A DNA stretch of 64,000 nt from contig NW_027361840.1 of NCBI RefSeq assembly GCF_039654945.1, positions 2,728,001 through 2,792,000 on the forward strand, in the 5' to 3' direction. The notes under the pieces were generated by a model that was not told where the DNA came from, searched no databases, and saw only the letters and a list, made by a program, of their open reading frames with translations. The position numbers and the translations under genes were made by a program. Shown in pieces: positions 1-64,000 of the stretch. This DNA is from Dendrobates tinctorius. Taxonomy: Eukaryota. Within the stretch, counting starts at the first letter, position 1; every line of letters begins with the position of its first letter.

Positions 1-156
1 GTACGGAATTTCGTCGCTGGGCTGTGGACACACAATGGAATGACCCTGCACTAAGGAGTTAATTTTTTCATGGGGTTTCTGAAAGGGTAAAACAAACTCT
101 GCTAATGTATGAGACTCCCGTCTCTCTGGAGGCTGCTATGGTGCTTGTAGTACGCA

Positions 157-405
157 TTGATCGCCGCTTTCGTCAGAGGTCGCAGGAGACATTGCCTGTG
201 GGGGGGGGCAGTCTCTGGTGAGGTCGCCTCAGGTGAATCCGTGGAACCTATGCAGATCGCTGGTATATCACATAGACATAATAACAAGCATAAATGTCCC
301 TTGCCCAGAAAGCAAGGGGTCTGTTTTTTTTGTGGCAAAAAAGGACATTTTATTAATGCTTGCCCCCTGGTACCTAAGAAAGAAGTGGCGGCGGAAAACT
401 GCTAG
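157..405 (+). pseudogene. Gag C-terminus with zinc knuckle (sushi-like element)
   Basis: EPMQI motif followed by CFFCGKKGHFINACP; TAG stop at 403-405. Confidence 0.85.
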
Positions 406-416
406 GCTCAGAGGGT

Positions 417-3400
417 TTGGAGGAGTCTAGTCTGAGCCTTTGCATATCCTCCGTGGTGGTCTCCGAGTGTATGCTCCCTGCCAAGGTAGTTATCGGGGGC
501 CAAGAGCTGTCGATTACTGTATTTGTAGATAGTGGTTCAGCCGCTAATCTCATTGATGAAAAGTTTGCGCGTACTGCGGGATTTAAGGTGGAGACGCTGC
601 CTAATCCTATCCGGGTGGTTACCATCAATGACTCCCCTCTCTCACAAGGGGAGATTAAAGAGTTTGTGGCTGATGTAAAACTCCACATTGGGGTCCTACA
701 CTCTGAGCGTGTAACATGTAAGGTGCTCAGTAATTTACCTGCTCAGGTAGTTCTGGGGTTTCCATGGTTGTCTATGCACAATCCGGTGATTGATTGGAAA
801 ACCCAGGACATAATTCAGTGGAGCAGATACTGCCAGGAGAGTTGTCTGGCCACGTGTATCTCCGCTGTGACTCCCAGCATCCCGGAGCCACTGCTGGACT
901 TTGCTGATGTATTTTCTGAAAGAGGTTGTTCAGAGCTGCCACCGCACCGACCCTATGACTGTGCTATTAGGTTAAAACCGGGGGCCAAGTTACCAAAAGC
1001 CAGGATGTTTAATATCTCAGGTCCTGAGAGGCAAGCTCTCAAAGAATACATTGCAGAAAGTCTAAGCAAAGGGTACATCAGGCCTTCATCATCTCCATTG
1101 GCGGCGGGGTTCTTCTTTGTCAAGAGGAAAGATGGCGGATTACGCCCGTGTCTGGATTTCAGGGAACTCAACCAGATTACGGTTTGTGACCCCTACCCGA
1201 TGCCACTGATACCCGATTTGTTCAACCAGGTGTCTGGTGCCAAATGGTTTTCCAAACTTGACCTCAGGGGGGCGTACAATCTCATAAGAGTCCGTCAAGG
1301 GGATGAATGGAAGACGGCATTTAATACCCCTGAGGGTCATTTTGAGAATTTGGTGATGCCATTTGGGTTGACGGGCGCGCCAGCAGTATTTCAACATTTC
1401 ATAAATGATGTCTTTTCTCATCTCTTGGCGAAATTTGTTATCATATACCTTGACATTCTTATTTACTCACGCGACCGTGATGCACACATAGAGCATGTTA
1501 GGCAGGTGTTGCAGTTGCTCAGGGAGAACAAGCTCTATGCCAAGCTTGAGAAATGTGTATTTGTCGTCCAAGAATAACCTTTTTTGGGTTATGTAATTTC
1601 CGCCTCAGGGTTTAAAATGGACACCGCTAAGGTGCAAGCGGTGCTGCAGTGGGATCGGCCTGATAATCTCAAGGCGCTTCAGCGATTCCTGGGCTTTTCA
1701 AACTATTATAGGAAATTTATTAAGAATTTTTCTATGATTGCTAAGCCGCTCACCGACATGACTAAAAAAGGTACCAATTTTTCTGTCTGGTCTGAGGCTG
1801 CTGTGCGCGTGTTTGAATTCCTCAAAAACAGTTTTGCTTCAGCTCCCATCCTGGTTCAGCCTGATGTCTCCCTACCATTTACCGTGGAGGTGGATGCAAC
1901 TGAGGTTGGAGTGGGGGTGGTACTGTCTCAGGGTCCATCCTTGGGCGAATTGCATCCGTGTGCCTACTTCTCCAAGAAACTGTCGCCGGCCGAGCGTAAT
2001 TACGATATTGGTAACAGGGAATTGTTGGCCATCAAGTTGGCATTTGAGGAATGGCGACACTTCTTGGAGGGGGCTGTCCATCAGATTACTGTTATAACAG
2101 ACCATAAGAATCTGCTTTATTTAGAGTCTGCTAAACGCCTGTCCCCCAGACAGGCTCGCTGGGCGTTATTCTTCACCCGGTTCAATTTTTTTGTGACATA
2201 CCGACCAGGTTCTAAGAATACTAAGGCGGACGCCTTGTCCAGATGTTTTCCGGGTGGAGAGCCACGTGAGGATCCGGTGCCTATCCTCCAAAAGGGAGTT
2301 GTGGTCTCGGCTCTCACGACAGAGGTTGAGGCAGAGATTGCTGATGCTCAGGAGGAGGTACCGCCGGATCTGCTTCCTAATAAATCATTTGTGCCAATAC
2401 ACCTACGCTTAAAAGTGTTAGGGGAACATCACGATACTGTCCTGGCGGGTCACCCAGGAGTTAAGGGCACTCTGGAACTTGTATCACGTTGTTTTTGGTG
2501 GCCCAAAATCCGGCAGGACGTGGCCTCATATGTGTCAGCCTGTACCACGTGCGCACGGGCCAAGACACCACGCTCCCGTCCTGCTGGCACATTGCATCCT
2601 CTCCTTGTGCCCAGTAAGCCATGGACTGAGATTTCCATGGATTTCATTACGGATTTGCCCTCCTCGGCTGGGAATACGGTCATTCTGGTAATAGTTGATC
2701 GGTTCTCTAAAATGTCGCATTTCATTGCTTTGCCATCTTTGCCCAATGCGAAGACCCTTGCTCAGGTATTTATTCGCGAGGTGGTCAGACTTCATGGTGT
2801 CCCGTCTGACATTGTATCTGATAGAGGTACACAATTTGTGGCAAAATTTTGGAGAGCTTTTTGTTCACGCCTAGGGATTAAATTGTCTCATTCATTGGCT
2901 TTCCATCCTCAGTCGAATGGGCAGACTGAGCGTATGAACCAAAACCTGGAACAATACTTACGCTGTTTTGTGTCTGACAATCAGGAAGAGTGGTCGGCGT
3001 TTCTTCCTCTGGCTGAATTCGCGATAAACAATCATTATCAGGAATCGTCTGGGGAATCTCCTTTCTTTTGTGTTTATGGTCAACATCCCCAATTCTGTAC
3101 CTTGCGCCAAGGGAGCTCTGCGGGCGTCCCTGAGGAGGACCAGTTGGGAGCACAATTGTCATCCGTTTGGAGGAGAGTAAAGCAGCGCTTGCTGAATGTA
3201 GGTTATAGGTATAAACGTGTGGCTGACGGTAGACGTGTGCCTGGTCCGGACCTGTGTGTGGGTGATTGGGTGTGGTTGTCTACAAGGAACATCAAATTCA
3301 AAATACCATCGCTTAAGTTGGGGCCCAGGTTCATTGGTCCATTTAGGATCTCCGCAATTATCAACCCTGTGGCATTTCGTTTAGAGTTACCTGCCGTATA

Positions 3401-3770
3401 CAAGATACATAATGTGTTTCACAAGGCGTTACTTAAGAAAGTCGTGGGTGCTGTTGATGTTTCTCCTGTGCCACCACCTCCCGTCTTGGTGGATGGCACG
3501 TTGGAGTTTGAGGTGTCCAAGGTGGTTGACTCTCGGGTAGTGCGTCGCACTCTACAGTACCTGGTCCACTGGCGTGGCTATGGTCCTGAGGACAGGACTT
3601 GGGTGCCGGCCTCGGACATACATGCGGACCGACTGATTACAGTGTTTCATCGCTGCCATCCGGACAAGCCGGGTCCTCGACATTGTGAGGTTCCTGGGGT
3701 CCCTCTTAGAAGACGAGGTACTGTCATGTCGGACACTGTTCGCACCAGGGTGTCCGGCAGACAGCGGTAA
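417..3770 (+). pseudogene. Pol polyprotein PR-RT-RH-IN-chromodomain, disrupted
   Basis: ORFs 417-1577 and 1584-3770 are in one frame, split by an in-frame TAA at 1575-1577. The RT motif reads YLDILI, so one catalytic Asp of YLDD is missing. Confidence 0.93.
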
Positions 3771-4321
3771 TACCCCATCCTACCACATGGTTCTCAGCGG
3801 CGCTGGTTGGTCTTCTGATCCGGCTTGGATTGGGTTAACCAGGTTGTCATTCTGGCTGAGGGCTTAGCCACGCCCTCTGTCTTTAAATTGCCCTGTGTGA
3901 CTATGGGCGTCGCCGACTATAGCTCTTGCCTTGTGCTAAGCGATACCGGTCTGGAGTGGTGGTCTAAGGAGCATACGGTTGCTGGTGTAGTATATTCCAT
4001 TGTTGCCATTTTGCCTCCCTGTGTTGTATTATTTGGTTGTCCTTGCACATTACTGTATTCCCCTGTGTGTACGCGGTGTGGTGCATTTCCATTATCCCTG
4101 TCCATACTTATTTGTGGGGTCTGGTGTTTGGTCTCCTCACTGGGTGGAGGGTGGTGGGTTCAGCTTAGGGCTGGACCGGAGACAAGGACAGGGTGGAGGC
4201 CCAGGCAGGCACACCTTCAGTGTAAACCCTGGGTTGAGGGACAGACAGGGTTTCCCCTAGTCTGAGGGACACCGCAGGGGCCCCGGGGTTTCAGCCTAAG
4301 TTACCTAGGCTTCCCATGACA
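3722..4321 (+). repeat. 3' LTR of the sushi-like element (600 bp)
   Basis: Begins TGTCATG right after the purine-rich AGAAGACGAGGTAC and ends CATGACA (7-bp terminal inverted repeat). Gmr1 gag sequence follows immediately. Confidence 0.85.
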
Positions 4322-5638
4322 CTGACAGGCCGAGCAGCGGACGCCTCTCGCACAGTACCTGATGAGGACTGTATGGACTATGAGCAGATCAAAGAAGTGA
4401 TCTTGGCCCGGTATGCGCTGACACCAGAGGCCTATCGCCAAAAGTTCCGCGGACTTATAAAACGCGTAACCGATACCCACGCTGAATGGGCCTGTAAATT
4501 ACGGCGGTCACTGCTACAGTGGGTACAAGGGAGCCAAGCAACCACTAAGGAGGACGTCCTCCAGCTCTTCCTGTTAGAACGATTCTTTAATGGACTAAAC
4601 CCCGAGACACAGGAATGGCTTCAGGACAGGCGGCCAACGACTCTTGAGGAAGCCGCTCGTCTGGCCGATGAACATCATGATGCCAGGAGGCCGCAGTTCT
4701 CCGGATCAAAGGTGGTCACTAGGGGCCCGCCCATGGACCTGGAGGGCCCCAAAACACCGAAGATTGTAGGGGGACCAGCTAGAAACCCGGCCTACCACAG
4801 TCCCCCTGGGGCGCGATACCACACCTGCCATCAGCTGGGCCACCTGCACAGACAATGCCCCAACCGGACTCAGCATACCCAGTGGCCAAAGGCGGGAACA
4901 GCTACCTTCAGCCAGGCTGCTGTACACTGCTACCAAGGCGAAGCTGACCCGGCATTGGGGGCTACGACTAACCAAGGGGTGGAAGAGATGGAGGAAGTGC
5001 TGCATGAAGTAGACCCCGTGCAGGCAGCCCGGGCAGATAATCGACAACAGCATCGACAGGTTGTGTGGGTTAAAGGGAAACGTATGCAGGGACTAAGAGA
5101 TTCCGGGGCAACTTTGACCCTTGTGAAGCCTCATTTCGTCCGGGACCAAGAGAAGACGGACCGGACCGTGGCAGTCCGTGTAGCAGGGGTAGCCATAGAT
5201 CGACTACCCACTGCCAGGATTCACCTGAACTGGGAAGTCGGGGATGGCCTTGTTGAGGTCGGCTTGATGGAGGATTTGCCTGCAGACGTCTTGCTGGGAA
5301 ACGACTTGGGGCCCATGTTGTCTGCATTCTCGGTGGCCCCTCTGGCTGAGACATATCCTGTGACCACCCGGAGACAAGCTCGAGCTGCGGAGGCGGAATC
5401 ACACTCAGAGGCCCAGGTAAGACATTCCAGCCCTACACGTATTCCCATAGCCAGACACATTTCTTGGGCCACCCCAGATGAATTTAAGAGGGAGTTACTT
5501 GAGGATCCTTCATTAGAGGGATATTGTGGGAAGGCACATGAGGGGAGGGGGTACTGGAAGGGGAACAGTTTGTATGGAAGCAGGGACTCCTCTACCGGAT
5601 CACAGAGCAGCACCACACAGGGACGAGCCCCACTATAA
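4322..5638 (+). pseudogene. Gmr1-like gag (SCAN-related capsid domain, degenerate CCHC) plus aspartic protease
   Basis: YALTPEAYRQKFR...LERFF...WLQDRRPTTLEEAARLADE; HTCHQLGHLHRQCP; GLRDSGATLTLV; VLLGNDL. Confidence 0.88.
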
Positions 5639-5703
5639 AACGACAGCTGGTAGTTCCCAAGAAGTATAGGCAGGAGTTACTGCGAATCTCTCATGATATA
5701 CCC

Positions 5704-6921
5704 TTGGCCGGGCACTTCGGCGTCAGTCGCACCAGGCATCGTCTGACACAAAACTTCTTTTGGCTGGGGGTAACCTATGATGTTCGTCAGTACTGCCAGA
5801 CCTGTGACAGTTGCCAGTGCATTGGCAAGAGGGGGGATCGATGCAAGGCCAAATTACGCCCCCTCCCCATTGTGGAGGAACCATTTAGCCGAGTAGCGGT
5901 CGATTTGATAGGGCCGTTAGCCAAACCCAGTCCGTCCGGGAAAAAGTATATATTGACAGTGGTAGATTATGCCACACGGTATCCAGAGGTGGTTGCGTTA
6001 TCTAACATACTGGCAGAGACGGTGGCGGCCGCCCTGCTCCAGGTTTTCTCACGGGTTGGATTTCCCCGGGAGATTATCTCGGACCAGGGTACCCAGTTTA
6101 CAGCAGAGGTAACCAACCAACTGTGGAAGCTGTGCGGCGTAAAGTCCATTAGAAGCGCCCCGTACCACCCGCAAACCAATGGGTTGTGCGAACGCTTTAA
6201 CGGGACATTAAAACAGCTCATTGGGACTTTTACCAGGACCTACAGGGACTGGGAGAAATTCTTGCCACACCTCCTGTTTGCCTATCGGGAGGTGCCCCAA
6301 GAATCCACGGGGTTCTCCCCGTTCGAGCTGGTATACGGGAGGCGGGTAAGGGGACCCCTAGACTTAGTGCTGGAACACTGGGAAGGGGAGGGCCTTATAG
6401 AAGGGGTACCTATTGTACCCTATGTGCTGGAATTCCAGGACCGCCTACAGGAGCTGACCCAGGTTGTATGTGAGAACCTGCAGGCGACCCAGCGGCGCCA
6501 TCGCATATGGTACGATCGGAGGGCCAGAGAGTGCACCTTGGAAATAGGACAGAAGGTCCTGGTGTTAGAGCCCACTAAGCAGAAAAAGATTCAAGCTGCA
6601 TGGCAGGGGCCCTACCAGGTAGTGGGGAAAATAGCCGACACAACCTATAATGTCGCCGATTGTGACGACCCCAGGGTTATCCGCATGTTCCACGTGAATA
6701 TGCTGAAGCCCTACCGGGAGCGCCCTGAAGAGGTAGTGGCCATCTGTGCACCTGAAGCAGAGGATTTAGCCGGACTTTCCTTGCCGGATGTCTTAGGGGA
6801 AAGGACTCAGTCTAAAACATGGGACCAGGTACACTTGGGTGAAGACCTAGGCCCCCGGGAGAGACAGCAGGTGGAGGCGTTGTTGAGGCTGCGACAGAGG
6901 CCTGGCACAACACAAGGTTGA
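5704..6921 (+). pseudogene. Gmr1-like integrase, frameshifted from neighbouring domains
   Basis: GHFG...CQTCDSC zinc motif; VAVDLIGP, ISDQGTQF, HPQTNGLCERFN core; GPY motif. Confidence 0.92.
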
Positions 6922-6985
6922 GACCCAGGATCAGACCCCCCTGCGACAAAACCCCTTCCGCGTCCCTGAGTCTGTACGAGAGGGG

Positions 6986-8215
6986 ATGCGACAAAAGATA
7001 CAAGAGATGTTGTGTTTAGGGGTCACTGAAGAGTCAGATAGTCCCTGGGCATCCCCCGTAGTGTTAGTGCCCAAGAAGGATGGGACTACACGGTTTTGTG
7101 TAGACTATCGTAAGCTCAATGAGAAAACAGTGACGGATGCATACCCCATGCCGCATGTGGATGAGTTGTTAGACCGGCTGGCGGGGGCAAAGTATTTGAC
7201 CACCATCGATCTATGCAAAGGCTACTGGCAGATTCCCCTTAGTCCTGACGCTATTCCCAAGTCGCCATTTGTCACCCCGTTCGGCTTATTCCAGTTTCGA
7301 GTTATGCCATTCGGGATGAAGAATGCCTTGGCGACCTTCCAAAGGCTGGCTGACCGGCTTCTGGATGGTCTCCAGCACTATGCTTGTGCCTACCTGGACG
7401 ACATCACCATCTACAGTGCAACAAGGGAAGAGCATCTAAATCACCTAGAAACAGTATTGGACAGGATCCACCAGGGCAGAATCACCCTGAACCCAAACAA
7501 GTGTCACGTGGGCAAAGCAGAGGTTCAGTATTTAGGGCATTGGGTTGGAAGTGGGAAACAACGACCAGAACCAGCCAAGATTGAGGCCATAGCCAAATGG
7601 CCGATCCCACGCACTAAAACCCAGGTCATGGCGCTTCTAGGGACAGCGGGGTATTACAGGAAATTCGTTCCCAATTACAGCAGCGTAGCCAGGCTCCTCA
7701 CTGATCTGACCCGTAAGAACCAACCCCGCCAGGTAACCTGGACCTCAGAGTGTGAGGAAGCCTTCCGCCAACTAAAGGACGCCCTCACCAATACCCCTGT
7801 ATTGGCCGCACCCGATCCAACTACACGTGTCCTTGTTCATACAGACGCTTCTATGTTTGGATTGGGGGCAGTACTGAGCCAAGTCGGGCCGGACGGCCAA
7901 GGACACCCGGTAGCTTACCTGAGTCGGAAACTACTGCCCCGTGAAGTAAGCTATGCGGCCATCGAGAAGGAGTGCCTGGCAGTAGTATGGGCACTCAAGA
8001 AGTTGCAACCATATTTGTATGGACGACAGTTTTCCCTCCTAACGGACCATATTCCCCTAGTCTGGCTTAATAGGGTCTCTGGAGACAACACCAGATTGCT
8101 GCGGTGGAGTTTAGCCCTACAACCTCTTGACTTCACCATCCACTACAGACCCGGCAAACAAAATGGTAACGCCGATGGACTAAGTCGACAAACGGAACTT
8201 GTACCAACCCCATAA
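6986..8215 (+). pseudogene. Gmr1-like reverse transcriptase / RNase H
   Basis: FCVDYRKLN, MPFGMKNA, AYLDD, TDAS, YAAIEKECLA, TDH, NADGLSR. Confidence 0.94.
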
Positions 8216-8290
8216 ACTTCGGTCATCCCCAAACCGATCCGTTGAGGATCAGACTGTGTATGCCGATCGCGTCGCTGAAAAGGGGAGCCG

Positions 8291-8707
8291 TGTTACAGAA
8301 CCACTCAGCACCCAGAATATGTTGTGCAGTTATATGTATATATAATAGGTTCCATGTGAGATGCATGTCCCTAATGTATCAGCAGTGTCCGCCCTCCCCC
8401 CACGTTTGTTATTCCCACAGTAAACATCCGCAGGCTCCGGCCACCTGCGGCTTTTCTAATGCATGTCTGGCCTGACGCTTGTCTATTGGCCGGCCCTCTG
8501 TATCTGTGTGATATATTCTGTGTCCTGTGAGTAAAGTGTTGTCAGACTGGAAATACATGGAGAAGCAGTGATCTTTTATATGCGCCCATGCACTCAGAGG
8601 AATTCCAGCCAGCGTCATTCATTCAGACTCCAGCCAACGCAGAGCGGACCTCCGAAAATACGGGGTGGTACTGAAAGAGGTACCCCAGCTTGGAAGACCC
8701 CGTTACA
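8291..8707 (+). repeat. 3' LTR of the Gmr1-like element (~417 bp)
   Basis: TGTTAC...GTTACA termini directly after a polypurine tract; internal AGTAAA polyA-like signal. Confidence 0.75.
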
Positions 8708-9050
8708 TAGACAAGTACAATAAACATGTGTAGGACAAGGGACACACAAGTACATAAGGAGAGAGGACCCTGCCCGCGAGGGCTCATAGTCTACAGGGAT
8801 GGGTGAGGATACGATAGGAGAGGGTAGAGCAGATTGTGCGGTGGTTCAGTAGACCGAGGATCATTGCAGGCTGTAGGCTTGTCGGAACAGGTGGGTCTTC
8901 AGGTTCTTCTTGAAGGTTTCCGTTGATGGTGATAGTTTGATGTGTTGCGCCAAGGAGTTCCAGAGTATGGGGGAAGCACGGGAGAAGTCTTGTATGCGGT
9001 TGTGGGAAGAAGAGATAAGGGGGGAGTAGAGAAGGAGATCTTGAGAGGAT
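8708..9050 (-). mobile_element. L2 LINE 3' fragment
   Basis: Reverse strand encodes ...LISSSHNRIQDFSRASPILWNSLAQHIKLSPSTETFKKNLKTHLFRQAY*, homologous to the L2 C-terminus at 34195-34593, followed by an L2-type 3' UTR. Confidence 0.85.
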
Positions 9051-12000
9051 CGGAAAGATCAGCTCTAGAGAACTATATGGACCGTCAAATTATACCACGT
9101 GGGTTACGGGTACAACTATACCCATCATTTGAATTGGAGGATGATGTCTTAATCAAACGTTGGATTTCAGCAGCAACAACATGCTCTTTGGAATTTATCC
9201 AAATTATCATCGATAAGAATACAGCATCATTAAAAATTATCGATGATGACATTGATGAGCTTGAGAAACTCATACTAAAAGACATACCAGTAGAAAATGT
9301 TGACAATATTTTGGTTGACATCAATAAGAATGCTGACAAATGGGAGAACGAAGTGTGTCAAAATAAAATTAAGAAATTCCAATGGGATCTTAATGATTAT
9401 GACACCAATAAAATATATCGCTGGCAAAATTAAAAAACCAAGCAGCCCAACAAAGGTAATGGAGGAAAAGACAACTCAAGATCCACTCGCTATAAAAGTC
9501 CCTCTGAGAGTTCAGCACCCTCAGTGTCAGACAACAACACATAAGCGATGGTGAAACCAACCATAGTGAGACATCCAGCATAAGACCTACACCACGGAAT
9601 GACAAAAGACTTCCAGATATAGTTACAAGATCAAGTCATCATATACAAGGCAACCAATTTAAGGTAATCAATCTTTCTGAACATATATTAACTGATGTTC
9701 AGGTTGAGCTCCTGGGGAAGGGTCTGACTTTCTCACCTTCATGTCGCTTAGACACATTCACGACGGTGAGGGATCTACACCTATTCACCAGGAAGCTCAT
9801 TCTTAAAAAAAATCCACCACAAAAACTGCCTTGGGGAAATCACGGGTACAAAAGAGGAAGAAGAAGCCGTAAGGAACTTGGAAGATTTATTACAGGAAAA
9901 CACCGAGTTTAAGGTAAGTAATTTTCCACATAAGATCTTTAACAAATCTAAAAAATTTCCTCCAATGGGCACATGTTCGGCTGTTGAAATTTTTACTAAG
10001 GTCCTTACTACGGAAATAGAAGCCCTTCAGCCAAAACCTTCATGGTCTTCCAACTTGAATAGGGAATAAAAACAGGCTCTCATCAATCTACAATCGCTAC
10101 AAAATGTAGTATTTAAGCCGGCAGACAAAGGGGCAATGTAGTTATATGGCCTACAGTACTATATGAAAAACAAGCACACAAACTACTTAACGCCCCCCCT
10201 ATGCTATCGAAAACTTCCGTATAATCCTCTTTCAAAATATCAAGCCGAACTTCTCTCTATTGTGGAGAAAGCCTTTGAATCAGGTATTATACCGAAAAAC
10301 ATGGTTGAGACTATACACAATCTTCGTCCAAAACTACTGACACTATATGTGCTTACCAAATTACACAAAGACCCGGTGAACCCTCCCGGAAGACCCATAT
10401 CTGGAAATGGTAGCCTCTGTGAGATCGTTGCAAATTTTATTGACCATTACCTAAAGCCCTTGGTAGGCACACTTCCATCTAACATCCAGGACACAACAAC
10501 AGCCTTACAAAAACTAAACCATGTATACCTCGAAGAACACATGATAATGGTAACTGCCGATGTTGAGGCATTGTATACCTCCATCAGGCATGAGGATGGC
10601 ATTAAAGCTGTGTCCTGGTTTCTTAGAAATAGCAACATTGAATTAGACATGATTGAATTGATTTTATGCCTCCTTGATTTTGTGCTCAATCATAATGTTT
10701 TTACATTTGATAAACAAATTTATCTACAAACACAAGGCACTGCAATGGGGGCTTCCTGTGCCCCATCATATGCTAACCTCTTCTTAGGGGCATGGGAAAG
10801 GGACATTTTCCAAAGTGATTTGATTCCTGGAATACATAATGTACAAGGGAGGATGAGGTACATCGATGATGTATGATTTATATGGGACGAAATAGCTGAC
10901 ACCCTCCATACCTTAATGAGCAAATTAAATGAAAACAGTCTTAACATCAAATTAACATATAAATTTGGCAGAGAATTGGATTTCCTGGACCTAAAACTGT
11001 GTCTGTTGATGGGATGATTAATACAAATTTATGTGGGAAACCCACAGCCACCAATTCCCAGCTACATGCCACATCATCCCACCCACCTGCAACAATCAGA
11101 GGCATACCAACCGGTCAATTCCTAAGAGCCAAACGTATCTGCTCCAAACCATCAGATTTTGAAGACCAAGCCGTGGATCTTACAAAAAGATTCCTAAACC
11201 GTGGTTATAGTAAAAGAAGCATTAAAGACGGATACAGGCGGGCAAAACAAGCGTTGAGGGAACATTTACTCTACTCAGCCTCAAAAGATTTCAATAAAAA
11301 TGATAATCAATTGAGATTCATCTCCACTTTCAACAATCAGTGGGATGAAATCAAAAAACTATTGCAAAAACATTGGAATATTTTACTAACAGATCCAGTT
11401 TTGCGCAAAATTCTTCCCTCTGGTCCTTCTGTCGTAGCCAGAAGAAGCTGTAATTTGGGAGACATTCTAGTCCATAGTCACTGTGACCCCCACCCGCCAA
11501 GTCTCAAACGACCATTATCAAAAGGCTTCTTCCCGTGTGGCCTTTGCAAAGCCTGTATTACTATGAAAAAAATCACATTCCTTCTCTAATGCTGATGGAT
11601 CAAAAAATGTTGAAATTAGGAAACAACTCACCTGCGCATCCCAAGGTGTTATATATCACGCCACCTGCTCCTGTAATTTAATTTACATCGGTCTAACCAC
11701 TCGGGAGCGAAAAATCCGGGTAAGAGAACACATTCAGGATATTGAGAAAGCCAAGTCAATAGATGATTATTCTCTCCTGAAAACTTTGCCCCGCCACTTT
11801 AAAAGTTACCACAATTCGAATCCCAAAAATCTTGTCTTTAAGGGTATTGGTCAAATTAGTTTGGGAATACGTGGCGGTGATCTGGGCAAATCCCTGGCCC
11901 AGCTAGAAAGTGGATCTACCGGTCAGGCACCATCACCCCATATGGCCTTAATGAGAACTTTGGCTTTAATTCCTTCTTATAATCCAATAAAATATAGCAT

Positions 12001-13540
12001 TTCTGGGTATGGAGCTTTTTAAGGTGTCTTTTTATGTCTTTTATGTTTTTTCTTTCCCACTTTTTCTTTTGCTTTATCCAAAAAATTGTGGTCTTACTCA
12101 TTTTAATTCTTTATTTCATCCCAAGGTGCTCGGTTTCTATGTTGCCTCCTGATGAGACCTTTCACCTACTCTTCTAAAAGCCATCATTTCAGGAGAAGAT
12201 CATGATCCGGGACAGAGTGATAAAGAAGATGAAAATAATAACTGATTGTGGAAGAAAAAATATGGACACTTTTCTCACTTTTTTTTCATTCATTGCACAT
12301 GTTCCCTATATTATTTTTTATTTACATGTGTATTTTCAGCCCCATGTCTTTCGCGTAATTTATGCTTTTTCTTTGGTATCATGTATATACATGTGTGTAC
12401 ATATATCATATTATTAATATTTATATGTTATCCTTGCCTTGTGTCCAGCATGTAATGTTTTATGTATACACAGCTTTGTGTTCACACACGTTAGGTCTCC
12501 TTCACATTCACCTCATGCAGGTCATTTATGCTCATTTCCCTTTTTGGTATAGTAATATGCCTCTTCTATTCATAACTCGCCCCTAACAGGTCCTTCACGT
12601 ACACACGCGGGTCCATTCCTCGTCATCCACACACACCGCCAGCTTCACTCCTCCTCAGTTCACTTCTCTCATTTACATATTTTTGTGTCCGGTCCCTTCC
12701 TACAAGTCCAGTCGAGTTTATATTTATATTCCCAGTGTCTAATGCGCACGCGTTAGCCCTGTATCCTCCTACTGACCACCGGACGGGCTCTGAACAGTGA
12801 CACGCAGTGTGCGTCACCTGCGCGCCACAGAGCGCATCTGCGGAAGTCCCCTTAGCAAAAGGAGGCGGGACTTCCTGACGTGCGCTACAACAGACCAATG
12901 GAAGCTCCTCCACACTCCTCCCCGGTATCTAGCACCTCGGCATAAATATTCCTCTGTCACCTCCTTATCTCCACGCCCCTGGAAGAAGCTACTTAGCGAA
13001 ACGCGCTCGTCAGGCGGGGGGAGATATCCTGCGGCAATTACCTTTCACTGGTGGATGCTGCACCTAACCCGGCCCACGTCTTACTATCCGGCACTAACCA
13101 TCAGTCCTTTGCTTTATACATGAGCACATCCATTATAAACCTGTGACTCTGTGCGGCTCCATGGTGCATTCCTCCCCATTAACCCTACATTATACCCAGC
13201 TCTCTAACAGTCACATGTGCAATGCTGCTCCTTTTGCAGATACTCAGTAGTAACAAACAATGGTGATTATTGTCATCTGCTGAGGCATGCTGAACCTTGT
13301 AGTGACTAATTTGCATGTAAGAACCTTTTTGTATTTATACCTACCTATAGGGTTATTTATTGCTCCTTCATGTCCGTGTTTACTTTCTTTGCCGCAGCTT
13401 GTCCCCCTCTTATTTGGAGGCCTGTTACCCTGTCTTTTTAATTTTCTCATTTTTTAATATATTCAATAAAGAATAATTTTGTAACAATTTATATTTTCTG
13501 TTATCTTCACTTTCTTTCCACATGGCATATATCATTGTGG
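9051..13540 (+). mobile_element. Penelope-like element (Neptune group), decayed: RT + Zn finger + GIY-YIG endonuclease, long 3' non-coding region
   Basis: IIPRGLR and VINLS...KGLTFSP N-terminal motifs; RT QGTAMGASCAPSYANL...RYIDD (10163-10876); CGLCKAC linker; GVIYHATCSCNLIYIGLTTR...VREH...YGLNE at ~11620-11980; many stops and frameshifts. The right boundary is approximate. Confidence 0.9.
12966..13026 (+). ncRNA. Degenerate minimal type I hammerhead ribozyme in the PLE 3' region
   Basis: tatctccacgccc-CTG(G)AAGA-a-gct actt agc-GAAAC gcgctc GTC-aggcgggggagata. Stems I and II can form, but the core has one extra G. Confidence 0.6.
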
Positions 13541-13663
13541 AGTATGCTGAGCTCAGTACTGAAGTGACCTTGCTTCAAAGAAAGGACTAGGAGATTAAAT
13601 TAATATTATGCAGAATTTAGGGTGATCCGAACCCAAAGGAGGAGACTTTCATTCTAAAGTTTA

Positions 13664-14612
13664 GGCTAAGTGCACACGTACCGGAACTCTCGCGGAAATT
13701 ACCGCGAGAATTCTGGAATTCCAGTCCGTGGGAAAATCGCATTTTAAATTCCCGCGATTTTCCCGCGGAAAAACAAGCATTTTGCAAGCGTAATTAGCTT
13801 GCAGAATGCTAGCGTTTTCCAAGCGATCTGTAGCATCGCTTGGAGAACTGATTGACAGATTGGTCACACTCGTCAAACATAGTGTTTGACGAGTGTGACC
13901 ACCTTTTTACTATTGAGGCCGCCTATGCAGCATCAGTAGTAAAAGATAGAATGTAAAAAAAAAAAAAAAAAAAAAAATGGTGTTATTCTCACCCTCCGAC
14001 GTCTCGCGCATCCGTTCCCAGTAGTCCTTTGCGAAAATGCCCGCGATGACGTCAGTTCTCGCGGGAACGCGATGTCTCGCGGTAATTCGCGATGACGTCG
14101 CGCGAATTACCGCGAGACTTCGCGATCCCGCGAGATCGGACGCCATCGCAGGCATTTTCGCAAAGGACTACTGGGACCGGAGCGTGAAGAGAAGCGGGAA
14201 GCCTGCGCTGGACGTCGGAGGGTAAGAATAACAATATTTTTTATTTTAAATTCTTTTTTTTACAGGGATATGGTACCCAAAGCCCGGAGGACAGTCTCCT
14301 CTCCTCCGGACCGTGGGTACCATCCGCAATTGTTCTGCTTACTTTCCGCATGTTGTGCACAGCCACATGCGGGAAGTAAGCGGGACAATGCATTCCTATG
14401 GGTGCGGGATCGCCGCGATTCCGCAAAATAATGAGCATGCTGCGGTTTTTACCGCGAAGCGATTCCGCCGCGGTAAAAACCGCAGCATTAGCACAGCATT
14501 ACGGAATCCCATAGGAATGCATGGGATGCTTATTTTTCGTGTTTTCGCGGCAAAATCGCGCGGTTAAAACTGCCGCGGAAACGCGAAAAAAACGCCACGT
14601 GTGAACTCAGCC
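13664..14612. mobile_element. PIF/Harbinger-type MITE
   Basis: TIRs GGCTAAGTGCACACGT / ACGTGTGAACTCAGCC; TTA target duplication at 13661-13663 and 14613-14615; internal CpG-rich palindrome. Confidence 0.88.
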
Positions 14613-15909
14613 TTATTCATAATCTAATCACTTTTCTAATATATTTCACCGTTCCCTCTCTCCTCTGACCTCCTGTCTTCTTGGGTTTTTTTTTATTTTT
14701 ACTTCGAAATGACATTTGTTTGAGAATCCCAGTGCATTTTGGGGCACTCACATGGGACATCATTAGGGGGCAGAGGATGCGGTCAGTGCCACTTCTAAAG
14801 AGTAATAATTGGATATGTGTTTATATTTCTTATTACACTCAGTTCCGTACTGAACATTGCCGTCTGCTGACACTACATAGGTTATTTTTGTAAGTTTAGC
14901 TCAGGGTAAATGTCAACTCCATATATAGAGACCACGTGCTTTGAGGGACGTATATTTAAGGTGGGCTCTTCTCCACTTCCACATTCGAGGGGACATCTTG
15001 CTCGGACACTACGGACAGCTGGTATGTAATCTAATCACCATCCAGAAAAGCTGCGTTACTACAAGACAGACGCCTTTTTCAGAGTTCCAGGAAAGAAGGA
15101 TTAATGAACAAATGGACCAGCTCTCTTTATAATCATTTAACCTGTTTTTATGTTTTTCTGTAATAATCTTTTCTCTGATGGAAGAATCCAAATAAACCAC
15201 CACATTTTTTCTATAAGAACATTGTCATATTTTAGTGTATCACATCTGGTAAGAAGTCCTGAATAATATACAAGAATATGCATTTTTAACAGCCACAGCT
15301 GCTTTCCGCATCATGAAAAGAAGCGTCATCTGTTTCAGAAACGACTGGTCCCTGCCGGGTCATCTCTTCTCCTTAGAGCCAGCAAGGGAGCGCACTGTCA
15401 CTGTGCATTCAAAGGAATATAGCACAGGGAGCGCACTGTCACTGTGCATTCAAAGGAATATAGCACAGGGAGCTCACACTTAGGATGAGTCAGAATTTAC
15501 GTACGACGCATTATCAGGTGAGCAGGACTAGCTGAGCCTCCAAAACAGACGTCACTGATGGTGCCTCATTTCAGAGAGGGGCAGAGGCTGCAGCAGTGAC
15601 CACAGCTTCTGCCCCATGATGACGGCTCATTAGAGTATCCCAGCATGCACTGGTGAATCGCGAACAAAATGGGACGTTAAAAAAAAAAAAAGGCAGGATG
15701 TCAGAATGTAGAGCGTACGTTAGGGAATTTTTCATTGAAGTATATTAGAAAACAAGATGAGATTATTACACTGAGTAGATATACATTTAATATGAAATTC
15801 ACCTTTGGTTCCGGACCGCCCCTTTAAGTTCAGCCGATTGGTTCGGCCCTCCACAGCAGTGCCAGTTTCTCATGTGGCCCCTTGGGAAAATTAATTGCCC
15901 ACCCCTGGG

Positions 15910-16200
15910 GCATTGAGTGTATGTCCCTGAGGGATGGCAATGGGGGCAGGGAGTATGAGTATCTATGGGGCCAGTGAGTTTGGGTCCCTGGGGGGGTTGA
16001 CAATGGGCACAGGGAGTATGTGTCTCTATGGGGCAAGTGAGTGTGGGTCCCTGGGGGATGGCAATGGGGGCAGGGAGTATGTGTCTCTATGGGGCCAGTG
16101 AGTGTGGGTCCCTGGGGGATGGCAATGGGGGCAGGGAGTATGTGTCTCTATGGGGCCAGTGAGTGTGGGTCCCTGGGGGGGTGACAATGGGCACAGGGAG
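15910..16200. repeat. ~60-bp G-rich minisatellite (~5 copies)
   Basis: Unit gggcagggagtatgtgtctctatggggccagtgagtgtgggtccctgggggatggcaatg repeated. Confidence 0.85.
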
Positions 16201-16737
16201 ACAGCTGGACTGCAGCTTCCTATGGAGGGGTCAGGATAGTAGCTGTTGGCTTTGTAGAATATTTGGCTGAAAACGCCCTTTTTGCCCACAGACCGCCATG
16301 CTACATTGCTGTAGTCGCCATTTCCCCCCCTCACTACCTCTTTCTTATGACACGATTTCTAGTTCGGCTCCCCAGGTTATTTCCTTTATGGCATATGGCG
16401 CCACTCCTGGTGACTGGAGCGCACTGCAGCTGGACTGTTCCACGGCCATTCAAGAAGCATTGCAAGGAATAGCGAGGGGGTCGCTCCCTTTCTGTAAAAT
16501 GACTGACACCAGATCATCCCTTGATGCCCGACACGCTTCTTGGACACCCTGGAGACAATCCAAATGTTACGGTGTTTTCCTGGGGGTCCGGGAGCTGGGT
16601 GAGAAGGGCAATGAGCTCATTGGGGGCACCAGGGCTGATGTTTCTATACCTGGGGTGGGATCATGTACCAGCAGGCACCCATGCTGTTATTTCTGGGTGT
16701 GAGCATCCAAAACTTGCTTTTTTTTAAGTTAAAGCTT

Positions 16738-16743
16738 TTTATT
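16738..16743 (-). terminator. Probable JMJD4 polyadenylation signal
   Basis: AATAAA on the minus strand about 265 nt downstream of the JMJD4 stop codon. Confidence 0.55.
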
Positions 16744-17007
16744 GGTTTACAGAAACACAGCGGGACACGTTCTGTCCCTGAGTGAGAAACTCAAGAAATA
16801 TTTTGTGTTACTTTTTCCACTCACACCCAGAGCTGCAATCACAATTCTGCTTGCCCGTCACCGCTCAGGTTACAAGACCTTAAGTCTCCTCGCTGCCCCC
16901 TGCTGGTTCAGTGTCTGTGCGGGATAGAGGATTTCTGCATGCCGCACACGCTATAGCACTCAGAATGCAGTACGACCACGGTCACATTTTCATCCTCTGT
17001 GCTCCCG

Positions 17008-17295
17008 TCATTGTATCTCTCTCTCCAGCTCCGTCAGTAAGTCTTCGGGGCGGGGTTGTAATGTTTCTGTGCCCAGATTTTGGAAATCTTGGTTGTCCAT
17101 TAATAAAACCAAAGTATCAGCAATCTTCCTGAGATCAAACTGTACATGTCGGGGCCCCGGGGCCATCACCTGGGGGCTCTGCAGGACGTTGTTCTCATGT
17201 CCTTCCCGTAAGACCTGAATTCTGTGCTCAGCAATGATCCTCAGGAAGGTGAAAAACTCTTTATAATCAATCCCAGAGCAGGATTTCAGGATGAT
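17008..17295 (-). CDS. JMJD4: JMJD4 (2-oxoglutarate/Fe-dependent lysyl hydroxylase), last coding exon
   Basis: cag|ATCATCCTG: IILKSCSGIDYKEFFTFLRIIAEHR...FDLRKIADTL...QPRPEDLL; TGA at 17010-17008; phase 0. Confidence 0.93.
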   Translation of the reverse strand: MILKSCSGIDYKEFFTFLRIIAEHRIQVLREGHENNVLQSPQVMAPGPRHVQFDLRKIADTLVLLMDNQDFQNLGTETLQPRPEDLLTELEREIQ

Positions 17296-17347
17296 CTGTG
17301 CAAAATATGAAAAGTACAAATGATTCCCACAGCAAGAAAATAACAGG

Positions 17348-17920
17348 GACGGGGCTCAGCACCACCGGGGAGAAAATGAACGGGGCTCAGCACCACCAGG
17401 GAGAAAATGAACGGGGCTCAGCACCACCGGGGAGAAAATGAACGGGGCTCAGCACCACCGGGGAGAAAATGAACGGGGCTCAGCACCACCGGGGAGAAAA
17501 TAAACGGGGCTCAGCATCACCGGGGAGAAAATAAACGGGGCTCAGCACCACCAGGGAGAAAATGAACGGGGCTCAGCAACACCAGGGAGAAAATGAACGG
17601 GCTCAGCACTATCAGGGAGAACAGGGATGGGGCTCGGCCTCATCCAAAGATCATGGATGGGGCTCAGCACCACCCGGCAGAAAATGAACGGGGCTCAGCA
17701 CCACCAGGGAGAAAATAAATGGGGCTCAACACTATCCAGGAAAACATGGACAGGGCTCGGCATCACCCAAATATCATGGATGGGGCTCAGCACCACCCGG
17801 CAGAAAATGAACGGGGCTCAGCACTATCCGGGAAAACATGGACAGGGCTCGGCATCACCCAAAGATCATGGATGGGGCTCAGCACCAATCCAGGAGAACA
17901 GGGGACAGGGCTCAGTACCA
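17348..17920. repeat. 31-bp minisatellite in a JMJD4 intron
   Basis: gggctcagcaccaccggggagaaaatgaacg repeated, decaying rightwards. Confidence 0.9.
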
Positions 17921-18151
17921 CCTAGGACACCATGAAGTGGCATGGTACCACAGGTAGAACAGAGATGGGGCTCGGTACGACAAGATACTCGGAACTGGGA
18001 CAGGACTCAGCACAACATGGAAAACATGAACGGGGCTTGGCACCAGAGGGAGAATGGAGACCGGACTCAGCACCACCGAGGGCTAGGTATTATGAAATGA
18101 AGGTCAGCGTTACAGGGTTTCCGGGATCTTAAATGATTAACGTTCTGTCAC

Positions 18152-18298
18152 CTGACAGTGCTGCTCCCAGTCGTCCATCGTTTCCTTCCACTCACTGATC
18201 TCGCTCTTCACATCGCTCAGCTCCGCCTGCAGGAAGCTCCACATGACCAAGACGTTACACCCGTTCACCCAGTTATGGTTGATGGAGATGGTGTCCTC
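18152..18298 (-). CDS. JMJD4: JMJD4 coding exon 5 (147 nt)
   Basis: cag|EDTISINHNWVNGCNVLVMWSFLQAELSDVKSEISEWKETMDDWEQHCQ|gtgaca. Confidence 0.95.
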
Positions 18299-18537
18299 CT
18301 GGAAGATCAGATTCATAATTCTTGATGTCAGAACTGTCTCCAGATTTTAATCCCTCCACCATATATGCTCTTATAGGGCTGTGACCTCGTCACCCGAGGG
18401 TCCTCTGACCACGTCACCCGGGGGTCCTCCGACCTCTCTCAGATCTCATATCCATTTGAAAACTGTGGACCTTTCATTATGTGAAATAAACGCATAACCC
18501 AATTACAGGTGAAGGGGAATGTGGCGCAGCCTCTCAC

Positions 18538-18781
18538 CAAATTGTACACCTGATGGTGCCAACCACTGGGTACAAAGAGGATCTCCCCGGGCTCCTGTAT
18601 GACCTCCAGGAATGGGGGGCAGACGTCGTGGAGCGAAGGTGCGGTCACATCGTATGGAAGGCGCCCGCTGCAATCACGAAGATGTTCCTCCTGGCCAGGC
18701 GGGAAGAGCAGCCACTTCTTACGACCACATATATTCGCTGACCAACTGTAGGATCGAAAGACGTCAGCGTGGAACGGAGTC
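18538..18781 (-). CDS. JMJD4: JMJD4 coding exon 4 (244 nt; JmjC HxD...H triad)
   Basis: cag|(W)TPFHADVFRSYSWSANICGRKKWLLFPPGQE...QEPGEILFVPSGWHHQVYNL|gtgaga. Confidence 0.95.
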
Positions 18782-19639
18782 CTGTCAGTGTGACATTATA
18801 GGAAAGGGATTATTATAATGTGGAGGGCATCCTGCAATCAAACACCACAGTAATGGTCGTCCGGCAGAATTAGCGGCAGTCGCCTCTTTGCCTTCCTCAC
18901 ATGCTAAACATTGCTGGAGAGCGACATGTCTACATAATTCAGTCAGGGGAAGGCTCTGCTCCATTGTACGACATCTGCTGCAGTGAGCGCTCTCAGCATA
19001 GCGACGTGCATGTGGGTGACAGCTGTGTGTACGGCTTGCCAGCTGCTGTGGATCTTTACTGCAGGTCAGCACACTGGGTACCGTGACAGGCAACATAAAA
19101 AAAAAGCCAGACTTAATTATGACTTGCTTCTCACAGCATCCTACGGCGCCGCTGTGTGCAAGCCATGCATCTGCATTGAGGTGTGATGTAGCAGCTGCAC
19201 ACAGCAATCCTTGGATGTGCCGCGGCCAAACACGCTGTGTAGCACCAGCGGAATGCTTCGCTCTGGCAGCCTAGGGAGACTGTGTATAGGGTAGTGTCCC
19301 TGATAGCAACGTGTCCCACCATGTCATCTTCATACTGATGGTGCAAGAGGACAGCGGCAGGCAAGGCAGTGTAGTCATTACACGGCGGCACGAGTCGCAC
19401 TGTTGGCTCTCTTTCACGCTCAACAGGTGTATAACACTGGCGCGTCTTTCTGGGCCGGGTCCTCTCCTCCTCACTTCCGCTCATTGCCCTGACTGAGAAT
19501 AAGTGACTGGAGCGCCGGAGCGGAGGCTGCAGCTGACCCCGAAAAAAGCGGAGCGGTCAGGACGAGGGCAACAGCAAGAGTGTCTCACAGTCCAGATACA
19601 AGAATGATAGAAGAAACATGCAAAAAAAAAAAAAAGCAA

Positions 19640-20560
19640 AACACGCCGACACCACCGAGCAAACGTCACCGACACTGCCGCACAAACGTCATCGCCGAGC
19701 AAACACCGCCGACGAGCGAACATCACCAGCACTGCCGAGCAAACCCCACTGACATCGCCGAGCAAATGTCACTGATACCGCCGCACAAGCGTCATTGCCG
19801 AGCAAACACCGCCGCCGAGCTAACACCGCCGAGCAAACGTCACCGACAGCACCGAGCAAACACCACCGCCTAGCTAACATCACCGATGAGCAAACCCCAC
19901 CGACATCGCCAAGCAAACCCCACCGACACCGCTGAGCAAACGTCACCGACACTGCCGCACAAACGTCATCACCGAGGAATCACCGCCGCCGAGCTAACAT
20001 CACCAGCACTGCCGAGCAAATGTCACTGATACCGCCGCACAAACGTCATTGCCAAGCAAACACCGCCGCCGAGCTAACACCGCCGAGCAAACGTCACCGA
20101 CACCACCGAGCAAACACCACCGCTGAGCTAACATCACCGATGAGCAAACCCCACCGACATTGCCAAGCAAACACCGCCGCCGAGCTAACATCACCAGCAC
20201 TGCCGAGCAAACCCCACTGACACCACCGAGCAAATGTCATTGACGAGCAAACACCGCCGCCGAGCTAACATCACCAGCACTGCCGAGCAAACCCCACCGA
20301 CACCACCAAGCAAACGTCACCAACACTGCCACACAAACGTCATCGCCGAGCAAACACCGCCGAGCAAACATCACCAACACTGCCACACAAACGTCATCGC
20401 CGAGCAAACACCACCGAGCAAACGTCACCGACACCACCGAGCCAACACCACCGCCGAGATAACATCACCGATGAGCAAACCCCACCGACATCGCCAAGCA
20501 AACACCACCGCCGAGCAAACATCATTAGCGTCACTAAGCAAACATCATCGACACCACCAA
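19640..20560. repeat. Complex CGAGCAAAC/CACCG low-complexity tandem repeat in a JMJD4 intron
   Basis: Recurrent gccgagcaaac(accgcc/gtcacc) modules. Confidence 0.85.
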
Positions 20561-20819
20561 GCAATCTTTACCGATATCAGAACTTGCGGAGCAAAAACTT
20601 CGGTATTCAAATGAGGCGGAAGTGATACTGAGGCAGATATTATAAAGAGGTAAATATTATAATGAGGTAAATATAAAGAGGTAAATATTATAATGAGGTG
20701 ATTACAGAAGCTTTTTTGGTTTTTACTAGAACAAAATAATTGTTTTACACCTCACACTTCATGTCTGCTGTTAATGGAACAATGATGGGCGTACAGATAC
20801 ACACTGCTGCCGTACATAC

Positions 20820-20945
20820 CAGGAACCGGCGGGGCCCATGTACACAAAGCGGTAATCGTCCACGCCGATGGCGTCCCAGTATTCATTCAACCAGTCAGAG
20901 GAGAAATAAAGTGGCGTCTCATACACGTCCTGATCCGGGAACGCC
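20820..20945 (-). CDS. JMJD4: JMJD4 coding exon 3 (126 nt)
   Basis: cag|(R)AFPDQDVYETPLYFSSDWLNEYWDAIGVDDYRFVYMGPAGS(W)|gtatgt. Confidence 0.95.
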
Positions 20946-21037
20946 CTGCAGAGAGAAGCAGGGGTCACACAGAGAACACTGGGGGAGGAGAAATGGACAG
21001 ACCTTACTATTGGAGAGAAGGGGACACCACACAGGAA

Positions 21038-21232
21038 GGAGGACAGACGCGACTCCCGGGGACGGGGAGGACAGACGCGACTCCCGGGGACGGGGAGGAC
21101 AGACGCGACTCCCGGGGACGGGGAGGACAGACGCGACTCCCGGGGACGGGGAGGACAGACGCGACTCCCGGGGACGGGGAGGACAGACGCGACTCCCGGG
21201 GACGGGGAGGACAGACGCGACTCCCGGGGGAG
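21038..21232. repeat. 28-bp near-perfect minisatellite (~7 copies) in a JMJD4 intron
   Basis: ggaggacagacgcgactcccggggacgg repeated. Confidence 0.92.
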
Positions 21233-21288
21233 GAGGATATTGAAGAATAAGCATGTCATCTGTAGTGGGCAGTGCCGCCTCCTTGCAC

Positions 21289-21454
21289 CTCCTCATGTGC
21301 CAGTCCTTCAGGTAGCGGCAGCCCAGGGCAGAGCGGTGGCCACTCTCGGTGTAGTCCCTCCAGTAGGCGATGTATTCTCGGAGGGGCTGGGGCTCCTTAG
21401 GATTGGAGTTGTATTCCTTCACATCACAATTTGCCACTGGAACGACGGCGTCTC
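21289..21454 (-). CDS. JMJD4: JMJD4 coding exon 2 (166 nt)
   Basis: cag|(G)DAVVPVANCDVKEYNSNPKEPQPLREYIAYWRDY...YLKDWHMR(R)|gtgcaa. Confidence 0.95.
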
Positions 21455-21702
21455 CTGAAATAGAAGAAATATAGGAATTGTTCCATGTGATGACTAGTGT
21501 GAGCCGAACCCCGGGGAACGACTGGACAGAAATGGCACAAGGTGCTGGAGAATAAGGCGAAACATCTGCTCCCCCATGGACAATCCCCCACCCAGGCTCC
21601 ATTAGGGGATGCGCTGGGGGCCGGCACCTGTCTCCATGCTACATGACGGTTGGTCCGATGGTCCTGTACCGTCTATGGGCGGCTGAGCCCCGCGGGACGT
21701 AC

Positions 21703-21886
21703 CGAACACCTGCAGCAGGTGATCCCAGTTGGGCTTGTTATCGACGGTGACCCAGGAGCGGCGGCTGCTCCACGTGCGGGAGAACTGGGCGGAGAGGAGG
21801 CACGGAGCGTTGGCGGCCATGTACTGATGGAAGAAATCATCATAGCTGAATGTGTCAGGGTCTTCTATGCGGTCAACGCGGCTCAT
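21703..21886 (-). CDS. JMJD4: JMJD4 first coding exon (184 nt)
   Basis: CCACCATG Kozak start; MSRVDRIEDPDTFSYDDFF...PCLLSAQFSRTWSSRRSWVT...PNWDHLLQVF(G)|gtacgt. All six exons join in phase to 1155 nt (384 aa). Confidence 0.88.
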
Positions 21887-21982
21887 GGTGGGGGAGGGGG
21901 GCTCACCATCTATTATATGTCTTATTATTACCGGGGGAGGGGCAACGGCACCATGACGACCAGATGTGACTATTATCACAAA

Positions 21983-22519
21983 GGGCCCCTGTGTTATCTT
22001 ATTGGGGCCCCTCTGTTATATTATCAGGGGCCCCTGGCTGCTTTCTTTCCCGGTCTCCTCCCGGGGCCTTATTGGGGCCCCTCTGTTATATTGTCGGGGC
22101 CCCTGGCTGCTTTCTTGCCCCCTGTCTCCTCCCGGGGCCCCTCTGCTATATTGTCGGGGCCCCTGGCTGCTTTCTTGCCCCCTGTCTCCTCCCGGGGCCC
22201 CTCTGTTATATTGTCGGGGCCCCTGTCTCCTCCCGGGGCCCCTCTGTTATATTGTCGGGGCCCCTGGCTGCTTTCTTGCCCCCTGTCTCCTCCCGGGGTC
22301 CCTCTGGTCTATTATTGGGGCCCCTGGCTGCTTTCTTGCCCCCTGTCTCCTCCCGGGGCCCCTCTGTTATATTGTCGGGGCCCCTGTCTCCTCCCGGGGC
22401 CCCTCTGTTATATTGTCGGGGCCCCTGGCTGCTTTCTTGCCCCCTGTCTCCTCCCGGGGCCCCTCTGGTCTATTATTGGGGCCCCTGGCTGCTTTCTTTC
22501 CCCGTCAACTCCCGGGGCC
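21983..22519. repeat. GGGGCCCCT-based modular tandem repeat upstream of the JMJD4 start
   Basis: Modules ctctgttatattgtcggggccc / ctggctgctttcttgcccc / ctgtctcctcccggggccc. Confidence 0.88.
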
Positions 22520-22685
22520 CAGGGCCGCCATCAGGGTATTACTAGCCTTACTGGTGTAAGGGGCCCCGGGAGCTGGAGGGGCCCCACGCTCAGAATTTTC
22601 ATAAACCGGAGCGCTGAGTGTGAGGAGGAAGCAGGAGTCACTGTGACAGACAGCTGGGAGAGGCAGCCAGTGCTGAGCAACAGGA

Positions 22686-22814
22686 GGGCGGGACTTTCCA
22701 GCATCCAATCCTGGCTGAGCACGGGCTTAGTGCAGTGCAGATATAGTATTCTTCCGCCACACAGTCTGGAGTGAGTCACTGAGCAGCAGTGCAGCCCTCA
22801 GTCCCCCGGTGAGT
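22686..22814 (+). promoter_or_regulatory. Promoter-like module: GC box, NF-kB site, CCAAT, AP-1 site and a 5' splice donor
   Basis: GGGCGG 22686-22691; GGGACTTTCC 22690-22699; CCAAT 22705-22709; TGAGTCA 22772-22778; CCG|GTGAGT at 22809. Confidence 0.45.
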
Positions 22815-23326
22815 GTCTGAGCCTGTGTTGTATGGCCAGTGTCTTGCCAGGATCTAGTCCAGTCCCTGTAGCAGATGGATCCTCAGTGAGTGGGCTGTGT
22901 GCTCAGTGACAGCGTCAGCCACACTATCAGCACAGCAGCCGCTCACCAAGGAAGGACGCTGCGATGTCCTGAGTCTGACCCCTGCCTGTATCAGCTATAG
23001 ACCAAGATAACAGCAGAGCTGAGTGCCCCCTCACCTCCTACAGAGAAGCATAAGACCCCTGAGCACAGCCTGCCCCCTGACAGGACACAGCAGCCCCCTC
23101 TTAGGATTCCCTGCATTTACTCTCCAAACTTATGTAAAAAAAACTTCAGTCTTCAGAATGGAGCTGTGGTGTCCTGTCAGGGGCAGAGGGGGCACACTGC
23201 CTTATCCTTCTCTGGAGGGGACAGGGGGCCAGGACACTGCTCATCAGGATTTATAGCATCTCCCAGAGATGTTATGTAACACAACCACACACTATATATA
23301 TATAATCACAAACACAGTATATGTTA

Positions 23327-23946
23327 GGGTATATGCACACATTGCAGATTCTGCTGCGTTGTACCCTTAGGCTATGTGCACATGTTGCGGATTCTGCTGC
23401 GGATCCGCAGCGGTTTTGGCTCTGTGGAACAGCAGCTAAGCTGCGGTGTACAGTACCATTGTTTTCAATGGAGAATGAAAAACGCAGTGCACATACTGTG
23501 GATTTTTCCGTGGATTACAATCCGCAGCATGTCAATTCTTTGTGCGGAATCCGCAGCGGTTTCACACCTTCTCCATTGTGAGGTGTGAAACCGCAGGGCT
23601 AATCCGCAGGTAAACCTCAGGTCTTTTGACCTGTGGATTTTTCCAAATCCGCACAGAAAAATCCGCAGCACGTTTCACTACGTGTGCGCATAGCCCAAAA
23701 GACTAAAACCAAAACTGTTGTGCACATGTTGCGGCTTTAAATCTGCAGCATGTCAATTATTTGTGCGGATCCGCAGCATTTTTACACCTCTTTTATTATA
23801 GGAATCCACAAGTGTAAAAACGCTGTAGAAATCTGCACAAAATCTGCAGAAAATCCTCAGGTAAAACGCAGGTAATTTTACTGGCGGATTCAGTGAAATT
23901 TGTGTGGAAAAATCCGCAGCAGAATCCGCAACAAGTGCACACACCC
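23327..23946. mobile_element. Nested PIF/Harbinger-type MITEs
   Basis: TTAGGGTATATGCACAC and TTAGGCTATGTGCACA left ends; GTGTGCGCATAGCC and GTGCACACACCCTAA right ends; AATCCGCA/TGCGGATT internal motifs. Confidence 0.7.
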
Positions 23947-25083
23947 TAAAAGTATGCAAAAATTCCACAGTATTACAGAAAAGTAACTGAGGCCGGACTC
24001 CAGCATGAGAGGCTGATGAGAAGATCTGCAGGGAAATGAAGGCTCTCAGTCCTCGCTCACACAAGCGTATAACACGGCTGAGCGCTATGTGATGTTTTAT
24101 TGCATAACACTCAGCACAGTGTTATACTTTGGGGCATCGCAGATCTGTGATTTTTTCTACAGACCGAATTCATCTGTGGAAAAATAATCTGCAGCACGCC
24201 GTGCAGCTGTCAGCTGAGTGCAGTCTGAATCCACGACCTCAGACAATGGAGAAGATGGAGAAATTAAGTTCCCTGTCTTCTCAATGTGCTCTGATTATCT
24301 CATGCAAGAGAATCCGATGACACTTGGATGAGAGTTTGAGCTGAGTGTCAGTAGCATAATTAAGCTGATTCTCTCACATGAGAGAATCATCACTCGTGTG
24401 ACCCCGGCCATACACTTTTTTCAGCTGGACAATTCTTTTATATACCTTAATTATTCCTAATATTCCCGAAAACTTTATAATATAAGTATCCTTCTTCCCA
24501 AACCCACTGACCTAAGCAGGGGCGCTATCAGGGCATTACTGCCCTTACTGGATAGGGCCCAATGACCGGAGTGGGGCCCCGGTCACTATGTGGTGGTAAA
24601 ATGTGGTCTGGTCATGGCGTGATGGTATTTGTTCCTTGTATATGGGATTTTAGTTCACCATGTGGTGGTAATATGGTGGCTGGTCATGGTGCGGTGGCAT
24701 TTGTCCCTTGTATGTGGCATTATTGGTAATTTTAAAAATGGAAAAATAAATAAAAATATACCAAAATTGTATTGGATATTTTAGCAAATGTTTAGTAAGT
24801 TACAGTAGAGTAGGGCCCGGCCTAAAGAGTCTACTTTGTCGTGGTGGTGGGTTAAAAAATCTTTTGGCTAAAACAAAAGCTGCTGGCTATGTATGTGGTG
24901 ATGGGAACTGTTAATGTGTGATTTGTGAGGACATGGTGCAGAAGTGGAGTTGTTCCAAGAGAGCGGTGGGACTTTGGAAGGTTCGAGGGGTGGAGACGGG
25001 GCTGGGTGGAGCCTGGGCGGAGTTTCAAGGGGCCCCGAAAATTTTGCCAGTATGGGGCCCCGAAATTCCTAGTGGCAGCCCTG

Positions 25084-25330
25084 CCGGGGCCCCTCCAGTC
25101 ACCCGCCGGCCGCTGTCCCTTCTCACAGTTCCGCCGTCGCCGCAGTTTCTGCTCGGTCGCTATTCCAGGCTGCACAGACTGGTCACGTGGTGCAGCTGAT
25201 GACGTAGAGGCGGTGTCACCAGGATCCCCATCCGTGCAGCTCCCGGTAACTGACGTTCCGTGTATGAGGCGCGGCGGGCGGGAATGCTGGGAGTTGTGGT
25301 TCTCCGGCCACTGGGCGGCATGTGTTCACG
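25084..25330. promoter_or_regulatory. Candidate CpG-rich bidirectional promoter / non-coding first exons of JMJD4 and SNAP47
   Basis: Non-repetitive CpG-rich segment with E-box GGTCACGTGG, CRE-like TGACGTA and GGGCGG; possible donors on both strands (minus CGG|GTGACT near 25100, plus CCG|GTAACT near 25246). Confidence 0.45.
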
Positions 25331-26074
25331 GGGGGAGGTCATCTCTGGTCACATGGCATCACATCACGGAGGATGCTCTTTCCAGTGGGGGCGTGATCTG
25401 ATTGGTTGCTGAGTGCAACTGCAGTAATGCCCGGCACGATTCCAGGCTGTTGTCACTAGCAACCGATCACGTCAGCCCTGGAAGATGAGAGTAGGAATTT
25501 GATTGGTTGTTGCTAATCAATCAGATAAGTTTTCTCATCTTTGGAGGATCTGATTGGCTCCTTCTGTGCAGCTCAACCAATCAGATCACTCCTGGTCGAC
25601 AATCACTTCCCTGATGGCCAATCAGATTCCTTACATGATCAGGTCCTGCTGTCTGGATATTAGGCTTCTCCGACCCTGCGGCCGCTGCCTGCGCGGATCA
25701 CTGGTGTGCAGCGTCACTGTGGGTGATAGGAAATGCTGCAGGAGCGCAAATACAATATTCTGACGCTTTTATAATATTTTTTACAGGATTTAGGACGTCC
25801 CTTTAATTTGCACATTGAATCTTCAGACCAGAATCCTGACACTCCAGAGAGACTGTGATGGCGGCGAATCAGTCCTGAGCATGAAGCCAATCACTGGACG
25901 CAGCACTGAGTGCATCACTGAGCGCAGCACTGAGCGCAGCACTGAGTGCATCACTGAGCGCAGCACTGCCAACATCTGATGTCGGGTATCATCTCCTTGA
26001 GAAAAGTGACCGGACGAGGGGAAGCTATCCCAACAATGCAGCCTCAGGACCAGCTGACGGCCCCCCGTGCCCAG

Positions 26075-26440
26075 GATCGGTGGCCCTCCGCTGACCCTGC
26101 GATCGGTGGCTCTCCGCCGGTCCTGCGATCGCTGGCCCTCCGCCGGTCCTGCGATCGGTGGCCCTCCGCCGGTCCTGCGATCGGTGGCCCTCCGCCGGTC
26201 CTGCGATCGGTGGCCCTCCGCCGGTCCTGCGATCGCTGGCCCTCCGCCGGTCCTGCGATCGGTGGCCCTCCGCCTGTCCTGCGATCGGTGGCCCTCCGCC
26301 GGTCCTGCGATCGGTGGCCCTCCGCCGGTCCTGCGATCGGTGGCCCTCCGCCGGTCCTGCGATCGGTGGCCCTCCGCCGGTCCTGCGATCGGTGGCCCTC
26401 CGCTCGTCCTGCGATCGGTGGCCCTCCGCTTGTCCTGTGA
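26075..26440. repeat. 26-bp CpG-rich minisatellite (~14 copies)
   Basis: ggtcctgcgatcggtggccctccgcc repeated. Confidence 0.93.
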
Positions 26441-27023
26441 CCGGCGGCATTATGCAGGCATGCGCCAATGGTTCTCTGTTACTTCTGTCCCATCGTATCC
26501 CGCTGTCCCAGTATCTGCCAGGATATAGAAGAATCAGAGAGGACCGGGGTATGAAGTGAGCCCTGGAGGCGGAATCCTGAAGGAACGAGGGAGCCAGGGT
26601 TTGGGAGGAGCTGGGATATGAGAGGATTCAGGGGCCAGGGCTGACGCAAGAAAGGAACAGGAGGAATCAGAATTCGGTACCAGGGGTGGGAAACGAGAGA
26701 AGGTGTGGGAGCCGAGATATGACGGGAAATGAAATATGGGAGGAGAGGGGGCAGCTGGGGCAAGGGAGGAGAGGGGGAATTTGGGAGCAAATCATAGTAT
26801 CATAGAATAGTAGAGTTGGAAGGGACCTCCTGGGCCATCTGGTCCAACCCCCCGCTCAAAACAGGATTCGCTAAATCATCCCAGACAGATGTTTGTCTAG
26901 CCGCTGTGAAAACAGAGAAAACCAAAGAGAAAAAATCCTCCAATAAATTATTAAAATAGAATTTTTATTGAACCATGTCTAAAAATGTACAGAGTCACCC
27001 AGAGTCCAACCTGTCCAACCTGC

Positions 27024-27082
27024 TGCAATGTGCCCTCTTCTGAGGAAAAGATCTCGAAACGCGCGTCAAGGGGCACATTGCA
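27024..27082 (+). ncRNA. Minimal type I hammerhead ribozyme
   Basis: tgcaatgtgccctctt-CTGAGGA-aaagatctc-GAAAC GCGC GTC-aaggggcacattgca. Complete core, ~15-bp stem I with one bulge, palindromic stem III, predicted cleavage after C27067. Confidence 0.8.
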
Positions 27083-27271
27083 ACAGGCTGGACTCAGGGT
27101 TACTCTGTGCATTTAATTATCTATGTATATTATGTATTTTTACCTATTATGCATTTTCTATGATGTGCAAAGAAGTATTCTTACTCTGCCAGCTCTCAGT
27201 ATTGTCTTGTATTTGCTATTTATGAACTGTATGAAGTTTTCTTCTATTGAATTATCTTCTCCCCAGTTTAG

Positions 27272-30200
27272 TCATAGAATCATAGAATCGTAGAGTTGGA
27301 AGGGACCTCCTGGGCCATCTGGTCCAACCCCCTGCTCAAAGCAGGATTCGCTAAATCATTACAGACAGTCTGTCCAGCCTCTGTGTGAAGACTTCCATTG
27401 AAGGAGAACTCAGCACTTCTCGTGGCAGCCTGTTCCACTCATTGATCACTCTAACTGTCAAAAAGTTTTTCCTAATATCTAATCTGTGTCTCCTCCCATT
27501 CAGTTTCATCCCATTGCTTCTAGTCTTTCCTTGTGCAAATGAGAATAAAGTTGATCCTTCTACAATGTGACAGCCCTTTAGATATTTATAGACAGCTATT
27601 AAGTCTCCTCTCAGTCTTCTCCTTTGCAAACTAAACATTCCCAAATCCTGCAACCTTTCCTCATAAGACAGGGTTTGCAGACCGGTCACCATTCTGGTCG
27701 CTCTTTTCTGAACTTGCTCCAGTTTGTTGATGTCTTTTTTAAAATGTGGTGCCCAAAACTGGACACAATATTCCAGATGAGGTCTGACCAAAGAGGAGTA
27801 GAGGGAAATAATGACTTCACGTGATCTAGACTGTATGCTTCTGTTAATACATCCTAGAATTGCATTTGCCTTTTTTGCTGCTGCATCACACTGTTGACTC
27901 ATATTCAGTCTGTGATCTATTAGTATACCCAAGTCTTTTTCACATGTGCTGTCACTTAGCCCTATTCCTCCCATTCTGTATATGCTTTTTTCATTTTTAT
28001 TGCCCAGATGTAGTACTTTGCATTTTTCCCTGTTAAAAACCATTCTGTTAGTTGCTGCCCACTGCTCCAGTATATTTATACTTTTTTGAATCCTCTCTCT
28101 CTCTTCTCTAGTATTAGCTATCCCTCCTAGCTTTGTGTCATCAGCAAATTTAAGCAGTTTACCCTCAATTCCTTCATCTAAATCGTTGATAAAGATGTTG
28201 AACAATACAGGGCCCAGGACAGAGCCCTGTGGTACCCCACTTGAGACATTCTTCCAACTGGATGTGCAGCCATTTACGACCACTCTTTGGGTCCGATCAC
28301 TAAGCCAGTTATGAATCCACCTAACAGTTGCCTTGTCCATTCCATACTTAGTCATTTTTTCAATAAGAATTGTATGAGATACTTTGTCAAATGCTTTGCT
28401 GAAGTCAAGATATACTATATCTACAGCATTTCCTTGATCCACCCAATCAGTGATTCCGTCATAGAAGGAAATTAAGTTAGTCTGACATGACTTATTAGTT
28501 ACAAACCCATGCTGACTCTGTTTAATCACTTCATTCTTATCCAGGTACTGACATACATGTTGTTTAATAATTTGCTCAAAGATCTTTCCTGGTATAGAAG
28601 TCAGACTCACCGGCCTATAGTTGCCTGGGTCCACCTTCTTCCCCTTTTTGAAGATAGGAACAACATTTGCTCTTCTCCAGTCTTCTGGGACTTCTCCTGT
28701 TCTCCAATAATTTTCAAAGATTATGGAGAGGGGTTCAAAAATTTCTTCTGCTATCTCCTTCAGTACTCTGGGGTGTAATTCATCTGGACCTGGAGACTTG
28801 AATTCATTTAGGTTAGCTAAGTGTTTCCTCACTATCTTTCTGTTTATAGATATCCTGGATTCTTCTATTCCCTTAATAGGACAGTGAAGAACAGTTGATG
28901 TTACATTTCCTTTCTGAGAGAAAACAGATGCAAAATAGGAATTTAAAAGTTCGGCCTTCTCAACATCCTGTCTTACCATTTCATCATTTTCATCCTGTAA
29001 AAATCCTATAGCATCTTTGACTTTTCTTTTACTTTTGACATATCCCCAAAATCCTTTATTATTGCTTTTGACATCTCTTGCAAGCCTCAATTCATTGTCA
29101 GCTTTAGTAATCTGATTTGTGCCCTGCAGGTTCTGCAGACAGCATTATAATCTTCTTTAGATATGCCTCCCTCTTTCCATTTTATAAACATTTTTTTTCT
29201 TCCTTTTTAGCATGTGCTTAAGTTCTGTGTTCATCCATCCTGGCTTCCTTAAATGCTTCCAATTCTTCCCTCTTTTCGGAATTGTTAACATTTGTGCTTT
29301 GAGAATTTCATTTTTCAAGATTTCCCATCCTTCCTGGACATTTTTGTCTTTAAGGATATCCAGCCATTGGATCCCTCCAATTCTCTTTCTGAATCCCTTA
29401 AAATCTGCCTTTCTGAAATCTAACCTTGACGTCTGAGTCTTCACAGGTCTTCCGCCTCTAGTTGTCCAAAATTCTAAAATAGCATGGTCGCTACCTCCTA
29501 GGGTCCCAGCCACTTTTACCTCCTCAACCATTTCCTCCCTGTTTATAAGGATTAGATCCAAGGTAGCAGTTCCCCTTGTTTTCTCCCCTACCTTTTGGAA
29601 GATAAAGTTGTCAGCAAGAGAGGATAAGAATTTCTTTGACCTGTTAGTTTTGCCTGAGAGAGATTCCCAACAAATGTCTGGATAGTTGAAATCTCCCATG
29701 ACAACTATGTCATATTTTTTGGAGAACTTGGCCATTTGATGCATAAAGAGTTCATCCATATCTTCAGCTTGCACAGGTGGCCTGTAGTAAATGCCTACAA
29801 TGGTGTCCTTTCCATTGTTCTGTCCTTGTATTCTTACCCAAACAGTTTCCACAGAACTCCCAGTCTCTGAAGCTTCAATCTCTGTGCAGATATACGCATT
29901 TCTAACATACAATGCGACACCCCCTCCTCGTTTATCAAGTCTGTTGCAAATAAGTTGTATCCTTCTAGTCTTGTATTCCAATCATGTGTATTGTCCCACC
30001 AAGTCTCAGTGATTCCAATGACATCATATTTCTTTTCCTGTGTTAGTAGTTCCAATTCTCCTTGTTTGTTGCCCATGCTTTGTGCATTAGTATAGAAACA
30101 TTTTAGTTTGTGATTGGTTTCTCTTTCTCCAATATTTTTATTAATTAGATTCTTTTGTCTTTGTTCTTCCTTTCCACTTCTAATAGCAGAGTTCTCAATA

Positions 30201-30282
30201 GCATTTGTCAGGTGTATGGCTTTTTCTGGTCTTTTGCTTCCCTTCCCATGTTGTTCTAGTTTAAAGCTCTCCTGATGAGTGT
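27272..30282 (-). mobile_element. CR1 LINE copy 2: end of ORF1 plus whole ORF2 (APE endonuclease + RT) with frameshifts
   Basis: TLIRRALN* ORF1 end; KCFYTNAQSMGNK...ITETWW; GDFNYPDI; SDH; RT 27351-29090 with QGSVLGP and FADD; (ATTCTATG)n 3' tail. Confidence 0.95.
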
Positions 30283-31849
30283 CCTGTTTTATTCACACCG
30301 CTATGTGATCCACTTAAAAGCATTTCTGCTTCTATTTATCTACTTTGGATCTTACTTGTAAAAATTTCTTTTGGATCTTTATTTATTTATGACCGACTGA
30401 ATTTATCCTTCTGCTCAATGTTTGCTGTTTTTTCACTTTTTTTGTGTATTGTCTTCCTTTTTAAAGATTTTTATATAAGGTTCAATAAAATTTATATTTT
30501 AATAATTTATTGGAGGATTTGTTCTCTTTGGTTTTCTCTGTTCTCACGGTCAAAAGTTTTTTCTAATCTCTAATCTGTGTCTCCTCCCATTCAGTTTCAT
30601 CCCATTGCTTCTAGTCTTTCCTTGTGCAAATGAGAATAATTATGATCCTTCTACAATGTGACAGCCCTTTAGATATTTGTAGACAGCTATTAAGTCTCCT
30701 CTCAGTCTTCTCTTTTGCAAACTAAACAATCCCAAATCCTGCAACCTTTCCTCATAAGACAGGGTTTGCAGACCGGTCACCATTCTGGTCGCTCTTTTCT
30801 GAACTTGCTCCAGTTTGTTGATGTCTTTTTTAATATGTGGCGCCCAAAACTGGACACAATATTCCAGATGAGGTCTGACCAAAGAGGAGTAGAGGGCAAT
30901 AATGACTTCACGTGATCTAGACTGTATGCTTCTGTTAATACATCCTAGAATTGCATTTGCCTTTTTTGCTGCTGCATCACACTGTTGACTCATATTCCGT
31001 CTGTGATCTATTAGTATACCCAAGTCTTTTTCACATGTGCTGTTGCTTAGCCCTTTTCCTCCCATTCTGTATATGCTTTTTTCATTTTTATTGCCCAGAT
31101 GTAGTACTTTGCATTTTTCCCTGTTAAAAGCCATTCTGTTAGTTGCTGCCCACTGCTCCAGTTTATTTATATCTTTTTGAATCCTCTCTCTCTTCTCTAG
31201 TATTAGCTATGACACCTAGCTTTGTGTCATCAACAAATTTAATCAGTTTACCCTCAATTCCTTCATCTAAATCGTTAATAAGATGTTGAACAATACAGGG
31301 CCCAGGACAGAGCCCTGTGGTACCCCACTTGAGACATTCTTCCAACTGGATGTGCAGCCATTTACAACCACTCTTTGGGTCCTATCACTAAGCCAGTTAT
31401 GAATCCACCTAACAGTTGCCTTGTCCATACCATAGATATAATATATCTACAGCATTTCCCTGATCCACCCAGTCAGTGATTCTGTCATAAAAGGAAATTA
31501 AGTTAGTCTGACATGACTTATTAGTTACAAACCCATGCTGACTCTGTTTAATCACTTCATTCTTATCCAGGTACTGACATACATGTTGTTTAATAATTTG
31601 TTCAAAGATCTTTCCTGGTATAGAAGTCAGACTCACCGGCCTATAGTTGCCTGGGTCCACCTTCTTACTCTTTTTGAAGATAGGAACAACATTTGCTCTT
31701 CTCCAGTCTTCTGGGACTTCTCCTGTTCTCCAAGAATTTTCAAAGATTATGGAGAGGGGTTCAAAAATTTCTTCTGCTATCTCCTTCAGTACTCTGGGGA
31801 GTAATTCATCTGGACCTGTAATTTGGGATAGGAAGGGATTTGGGGCAGC

Positions 31850-32255
31850 GTCAGAGGGCGAGGTATGAGCGAAACGGCAGAGGCCGGGGTATGAGGAGAG
31901 CAGCACAGGCCGGGATGTGAGGGGAGCGGCAGAGGCCAGAGTATGTGGGGAGCGGCAGAGGCCAGGGTATGAGGAGGGCAGCAGAGGCCAGGATGTGAGA
32001 GGAGCGGCAGAGACCAGAGTATGAGGGGAGCGGCAGAGGCCAGGGTATGAGCAGAGCAGCAGAGGCCGGGATGTGTGGGGAGCGGCAGAGGCCTGGGTAT
32101 GAGGGGATCGGCAGAGGCCGGGAATTGAGGGGAGCAGCAGAGGCCAGGGTATGAGGAGAGCAGCAGAGGCCAAGATGTGAGGGGAGCGGCAGAGACCGTG
32201 GTGTGAGAGGAGTGACAGAGGCCAGGGTATGAGGGGGAGCGGCAGAGGCCAGGCA
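31850..32255. repeat. ~28-bp purine-rich minisatellite
   Basis: gcagaggccagggtatgaggggagcg variants repeated. Confidence 0.85.
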
Positions 32256-32724
32256 CGATGATGGTGCTGCGGGTCGGTTGCCATGTGGTGTCACTTCCCC
32301 TCCAATATGATAATGATGATGCTGTGGGTCGGTGGCTGTGTGGTGTCCTCCCCCCTCCGGTATGATGATGATGATGCCGCGGGTCGGTGACTGTGTGGTG
32401 TCCCCCCTTCCGGTATGATGATGATGATCATGCCTCGGGTTGGTGGCTGTGTGGTGTCCTCCCCCCTCCGGTATGATGGTGATGCCACTGGTCGGTGGGC
32501 TGTGTGGTGTCCTCCCCCTCCGGTATGATGATGATGCTGTGGGTTGGTGGCTGTGTGGTGTCCCCCCCCTTCGGTATGATGATGATGCTGCGGGTCGGTG
32601 GCTGTGTGGTGTCCTCCCCCTCCGGTATGATGATGATGCCGCGGGTCGGTGGCTGTGTGGTGTCCTCCTCCGGTATGATGATGATGTTGCGGGTCGGTGG
32701 CTGTGTGGTGTCCTCCCCCTCCGG
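32256..32724. repeat. ~51-bp minisatellite containing (GAT)n; resumes at 36514-36567 after a hAT insertion
   Basis: ccggtatgatgatgatgctgcgggtcggtggctgtgtggtgtcctccccct repeated. Confidence 0.88.
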
Positions 32725-32991
32725 CAGGGCTGTGGAGTCGGTAAGCCAAACCTGCGACTCCGACTCCTCAATTTCCCTTACACCGACTCCACGACTCCCA
32801 CATATATTGCTTATATTTAAGTGAAAAATGTATTGTAGTACAATGTGAACATCAGACATTAAATCGTTTTTTATGATACAATTATCAAGATATTTAGATA
32901 GAACATAATATATATTTATTGGAATACAACTTTAGAACACAAAAAATTGTAATCAATTGTAAATATGTAAAACACTTTGTAATATTGATTA

Positions 32992-35693
32992 TTTTGGACA
33001 CACCTCATTCAAAGAGTTTTCTTTGTTTTCATGACTATGAAAATTGTAAGCAGGCTCCTTGCATCTTCTCGCCCAACCACTTGCACCAGTGACCCTATTC
33101 CGTCACATCTCCTCCAGTCCCTTTCCCCTGCTGTCACCCCTTACCTAACTAAAATATTTAACCTCTCTCTCTCTTCCGGTATCTTTCCCTCCTCATTTAA
33201 GCATGCCGTCATACATCCACTACTTAAAAAACCATCTCTCGACCAAAACTGTGCTGCTAACTATAGACCTGTCTCTAATCTTCCCTTCATCTCTAAACTC
33301 CTGGAACGCCTGGTCCACTCCCGTCTTATCCACTATCTCTCTGATAACTCTCTTCTCGACCCTCGCCAATCCGGTTTCCGCTCTTTACACTCTACTGAAA
33401 CTGCCCTCACTAAAGTCTCTAATGATCTACTAACAGCTAAATCTAATGGTCATTACTCCATGCTAATTCTCTTGGATCTCTCTGCAGCATTCGACACTGT
33501 GGATCATCAGCTCCTCCTCACTATGCTCCGCTCCATTGGCCTCAAGGACACCGTTCTCTCCTGGTTCTCCTCCTATCTCTCTGACCGCTCCTTTACTGTA
33601 TCTTTTGCTGGTTCCTCCTCCTCTCATCTTCCCCTTACTGTTGGGGTTCCTCAAGGATCGGTTCTAGGCCCCCTCCTCTTCTCCTTGTACACTGCCCCTA
33701 TTGGTCAAACAATCAGTAGATTTGGTTTCCAGTACCATCTCTATGCTGATGACACCCAATTATACGCTTCTCCTGACATCACGCCAGCCTTTCTAGAAAA
33801 CACCGGCGATTGTCTAAACGCTGTGTCTAACATCATGTCCTCACTATATCTGAAACTGAACCTGTCAAAGACTGAACTCCTTGTGTTTCCTCCCTCTACT
33901 AATGTACCTATACCCGACATTGCCATTTCTGTGTGTGGTTCCACTATTACTCCCCAGCAACAGGCCCGCTGTCTTGGGGTCATACTTGATTCCGAGCTTT
34001 CCTTTTCCCCCCACATCCGATCACTGGCTCGCTCTTGTCATCTGCACCTCAAAAACATTTCTAGAATTTGACCTTTTCTTACTTTTGACTCTGCAAAAAC
34101 TCTTACTGTTTCTCTTATTCATTCTCGTCTCGACTATTGTAACTCTCTTCTAATCGGCCTCCCTCTTACCAAACTCTCCCCTCTCCAATCTGTCTTGAAT
34201 GCTGCAGCCAGGATCATATTCCTCACCAATCGTTACACCGATGCCTCTACCTTGTGCCAGTCATTACACTGGCTACCCATCCACTCCAGAATTCAGTATA
34301 AACTTATTACCCTCACCCACAAAGCCCTCCATGGCTCAGCACCACCCTACATCTCCTCCCTTGTTTCAGTATACCACCCTACCCGCGCCCTCCGTTCTGC
34401 TGATGACCTGAGGTTAGCATCCTCAATAATCAGAACCTCCCACTCCCGTCTCCAAGACTATACACGTGCTGCGCCAATTCTTTGGAATGCACTTCCCAGG
34501 TCAATACGATTAGTCCCCAATCCCCACAATTTTAAGCGTGCCCTGAAAACGCATTTATTCAGACTGGCCTATCGCCTCAACACATTAACCTAATCTATCC
34601 CTGTGTGGCACAGCCAAAAGTTTTACCATAACTAGGATCCCCGCATCATGTTCCCACATGCTTTATGCATCCATTAGCTCTCTGCGTCTGTACTGATACA
34701 CACTTAACATTATGGCTGGTCCATACAATCAGGGCAACTGTTACCACCCACCTTTCGTGTCTCCCTCTTTCCTCATAGACTGTAAGCTTGCGAGCAGGAC
34801 CCTCATTCCTCTTGGTATCTGTTATGATCTATGTGATTATTGTTATGCTGTAATGTCTAATGTCTGTACAAATCCCCTCTGAAATGTAAAGTGCTGCGGA
34901 ATATGTTGGCGCTATAGAAATAAAATTTATTATTATTATTATTATAGATTCACTCTGAAGGCATCAAACTATGAATTATCACATGTGGAATTATATAATT
35001 AACAAAAAAGTGTGAAACAACTGAAAATACATCTTATATTCTAGGTTCTTCACAGTAGCCACCTTTTGCTTTGATTACTGCTTTGCACACTCTTGGCATT
35101 CTGTTGGGGATTTCTTCAAAATTGAAGGCATACTGAACCAGCATGGCTACCACAGCATCTTGCAGCGGCATGCTATTCCATCCGGTTTGTGTTTAGTTGG
35201 ACCATCATTTATTTTTCAACAGGACAATGACCTCAAACACACCTCCAGGCTGTGTAAGGGCTATGTGACCAAGAAGGAGAGTGATGGGGGTTACGCAGAT
35301 GACCTGGCCTCCACAGTCACCAGACCTGAACCCAATCGAGATGGTTTGGGGTGAGCTGGACCGCAGAGTGAAGGCAAAAGGGCCGACAAGTGCTAAGCAT
35401 CTCTGGGAACTGCTTCAAGACTGTTGGAAGACCATTTCCGGTGACTACCTCTTGAAGCCCATCAAGAGAATGCCAAGAGTGTGCAAAGCAGTAATCAAAG
35501 CAAAAGGTGAATACTGTGAAGAACCTAGAATATAAGACATATTTTCAGTTGATTCATACTTTTTTGTTAATTATATAATTCCACATGTGGTAATTCATAG
35601 TTTTGATGCCTTCAGAGTGAATCTACAATTTTCATGATCATGAAAATAAAGAAAACGCTTTGAGAAGGTGTGTCCAAACTTTGGTCTGTACTG
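32992..35693 (+). mobile_element. Tc1/mariner DNA transposon relic, internally deleted, with long inverted repeats; interrupted by L2
   Basis: Left IR (tttggacacacc...gaaaattgta|gattcactctgaaggcatc...) mirrors the right IR ending GGTGTGTCCAAACTTTGGTCTGTACTG. Transposase remnant FQQDNDLKH...WPPQSPDLNPIEMVW at 35160-35535. Confidence 0.9.
33049..34944 (+). mobile_element. L2 LINE, 5'-truncated (RT domain, 3' UTR, (TTA)n tail)
   Basis: [37 protein letters not shown]; one premature TGA at 34069-34071; ends AATAAA...(tta)n. Confidence 0.95.
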
Positions 35694-35699
35694 CATATA

Positions 35700-35741
<42 letters not shown>

Positions 35742-35788
35742 CACACACACTATGACTTATCTCAGCTAAGATAAACCCTAGATCCTCA

Positions 35789-36306
35789 GGCTACATTCAC
35801 ACTATGGGCGTATCCAGGATCAAACCTGGGGGGGGGCAGAACCTCATACTGTTCCGCAGAATTTCATACTGCACACCTCAGCTGCTGCAGAACCTCATAC
35901 TGCACACCCCTACACTTGAAAATAAAGCCTGCACCTTAAGAAGATGTGGTGATGAATGCCGTCTATTTATTCCAACTATCAGTTGATGTTACTGAAGACG
36001 AGCAATGCCTGTCCTGGGCGTCCTTGGGCCGCTATGAGGTGTACCTGACTGGTGCTAAAAAAAAGGAGTGTTAGTCTGTGTGCTACCCGGCTTTCATTCT
36101 TTTTGGTACAGATATGATATGGATAGACAGATATGGATAAATGGATATATAGATAGAGCAGATTTATAATCTGCTTTTGCTATTGAAAACATTATGAGCT
36201 CAAAAACATTTCAGGTGATGCGGTTTTTTAAAAAGCTGATCGGCTTTTGCAGCTGAAAAACGTATCCTCAAAAAACGCAGGAAAAACGCTGTGTGTGAAT
36301 GTCGCC
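35789..36306. mobile_element. PIF/Harbinger-type MITE
   Basis: GGCTACATTCACAC ... GTGTGAATGTCGCC termini; TCA/TTA flanks. Confidence 0.65.
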
Positions 36307-36915
36307 TTAGATCAGGAATAGAACAGCCATTTATAGGACATTTCATAACTTTCCCAAATTCCTATGAAAAAATATTCAGCACATTCTGCACTGAATTACT
36401 GCACCCAATTTATTATATATTTTAGGAGTTGGAGTCGGTCCATTTTATACCGACTCCAACTCTGACGCCACCAAAATGAGCTCCGACTCCACGACTCCGA
36501 CTCCACAGGCCTGCCCTCCGGTATGATGATGATGATGATGTCACGAGTCGGTGGCTGTGTGGTGTCGTTTACAGATGAGATAAAACCTTGGCGGCTCCCG
36601 GTCACATGACGTCTCCCGGTCACATGACGTCTCCAGATGATAGACCCCTGAGGTCAATGCCTCTTCAGATTCGGCTGACCGCAGAGAGCTCTAGCTGACG
36701 GGTAACTCGCCCTCCAGAAGAGCTGCCGAGGTTTTATTGTAAGTCTGCAAAAACTCATTTCTTATAAATGGACGTTTCACCCGTTTCTCCAGATGTGAAC
36801 CGCCCGGGCCACGTATAGTCATCAGGACCTCCCCTAATCAGAAGGCCGTCAGCCGGGGAGGCGCCACTAGTCACCGCACAGGACCCCCGTCTCACGTCTG
36901 CTCTGCACACCCCCA

Positions 36916-39900
36916 TGCTTTACACTGCATCCTTTCTCGCTTGGGGCCCAGTGGTGGTCAGCGGCTCATGCTTAGCTGCATTGTGTATCTGCGTTTCGGC
37001 TCAGGCTGCTGCTGTATTCCTGCCTGCTTTACACTGCAGCCTTTCTCCATTGGGGCCCAGTGGTGGTCAGCGGCTCATGCTTAGCTGCATTGTGTATCTG
37101 CGTCTCTGCTCAGGCTGCTGCTGCTGTATTCCTGCCTGCTTTACACTGCAGCCTTTCTCCCTTGGGGCTCAGTGGTGGTCAGCGGCTCATGCTTAGCTGC
37201 ATTGTGTATCTGCGTCTCGGCTCAGGCTGCTGCTGTATTCCTGCCTGCTTTACACTGCAGCCTTTCTCCATTGGGGCCCAGTGGTGGTCAGCGGCTCATG
37301 CTTAGCTGCATTGTGTATCTGCGTCTCGGCTCAGGCTGCTGCTGTATTCCTGCCTGCTTTACACTGCAGCCTTTCTCCATTGGGGCCCAGTGGTGATCAG
37401 CGGCTCGTGCTTAGCTGCATTGTGTATCTGCGTCTCTGCTCAGGCTGCTGCTGCTGTATTCCTGCCTGCTTTACACTGCAGCCTTTCTCCCTTGGGGCCC
37501 AGTGGTGGTCAGCGGCTCATGCTTAGCTGCATTGTGTATCTGCGTCTCGGCTCAGGCTGCTGCTGTATTCCTGCCTGCTTTACACTGCAGCCTTTCTCCA
37601 TTGGGGCCCAGTGGTGATCAGCGGCTCAGGCTTAGCTGCATTGTGTATCTGCGTCTCGGCTCAGGCTGCTGCTGCTGTATTCCTGCCTGCTTTACACTGC
37701 AGCCTTTCTCCCTTGGGGCCCAGTGGTGGTCAGCGGCTCATTCTTAGCTGCATTGTGTATCTGCGTCTCGGCTCAGGCTGCTGCTGTATTCCTGCCTGCT
37801 TTACACTGCGGCCTTTCTCCCTTGGGGCCCAGTAGTGGTCAGCGGCTCATGCTTAGCTGCATTGTGTATCTGCATCTCGGCTCAGTTGGCTGCTGTATTC
37901 CTGCCTGCTTTACACTGCAGCCTTTCTCCCTTGGGGCCCAGTAGTGGTCAGCGGCTCATGCTTAGCTGCATTGTGTATCTGCGTCTCAGCTCAAGCTGCT
38001 GCTGTATTCCTGCCTGCTTTACACTGCAGCCTTTCTCCCTTGGGGCCCAGTGATGGTCAGCGGCTCATGCTTAGCTGCATTGTGTATCTGCGTCTCAACT
38101 CAGGTTGCTGCTGCTGTATTCCTGCCTGCTTTACACTGCAGCCTTTCTCCATTGGGGCCCAGTGGTTATTAGCGGCCCATGCTTAGCTGCATTGTTTAAC
38201 TGTGTCTCGGCTCAGGCTGCTGCTGCTGTATTCCTGCCTGCTTTACACTGCAGCCTTTCTCCCTTGGGGCCCAGTGGTGGTCAGCGGCTCATGCTTAGCT
38301 GCATTGTGTATCTGCATGTCGGCTCAGGCTGCTGCTGCTGTATTCCTGCCTGCTTTACACTGCAGCCTTTCTCCCTTGGGGCCCAGTGGTGGTCAGCGGC
38401 TCATGCTTAGCTGCATTGTGTATCTGCATGTCGGCTCAGGCGGCTGCTGCTGTATTCATGCCTGCTTTACACTGCAGCCTTTCTCCCTTGGGGCCCAGTG
38501 GTGATCAGCGGCTCGGGCTTAGCTGCATTATGTATCTGCGTCTCGGCTCAGGTTGCTGCTGCTGTATTCCTGCCTGCTTTACAGTGCAGCCTTTCTCCAT
38601 TGGGGCCCAGTGGTGGTCAGCGGCTCATGCTTAGCTGCATTGTGTATCTGCGTCTCGGCTCAGGCTGCTGCTGCTGTATTCCTGCCTGGTTTACACTGCA
38701 GTCTTTCTCCATTGGGGCCCAGTGGTGGTCAGCGGCTCATGCTTAGCTGCATTGTGTATCTGCGTCTCGGCTCAGGCTGCTGCTCTATTCCTGCCTGCTT
38801 TACACTGCAGTCTTTCTCCATTGGGGCCCAGTGGTGATCAGCGGCTCGGGCTTAGCTGCATTGTGTATCTGCGTCTCGGCTCAGGCTGCTGCTGTATTCC
38901 TGCCTGCTTTACACTGCAGCCTTTCTCCATTGGGGCCCAGTGGTGATCAGCGGCTCTTGCTTAGCTGCATTGTGTATCTGCGTCTCGGCTCAGGCTGCTG
39001 CTGTATTCCTGCCTGCTTTACACTGCAGCCTTTCTCCATTGGGGCCCAGTGGTGATCAGCGGCTCGGGCTTAGCTGCATTGTGTATCTGCGTCTCGGCTC
39101 AGGCTGCTGCTGTATTCCTGCCTGCTTTACACTGCAGCCTTTCTCCATTGGTGCCCAGGGGTGATCAGCGGCTCGGGCTTAGCTGCGTTGTGTATCTGCG
39201 TCTCGGCTCAGGCTGCTGCTGTATTCCTGCCTGCTTTACACTGCAGTCTTTCTCCATTGGGGCCCAGTGGTGATCAGCGGCTCGGGGTTAGCTGCGTTGT
39301 GTATCTGCGTCTCGGCTCAGGCTGCTGCTGTGTTCCTGCCTGCTTTACACTGCAGCCTTTCTCCATTGGGGCCCAGTGGTGATCAGCGGCTCGGGCTTAG
39401 CTGCGTTGTGTATCTGCGTCTCGGGTCAGGCGGCTGCTGTATTCCTGCCTGCTTTACACTGCAGCCTTTCTCCATTGGGGCCCAGTGGTGATCAGCGGCT
39501 CTTGCTTAACTGCGTTGTGTATCTGCGTCTCGGCTCAGGCTGCTGCTGTATTCCTGCCTGCTTTACACTGCAGCCTTTCTCCATTGGGGCCCAGTAGTGA
39601 TCAGCGGCTCGGGCTTAGCTGTGTTGTGTATCTGCGTCTCAGCTCAGGCTGCTGCTGTATTCCTGCCTGCTTTACACTGCAGCCTTTCTCCATTGGGGCC
39701 CAGTGGTGATCAGCAGCTCGGGCTTAGCTGCATTGTGTATCTGCGTCTCGGCTCAGGCTGCTGCTGTATTCCTGCCTGCTTTACACTGCAGCCTTTCTCC
39801 ATTGGGGCTCAGTGGTGATCAGCGGCTCATGCTTAGCTGCATTGTGTATCTGCGTCTCGGCTCAGGCTGCTGCTGTATTCCTGCCTGCTTTACACTGCAG

Positions 39901-41991
39901 CCTTTCTCCATTGGGGCCCAGTGGTGATCAGCGGCTCGGGGTTAGCTGCATTGTGTATCTGCGTCTCGGCTCAGGCTGCTGCTTGCTGCTGTATTCCTGC
40001 CTGCTTTACACTGCAGCCTTTCTCCATTGGGGCCCAGTGGTGATCAGCGGCTCGGGCTTAGCTGCATTGTGTATCTGCGTCTCGGCTCAGGCGGCTGCTG
40101 TATTCCTGCCTGCTTTACACTGCAGTCTTTCTCCATTGGGGCCCAGTGGTGATCAGCGGCTTGGGGTTAGCTGCGTTGTGTATCTGCGTCTCGGCTCAGG
40201 CTGCTGCTGTGTTCCTGCCTGCTTTACACTGCAGCCTTTCTCCATTGGGGCCCAGTGGTGATCAGCGGCTCGGGCTTAGCTGCATTGTGTATCTGCGTCT
40301 CGGCTCAGGCTGCTGCTGTGTTCCTGCCTGCCTTACACTGCAGCCTTTCTCCATTGGGGCCCAGTGGTAATCAGCGGCTCGGGCTTAGCTGCATTGTGTA
40401 TCTGCGTCTCGGCTCAGGCTGCTGCTGTATTCCTGCCTGCTTTACACTGCAGCCTTTCTCCATTGGGGCTCAGTGGTGATCAGCGGCTCATGCTTAGCTG
40501 CATTGTGTATCTGCGTCTCGGCTCAGGCTGCTGCTGTATTCCTGCCTGCTTTACACTGCAGCCTTTCTCCATTGGGGCCCAGTGGTGATCAGCGGCTCGG
40601 GGTTAGCTGCATTGTGTATCTGCGTCTTGGCTCAGGCTGCTGCTTGCTGCTGTATTCCTGCCTGCTTTACACTGCAGCCTTTCTCCATTGGGGCCCAGTG
40701 GTGATCAGCGGCTCGGGCTTAGCTGCATTGTGTATCTGCGTCTCGGCTCAGGCTGCTGCTGTATTCCTGCCTGCTTTACACTGCAGCCTTTCTCCATTGG
40801 GGCTCAGTGGTGATCAGCGGCTCATGCTTAGCTGCATTGTGTATCTGCGTCTCGGCTCAGGCTGCTGCTGTATTCCTGCCTGCTTTACACTGCAGCCTTT
40901 CTCCATTGGGGCCCAGTGGTGATCAGCGGCTCGGGGTTAGTTGCATTGTGTATCTGCGTCTCGGCTCAGGCTGCTGCTTGCTGCTGTATTCCTGCCTGCT
41001 TTACACTGCAGCCTTTCTCCATTGGGGCCCAGTGGTGATCAGCGGCTCGGGCTTAGCTGCATTGTGTATCTGCGTCTCGGCTCAGGCGGCTGCTGTATTC
41101 CTGCCTGCTTTACACTGCAGTCTTTCTCCATTGGGGCCCAGTGGTGATCAGCGGCTTGGGGTTAGCTGCGTTGTGTATCTGCGTCTCGGCTCAGGCTGCT
41201 GCTGTGTTCCTGCCTGCTTTACACTGCAGCCTTTCTCCATTGGGGCCCAGTGGTGATCAGCGGCTCGGGCTTAGCTGCATTGTGTATCTGCGTCTCGGCT
41301 CAGGCTGCTGCTGTGTTCCTGCCTGCCTTACACTGCAGCCTTTCTCCATTGGGGCCCAGTGGTGATCAGCGGCTCGGGCTTAGCTGCGTTGTGTATCTGC
41401 GTCTCGGCTCAGGCTGCTGCTGTATTCCTGCCTGCTTTACACTGCGGCCTTTCTCCATTGGGGCCCAGTGGTAATCAGCGGCTCGGGCTTAGCTGCGTTG
41501 TGTATCTGCGTCTCGGCTCAGGCTGCTGCTGTATTCCTGCCTGCTTTACACTGCAGCCTTTCTCCATTGGGGCCCAGTGGTGATCAGCGGCTCGGGCTTA
41601 GCTGCATTGTGTATCTGCGTCTCGGCTCAGGCTGCTGCTGTATTCCTGCCTGCTTTACACTGCAGCCTTTCTCCATTGGGGCCCAGTGGTGATCAGCGGC
41701 TCGGGCTTAGCTGCGTTGTGTATCTGCGTCTCGGCTCAGGCTGCTGCTGTGTTCCTGCCTGCTTTACACTGCAGCCTTTCTCCATTGGGGCCCAGTGGTG
41801 ATCAGCGGCTCGGGCTTAGCTGCATTGTGTATCTGCGTCTCGGCTCAGGCTGCTGCTGTGTTCCTGCCTGCTTTACACTGCAGCCTTTCTCCATTGGGGC
41901 CCAGTGGTGATCAGCGGTTCGGGCTTAGCTGCGTTGTGTATCTGCGTCTCGGCTCAGGCTGCTGCTGTGTTCCTGCCTGCTTTACACTGCA
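36916..41991. repeat. 109-bp (109/112/116) tandem array, ~46 copies, upstream of the first SNAP47 coding exon
   Basis: Unit tgctttacactgcagcctttctccattggggcccagtggtgatcagcggctcgggcttagctgcattgtgtatctgcgtctcggctcaggctgctgctgtattcctgcc; length varies in the (CTG)n tract. Confidence 0.97.
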
Positions 41992-43512
41992 TCAAACCCA
42001 TCTGTTCTATGTTGTTGTAGATAAAACAGAAACGAGCACAAGGTTCAAACAATGAAAAAATTATTTTTATTATTCCACATGGAAAAAATCTTTAAATAAT
42101 TACAACACAAATTATAATACAAGCTGACGTAACCTGTATGGCAGGAGTAATGACATGGTGATCAACGCGCCATTATTAACCTTCACCGACCCTTTAATGT
42201 TACTAGTGCGTCCCGGCGACATAATTATTTTGGCCTCCAATCAATGTATGAAGTCCGGCAAAGCCGCAGCCCGTCCACCTCCAGAAGGGAGAGATCCAAG
42301 CACAATTCAACCCCGCACGGAACTGGACTATAATACTAATCCATATTTTACTACATAAAGAAGAAAGTTCATAATGTTCAAAATAAATCTATCTGTACAT
42401 GTTAGTTTAGCCTTTTTGTGTTTGCACTGTATAGATTCGTGTATTTAGTGTTTATGGCTTGGTGTCTTGTCAGTCCCTTTTGCATAGTGTATGTGGCTCT
42501 GTCATCGTAGTGCAGCGGTGTGACGGAGCTGACGGTATAGTCTGGACTTTAGGACCGTTGTGATATATGGAGTAAAGTATGGATTAGTCTTCTCTTCACA
42601 GAGCATGTTTGCCCCTGAGATTGATGATGCCTTGTATAGTATTATCGGCTTTTATGCAATGACGCGTTTTCATGTCTTGGAGAATATAATTATAATAACG
42701 TCGCTCACGTCTGCATTTATCAGGCAGATGACGATCACTTTATCAGACCGTCATTCTGTGGGGTCCTATTGGAATCGCCACCATAGAGCACACGGTTCTC
42801 CTTCACCATTGCTGGGACTCTGATCTCCCCGGCCATTAGGAGTACGCTGACACCCATGCAGGCCTGTCACGATGGCAGCCTGAGTGCTGGCGTCTCACCA
42901 GCCGGAGATGACGGGGCTTTTGAGAGCCAGCGGTGATGTTATGCTGCGCGCCGCCTTTAGTTTGGCTGTTCCAATTCTATACATTTTCATTGGTGCTTTA
43001 ACAATATAAAAACCCACTTTCCCTCTTCCTTGATACGCCCCCTGATGAAGAGGACGAAACGCGCGTCGGGGTGAGGGATGTGGCACCAGGCTATATACAT
43101 GTGAGCTATGATATAATCATTGGACGGGCACTGGTTCCTTGCTGGAGTGAATTGTGCTTGGATCTCTCCCTTGTTCTGGAGGTGGACGGGCTGCGGCTTT
43201 GCCGGACTTCATACATTGATTGGAGGCCAAAATAATGATGGCGCCGGGCCGCACTAGTAACATTAAAGGGTCGGTGAAGGTTAATAATGGCGCGTTGATA
43301 TCCATGTCATTACTCCTGCCATACAGGTTACGTCAGCTTGTATGATAATTTGTGTTGTAATTATTTAAAGATTTTTTCCATGTGGAATAATAAAAATGAT
43401 TTTTTCATTGTTTGAACCTTGTGCTCGTTTCTGTTTTATCTACAACAACATAGAACAGATGGGTTTGATGTCATTGTGGGAGGCACATTAATGTTTGGGG
43501 TTTTTGGTTGAT
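41992..43512 (+). mobile_element. Non-coding Penelope-type element with inverted terminal segment, hammerhead and 3' tail
   Basis: ~320-bp inverted arms 41990-42309 / 43148-43470; 42-nt unpaired tail 43471-43512; 14-bp direct repeat TGCTTTACACTGCA at 41978-41991 and 43513-43526. Confidence 0.85.
43036..43073 (+). ncRNA. Minimal type I hammerhead ribozyme
   Basis: cgcccc-CTGATGA-agaggac-GAAAC GCGC GTC-ggggtg. Perfect core, 6-bp stem I, vestigial stem II, palindromic ACGCGCGT stem III, predicted cleavage after C43067. Confidence 0.85.
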
Positions 43513-43601
43513 TGCTTTACACTGCAGCCTTGCTCTCCTGATTTGTGTTCGTGCAGACTCAGCAGTTCTCTGTTGATTTTGCAGATTGATCTCGGACCCT
43601 G

Positions 43602-44092
43602 ATGAGTAAGGATCCCGCCGTCCGGAGCTGGAGCTGCTCCTACTACCTGGCCAGCGAGAAGCGATGGCGTCCGGGGCGGCTGTCGCTGACCGCCACTCAC
43701 CTGCGCCTCCAGCTGGACGGAGCCGAGCACTGCGCAGTGAGCGTCCCGCTGTCCTGCATCAATGAGATGAAGAAGGAGTCGTCCAGTTACATCTTCAGCG
43801 CCATCACGGTGCTGGCGCGCGGCGGGCACAAGCACTGGTTCAGCTCGCTGGCGCCCAGCAGGAACGCCGTCTTCACCGTGCTGGAGCACTTCTGGAGGGA
43901 GCAGCTCCTGTCACCGCGAGGGGAGCAGGGGACCCCCAACACCTCCCGGGGGGCCGAGCTCATCGCCATCATGTCCGGCTCCCAGAGACGCCTGGAGGAC
44001 ACCACCCGGGTCCTGCACCACCAGGGGGAGCAGCTGGGCAACATCACGAGCGGCCTGAGCAAGATAGAGGGCGACATGGCCACCGCCGACAG
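43602..44092 (+). CDS. SNAP47: SNAP47 first coding exon (PH-like domain and start of SNARE motif 1)
   Basis: Acceptor ttttgcag|43585; MSKDPAVRSWSCSYYL...KHWFSSLAPSRNAVF...GSQRRLEDTTRVLHHQGEQL...ADR; donor AG|gtaaga. Confidence 0.95.
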
Positions 44093-44099
44093 GTAAGAG

Positions 44100-44585
44100 T
44101 CATCCTGAGCCCCCTGCTGCACGAGGCCAAGGATGGAGAGCAGAGGATGTACCATTAACCCCCTGCTGCCTACACTGCTCATCCTGAGCCCCCTGCTGCA
44201 CGAGATCAGGGCCAGGGATGGAGAACAGAGGATCTACCATTAACCCCCTGCTGCCTGCACTGCTCATCCTGTGCCTCCTGCTGCAGGAGAGCAAGGCCAG
44301 GGATCGAGAGCAGAGGATCTACCATTAACCCCCTGCTGCCTGCACTGCTCATCCTGTGCCTCCTGCTGCAGGAGAGCAAGGCCAGGGATCGAGAGCAGAG
44401 GATCTACCATTAACCCCCTGCTGCCTGCACTGCTCATCCTGTGCCTCCTGGTGCACGAGATCAGGGCCAGGGATGGAGAGCAGAGGATCTACCATTAACC
44501 CCCTGCTGCCTGCACGGCTCATCCCGAGCCTCATGAGTGCAGGACCGGGGATACTGAGCAGAGGATCTACCATTAACCCCTTGCT
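44100..44585. repeat. ~85-bp tandem repeat (~5.5 copies) in a SNAP47 intron
   Basis: gagcagaggatctaccattaaccccctgctgcctgcactgctcatcctg... recurs about every 85 bp. Confidence 0.9.
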
Positions 44586-44746
44586 ATATTATGCTCTGGC
44601 CTTGTGTTCATGAACCAGGAGGTGCAGGATGAGCACGATCTATGGTGGTCCGGCAGTCGCCTCCAGCACAGCCGGCATTGGTACGGTGACCCTAGGGGTC
44701 GGGTGCGATGGTCTGCAGCGACGCTCTCTGGTTGTCGTCCCCGCAG

Positions 44747-45219
44747 GATGCTGTCAGTCCTGGAGTCTCCGTCCTGGTGGCCGTTCAGCAGGAATCCTTG
44801 GAAGAGGACGACGAGTACAGAAGCTGCGGCGTCCTCCCTGAGCCGCGGGAAGGACGGCGTCATCACTGTCATCCCCATCGTCTTCTGCCGTCACCCCGAC
44901 GTCACCCTCCGCCCGGGACACCTGACGCTCCTGCTGTCCGCCCTGGAGATCTGTGACTGCGACCTCCGGCCGGTGCAGCGCTACCAGCGGCAGGACGTGG
45001 ACGACATCAGGGTGGTGAGCGGCCACGAGATGAGGGTCCGGCAGAGGTTCATCGGGCGGCCGGACGTCACCTGCAGCGTCATCTCCGCCAGATTGCCGGA
45101 CGTCCTCCCCCTGCTGGAGCTGCAGTACAAGGGCAAGATGGAGGTCCTGGAGGAGGCAGCCGTGGTCCGAGACAAGGGCCGCGCACCCCCCAGCGACAGG
45201 AGTCCGGGGTGGCAGACGG
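44747..45219 (+). CDS. SNAP47: SNAP47 second coding exon (473 nt); later exons not found in the window
   Basis: ccgcag|(R)MLSVLESPSWWPFS...DVDDIRV...RQRFIGRPD...ELQYKGKMEVLEEA...WQT(G)|gtaagc; phase consistent with the previous exon. Confidence 0.95.
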
Positions 45220-45254
45220 GTAAGCACAGCAGCCCGCGCCGAGAACATCCGCCG

Positions 45255-48200
45255 TATACTCCACTCACACCCAGAGCTGCACTCACTATTCTGCGCTCTT
45301 ATACTCCACTCACACCCAGAGCTACACTCACTATTCTGGGTTCTAATACTCCACTCACAACCAGAGCTGCACTCACTATTCTGCGCTCTTATACTCCGCT
45401 CACACCCAGAGCTACAAACACTATTCTGCGCTCTTATACTCCACTCATACCCAGAGCTGCACTCACTATTCTGGGTTCTTATACTCCACTCACAACCAGA
45501 GCTGCACTCACTATTCTGCGCTCTTATACTCCACTCACACCCAGAGCTACAAACACTATTCTGCGCTCTTATACTCCACTCATACCCAGAGCTGCACTCA
45601 CTATTCTGGGTTCTTATACTCCACTCACACCCAGAGCTGCACTCACTATTCTGCGCTCTTATACTCCACTCACACCCAGAGCTGCACACACTACTGTGCG
45701 TTCTTATACTCCACTCACACCCACAGCTGCACTCGCTATTCTGCGTTTTTATACTCCACTCATACCCAGAGCTGCACTCACTATTATGCGTTCTTATACT
45801 CCACTCACAACCAGAGCTGCACTCACTATTCTGGGTTCTTATACTCCACTCACACCCAGAGCTCCACTCACTATTCTGCGTTCTTATACTCCACTCACAC
45901 CCAGAGCTGCACTCGCTATTCTGCGTTCTTATACTCCACTCACACCCAGAGCTGCACTCGCTATTCTGCGTTCTTATACTCCACTCACACTGAGAGCTCC
46001 ACTCACTATTCTGCGTTCTTATACTCCACTCACAACCAGAGCTGCACTCACTATTCTGCGTTCTTATACTCCACTCACACCCAGAGCTGCAAACGCTATT
46101 CTGCGCTCTTATACTCCACTCATACCCAGAGCTGCACTCACTATTCTGGGTTCTTATACTCCACCCACACCCAGAGCTCCACTCACTATTCTGCGTTCTT
46201 ATACTCCACTCACACCCAGAGCTGTACACACTATTCTGCGCTCTTATACTCCACTCATACCCAGAGCTGCACACACTACTGTGCGTTCTTATACTCCACT
46301 CACAACCAGAGCTGCACTCACTATTCTGCGATCTTATACTCCACTCACACCCAGAGCTCCACTCACTATTCTGCGTTCTTATACTCCACTCACACCCAGA
46401 GCTGCACTCACTATTATGCGTTCTTATACTCCACTCACACCCAGAGCTCCATTCGCTATTGTGCGCTCTTATACTCCACTCACACCCAGAGCTGCACTCA
46501 CTGTTCTGCATTCTTATAATCCACTCACACCCAGAGCTGCACTCACTATTCTGCGTTCTTATACTCCACTCATACCCAGAGCTGCACTCACTATTCTGCG
46601 TTCTTATACTCCACTCATACCCAGAGCTGCACTCACTATTCTGCGTTCTTATACTCCACTCACACCCAGAGATGCACACACTATTCTTCGTTCTTATACT
46701 CCACTCACACCCACAGCTGCACTCGCTATTCTGCGTTCTTATACTCCACTCATACCCAGAGCTGCACTCACTATTATGCGTTCTTATACTCCACTCACAA
46801 CCAGAGCTGCACTCACTATTCTGCGCTCTTATACTCCACTCACACCCAGAGCTGCACTCGCTCTTCTGCGTTCTTAAACTCCACTCACACCCAGAGCTCC
46901 ACTCACTATTCTGCGTTCTTATACTCCACTCATACCCAGAGCTGCACTCACTATTATGCGTTCTTATACTCCACTCACACCCAGAGCTGCACTCACTATT
47001 CTGGGTCCGTATACACCACTCATACCCAGAGCTGCACTCACTATTCTGGATTCTTATACTCCACTCACAACCAGAGCTGCACTCACTATTCTGCGCTCTT
47101 ATACTCCACTCACACCCAGAGCTACAAACACTATTCTGCGCTCTTATACTCCACTCATACCCAGAGCTGCACTCACTATTCTGTGTTCTTATACTCCACT
47201 CACACCCAGAGCTGCACTCACTATTCTGGATTCTTATACTCCAATCACAACCAGAGCTGCACTCACTATTCTGCGCTCTTATACTCCACTCACACCCAGA
47301 GCTACAAACACTATTCTGCGCTCTTATACTCCACTCATACCCAGAGCTGCACTCACTATTCTGGGTTCTTATACTCCACTCACACCCAGAGCTGCACTCA
47401 CTATTCTGCGCTCTTATACTCCACTCATACCCAGAGCTGCACTCACTATTCTGGGTTCTTATACTCCACTCACAACCAGAGCTGCACTCACTATTCTGCG
47501 CTCTTATACTCCACTCACACCCAGAGCTACAAACACTATTCTGCGCTCTTATACTCCACTCATACCCAGAGCTGCACTCACTATTCTGGGTTCTTATACT
47601 CCACTCACACCCTGAGCTGCACTCACTATTCTGCGCTCTTATACTCCACTCACACCCAGAGCTGCACACACTACTGTGCGTTCTTATACTCCACTCACAC
47701 CCACAGCTGCACTCGCTATTCTGCGTTCTTATACTCCACTCATACCCAGAGCTGCACTCACTATTATGCGTTCTTATACTCCACTCACAACCAGAGCTGC
47801 ACTCACTATTCTGGGTTCTTATACTCCACTCACACCCAGAGCTCCACTCACTATTCTGCGTTCTTATACTCCACTCACACCCAGAGCTGCACTCGCTATT
47901 CTGCGTTCTTATACTCCACTCACACCCAGAGCTGCACTCGCTATTCTGCGTTCTTATACTCCACTCACACCCAGAGCTCCACTCCCTATTCTGCGTTCTT
48001 ATACTCCACTCACAACCAGAGCTGCACTCACTATTCTGCGTTCTTATACTCCACTCACACCCAGAGCTGCAAACGCTATTCTGCGCTTTTATACTCCACT
48101 CATACCCAGAGCTGCACTCACTATTCTGGGTTCTTATACTCCACCCACACCCAGAGCTGCACACACTATTCTGCGCTCTTATACTCCACTCATACCCAGA

Positions 48201-50075
48201 GCTGCACACACTACTGTGCGTTCTTATACTCCACTCACAACCAGAGCTGCACTCACTATTCTGCGATCTTATACTCTACTCACACCCAGAGCTCCACTCA
48301 CTATTCTGCGTTCTTATACTCCACTCACACCCAGAGCTGCACTCACTATTATGCGTTCTTATACTCCACTCACACCCAGAGCTCCATTCGCTATTGTGCG
48401 CTCTTATACTCCACTCACACCCAGAGCTGCACTCACTGTTCTGCATTCTTATACTCCACTCACACCCAGAGCTGCACTCACTATTCTGCGTTCTTATACT
48501 CCATTCATACCCAGAGCTGCACTCACTATTCTGCGCTCTTATACTCCACTCATACCCAGAGCTGCACTCACTATTCTGGGTTCTTATACTCCACTCTTAC
48601 CCAGAGCTGCACACACTATTCTGCGTTCTTATACTCCACTCACACCCAGAGATGCACACACTATTCTGCGTTCTTATACTCCACTCACACCCAGAGATGC
48701 ACACACTATTCTGCGTTCTTATACTCCACTCACACCCAGAGATGCACTCACTATTCTGCGTTCTTATACTCCACTCACACCCAGAGCTGCACACACTATT
48801 CTGCGTTCTTATACTCCACTCACACCCAGAGATGCACACACTATTCTGCGTTCTTATACTCCACTCATACCCAGAGCTGCACTCACTATTCTGCGTTCTT
48901 ATACTCCACTCACACCCAGAGATGCACACACTATTCTGCGTTCTTATGCTCCACTCACATCCAGAGCTGCACTCAGTGTTCTGCATTCTTATACTCCACT
49001 CACACCCAGAGCTCCACTCACTATTCTGCGTTCTTATACTCCACTCACACCCAGAGCTGCACACGCTATTCGGCGCTCTTATACTCCATTCATACCCAGA
49101 GCTGCACTCACTATTCTGCGTTCTTATACTCCACTCACACCCAGAGCTGCACTCACTATTCTGCGCTCTTATACTCCATTCATACCCAGAGCTGCACTCA
49201 CTATTTTGCGTTCTTATACTCCACTCACACCCAGAGATGCACATACTACTGTGCGTTCTTATACTCCACTCACACCCAGAGCTGCACACACTATTCTGCG
49301 TACTTATACTCCACTCACACCCAGAGCTGCACACACTATTCTGCGTTCTTATACTCCACTCACACCCAGAGCTGCACACACTATTCTGCGTTCTTATACT
49401 CCACTCACACCCAGAGCTGCACACACTATTCTGCGTTCTTATACTCCACTCACACCCAGAGCTGCACACACTATTCTGCGTTCTTATACTCCACTCACAC
49501 CCAGAGCTGCACACACTATTTTGCGTTCTTATACTCCACTCACACCCAGAGCTGCACACACTACTGTGCGTTCTTATACTCCACTCACACCCAGAGCTGC
49601 ACACACTATTCTGCACTCTTAAACTCCACTCACACCCAGAGGTGCACACACTACTGTGCATTCTTATACTCCACTCACACCCAGAGCTGCACACACTATT
49701 GTGCGCTTTTATACTCCACTCACACCCAGAGCTGCACTCACTGTTCTGCATTCTTATACTCCACTCACACCCAGAGCTACACTCGGTATTCTGCGTTCTT
49801 ATACTCCACTCACACCCAGAGCTGCACTCGCTATTATGCGCTTATACTCCACTCACACCCAGAGCTGCACTCGCTATTCTACGTTCTTATACTCCACTCA
49901 CACCCAGAGCTGTACTCGCTACTCTGTGTTCTTATACTCCACTCACACCCAGAGCTGCACTCGCTGTTCTACGTTCTTATACTCCACTCACACCCTGAGC
50001 TGCACTCACTATTCTGCATTCTTATACTCCACTCACACCCAGAGCTGCACTCGCTATTCTGCGTTCTTATCTCCA
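45255..50075. repeat. 40-bp minisatellite, ~120 copies (left part)
   Basis: tatactccactcacacccagagctgcactcactattctgcgttct-type unit with strict 40-bp register. Confidence 0.98.
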
Positions 50076-51420
50076 ACTCTTTTATTTTACAAAATTATCA
50101 AAATTACACTCAGAAACAAACCACAATACATAAACTAAAGAAAACCAACATAGACATAAAATGTGCAAAACATGCGCAAACAACTGAAAGTCCAAATCCT
50201 TTCCTTGTCCTCCAACTCTTTTATTTTACAAAATTATCAAAATTACACTCAGAAACAAACCACAATACATAAACTAAAGAAAACCAACATAGACATAAAA
50301 TGTGCAAAACATGCGCAAACAACTGAAAGTCCAAATCCTTTCCTTGTCCCCCACTGAGCTCGGCAGCTTAGGGTCCCCCAGCAGGAATCCACTGAAAAGA
50401 GAATACAAAGAAACATAAACCCCTCTCCCCACTCTCACCCCATTCACCCCCATTCACACCTCACCGATTTTACTAGTTTACTATTTACAATTTTACTATT
50501 TACAAAAACCAAACGAAAATAACCCTTTCCTGGCCCTCCGCCTTGAAAAAAACAAGAACTCTGCCACTTTGGCCGACAAACCTTACCTCCTATTACACAG
50601 CAAAGATTTTTTTTTTTTTTTTTTTTTCTCCCCTCTCCCACACATGGCAACAAGTTCGCAGCCTTTTTTCCCACCACCTTGCACCGCAGGTCCTACAAGT
50701 TTGTAGCCTTGTCACTGCAAAATCTGGTCCACGAAAGTTTATGGCCTTTTGATTCCACACGAAAACTATTTCCAGGGTCCGCAGAGTCTACTTCTCCTGC
50801 CCTGCTCCTTTGCTCCTTCATGTTGCTCTTGGCATCCGGTCATCCATCCACCACCCCCCATGCACCCCCCTCCCAACCTGACTACACCCCATCCACACAT
50901 TCTAACTAAAAAAACAAAAAAAAACGTGTGTTATATGTTTTTCCTTTTACCAAAGCACAACCAAAAGACATTTTCCAAAACTCTCAATACCATCCCATCT
51001 ACTTACGCATTAATATACAAACTAAACACAGCATTTACATACCCAAGGCCCAAGTTTGGCACCTGTAAGCCCAATATCCATTATATTTCCTGTTTTTAAA
51101 ACAAAACGCTAAGGTGGCATGCACCAGCCCACCACCAGGAAAACGGGGTTCTAGAGGCTCCATCCCTCACTAACACATTCATCCTATCCCTCAAGAACTA
51201 AGACTGTCCCTACTTCTGTCCCTAAAAAAGAAACCTGTCCCTATCTGTCCCTACCTGCCCCTACTCTACCTAACTTATCATAACTAACTCTCTATCTGTC
51301 CCTCAGTGCCTGTCCCTCCCTGTCCCTATCTGTCCCTACCTCTGTCCCTAACACACCCAGTGAAACTTATGCTATCCCTACCCTCATTCACACGGAGCTA
51401 GCTCTCCCTTGAGTGCGTTT

Positions 51421-54400
51421 TTAAAAGGAGAGGCCTCTCCAAAGCCAAGAGGCCTTCCTCACACCCAACCTTTCGAACTCCAAAGAACGGACCTTCACCA
51501 GGTCACCCAAAATGTTTCCTACCACCTCATCCCTTGGGAGGGTTTTTTTCCGCGTCGAAACTAGGCACCGTGCATTCCAAGTGTGGAACCTAACCGCTGC
51601 ACTGACTAGGAATAAAGTGCACGGGTCCCGGCCACCCAGGGATCTGAACGCTCCATAGGCCCATTCAGCGTAGGAGAGGGACGCCAGCCGCGGCCAACGT
51701 ATGGAAGCACCCACCCTGTTGTAAACCTCTGCATTAAAGGGACAATGAAGCAGGAAGTGCTCCATGCTTTCCAGCACGTCGCCACACTCCTCACGAGGGC
51801 AACCCCGGTCATCGGAGTTCCTGCACTTCAAGTTGTCCCTTACATACAGCCTCCCGTGGAAGCAATGCCAGGTCAAGTCCCATAACTTCATGGGGATCCG
51901 CTTAGAATTTAAAAGCCCCAGCCCGACCTCCAGATCCCGTCCTGGGCAATCCTTAAGGGCCAGGGGCTTCTGGAAATGGGTCAACAGGACCCTCCTGTCA
52001 AGGCACTGCCTCGACATGGTCCTGATTTCCCACATTCCCAGACCCCACCGGCGGATCACCTTCAGAACCGGGGTAGCATAAGCCGGGAGATGCCCATGAG
52101 GTGTGCGTAGGTCCTTCACCCGCCCTCCTGTCTCCCATTCCTGGAAGAAAGGCCAAAGCCAACCCTTGCAGGAGACTACCCACGGAGGAGCCCTCTCTAG
52201 CCAGAGGTTGGAGATGTTAGTCTTAAGAAAGGTGTTTACTAGAAACACCACCGGGTTGACCATACCCAACCCGCCTAGTCTCCTCGTACGGTATGTAACC
52301 TCCCTCTTGATTAGGTTAAGCCTATTCCCCCATAACAATTGGAAGAACAGGCTATAGACCCACGTCCAGAGAGGTTCCGGCAAGATGCACACACTGCCCA
52401 GGTATATCAATAAAGGTAGCAGATAGCCTTTAGCCAGGGCAACCCTTTCCCTCAGGGTTAAAGACCAACCCTTCCATTGGTCCACCTTTTGGGCTGCGAT
52501 CTTAAGTCTGCCCTCCCAATTTTGCTGGGGGTAGTCCCCGGGGCCAAATTCGATGCCTAGAATTTTGGCGGTGGCCTGGGGCCCTGGAAGGGTGTCCGGG
52601 AGATCAAAACTAGGATCTCCCCCTCCCAGCCAGAGACTTTCACACTTATCCCGGTTGATCATGGACCCGGATGCCTCCGAGTAGCGCACTACCTCCGACA
52701 TGACCCAGTCCGCCTCCCCTCTCGAGGATACGAACAGGGAAACATCATCGGCGTACGCCACCACCCTCAGAGAGGAGCAAGAGCCCGCCCGGTCCATCCC
52801 GACTCCCGCCAACGGTCCACGCTCTACCCTCCTTAAGAAGGGATCGATCGCGAACACGTATAAAAGCGGGCTCAGCGGACAGCCCTGACGGACCCCAGAA
52901 CCCACCTCAAAAGGACGACCTGACCAACCGTTAACCAGCGGAAAAGTCTCAGCCCCTTGGTACAAGATCTCTAACCATTTTACAAACCTCCCAGGCAGAC
53001 CATACCTCAAAAGGACGGACCAGAGGTACTCGTGGTTGACCCGGTCAAAGGCTTTCGCTTGATCTAATGACAGCAAGTACCCCTTCCAGTGACCTGCCCT
53101 ACCCTGCTCCACTGCCTCTCGGACACCGAGCACAGCACTAAAAGTACTGCGGCCTGGAACAGAGCAATGCTGGGCCCCTGAAAGGAGCCGGGGTGCAAAC
53201 TTCACCAGCCGATTAAACAGCACCTTGGCCAGAACCTTCCGGTCCGTATCGAGAAGCGCTATGGGACGCCAGTTCTCGATTCGGGACGGATCCTTACCCT
53301 TTGACAGAATAATGAGGGCTGACTTCCTCATTGAGCCGGGAAGAGTGCCCGAGGAGAGACACTCATTAAAGACCCCTGTCAAGAGGGGGACCAAGGAGTC
53401 CCTAAAAGTCTTATAGAACTCAGATGTTAAGCCATCCGGACCTGGCGATTTCTTGAGCCGAAGCCCATCAATGGCCAGTCTCACTTCCTCTTCCCTGATT
53501 TCTTCTGCCAAAACACCAAGAGAGGGGTCACCCCCTGGCTCAGGGACGGCTTCAGCCAGGAAAGCCGACATCCTGTCCCGATCCAGATCCTTCTTTTCCA
53601 AGAGGTGTGAGTAGAAGGATCTGACTACCTCCAGGATCCCTGATTTGGATCTGTTCAGGGACCCCGTACTGTCGATCAGTCCTGTCACCATCTTACAATT
53701 CACTGACATCTTACAGTTTCTGTAAGGGTCGGGCGAGCGGTACTTCCCGAAGTCCCTCTCAAAAACCAAGGATGTGTGCCTATCATACTGACACCTCTTG
53801 AGCAAAGATTTCACTCTGGAGATTTCCTCTCGGTCACCTCCAGTCGAGACAAGCTGCTCGAGTTTCCTCCCCAGAGCCTGGTACAAGCGGTGCCTGTTCA
53901 GACTCCTGAGGCTCGAGAGCTGACGGAAGAACCCCGCCACCCGCTTTTTGAAGATCTCCCACCACTCTGACTTACTACTACAGAGATCCAACAGCGGTAC
54001 CTGGCTCTGAAGAAAATCCTCGAAGGATTGTCTCACCTCCGCTTCTTCCAGCGGGGACGAATTGAGCTTCCACAGCCCTCTTCCCATCCGAGGAGTCTCT
54101 GCAACATTCAGAGAAAAGAAAATTAGACAGTGATCGGAGAACTCCACCTCAACGGCGGACACAGCAGAAAAGATGGCGTCCTCCTTCAAAAAAAACCTGT
54201 CTATTCTAGACCTACAGCTACCCCTATGGTAGGTGAAACCTCCGTGACCTGGGGTGTGCCGGATGTGGGCATCCACCAGGCGAGCTTCACTGGCTATGCT
54301 ATTCAACGCGATGCTATCATAAGCCAGGCGATCTCCGGGACCCCCCCGGTCACGGGACCTCGTAATGGTGTTGAAGTCCCCACCGAAGACCACCTGTCGG

Positions 54401-54813
54401 CTCGTAAAAAGAAAGGGCTTGATCCTCAGGAAGAGACATTTGCGGTCCCACTTGGACTGCGGGCCGTAGATGTTGATGAGCCGGAGCTCTTGTCCCCTCA
54501 TGAAGACATCTAGGATCAGGCACCTCCCCATTTCCAACTCAGTAACCCGTCGGCATTCAACTGCTGCAGTCTTAAAAAGGACTGCCACCCCGCTATACGG
54601 CTCGGCCGCAAGAGACCAGTATGAGGGCCCGCACCTCCACTCCCTCCGTGCTTTATAGATGGCCCCCATGTCTGTTAGTCTGGTCTCTTGCAAGAATAAA
54701 ATTTCTGCCTCAATCCGGGAGAAAAAATCAAAGGCCGTGAAGCGAGCCGCATCTGACTTAATGCTGGCGACATTAATAGACGCCAGCGTCAACGGGGCGA
54801 GTTCAGCCATCAT
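51421..54813 (-). CDS. Tx1-like ORF2: APE endonuclease, reverse transcriptase, C-terminal Cys/His motif (1130 aa, uninterrupted)
   Basis: SINVASI...LQET...GGDFN...SRIDRFF...FSDH; KSPGPDG; WRPIALL; DQAKAFD; RQGCPLSP; AYADD; CPREEC...ESMEHFLLHC. Confidence 0.95.
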   Translation of the reverse strand: MMAELAPLTLASINVASIKSDAARFTAFDFFSRIEAEILFLQETRLTDMGAIYKARREWRCGPSYWSLAAEPYSGVAVLFKTAAVECRRVTELEMGRCLILDVFMRGQELRLINIYGPQSKWDRKCLFLRIKPFLFTSRQVVFGGDFNTITRSRDRGGPGDRLAYDSIALNSIASEARLVDAHIRHTPGHGGFTYHRGSCRSRIDRFFLKEDAIFSAVSAVEVEFSDHCLIFFSLNVAETPRMGRGLWKLNSSPLEEAEVRQSFEDFLQSQVPLLDLCSSKSEWWEIFKKRVAGFFRQLSSLRSLNRHRLYQALGRKLEQLVSTGGDREEISRVKSLLKRCQYDRHTSLVFERDFGKYRSPDPYRNCKMSVNCKMVTGLIDSTGSLNRSKSGILEVVRSFYSHLLEKKDLDRDRMSAFLAEAVPEPGGDPSLGVLAEEIREEEVRLAIDGLRLKKSPGPDGLTSEFYKTFRDSLVPLLTGVFNECLSSGTLPGSMRKSALIILSKGKDPSRIENWRPIALLDTDRKVLAKVLFNRLVKFAPRLLSGAQHCSVPGRSTFSAVLGVREAVEQGRAGHWKGYLLSLDQAKAFDRVNHEYLWSVLLRYGLPGRFVKWLEILYQGAETFPLVNGWSGRPFEVGSGVRQGCPLSPLLYVFAIDPFLRRVERGPLAGVGMDRAGSCSSLRVVAYADDVSLFVSSRGEADWVMSEVVRYSEASGSMINRDKCESLWLGGGDPSFDLPDTLPGPQATAKILGIEFGPGDYPQQNWEGRLKIAAQKVDQWKGWSLTLRERVALAKGYLLPLLIYLGSVCILPEPLWTWVYSLFFQLLWGNRLNLIKREVTYRTRRLGGLGMVNPVVFLVNTFLKTNISNLWLERAPPWVVSCKGWLWPFFQEWETGGRVKDLRTPHGHLPAYATPVLKVIRRWGLGMWEIRTMSRQCLDRRVLLTHFQKPLALKDCPGRDLEVGLGLLNSKRIPMKLWDLTWHCFHGRLYVRDNLKCRNSDDRGCPREECGDVLESMEHFLLHCPFNAEVYNRVGASIRWPRLASLSYAEWAYGAFRSLGGRDPCTLFLVSAAVRFHTWNARCLVSTRKKTLPRDEVVGNILGDLVKVRSLEFERLGVRKASWLWRGLSF

Positions 54814-57800
54814 GGGTGATCGAGTTGGATGGCCAATTTCTTCCCTACCCCGCTATTACCTCCTCCTGGGGAGGGGTCAGACACCTTCCTTTTCAGGGAA
54901 GCTCCCGACGTGTCCATCCCACCCCCCTCGGTGTCCTCGCCCCCGGGTTCCAGGTCTGTCCCCCCCTCAGGAGGAGCAATGCCCCCTGAGGGACGGACTC
55001 CGCCATCCCCTGAAGGACCCCCCGGTGTTGCCCCCGGCCCAGTACCCTCGTCTTGCGGTTCATCATCTGAACCTCCGAGGGCGCTGAACCGGTTGGAGAG
55101 TCTGATCAGAGGGGGGTCAGCGGGCCCTTCCGTATGCACCCTTGTGGTCGGGGGCGGGGGGGACTTTGAAGGCTTGTCAGCCTTCCTCCCCACCGCTTTG
55201 CGCTTGGCACGCCTGGTTTTGCCACCTGGTGCTGTAGGCTGCTCTTGGACATCCTCATCAACACTTTCATACTGAGAGGAATTGTCCGAGTCAGCCGCTT
55301 TCTCCTCTCTCTCCATCCTCCTGATCTCCTCACTCACCGCACTCTCCCCCAGGGCCTCAGAGGCTTTGGCCACGGGCCTGGAGGGAGGAGCAGGCATCAC
55401 CCCGGTTGCCCGAGGCTCCACCTGTCCCTTACCTCCCTGGCGCTTTTCCTGCCTCCGCTGGTACGCGGGGCCCCTTGCAGCATTGCCCTTCCTCACTGGC
55501 CCCTCAGCCCTTCCCCCTTCGCCACCACCTGCCACAGCAGAAGCAGCGCCACCGGGGGTTGCCCCCCCGCGGTCTCCCCCCACCGGGCCTGTGGCGGCAT
55601 TAGAGAAAGAGCGAGGGAAGCGGCTGAGAGGGTGACCCAGGTCACCACACAGGTGGCACCGAATGTCTTTGCACAAGGCAGCCAGGTGACCTACCCCACC
55701 ACACAACGCGCACTTCTGCACCTTGCAGTTGGCGCTGAAGTGAGTGGGGTCGCCGCACTTGTGGCAGACCTTCGGTTGCCCCTGGTAGAAGACCAGGATC
55801 CTGTCCCTTCCCAGGAACGCCGAGGAAGGGATGTGGGTGACCGTGCCGCCGGAAACCTTCAATTTGACCATGAAGGTCCAGCCCCCCGACCAGATGCCAA
55901 ACTCGTCCCTGTTCTTTTTTGGGACCTCGGTGACCTCCCCGTAACGGGAAAGCCACGTCATGATGTCCACGCCTGCGAGTGACTCGTTACATGTAACCAC
56001 GGTCACTCGCTTGACGGAATTTTGGCGAGACACCGCTTGAGCCACGAAGTCTCGCCATCCGGGCTCTTCTCGCACCAGCTCGTAGTTTGACCAGAAGAGC
56101 TCAAGCCCCTCTGGCCGCACGAAGCTGACGTCGAAGAAGCGGGACGCCGAAGGGTGTATCAGGGCAAAGATGTCATTCGCCCCGAAGCCCATCTTAAGGA
56201 GGAGCTCCACCACCTTGCTCCTAGGTGGACAAGCTTCACTGCCCCCCCACCTAAGACGGACCACATTCCTTCTTGGCGGCCCCTGCCCGGCTGTGGGGAG
56301 AGACCAAACAGTCCCTCCCTCCCTTTGATTTTGGAAGGCTGCTAGGCCATGTCTCTCTATCCAGAAAGACAGGTCCACTGTCCTCCCCTCTACCATGATC
56401 GATCTTTCTCCCCTTTGGAGGGCCTCCAGGAAACGGCGGTGCAAACCGCCGTCCCCGGAGCCCGGAGGCGAGGAGACCCCCCCGGAACCACCCCTACCCC
56501 CAGCCGCGACCCCCGCATAATTACGTTGGGGCCTCGCGGCTGGGGGGGCAGACGGGCCAGCCCTCCCACCACTACCACCACTTGTGCCAGCACCCTCATT
56601 CATTCTCCCGTTCACTCTTTTATTATTTCCACTCGCTCCGGCACTCACTCCAGCATTTACTGCCACATTCACACTCACTCCCTCATCCATATCGCTCACA
56701 TCACCATTTATGTCCTCAAACAACTCTTCAAAAATATCTCCTATCTCACTCCCACTCTCACTTCCAGATAGACCACTATTTACATTAGCAGACTTGGTGT
56801 TGCAGTACCCCTGCCTGCCTGCTGGGGGCCCTGACTGGCCAGTGCTCTGCTCCTTGGAGCTGCTGGCACTGCTCCAACTCTTGTCCAGGAGTGCCGCTGC
56901 CCCTTTAAATACCTCCGAGCAGAGCGCACTCAGTACGCCCTGCCCGAGCCTGGGAGCAGCAGCAGCTCCTGGGTTCTCTGGCTCCAATTTTTTTTCTTTT
57001 TGCGGTGTCTTTGCATTGAGGACAGGGACGGCCACTGCCACCGCACCCTGCCCTCTGCTGTTCACCCCCGCCGGCTTCCCAAGGAGCGCCAGAGCCCCCG
57101 CACCACCAGATGGAGGTAAGCGGGCTGGGGACCCCGACAACTCCCTACCGACTTTTGGGGGCACTATGCTGCTTGAGGGGGTAGGCGGGACAGGAGGCAG
57201 TGGGTCCGCCAAGGCCACGCCCCCCACGCCGGCCGCAGCCACCCCGGGCAGAGCAGTGACCCCTTGCGAGGCCACTCCCCCCCCAGGTGACGTGGGCACA
57301 GCGGGCGGGACAGCGGCCGAGGAGGACACGCCCCCCCGCATGCCGCAGCCTTTGCAGGCTGGGCAACACTCGGGGAGGCCACGCCCCCCTCACGGACCGT
57401 CACTGCGCCCCTGAACCCACCACTTGATGTTGGCAGGGCTGGCCACTCCCCCTCGTCGCCCAGCGGCGGCGGTGCCCCCAGCACGGACCCCTTTTTGGGT
57501 CTACGCGCTGGGGACCCCGCTCTTGCCACGGGCGCCGTCAGAGGAGCTACCAGCCCCTTGCATTTTTTTAGCTGCTGCTTCACAGCAGCCTCCACGCCCT
57601 TTCTAGGTCTCTGGACCCCCATAAGTGGACCAGACTTAACGGACCCGTGCGTGGGGGATCCAGAGACCCCAGCACTCACCGCCGGAGGTGCGGTCCTGGC
57701 TGTACCCGTGCTGAGCGCCAGGCCAGCCCCCCCTGCCACCGGGGACTGAGCCCGGACACCACTACTGCCAATACCGCCAGCGGCTGTTACACCAATGGCA

Positions 57801-58825
57801 CCAGCACCGACCTCCATGTCGCTGCCTGAACCCTCACCGCCACCACCAGATGTGACGGTAAGGCCCAGGCACACATCACTCTGCCTGCGCCCCCGCTGCG
57901 GACCCACCACAGGGCCCGAGCCGGGGTGGGCAGCGGGTTCCATACAGCGGGACAGAGGGGCCCCGGAAAGAGGGACAAACATAAGTTTGTCAGCCACGGT
58001 GTTTTTTGGCTTGCGCTTGTTTTTTTTCTTTTTCCTCTTTCCGGTTGCCTCGTCCTCAGGGCAGACCTCATCCCCAAAGAGCAGTGTGCCAAACCGCTCT
58101 GGGGACTCGATCTGCCTCACCTGTTGTAGGACGAGGCAGCCCCCCTCACTACTACTGTCCCCACTCCCACCAGCCTCCCCCTCGCCCCCACTTTCCTCCG
58201 AGTAACTGGAGTCCGGTGGGAGAGCCACTTGCTCAGGGGCAACCCCGCTGCATGTTACCTGGGTGTTGTTGCTCACCAGGCCTTCAGGTGGGGCAGGCGT
58301 AGATGTTCCGCCATCCTCCTCCTCCTCCTCTTGGCCCTCCACCTGGCAGGGGCCTCCTGACCCCCCAGGAGACCCTCCGGTCATGGCTCTAAACCGGTCA
58401 TCATTTTTCAGTTTCTCTGCAAAGGGGCCGCTCCCACTCAGGATAGCCGCTCGTATCTCCTCCAAGGCCCTGATAGCCCCCTTCAGCCTCTCCACCGTGG
58501 TGGAGACCTCAGCTCGTCTCGAGGCGGGGAGCCGGTTCTTAGCCACCGCTCGTGCTCCCCTTAACTCCTCCCGGAGTTTTCTCAGCTGTTTGGCGGCCTC
58601 CTCATATTCGCAGAGGTGCGCATGGATGCGGGAGGCGTAGATGGTAGATGGCTCTCCCTCAGCTCTGGAGCCCCAGATGTTGGGGGGCTCTGCCACTGCA
58701 CCTCTGCTCTGGGCCGCCACTCCTCCGGGAGGAGGAGCCGCCACGGTACCAGCTTCGGGGGGCCCGGTGTCCCGGGGCTCCTGGGTCCTGCGACCCCCTC
58801 TCTCTTGGCTCCGTCTCTTCCCCAT
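54810..58825 (-). CDS. Tx1-like ORF1 (nucleic-acid binding), split by one frameshift near 57331-57337
   Basis: N-terminal part has a coiled-coil-like helix and KRKKKKNKRK; C-terminal part has an RRM-like region plus CHKCGDPTHFSANC / CALCGGVGHLAALC / CHLCGDLGHPLSRF. Confidence 0.8.
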
Positions 58826-59077
58826 CTCCCTGGGACTGGCTGGCTGCACCCTGGCCTCCGGATGGTGCTGAGGCCCCCCACCCCCAGCTGGCTTGCCGGA
58901 GGGTGGGAGCCAGGGGCACAGCCCCGGCGCTCAGTCCCAGGGAAAGTCCTCTTTCCTGGGAAGGGGGCAGATGGAAAGTCCTTGCAGGAAAAAACCTCCC
59001 TTCCCAGGAGCTTAGCAAGACCCTAGCCTGCAGATGCTCAGCACAGATGCTCCTCCTCTTCCTGGGCGTGCTCTATC

Positions 59078-59516
59078 CTCCAGTCACCTCCAGAGCTGCA
59101 CTCACTATTCTGCGTTCTTATACTCCACTCACACCCAGAGCTCCACACACTACTGTGTTCTTATACTCCACTCACAACCAGAGCTGCACACACTATTCTG
59201 CGCTCTTATACTCCACTCACACCCAGAGCTGCACTCACTATTATGCGTTCTTATACTCCACTCACACCCAGAGCTGTACTCACTATTCTGCGTTCTTATA
59301 CTCAACTCACACCCAGAACTGCACTCGCTATTCTGCGTTCTTATACTCCTCTCACACCCAGAGCTGCACTCCCTATTCTGGGTTCTTATACTCCACTCAC
59401 ACCCAGAGCTGCACACGCTATTCTGCGCTCTTATACTCCACTCATACCCAGAGCTGCACTCACTATCCTGCGTTCTTATACTCCACTCACCTCCAGAGCT
59501 GCAGTCACTATTCTGC
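59078..59516. repeat. 40-bp minisatellite (right part, ~11 copies)
   Basis: Same unit as 45255-50075. Confidence 0.95.
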
Positions 59517-59533
59517 TGTCACATGTCGTCTTA

Positions 59534-60132
59534 GGCTACTTTCACACATCAGGTTTTCGGCGTCAGGCGCGATCCGGCGTTGTGCCGGAATGCCGGATCC
59601 GGCAAATGTTTTGTAAAACCTGATGTGCCGGATCCGGTTTTCTGCCGGATCCGTCTTGTTCTTGACAGACAAAACCGGATCCGTCTCATCCGGTTCATCC
59701 GTTTTTCTATCCGTTTTTCGACGGATTACGCCGGATCTGGTTTTTAAAATTGACCCTTGTGGCCTACTGAGCATGCTCAGACCAAAAAAAACGGATCTGG
59801 CCACCGGATCCGGCTTTCGCCGGATCAGGCGCATTGCGGCGCTCATAGGCTTTCATTGTGTGAAAAAGCCGGACGCGCCGGATCCGGCGTGTCCGGCTTT
59901 TTCGCCAGAGACAAAAAACGTTATAGTAGCCGTTTTTTCCAGACGCCGGATCGCGACACTTTGCCGGATCCGGCGAAAACCGGATGAAACGCATGGCCAT
60001 CCGGCACGATCCGGCGCAAATGCAAGTCAATGGGGGGGAAACCGGATCCGGCATTGCATTTCGCCGGATCCGGTTTCTGTCAAAAGCGCCGGATCGCGCC
60101 TGACGGCGAAAACCTGATGTGTGAAAGAGGCC
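59534..60132. mobile_element. PIF/Harbinger-type MITE rich in CCGGAT/ATCCGG motifs
   Basis: ~45-bp TIR GGCTACTTTCACACATCAGGTTTTCG... / ...CGAAAACCTGATGTGTGAAAGAGGCC; TTA TSD at 59531-59533 and 60133-60135. Confidence 0.92.
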
Positions 60133-60689
60133 TTATCTGTCACCTACAGAGCTTTGGTTAGAAAGTCCCCTTGCACTTCCTCTTCTGACCAGTAGATGGC
60201 GCCCCAGTATCACACAAGGCTCATTGGCTTTCTGAGGACAAATCATTTTAACCCCAGAAAGCAGAGAGACATGTGAGGGGAGACATGAGAGGCGAGACTG
60301 CTGCAGAAAGTCCCTGTAAATCCTTTATCTCATCTCCAGTCACACACAAAGCAGCATCTGTAAATAATTTAGAGCTCTGACTCTGAATAGCAGAACTATG
60401 AGCGCAGCTCTGGATGTGATTGGAGTGTAAGTGGTTATGTGAAATTAGAGTTTTGTAACCAATTAGTGTAAACAGAGACGAAGAACCGAAGCAGCCAATC
60501 ACAAAGCCGCAGAGCTGCTCACTCCGTTCCCCCTTTAGTTCTTTGTCCGCTGGCTCAGTCCTTTCTACCTTAGTCCCGATCCCCGGGTGGCAGTCACATG
60601 ACCTCGCGCCTCCGCGCACGCAGTTACTCATTAGCTTGTGCAGAAGTTTCTCCTGCTTTTAATGAGGATGCGGCCGACAATCATTAACC

Positions 60690-61260
60690 ATCCGCCGTCC
60701 ACAACCGCATGCTGCACACATGAGCCGGAAGCCTCCCCGTATTGACTGGTTTGTCCTTGTGGCCATGAGGACGTTCATCATGGAGCCTCTTTGATGTTGA
60801 TGACTCAGTCATCGCCCTTTGAATGATCGACGCCTCGATGATCGACCCATGAATGATCGACACCTCGGTGATCACCCTGGAATGATTGATGTCTCAGTAA
60901 TCGCTCCATGAATGACCAACCCCCATAATGAGCCCTCGACCAGTCACGTACCCCCAAGTAACGTGCTTTCTCAAGACCTTTTACACATTTTTTGGGGTTT
61001 GCTGTTAGGCCTGTGGCTCTGAGCCACTCCCACTTGTACAAGATAAGTGATTCTGACAGTCGTCACTGTAGATGATGACATGGCCCAGGTACGCCGACGC
61101 ATGCTTAACATGGGATTCTCAAACTATGTCCATCTGCCTGTGAAACATGGCTGAGGCCCCATGTAACCCAAAAGGCAAGTCAACATGGTGATGAGACCCT
61201 CCGGGGTTAGAAGGTGGTCTTCTCTCGCCAACTTTGTCAAAGGCACCTGCCAGTGACCAT
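60690..61260 (-). mobile_element. Heavily decayed Gypsy RT fragment
   Basis: LPFGLHGASAMFHRQMD and GLTANPKKC...ARYLG remnants on the minus strand. Confidence 0.65.
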
Positions 61261-61383
61261 TGATCAGATGGAGTGTTGTGAAGTACGGGCCTGACCCAGT
61301 CTCTTAATTTCTTCATCTACCTGGGGAATTGGACAAAGGTCAAATTGTGACCATAACGGTCCGTCCAGCTTTGGAATTCGGAC

Positions 61384-63945
61384 TGTGATGACACAGCGTG
61401 TGTTCTTAATTATACCAGACATATTTCCCAATAGGACAGGAGAACAATTGTTCATATGAGCCTGAATGTTGACTCTTGAAGTGATGTTTGTTACCGCTGA
61501 TTGTGCTGCTATCCTTGGTGGACAGGGACGCAGGGTCATTGAACAATCAATGATTGCTAATATGTGGATTACCTATTGTCCCAGTCCATGCAGCTTGTTG
61601 ACCTGCAAACATTGAAGGACAAACTATGCAGATTGATTGAATACTCGAACAATGAGAGTAGACCTCATCCCATATTCCCCCTGACCTGATGGCCTGGAGG
61701 ACAGATGTGGGTATAAAAAGGGACCTCTATCCTTCTGCAGAGACACGCAATTGAACAGCAGCCAAAAAACCATGGCTCCAACCACAGAAATACAGATTTA
61801 AGACTCTACATGACAGTAGCCATGCCACCATGGCTCCAACCGGAGGAATACCAAATAAATACCGATTTGAGACACTCTGCAGGATAACAGAGGACCATGG
61901 CCCCTGCTGGAGGAATACAGATCTGATCCGTTGACCATCTCTGAATCAATGGAGACGTTCGGATAAGCCAAGTTGGGACAATCAGGTCACCTGGCCACGT
62001 ACCTTGATGGACTGTCAGCTTCCTAAGCTTGTCATTACCTTCTCTCTGTGGGTGCCCACCAAAAGCAGGGAGCCACTGGTGGAGGTGGTCAGCACTGGAA
62101 GCCCCAAAGTCACAGCTGCTCTAATTCCGGCAAGCCAGTGGAAGGGTGAGACTCTGTAATTTGCCCCATCTTGTGTATTTGCTTGGACTGTTCTGTATGT
62201 TCTTGTCTGTTGGTGATTCAGTAAAGTTTTACCACCACTCTGTTAACAACCGGCTCACCTTGTGTTGCCTGAGTAGCATTATGCTCATAGGGAAGGAGTG
62301 CGGTCGTCAGTGGGATGAGCCCTGGTCCATGCGGTCTTTCTAAAGGGATCCGGGCCAGAGGACAAGACCACCCACTGACCCTCGTGTCTCCACACTTGAT
62401 GACAGTGGGGAGATACTACTCAGGCAGGCGGATCCGGGAGAGCTGCAGGGGACTTGTGTTCGTAGACACCGATCAAGTGCTCCACAACCAGGGAGGCAGA
62501 TACAGTCCCAGCATACCATAGGTGAGGCATACACAGCAGGTTTTGGACACCACCATGTCCAACCCAACAAGCTCGGCCTTGGGAGCAGAACCACAGGGGA
62601 TATGCAGGTACAACAAGAAATGGGGACTACAGGAGTTGTGGCAGCTTCGGCAGATCAAATGCAGGGCCACTGACACTCAAGTCGGATTTGATACAGAAAT
62701 TGGTCCTTTGGGATGGCAAGAACATTGTGGAGGACGATGAGCTTGACGAAGAGGAATTGAACTGCCTGCCAAATCAAGGATCCAGTGGTAATCTGGAATC
62801 AAATACTCAGTCCCAAGCAACCCAAATCCATGAGTTGTTGGTCACATTGGGACCTGAAGCCTCAAGCGGGAAAAGGAGCTGGAGTAGTTATTCTATTGGT
62901 ATGGGCAGATCCGTACCATCAAGTTGAAGAATCACGAGGGAGGTAGGGCTACATCTTTTGCTTTCATCAGCTTCCAGAAACCACAGGATGCAGAGGATGC
63001 TATGTGTGGATGCAATGGATACGAGATCAGTTCTCGTGGATTACATGAGCAGTTACCCAGGTCAAGCCGGGGATCAGGAGGATGATTGGAAGCCTATCAT
63101 GTCTGGCTAATTAAGAGGGGGGCAATGTGATTAAATAGCATTAATTCATTTTTTCTAGTAGGTCAAGAGACATAGGCCATTTTTCATATGAGCCTGAATG
63201 TTGACTCTTGAATTGATGTGTGTTGCAGCTTATTGTTCTGCTATCCTTGGCGCACAGGAATGCAGGGTCATCGAACAATCGATGTTTGCTAATTTGTTGA
63301 TTATCCATTGTATCAGTCCATGCAGCTTATTGACCCTCGAAGATTGCAGATTGAATTCTTGAACAATGACAGTTGACCTTATGTATCCTTGCCCTGAACC
63401 TGTGGATGATGGCCTTAAGGACAGATGTGTGTATTAAAAGGGACCTCTATACTTCCGCAGAGAGTCACTACAGAACAACAGCCTGAAACCATGGCTCCAA
63501 CTGCAGGAATATAGATTTATGACTCTTCATGACAGTAGCCAAGACACCATGGCTCCAACCAGAGGAAAACAGATTTGAGACACTGTACAGCATGACAGCT
63601 TAAGGGACTGTGGACCCAGCTGGAGGAATAGAGATCTGATCAATTGAGCATCATTGAACCCATGGAGAATTTCAGAGAAGCCAAGTTGTGACAATCAGGT
63701 CACCAGGCCCCATGGAGACGTTCAAAGAAGCTAGGTTGAGACAATCAGATCAGCTGGCACCAATGGACTGTCATCTTCCTAAGCCTGTCATTATCTCCTC
63801 TCTGTGGGTGCCTGTCAAAGCGGGTGCCACTGGTGGGGGTAGTTGGCTCTGAAAACCCCAAAGTCGCAGCTGCTCTTATCCCGGCGAGCCAGCGGAAGGG
63901 TGAGACTGTAATTTGCACCATCTTGTGTATTTGCTGGGACTGTAC
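61384..63945 (+). mobile_element. Old non-autonomous LTR element: 5' LTR 61384-62394, short internal region, PPT, 3' LTR from 63126
   Basis: Two diverged direct repeats (for example ttcatatgagcctgaatgttgactcttgaa at 61451 and 63183); TG start and CA end; degenerate PBS-like TTGATGACAGTGGGAG; PPT AAGAGGGGGG at 63113-63122. Confidence 0.8.
62867..63082 (+). pseudogene. SRSF9: Captured SR-protein RRM1 fragment, SRSF9-like, inside the LTR element
   Basis: Translates REKELE*LFYWYGQIRTIKLKNHEGGRATSFAFISFQKPQDAEDAMCGCNGYEISSRGLHEQLPRSSRGSGG, collinear with the SRSF1/SRSF9 RRM1 pattern (EKxLEDLFxxYGxIRxIELKN...FAFxxFxDPRDAEDA..xRNGYxxG.xRLRVEFPR). Confidence 0.8.
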
Positions 63946-64000
63946 TAGAGTCCACCACACGTCGCCTCCCCTTTCCATGCCTTTTTGGCAATGTCCATCA

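What the first reader, a model, noticed from the sequence alone, without database searches (positions are those of the whole stretch)
61384..63945. LTR element that has captured a spliced SRSF9-like RRM fragment in place of its pol gene
Seen: LTR, PBS-like site, ~330 bp of decayed gag-like 5' sequence (LQELW...SDLIQKLVLWD...LLVTLGPEAS), 216 bp encoding an SR-protein RRM1, PPT, LTR, all on one strand. The ORF track misses it because of an internal TAG. From recall, SRSF1 and SRSF9 have an intron at the DPR|DAEDA position, and the fragment runs through KPQDAEDA uninterrupted, implying capture from mRNA. Known: LTR elements can transduce host mRNA by template switching. Inference: a non-autonomous family that may have spread a splicing-factor fragment; the LTRs are clearly diverged, so the event is old.
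Basis: partly seen in the sequence, partly recalled or inferred. Interest (0 to 1): 0.72.

Follow-up and report, generated by a model that had tools for sequence, protein, structure and literature searches.

The report
Dead frog retrotransposon carrying SRSF9 fragment
This is an old, dead copy of a small LTR jumping element of a poison-frog genome that carries a piece of the spliced messenger RNA of the host splicing factor SRSF9 instead of its own enzymes; this kind of event is known, but related frog elements have apparently picked up SRSF9 more than once.

Summary
Two diverged LTRs (61384-62394, and 63126-63946, which is truncated) enclose only 731 nt. A polypurine tract abuts the 3' LTR. 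Positions 62867-63082 encode an SRSF9 RRM1 with an in-frame TAG.

The fragment runs without a break across the exon 1/exon 2 junction. Intron-bearing SRSF9 genes of Dendrobates tinctorius, Ranitomeya, Gastrophryne, Xenopus and a skink all have an intron exactly there, so the fragment comes from spliced RNA.

Contigs of four related organisms hold many 80-85%-alike copies that cross the same junctions, so this is a non-autonomous family and not a local accident.

Three points are new or corrected:
- The "gag-like" stretch has no detectable homologue.
- The parent is probably a Gmr1-like Ty3/gypsy element, not a retrovirus.
- The window's cargo groups with a longer protease-SRSF9 (RRM1+RRM2) copy in Ranitomeya variabilis, so this copy is probably a deletion derivative.

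Discoglossus pictus has a young family with identical LTRs, a target-site duplication and an intact 670-aa Gag-protease-SRSF9 reading frame. Synonymous sites and an AU test indicate that its cargo was acquired separately.

The kind is known (LTR-mediated retroposition). The scan noted LTR elements with other cargo (FXR1, MYH9) elsewhere in this genome, but none with SRSF9.

The parts
61384..62394 (+). 5' LTR (1011 nt). It starts TGTGAT and ends CCACA. It has a TATA-like TATAAAAA at 61712-61719 and a poly(A)-signal-like AGTAAA at 62230-62235 (AATAAA in other copies).
   Evidence: The alignment to the 3' LTR covers 61384-62194. The extension to 62394 rests on read laying loose ends (heterogeneous sequence behind 62394 in four runs) and on a Ranitomeya LTR fragment that aligns to 62107-62397.
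62395..62554 (+). Leader with a weak PBS-like site (CTTGATGACAGTGGGGAGAT directly after the LTR).
   Evidence: Contig depth stays high to about 62577, so this part is shared with many more family members. It matches 13 of 19 letters of the post-LTR sequence of the Discoglossus element (my count). The tRNA identity was not tested.
62555..62866 (+). It opens with an ATG at 62555, its frame breaks near 62679, and its origin is unknown.
   Evidence: It is multi-copy in four organisms at lower depth than the leader. There is no homologue in Pfam, PDB or the word search, and no significant alignment to the Discoglossus Gag.
62867..63082 (+). Fragment of spliced SRSF9 mRNA (RRM1 from ..REKELE.. to the ..PRSSRGSGG linker). 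The exon 1/exon 2 junction lies at 62985|62986. There is an in-frame TAG at 62885-62887, and a TGA follows at 63083-63085.
   Evidence: Pfam RRM_1 8e-10. SRSF1 RRM1 5e-14. Identity to the D. tinctorius srsf9 exons is 89/117 and 75/95 nt, and the second alignment starts at the first base of exon 2. The fragment forms a clade with the Ranitomeya cargo.
63083..63125 (+). Short 3' untranslated tail of the parent element, with the polypurine tract at 63113-63125.
   Evidence: Other family members share the sequence from 63079 onward. Upstream of that point they carry a different, consistent sequence that reads ..SDGLSP.., which resembles the ADGLSR motif at the end of RNase H.
63126..63946 (+). 3' LTR, truncated by about 200 nt at its 3' end. 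It carries a 50-nt tandem duplication (63659-63758) that is single in the 5' LTR.
60805..61383 (-). Older, decayed reverse-transcriptase pseudogene into which the element is inserted. It resumes at 63947-64000.
   Evidence: ORF fragments read ..LPFGLHGASAMFHRQMD... There is a weak RVT_1 hit, E 0.076. That the two flanks are continuous is judged by eye only.

Best explanation
Positions 61384-63946 are one dead copy of a non-autonomous LTR retrotransposon family of dendrobatid frogs. The copy has no pol.

Between the leader and the polypurine tract it carries 216 nt of the host's spliced SRSF9 mRNA (RRM1). Its parent is most likely a Gmr1-like Ty3/gypsy element, in which RNase H is the last pol domain and lies next to the polypurine tract.

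The host sequence most likely entered by template switching between element RNA and SRSF9 mRNA during reverse transcription. This is LTR-mediated retroposition, and this step is inferred. A short microsimilarity (GGAG/AGG) sits at the 3' junction, read from short strings.

The original cargo was longer. A Ranitomeya variabilis copy of the same cargo lineage joins the element's protease directly to SRSF9 RRM1, linker and RRM2. The window's version is probably an internally deleted derivative.

That derivative still had LTRs, leader and polypurine tract. It could therefore be copied in trans by autonomous relatives and spread to roughly ten to a few dozen copies per genome.

This copy then decayed. 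Its LTRs differ by 18%, there are stops in every frame, and the end of the 3' LTR is lost. It has no function now.
For: Shown:
- The LTR pair and polypurine tract.
- The RRM identity.
- An origin from frog SRSF9 across a proven intron position.
- No other copy lies in the window, but thousands of contigs from four organisms lie on the element at 80% likeness or more. Among them are contigs that bridge leader to unassigned stretch, unassigned stretch to RRM, and RRM to polypurine tract and LTR. Depth over the RRM is about 8 to 30 times single-copy depth.
- The window RRM and the Ranitomeya cargo form a starred clade (97/89) and share derived substitutions.
- The Ranitomeya copy aligns continuously from the protease DTG motif into SRSF9, and its SRSF9 part is intronless across two exon junctions.
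- Family members without cargo end in an RNase H-tail motif just upstream of 63079.
- A Gmr1-like element with the order Gag(SCAN)-PR-IN-RT-RH lies in the same window at 4316-8215.
Against: - No target-site duplication can be read, because the 3' LTR is truncated.
- The PBS is not verified.
- The 312 nt upstream of the RRM has no known origin.
- No single contig of another copy spans LTR to LTR, so the shared architecture is pieced together from overlapping short contigs.
- The LTR-to-LTR differences show transitions equal to transversions (68:69), whereas copies of the family show about 1.7:1, and the LTRs differ by several indels. The two LTRs may therefore stem from different subfamily members.
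- Membership in the Gmr1-like clade is indirect, because this copy holds no Gag or pol domain.
- Capture at the DNA level from an intronless SRSF9 retrocopy is not excluded.
Confidence: 0.85

Rival explanations
1. The structure is a local mosaic. On this view two unrelated LTR copies (solo or partial) and a piece of SRSF9 retrocopy came together at this locus by nested insertions and deletions, and the unit never transposed as such.
For: The LTRs differ by 18% with an odd 1:1 ratio of transitions to transversions and several indels. The 3' LTR is truncated and there is no target duplication.
Against: The polypurine tract sits exactly at the 3' LTR and the leader exactly at the 5' LTR. Contigs of many diverged copies in four organisms cross each internal junction.
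Confidence: 0.07
2. The SRSF9 fragment is an independent, later processed-pseudogene insertion (LINE-mediated) into an existing LTR element.
Against: The fragment has no poly(A) and no flanking duplication. It is a 216-nt internal piece of the coding sequence. The same junctions recur in other copies and species. The same cargo lineage is fused to the protease in Ranitomeya.
Confidence: 0.03
3. The dendrobatid cargo and the Discoglossus cargo descend from one ancient capture, that is, a single Gag-PR-SRSF9 element lineage older than the split of these frogs. They are not two separate acquisitions.
For: In both lineages SRSF9 is joined to the protease within about six codons of the same point (after ..VAVRVAG / ..AFSRAG) and within about eight codons of the same SRSF9 position.
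Against: - At synonymous sites the Ranitomeya cargo is much closer to hyloid SRSF9 mRNA (53/112 differences) than to the Discoglossus cargo (79/111). The Discoglossus cargo is saturated against both.
- Nucleotide identities give the same grouping.
- The AU test rejects one cargo clade, p 0.004.
- Discoglossus also holds an apparently earlier form with a different 5' junction that includes the SRSF9 5'UTR.
Confidence: 0.2
4. The RRM is a native domain of the element's own Gag and was not captured from the host.
For: Some retroelement proteins do carry RRM-like folds (own knowledge: LINE-1 ORF1p).
Against: The fragment is 77% identical at the nucleotide level to the host srsf9 exons and carries frog-specific SRSF9 features. 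Related autonomous-type elements have no RRM.
Confidence: 0.01

Closest known systems
LTR-mediated retroposition chimeras (Tan et al. 2016, PMC5131818)
   Same: A spliced host mRNA piece is embedded between discontinuous parts of an LTR retrotransposon. There is microsimilarity at a fusion point, and pol sequence is lost.
   Different: Those cases are mostly single, young retrocopies. Here the chimera kept LTRs, leader and polypurine tract, and multiplied as a family shared by several species.
Host mRNA capture by crocodilian endogenous retroviruses (KIT-ligand, nectin3; Chong et al. 2014, PMC4299795)
   Same: A captured host cDNA is carried by an endogenous LTR element lineage and copied to several loci. 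The capture predates speciation.
   Different: Those are retroviruses with complete captured reading frames under purifying selection. Here the parent is probably a Gmr1-like Ty3/gypsy element, and this copy keeps only a broken 72-codon fragment.
Acutely transforming retroviruses with Gag-onc fusions (own knowledge, not tested here)
   Same: Replication genes are replaced by spliced host cDNA fused in frame to Gag. The element depends on a helper.
   Different: Those are exogenous, somatic and selected through cell proliferation. This family is germ-line, endogenous and carries an RNA-binding splicing factor.
Gmr1-like Ty3/gypsy retrotransposons (Goodwin and Poulter 2002, own knowledge; SCAN domain derived from their Gag, PMC3424704)
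   Same: Relatives of this element have a SCAN-type Gag and the order PR-IN-RT-RH, with RNase H next to the polypurine tract.
   Different: This copy holds none of these domains, so its membership is inferred from relatives only.
Discoglossus pictus Gag-PR-SRSF9 LTR element
   Same: An LTR element of the same clade in which SRSF9 cDNA replaces pol and is joined to the protease.
   Different: It is young: the 226-nt LTRs are identical, there is a CCCCC target duplication and an intact 670-aa frame with both RRMs and the RS tail, and the genome has about 60 annotated copies. Its cargo was acquired separately according to synonymous sites and the AU test.

Membership tests
LTR retrotransposon (structural definition) | Two direct terminal repeats with TG..CA ends | tested here: met
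   The 5' LTR runs TGTG..CACA at 61384-62394. The 3' LTR starts TGTG at 63126. The two are 82% identical. The end of the 3' LTR is missing.
LTR retrotransposon (structural definition) | Polypurine tract directly upstream of the 3' LTR | tested here: met
   AAGAGGGGGGCAA at 63113-63125.
LTR retrotransposon (structural definition) | tRNA primer binding site directly downstream of the 5' LTR | tested here: inconclusive
   The site matches 13 of 19 letters of the sequence at the same position in the Discoglossus element. There is no tRNA gene in the window. A tRNA-Leu assignment is recall only.
LTR retrotransposon (structural definition) | Target-site duplication | tested here: inconclusive
   The 3' LTR is truncated at 63946, so the original 3' boundary is lost.
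Non-autonomous, trans-mobilised family | Several copies with the same pol-less internal structure | tested here: met
   Contigs at 80-85% identity cross all internal junctions in four organisms. Depth over the cargo is about 8-30 times single copy. No LTR-to-LTR contig was seen.
Gmr1-like Ty3/gypsy clade | pol order PR-IN-RT-RH and a SCAN-type Gag | tested here: inconclusive
   This copy has no Gag or pol domain. Three indirect supports exist. Cargo-free relatives end in an RNase H-tail motif next to the polypurine tract. The sister cargo in Ranitomeya is fused to a protease like that of SCAN-Gag elements. An element with this order lies at 4316-8215.
SRSF9 (SR protein) RRM1 | RRM_1 fold signature, and closest to SRSF9 among SR paralogues | tested here: met
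   Pfam 8e-10. Identity to the D. tinctorius srsf9 exons is 164/212 nt. The fragment has the frog SRSF9 insertion and the FAFISFQ motif and falls inside the frog SRSF9 clade.
SRSF9 (SR protein) RRM1 | Intact reading frame, RRM2 and RS domain | tested here: not met
   There is a TAG at 62885. The fragment ends in the glycine linker, and the RNP2 part is not recognisable. It is a fragment, not a gene.
LINE-type processed pseudogene | 3' poly(A) tail and flanking target duplication of the retrocopy itself | tested here: not met
   Neither is present around 62867-63082.

The most novel reading that the evidence does not exclude
Gmr1-like LTR retrotransposons of frogs have acquired SRSF9 cDNA at least twice, once in the Discoglossus lineage and once in the dendrobatid lineage. 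Each time it was joined to the same stretch of their protease.

On this reading, active families keep it as a Gag-PR-SRSF9 fusion protein because an SR-protein RNA-binding module helps the element. It could aid export, translation or packaging of its unspliced RNA, or interfere with host splicing or silencing. The window's copy would be a fossil of such a transposon-borne splicing factor.
Probability: 0.25. Interest if true: 0.85.

Novelty: new member of a known kind. Interest (0 to 1): 0.6.

Why it matters
Taken alone, the window's copy is a dead fossil of a known process, the capture of host mRNA by an LTR retroelement.

It matters as a lead. It connects to a family shared by several poison-frog species. 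It also connects to a young Discoglossus family with an intact Gag-protease-SRSF9 reading frame, which public annotation lists as about 60 'SRSF9-like genes'. That shows how such elements can inflate gene counts.

Repeated capture of the same splicing factor by one transposon clade would point to one of two things. There could be a strong mechanistic bias, such as an abundant, co-packaged mRNA with microhomology to the protease region. Alternatively, the cargo could benefit the element.

Other first-stage notes report LTR elements with FXR1 and MYH9 cargo in this same genome. These notes are unchecked. If they hold, cargo capture may be unusually frequent here.

Tried and rejected
- Word-index protein search with the 65-aa RRM piece: no candidate. 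The length window excludes full-length SR proteins, so this says nothing.
- Word-index search with the 133-aa open frame over the 'gag-like' stretch: nothing at E 0.01 or better.
- PDB searches with both halves of that stretch: nothing up to E 10. Pfam: nothing.
- Local alignment of that stretch, read through with X at the frame break, to the Discoglossus Gag: score below the shuffle mean. A SAP-like resemblance that I saw by eye is therefore dropped.
- A weak frame-1 match of 62851-62910 to the protease DTG region of the Ranitomeya copy (E 0.7). I rejected it because it is the out-of-frame reading of sequence that is clearly SRSF9 at the nucleotide level.
- tRNA scan of the window for a PBS partner: none.
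- The bacterial promoter/terminator scan is not informative here.
- tblastn of the internal pieces against the rest of the window: nothing.
- The window's Gmr1-like element is 5'-truncated, so it gave no Gag N-terminus for comparison.
- Literature searches for SRSF9-carrying retrotransposons found none, and the D. tinctorius genome paper does not mention gene capture.
- The run accessions of the frog SRSF9 mRNA contigs were not found in any paper.
- No RNA run holding the element was listed, so expression could not be examined.
- Spliced SRSF9 models were compared exon by exon only. The joined step was left out.
Full report
**1. What is in the sequence**

Two direct repeats begin with TGTGAT at 61384 and 63126. 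Over 760 aligned columns they are 82% identical. There are 68 transitions, 69 transversions and ten indel events, giving K2P 0.21.

The alignment stops at 62194/63946, but the LTR is longer than that. In contigs of four sequencing runs, more than 100 copies per run continue beyond 63946 with the sequence that follows 62194 in the 5' LTR, and they show AATAAA where this copy has AGTAAA. About 75-110 copies per run diverge into unrelated, heterogeneous sequence right after 62394. An LTR fragment in Ranitomeya variabilis aligns up to 62397.

The 5' LTR is therefore 61384-62394 (TGTG..CACA). The 3' LTR, 63126-63946, lacks its last 200 nt or so. A polypurine tract, AAGAGGGGGGCAA (63113-63125), abuts the 3' LTR. 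The internal region is only 731 nt, and no other copy lies in the window.

The element interrupts an older, decayed reverse-transcriptase pseudogene on the minus strand.

**2. The RRM**

In one frame, 62867-63082 reads REKELE, then a stop, then 65 residues from LFYWYGQIRTIKLKN to PRSSRGSGG, followed by TGA. The scores are Pfam RRM_1 at E 8e-10 and SRSF1 RRM1 as the best solved structure at E 5e-14.

An exhaustive profile search gave one outstanding single-stretch hit. It is a 418-aa 'uncharacterized protein' of Ranitomeya variabilis at 61% identity, ahead of SRSF9 and SRSF1 proteins at about 51-53%.

Frog SRSF9 proteins share a two-residue insertion before PFAF and the motif FAFISFQ with the window. 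Amniote SRSF9 and SRSF1 lack both features.

**3. Spliced origin**

I fetched intron-bearing SRSF9 genes and mapped their exons. In Lerista, Gastrophryne, Xenopus laevis, Dendrobates tinctorius and Ranitomeya variabilis, exon 1 ends at ..(F/Q)(E/D)PR and exon 2 starts at DAEDA.

The window aligns to D. tinctorius exon 1 at 89/117 nt, up to 4 nt before the exon's end. It aligns to exon 2 at 75/95 nt, from the exon's first base. The host has a 282-nt intron between these exons. In the window the junction lies at 62985|62986 with nothing in between.

Exons were compared one at a time.

The fragment has no poly(A) tail and no duplication of its own.

**4. A family, not a local accident**

Logan contigs of four coded organisms were laid on 60400-64000 at 80% likeness or more, and 7,700-9,350 contigs per run matched. 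Organism A is the probable source, with zero-difference contigs at depth about 19. The others are organisms B, C and D.

Depth is highest over the LTRs and stays high through the leader to about 62577. It drops over 62578-63061 to roughly 8-30 times the single-copy level.

Contigs 80-85% identical to the window bridge three junctions in all four organisms:
- leader to unassigned stretch (for example 62502-62806);
- unassigned stretch to RRM (62626-62893, 62611-62893, 62547-62866);
- RRM to polypurine tract and LTR (62858-63122, 62838-63303).

One contig of organism B is 96% identical over 62759-63104, and one of organism D is 92% identical over 62838-63303. These may be orthologues.

The pol-less structure with the SRSF9 piece is thus shared by many diverged copies. 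No single contig spans a whole copy, so the common architecture is assembled from overlaps.

**5. Which kind of element**

Thirty-one contigs of organism A share the window's sequence from 63079 onward. Upstream of that point they carry a consistent, different sequence that reads ..SDGLSP... At the nucleotide level this resembles the ADGLSR motif that closes RNase H in related elements, where it lies shortly before the polypurine tract. Cargo-free relatives therefore appear to have RNase H as their last pol domain.

The same window holds an element at 4316-8215 with three parts:
- a SCAN-type Gag plus protease (4316-5638);
- an integrase (5704-6921);
- reverse transcriptase plus RNase H (6986-8215).

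To my knowledge (Goodwin and Poulter 2002) this order defines Gmr1-like Ty3/gypsy elements. That the SCAN domain derives from their Gag is stated in PMC3424704.

The LTRs of that element are not similar to those of the finding, so it is a relative, not the parent. Membership of the finding in this clade is indirect, because the copy itself holds no Gag or pol domain.

**6. The cargo was once longer**

In Ranitomeya variabilis, residues 1-276 of the hit protein are encoded in one exon. That stretch aligns continuously with a Discoglossus Gag-PR-SRSF9 frame, from upstream of the protease DTG motif through RRM1, the linker and RRM2 to ..DDTKF (55% identity over 226 residues, E 2e-69). It crosses two SRSF9 exon junctions without introns.

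The window's RRM and this cargo form a starred clade (97/89). They share substitutions absent from host SRSF9, which I read from the alignment.

The window's copy, with no protease and only RRM1, is therefore best read as an internal-deletion derivative that went on to multiply. A fragment of the same LTR family lies 4 kb downstream of the Ranitomeya cargo in the same orientation, which is suggestive only.

**7. The stretch called gag-like**

Positions 62555-62866 open with an ATG, and the frame breaks near 62679. Copies differ in length by one letter there (table 4).

Nothing supports a Gag identity:
- no Pfam, PDB or word-search hit;
- alignment scores to the Discoglossus Gag below the shuffle mean, even when read through with X at the break.

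The origin of this stretch is unknown. It could be a diverged Gag N-terminus, leader sequence or another captured piece.

**8. A parallel in Discoglossus pictus**

About 60 annotated 'SRSF9-like' proteins of this species are cargo of LTR elements.

Locus L003 has these features:
- 226-nt LTRs that are identical;
- a CCCCC target duplication;
- a polypurine tract;
- a single 670-aa frame reading Gag (SCAN, CCHC), then the protease N-terminus, then SRSF9 from codon 7 to its stop;
- an RNase H tail downstream.

Loci L010 and L011 show a form with a complete protease, part of the SRSF9 5'UTR and the whole coding sequence, and the same 3' junction. The L003 form looks like a deletion derivative of that form.

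Among the three copies dN/dS is 0.43-0.67. This is too few copies to separate selection from post-insertion decay.

**9. One capture or two**

The protease/SRSF9 junctions in Ranitomeya and in L003 lie within a few codons of each other. The sequence evidence nevertheless points to separate acquisitions:
- At synonymous sites the Ranitomeya cargo differs from hyloid SRSF9 mRNA at 53 of 112 sites. It differs from the Discoglossus cargo at 79 of 111. The Discoglossus cargo differs from the hyloid mRNA at 106 of 156.
- Nucleotide identities give the same grouping.
- The protein tree separates the two cargo clades, and the AU test rejects holding them together (p 0.004).

I read this as two acquisitions of SRSF9 sequence. 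An alternative is that a single old chimera had its cargo replaced by recombination with host mRNA. The near-coincident junctions are unexplained. A short resemblance between the protease sequence (..ARIHL..) and SRSF9 (..GRIYV..) may favour switching there, but this is only an inference.

**10. What is known**

Three precedents frame the finding:
- LTR-mediated retroposition, in which spliced host mRNA is embedded in discontinuous LTR-element sequence with microsimilarity at the fusion points, is documented across animals (PMC5131818).
- Crocodilian endogenous retroviruses captured KIT-ligand and nectin3 mRNAs (PMC4299795).
- Gag-onc fusions of transforming retroviruses are classic (own knowledge).

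I found no paper on SRSF9-carrying retrotransposons, and the D. tinctorius genome paper does not mention gene capture.

Earlier first-stage notes on this genome list LTR elements with FXR1 and MYH9 cargo, but none with SRSF or RRM. They are unchecked. Follow-up notes name the genome as the dyeing poison frog, which fits the relatives found here but was not tested.

**11. Verdict**

The window's copy is a dead member of a known kind of chimera. The surrounding story is the interesting part and is only partly established. It comprises a family shared by several species, a longer protease-SRSF9 ancestor, and a separately acquired, young Gag-PR-SRSF9 family in Discoglossus.

Noticed in passing
window 4316-8215 (+): A Gmr1-like Ty3/gypsy element with three long open frames in the order Gag(SCAN)-PR (440 aa), integrase (405 aa) and RT-RNaseH (409 aa). 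It is 5'-truncated before the Gag N-terminus, and its LTRs are not similar to those of the finding.
   Followed up: partly
window 1584-3770 (+): A 728-aa open frame of another Ty3/gypsy pol (end of RT, RNase H, integrase) in the usual order. It abuts the Gmr1-like element.
   Followed up: no
L003:5603-8421 (Discoglossus pictus, GCA_027410445.1): A young LTR element with identical 226-nt LTRs, a CCCCC target duplication and an intact 670-aa Gag-PR-SRSF9 frame. About 60 such copies are annotated as 'SRSF9-like' genes, which inflates the apparent gene family.
   Followed up: partly
L010:3800-5050 and L011:3800-5060 (Discoglossus pictus): A second form of the Discoglossus element. It has a complete protease, then part of the SRSF9 5'UTR and the full coding sequence, then the last 75 or so residues of RNase H. 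It appears to be the earlier state of the capture.
   Followed up: partly
L001:10001-17483 (Ranitomeya variabilis LOC143817539): The RefSeq gene model is a chimera of transposon pieces. Exon 1 is the protease plus SRSF9 cargo, and the later exons are integrase fragments of other elements. The cargo breaks off at ..DDTKF and is followed about 60 nt later by a 28-nt poly(A) run of unknown origin.
   Followed up: partly
window 61384-62194 versus 63126-63946: Differences between the two LTRs show transitions equal to transversions (68:69), while family copies laid on the window show about 1.7:1. This is unexplained. It may mean that the two LTRs derive from different subfamily templates.
   Followed up: no
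window 63659-63758: A 50-nt tandem duplication inside the 3' LTR that is single in the 5' LTR (61946-61995). Some contigs of other copies show the same length variation.
   Followed up: no
window 60786-60923: A run of 15-nt units (..ATGATCGAC.. type) lies just upstream, inside or next to the old RT pseudogene.
   Followed up: no
window 61379-61386 and 63933-63940: The heptamer GGACTGT occurs across the 5' insertion boundary and again just before the truncation point of the 3' LTR. It may be chance or a trace of how the 3' end was lost.
   Followed up: no
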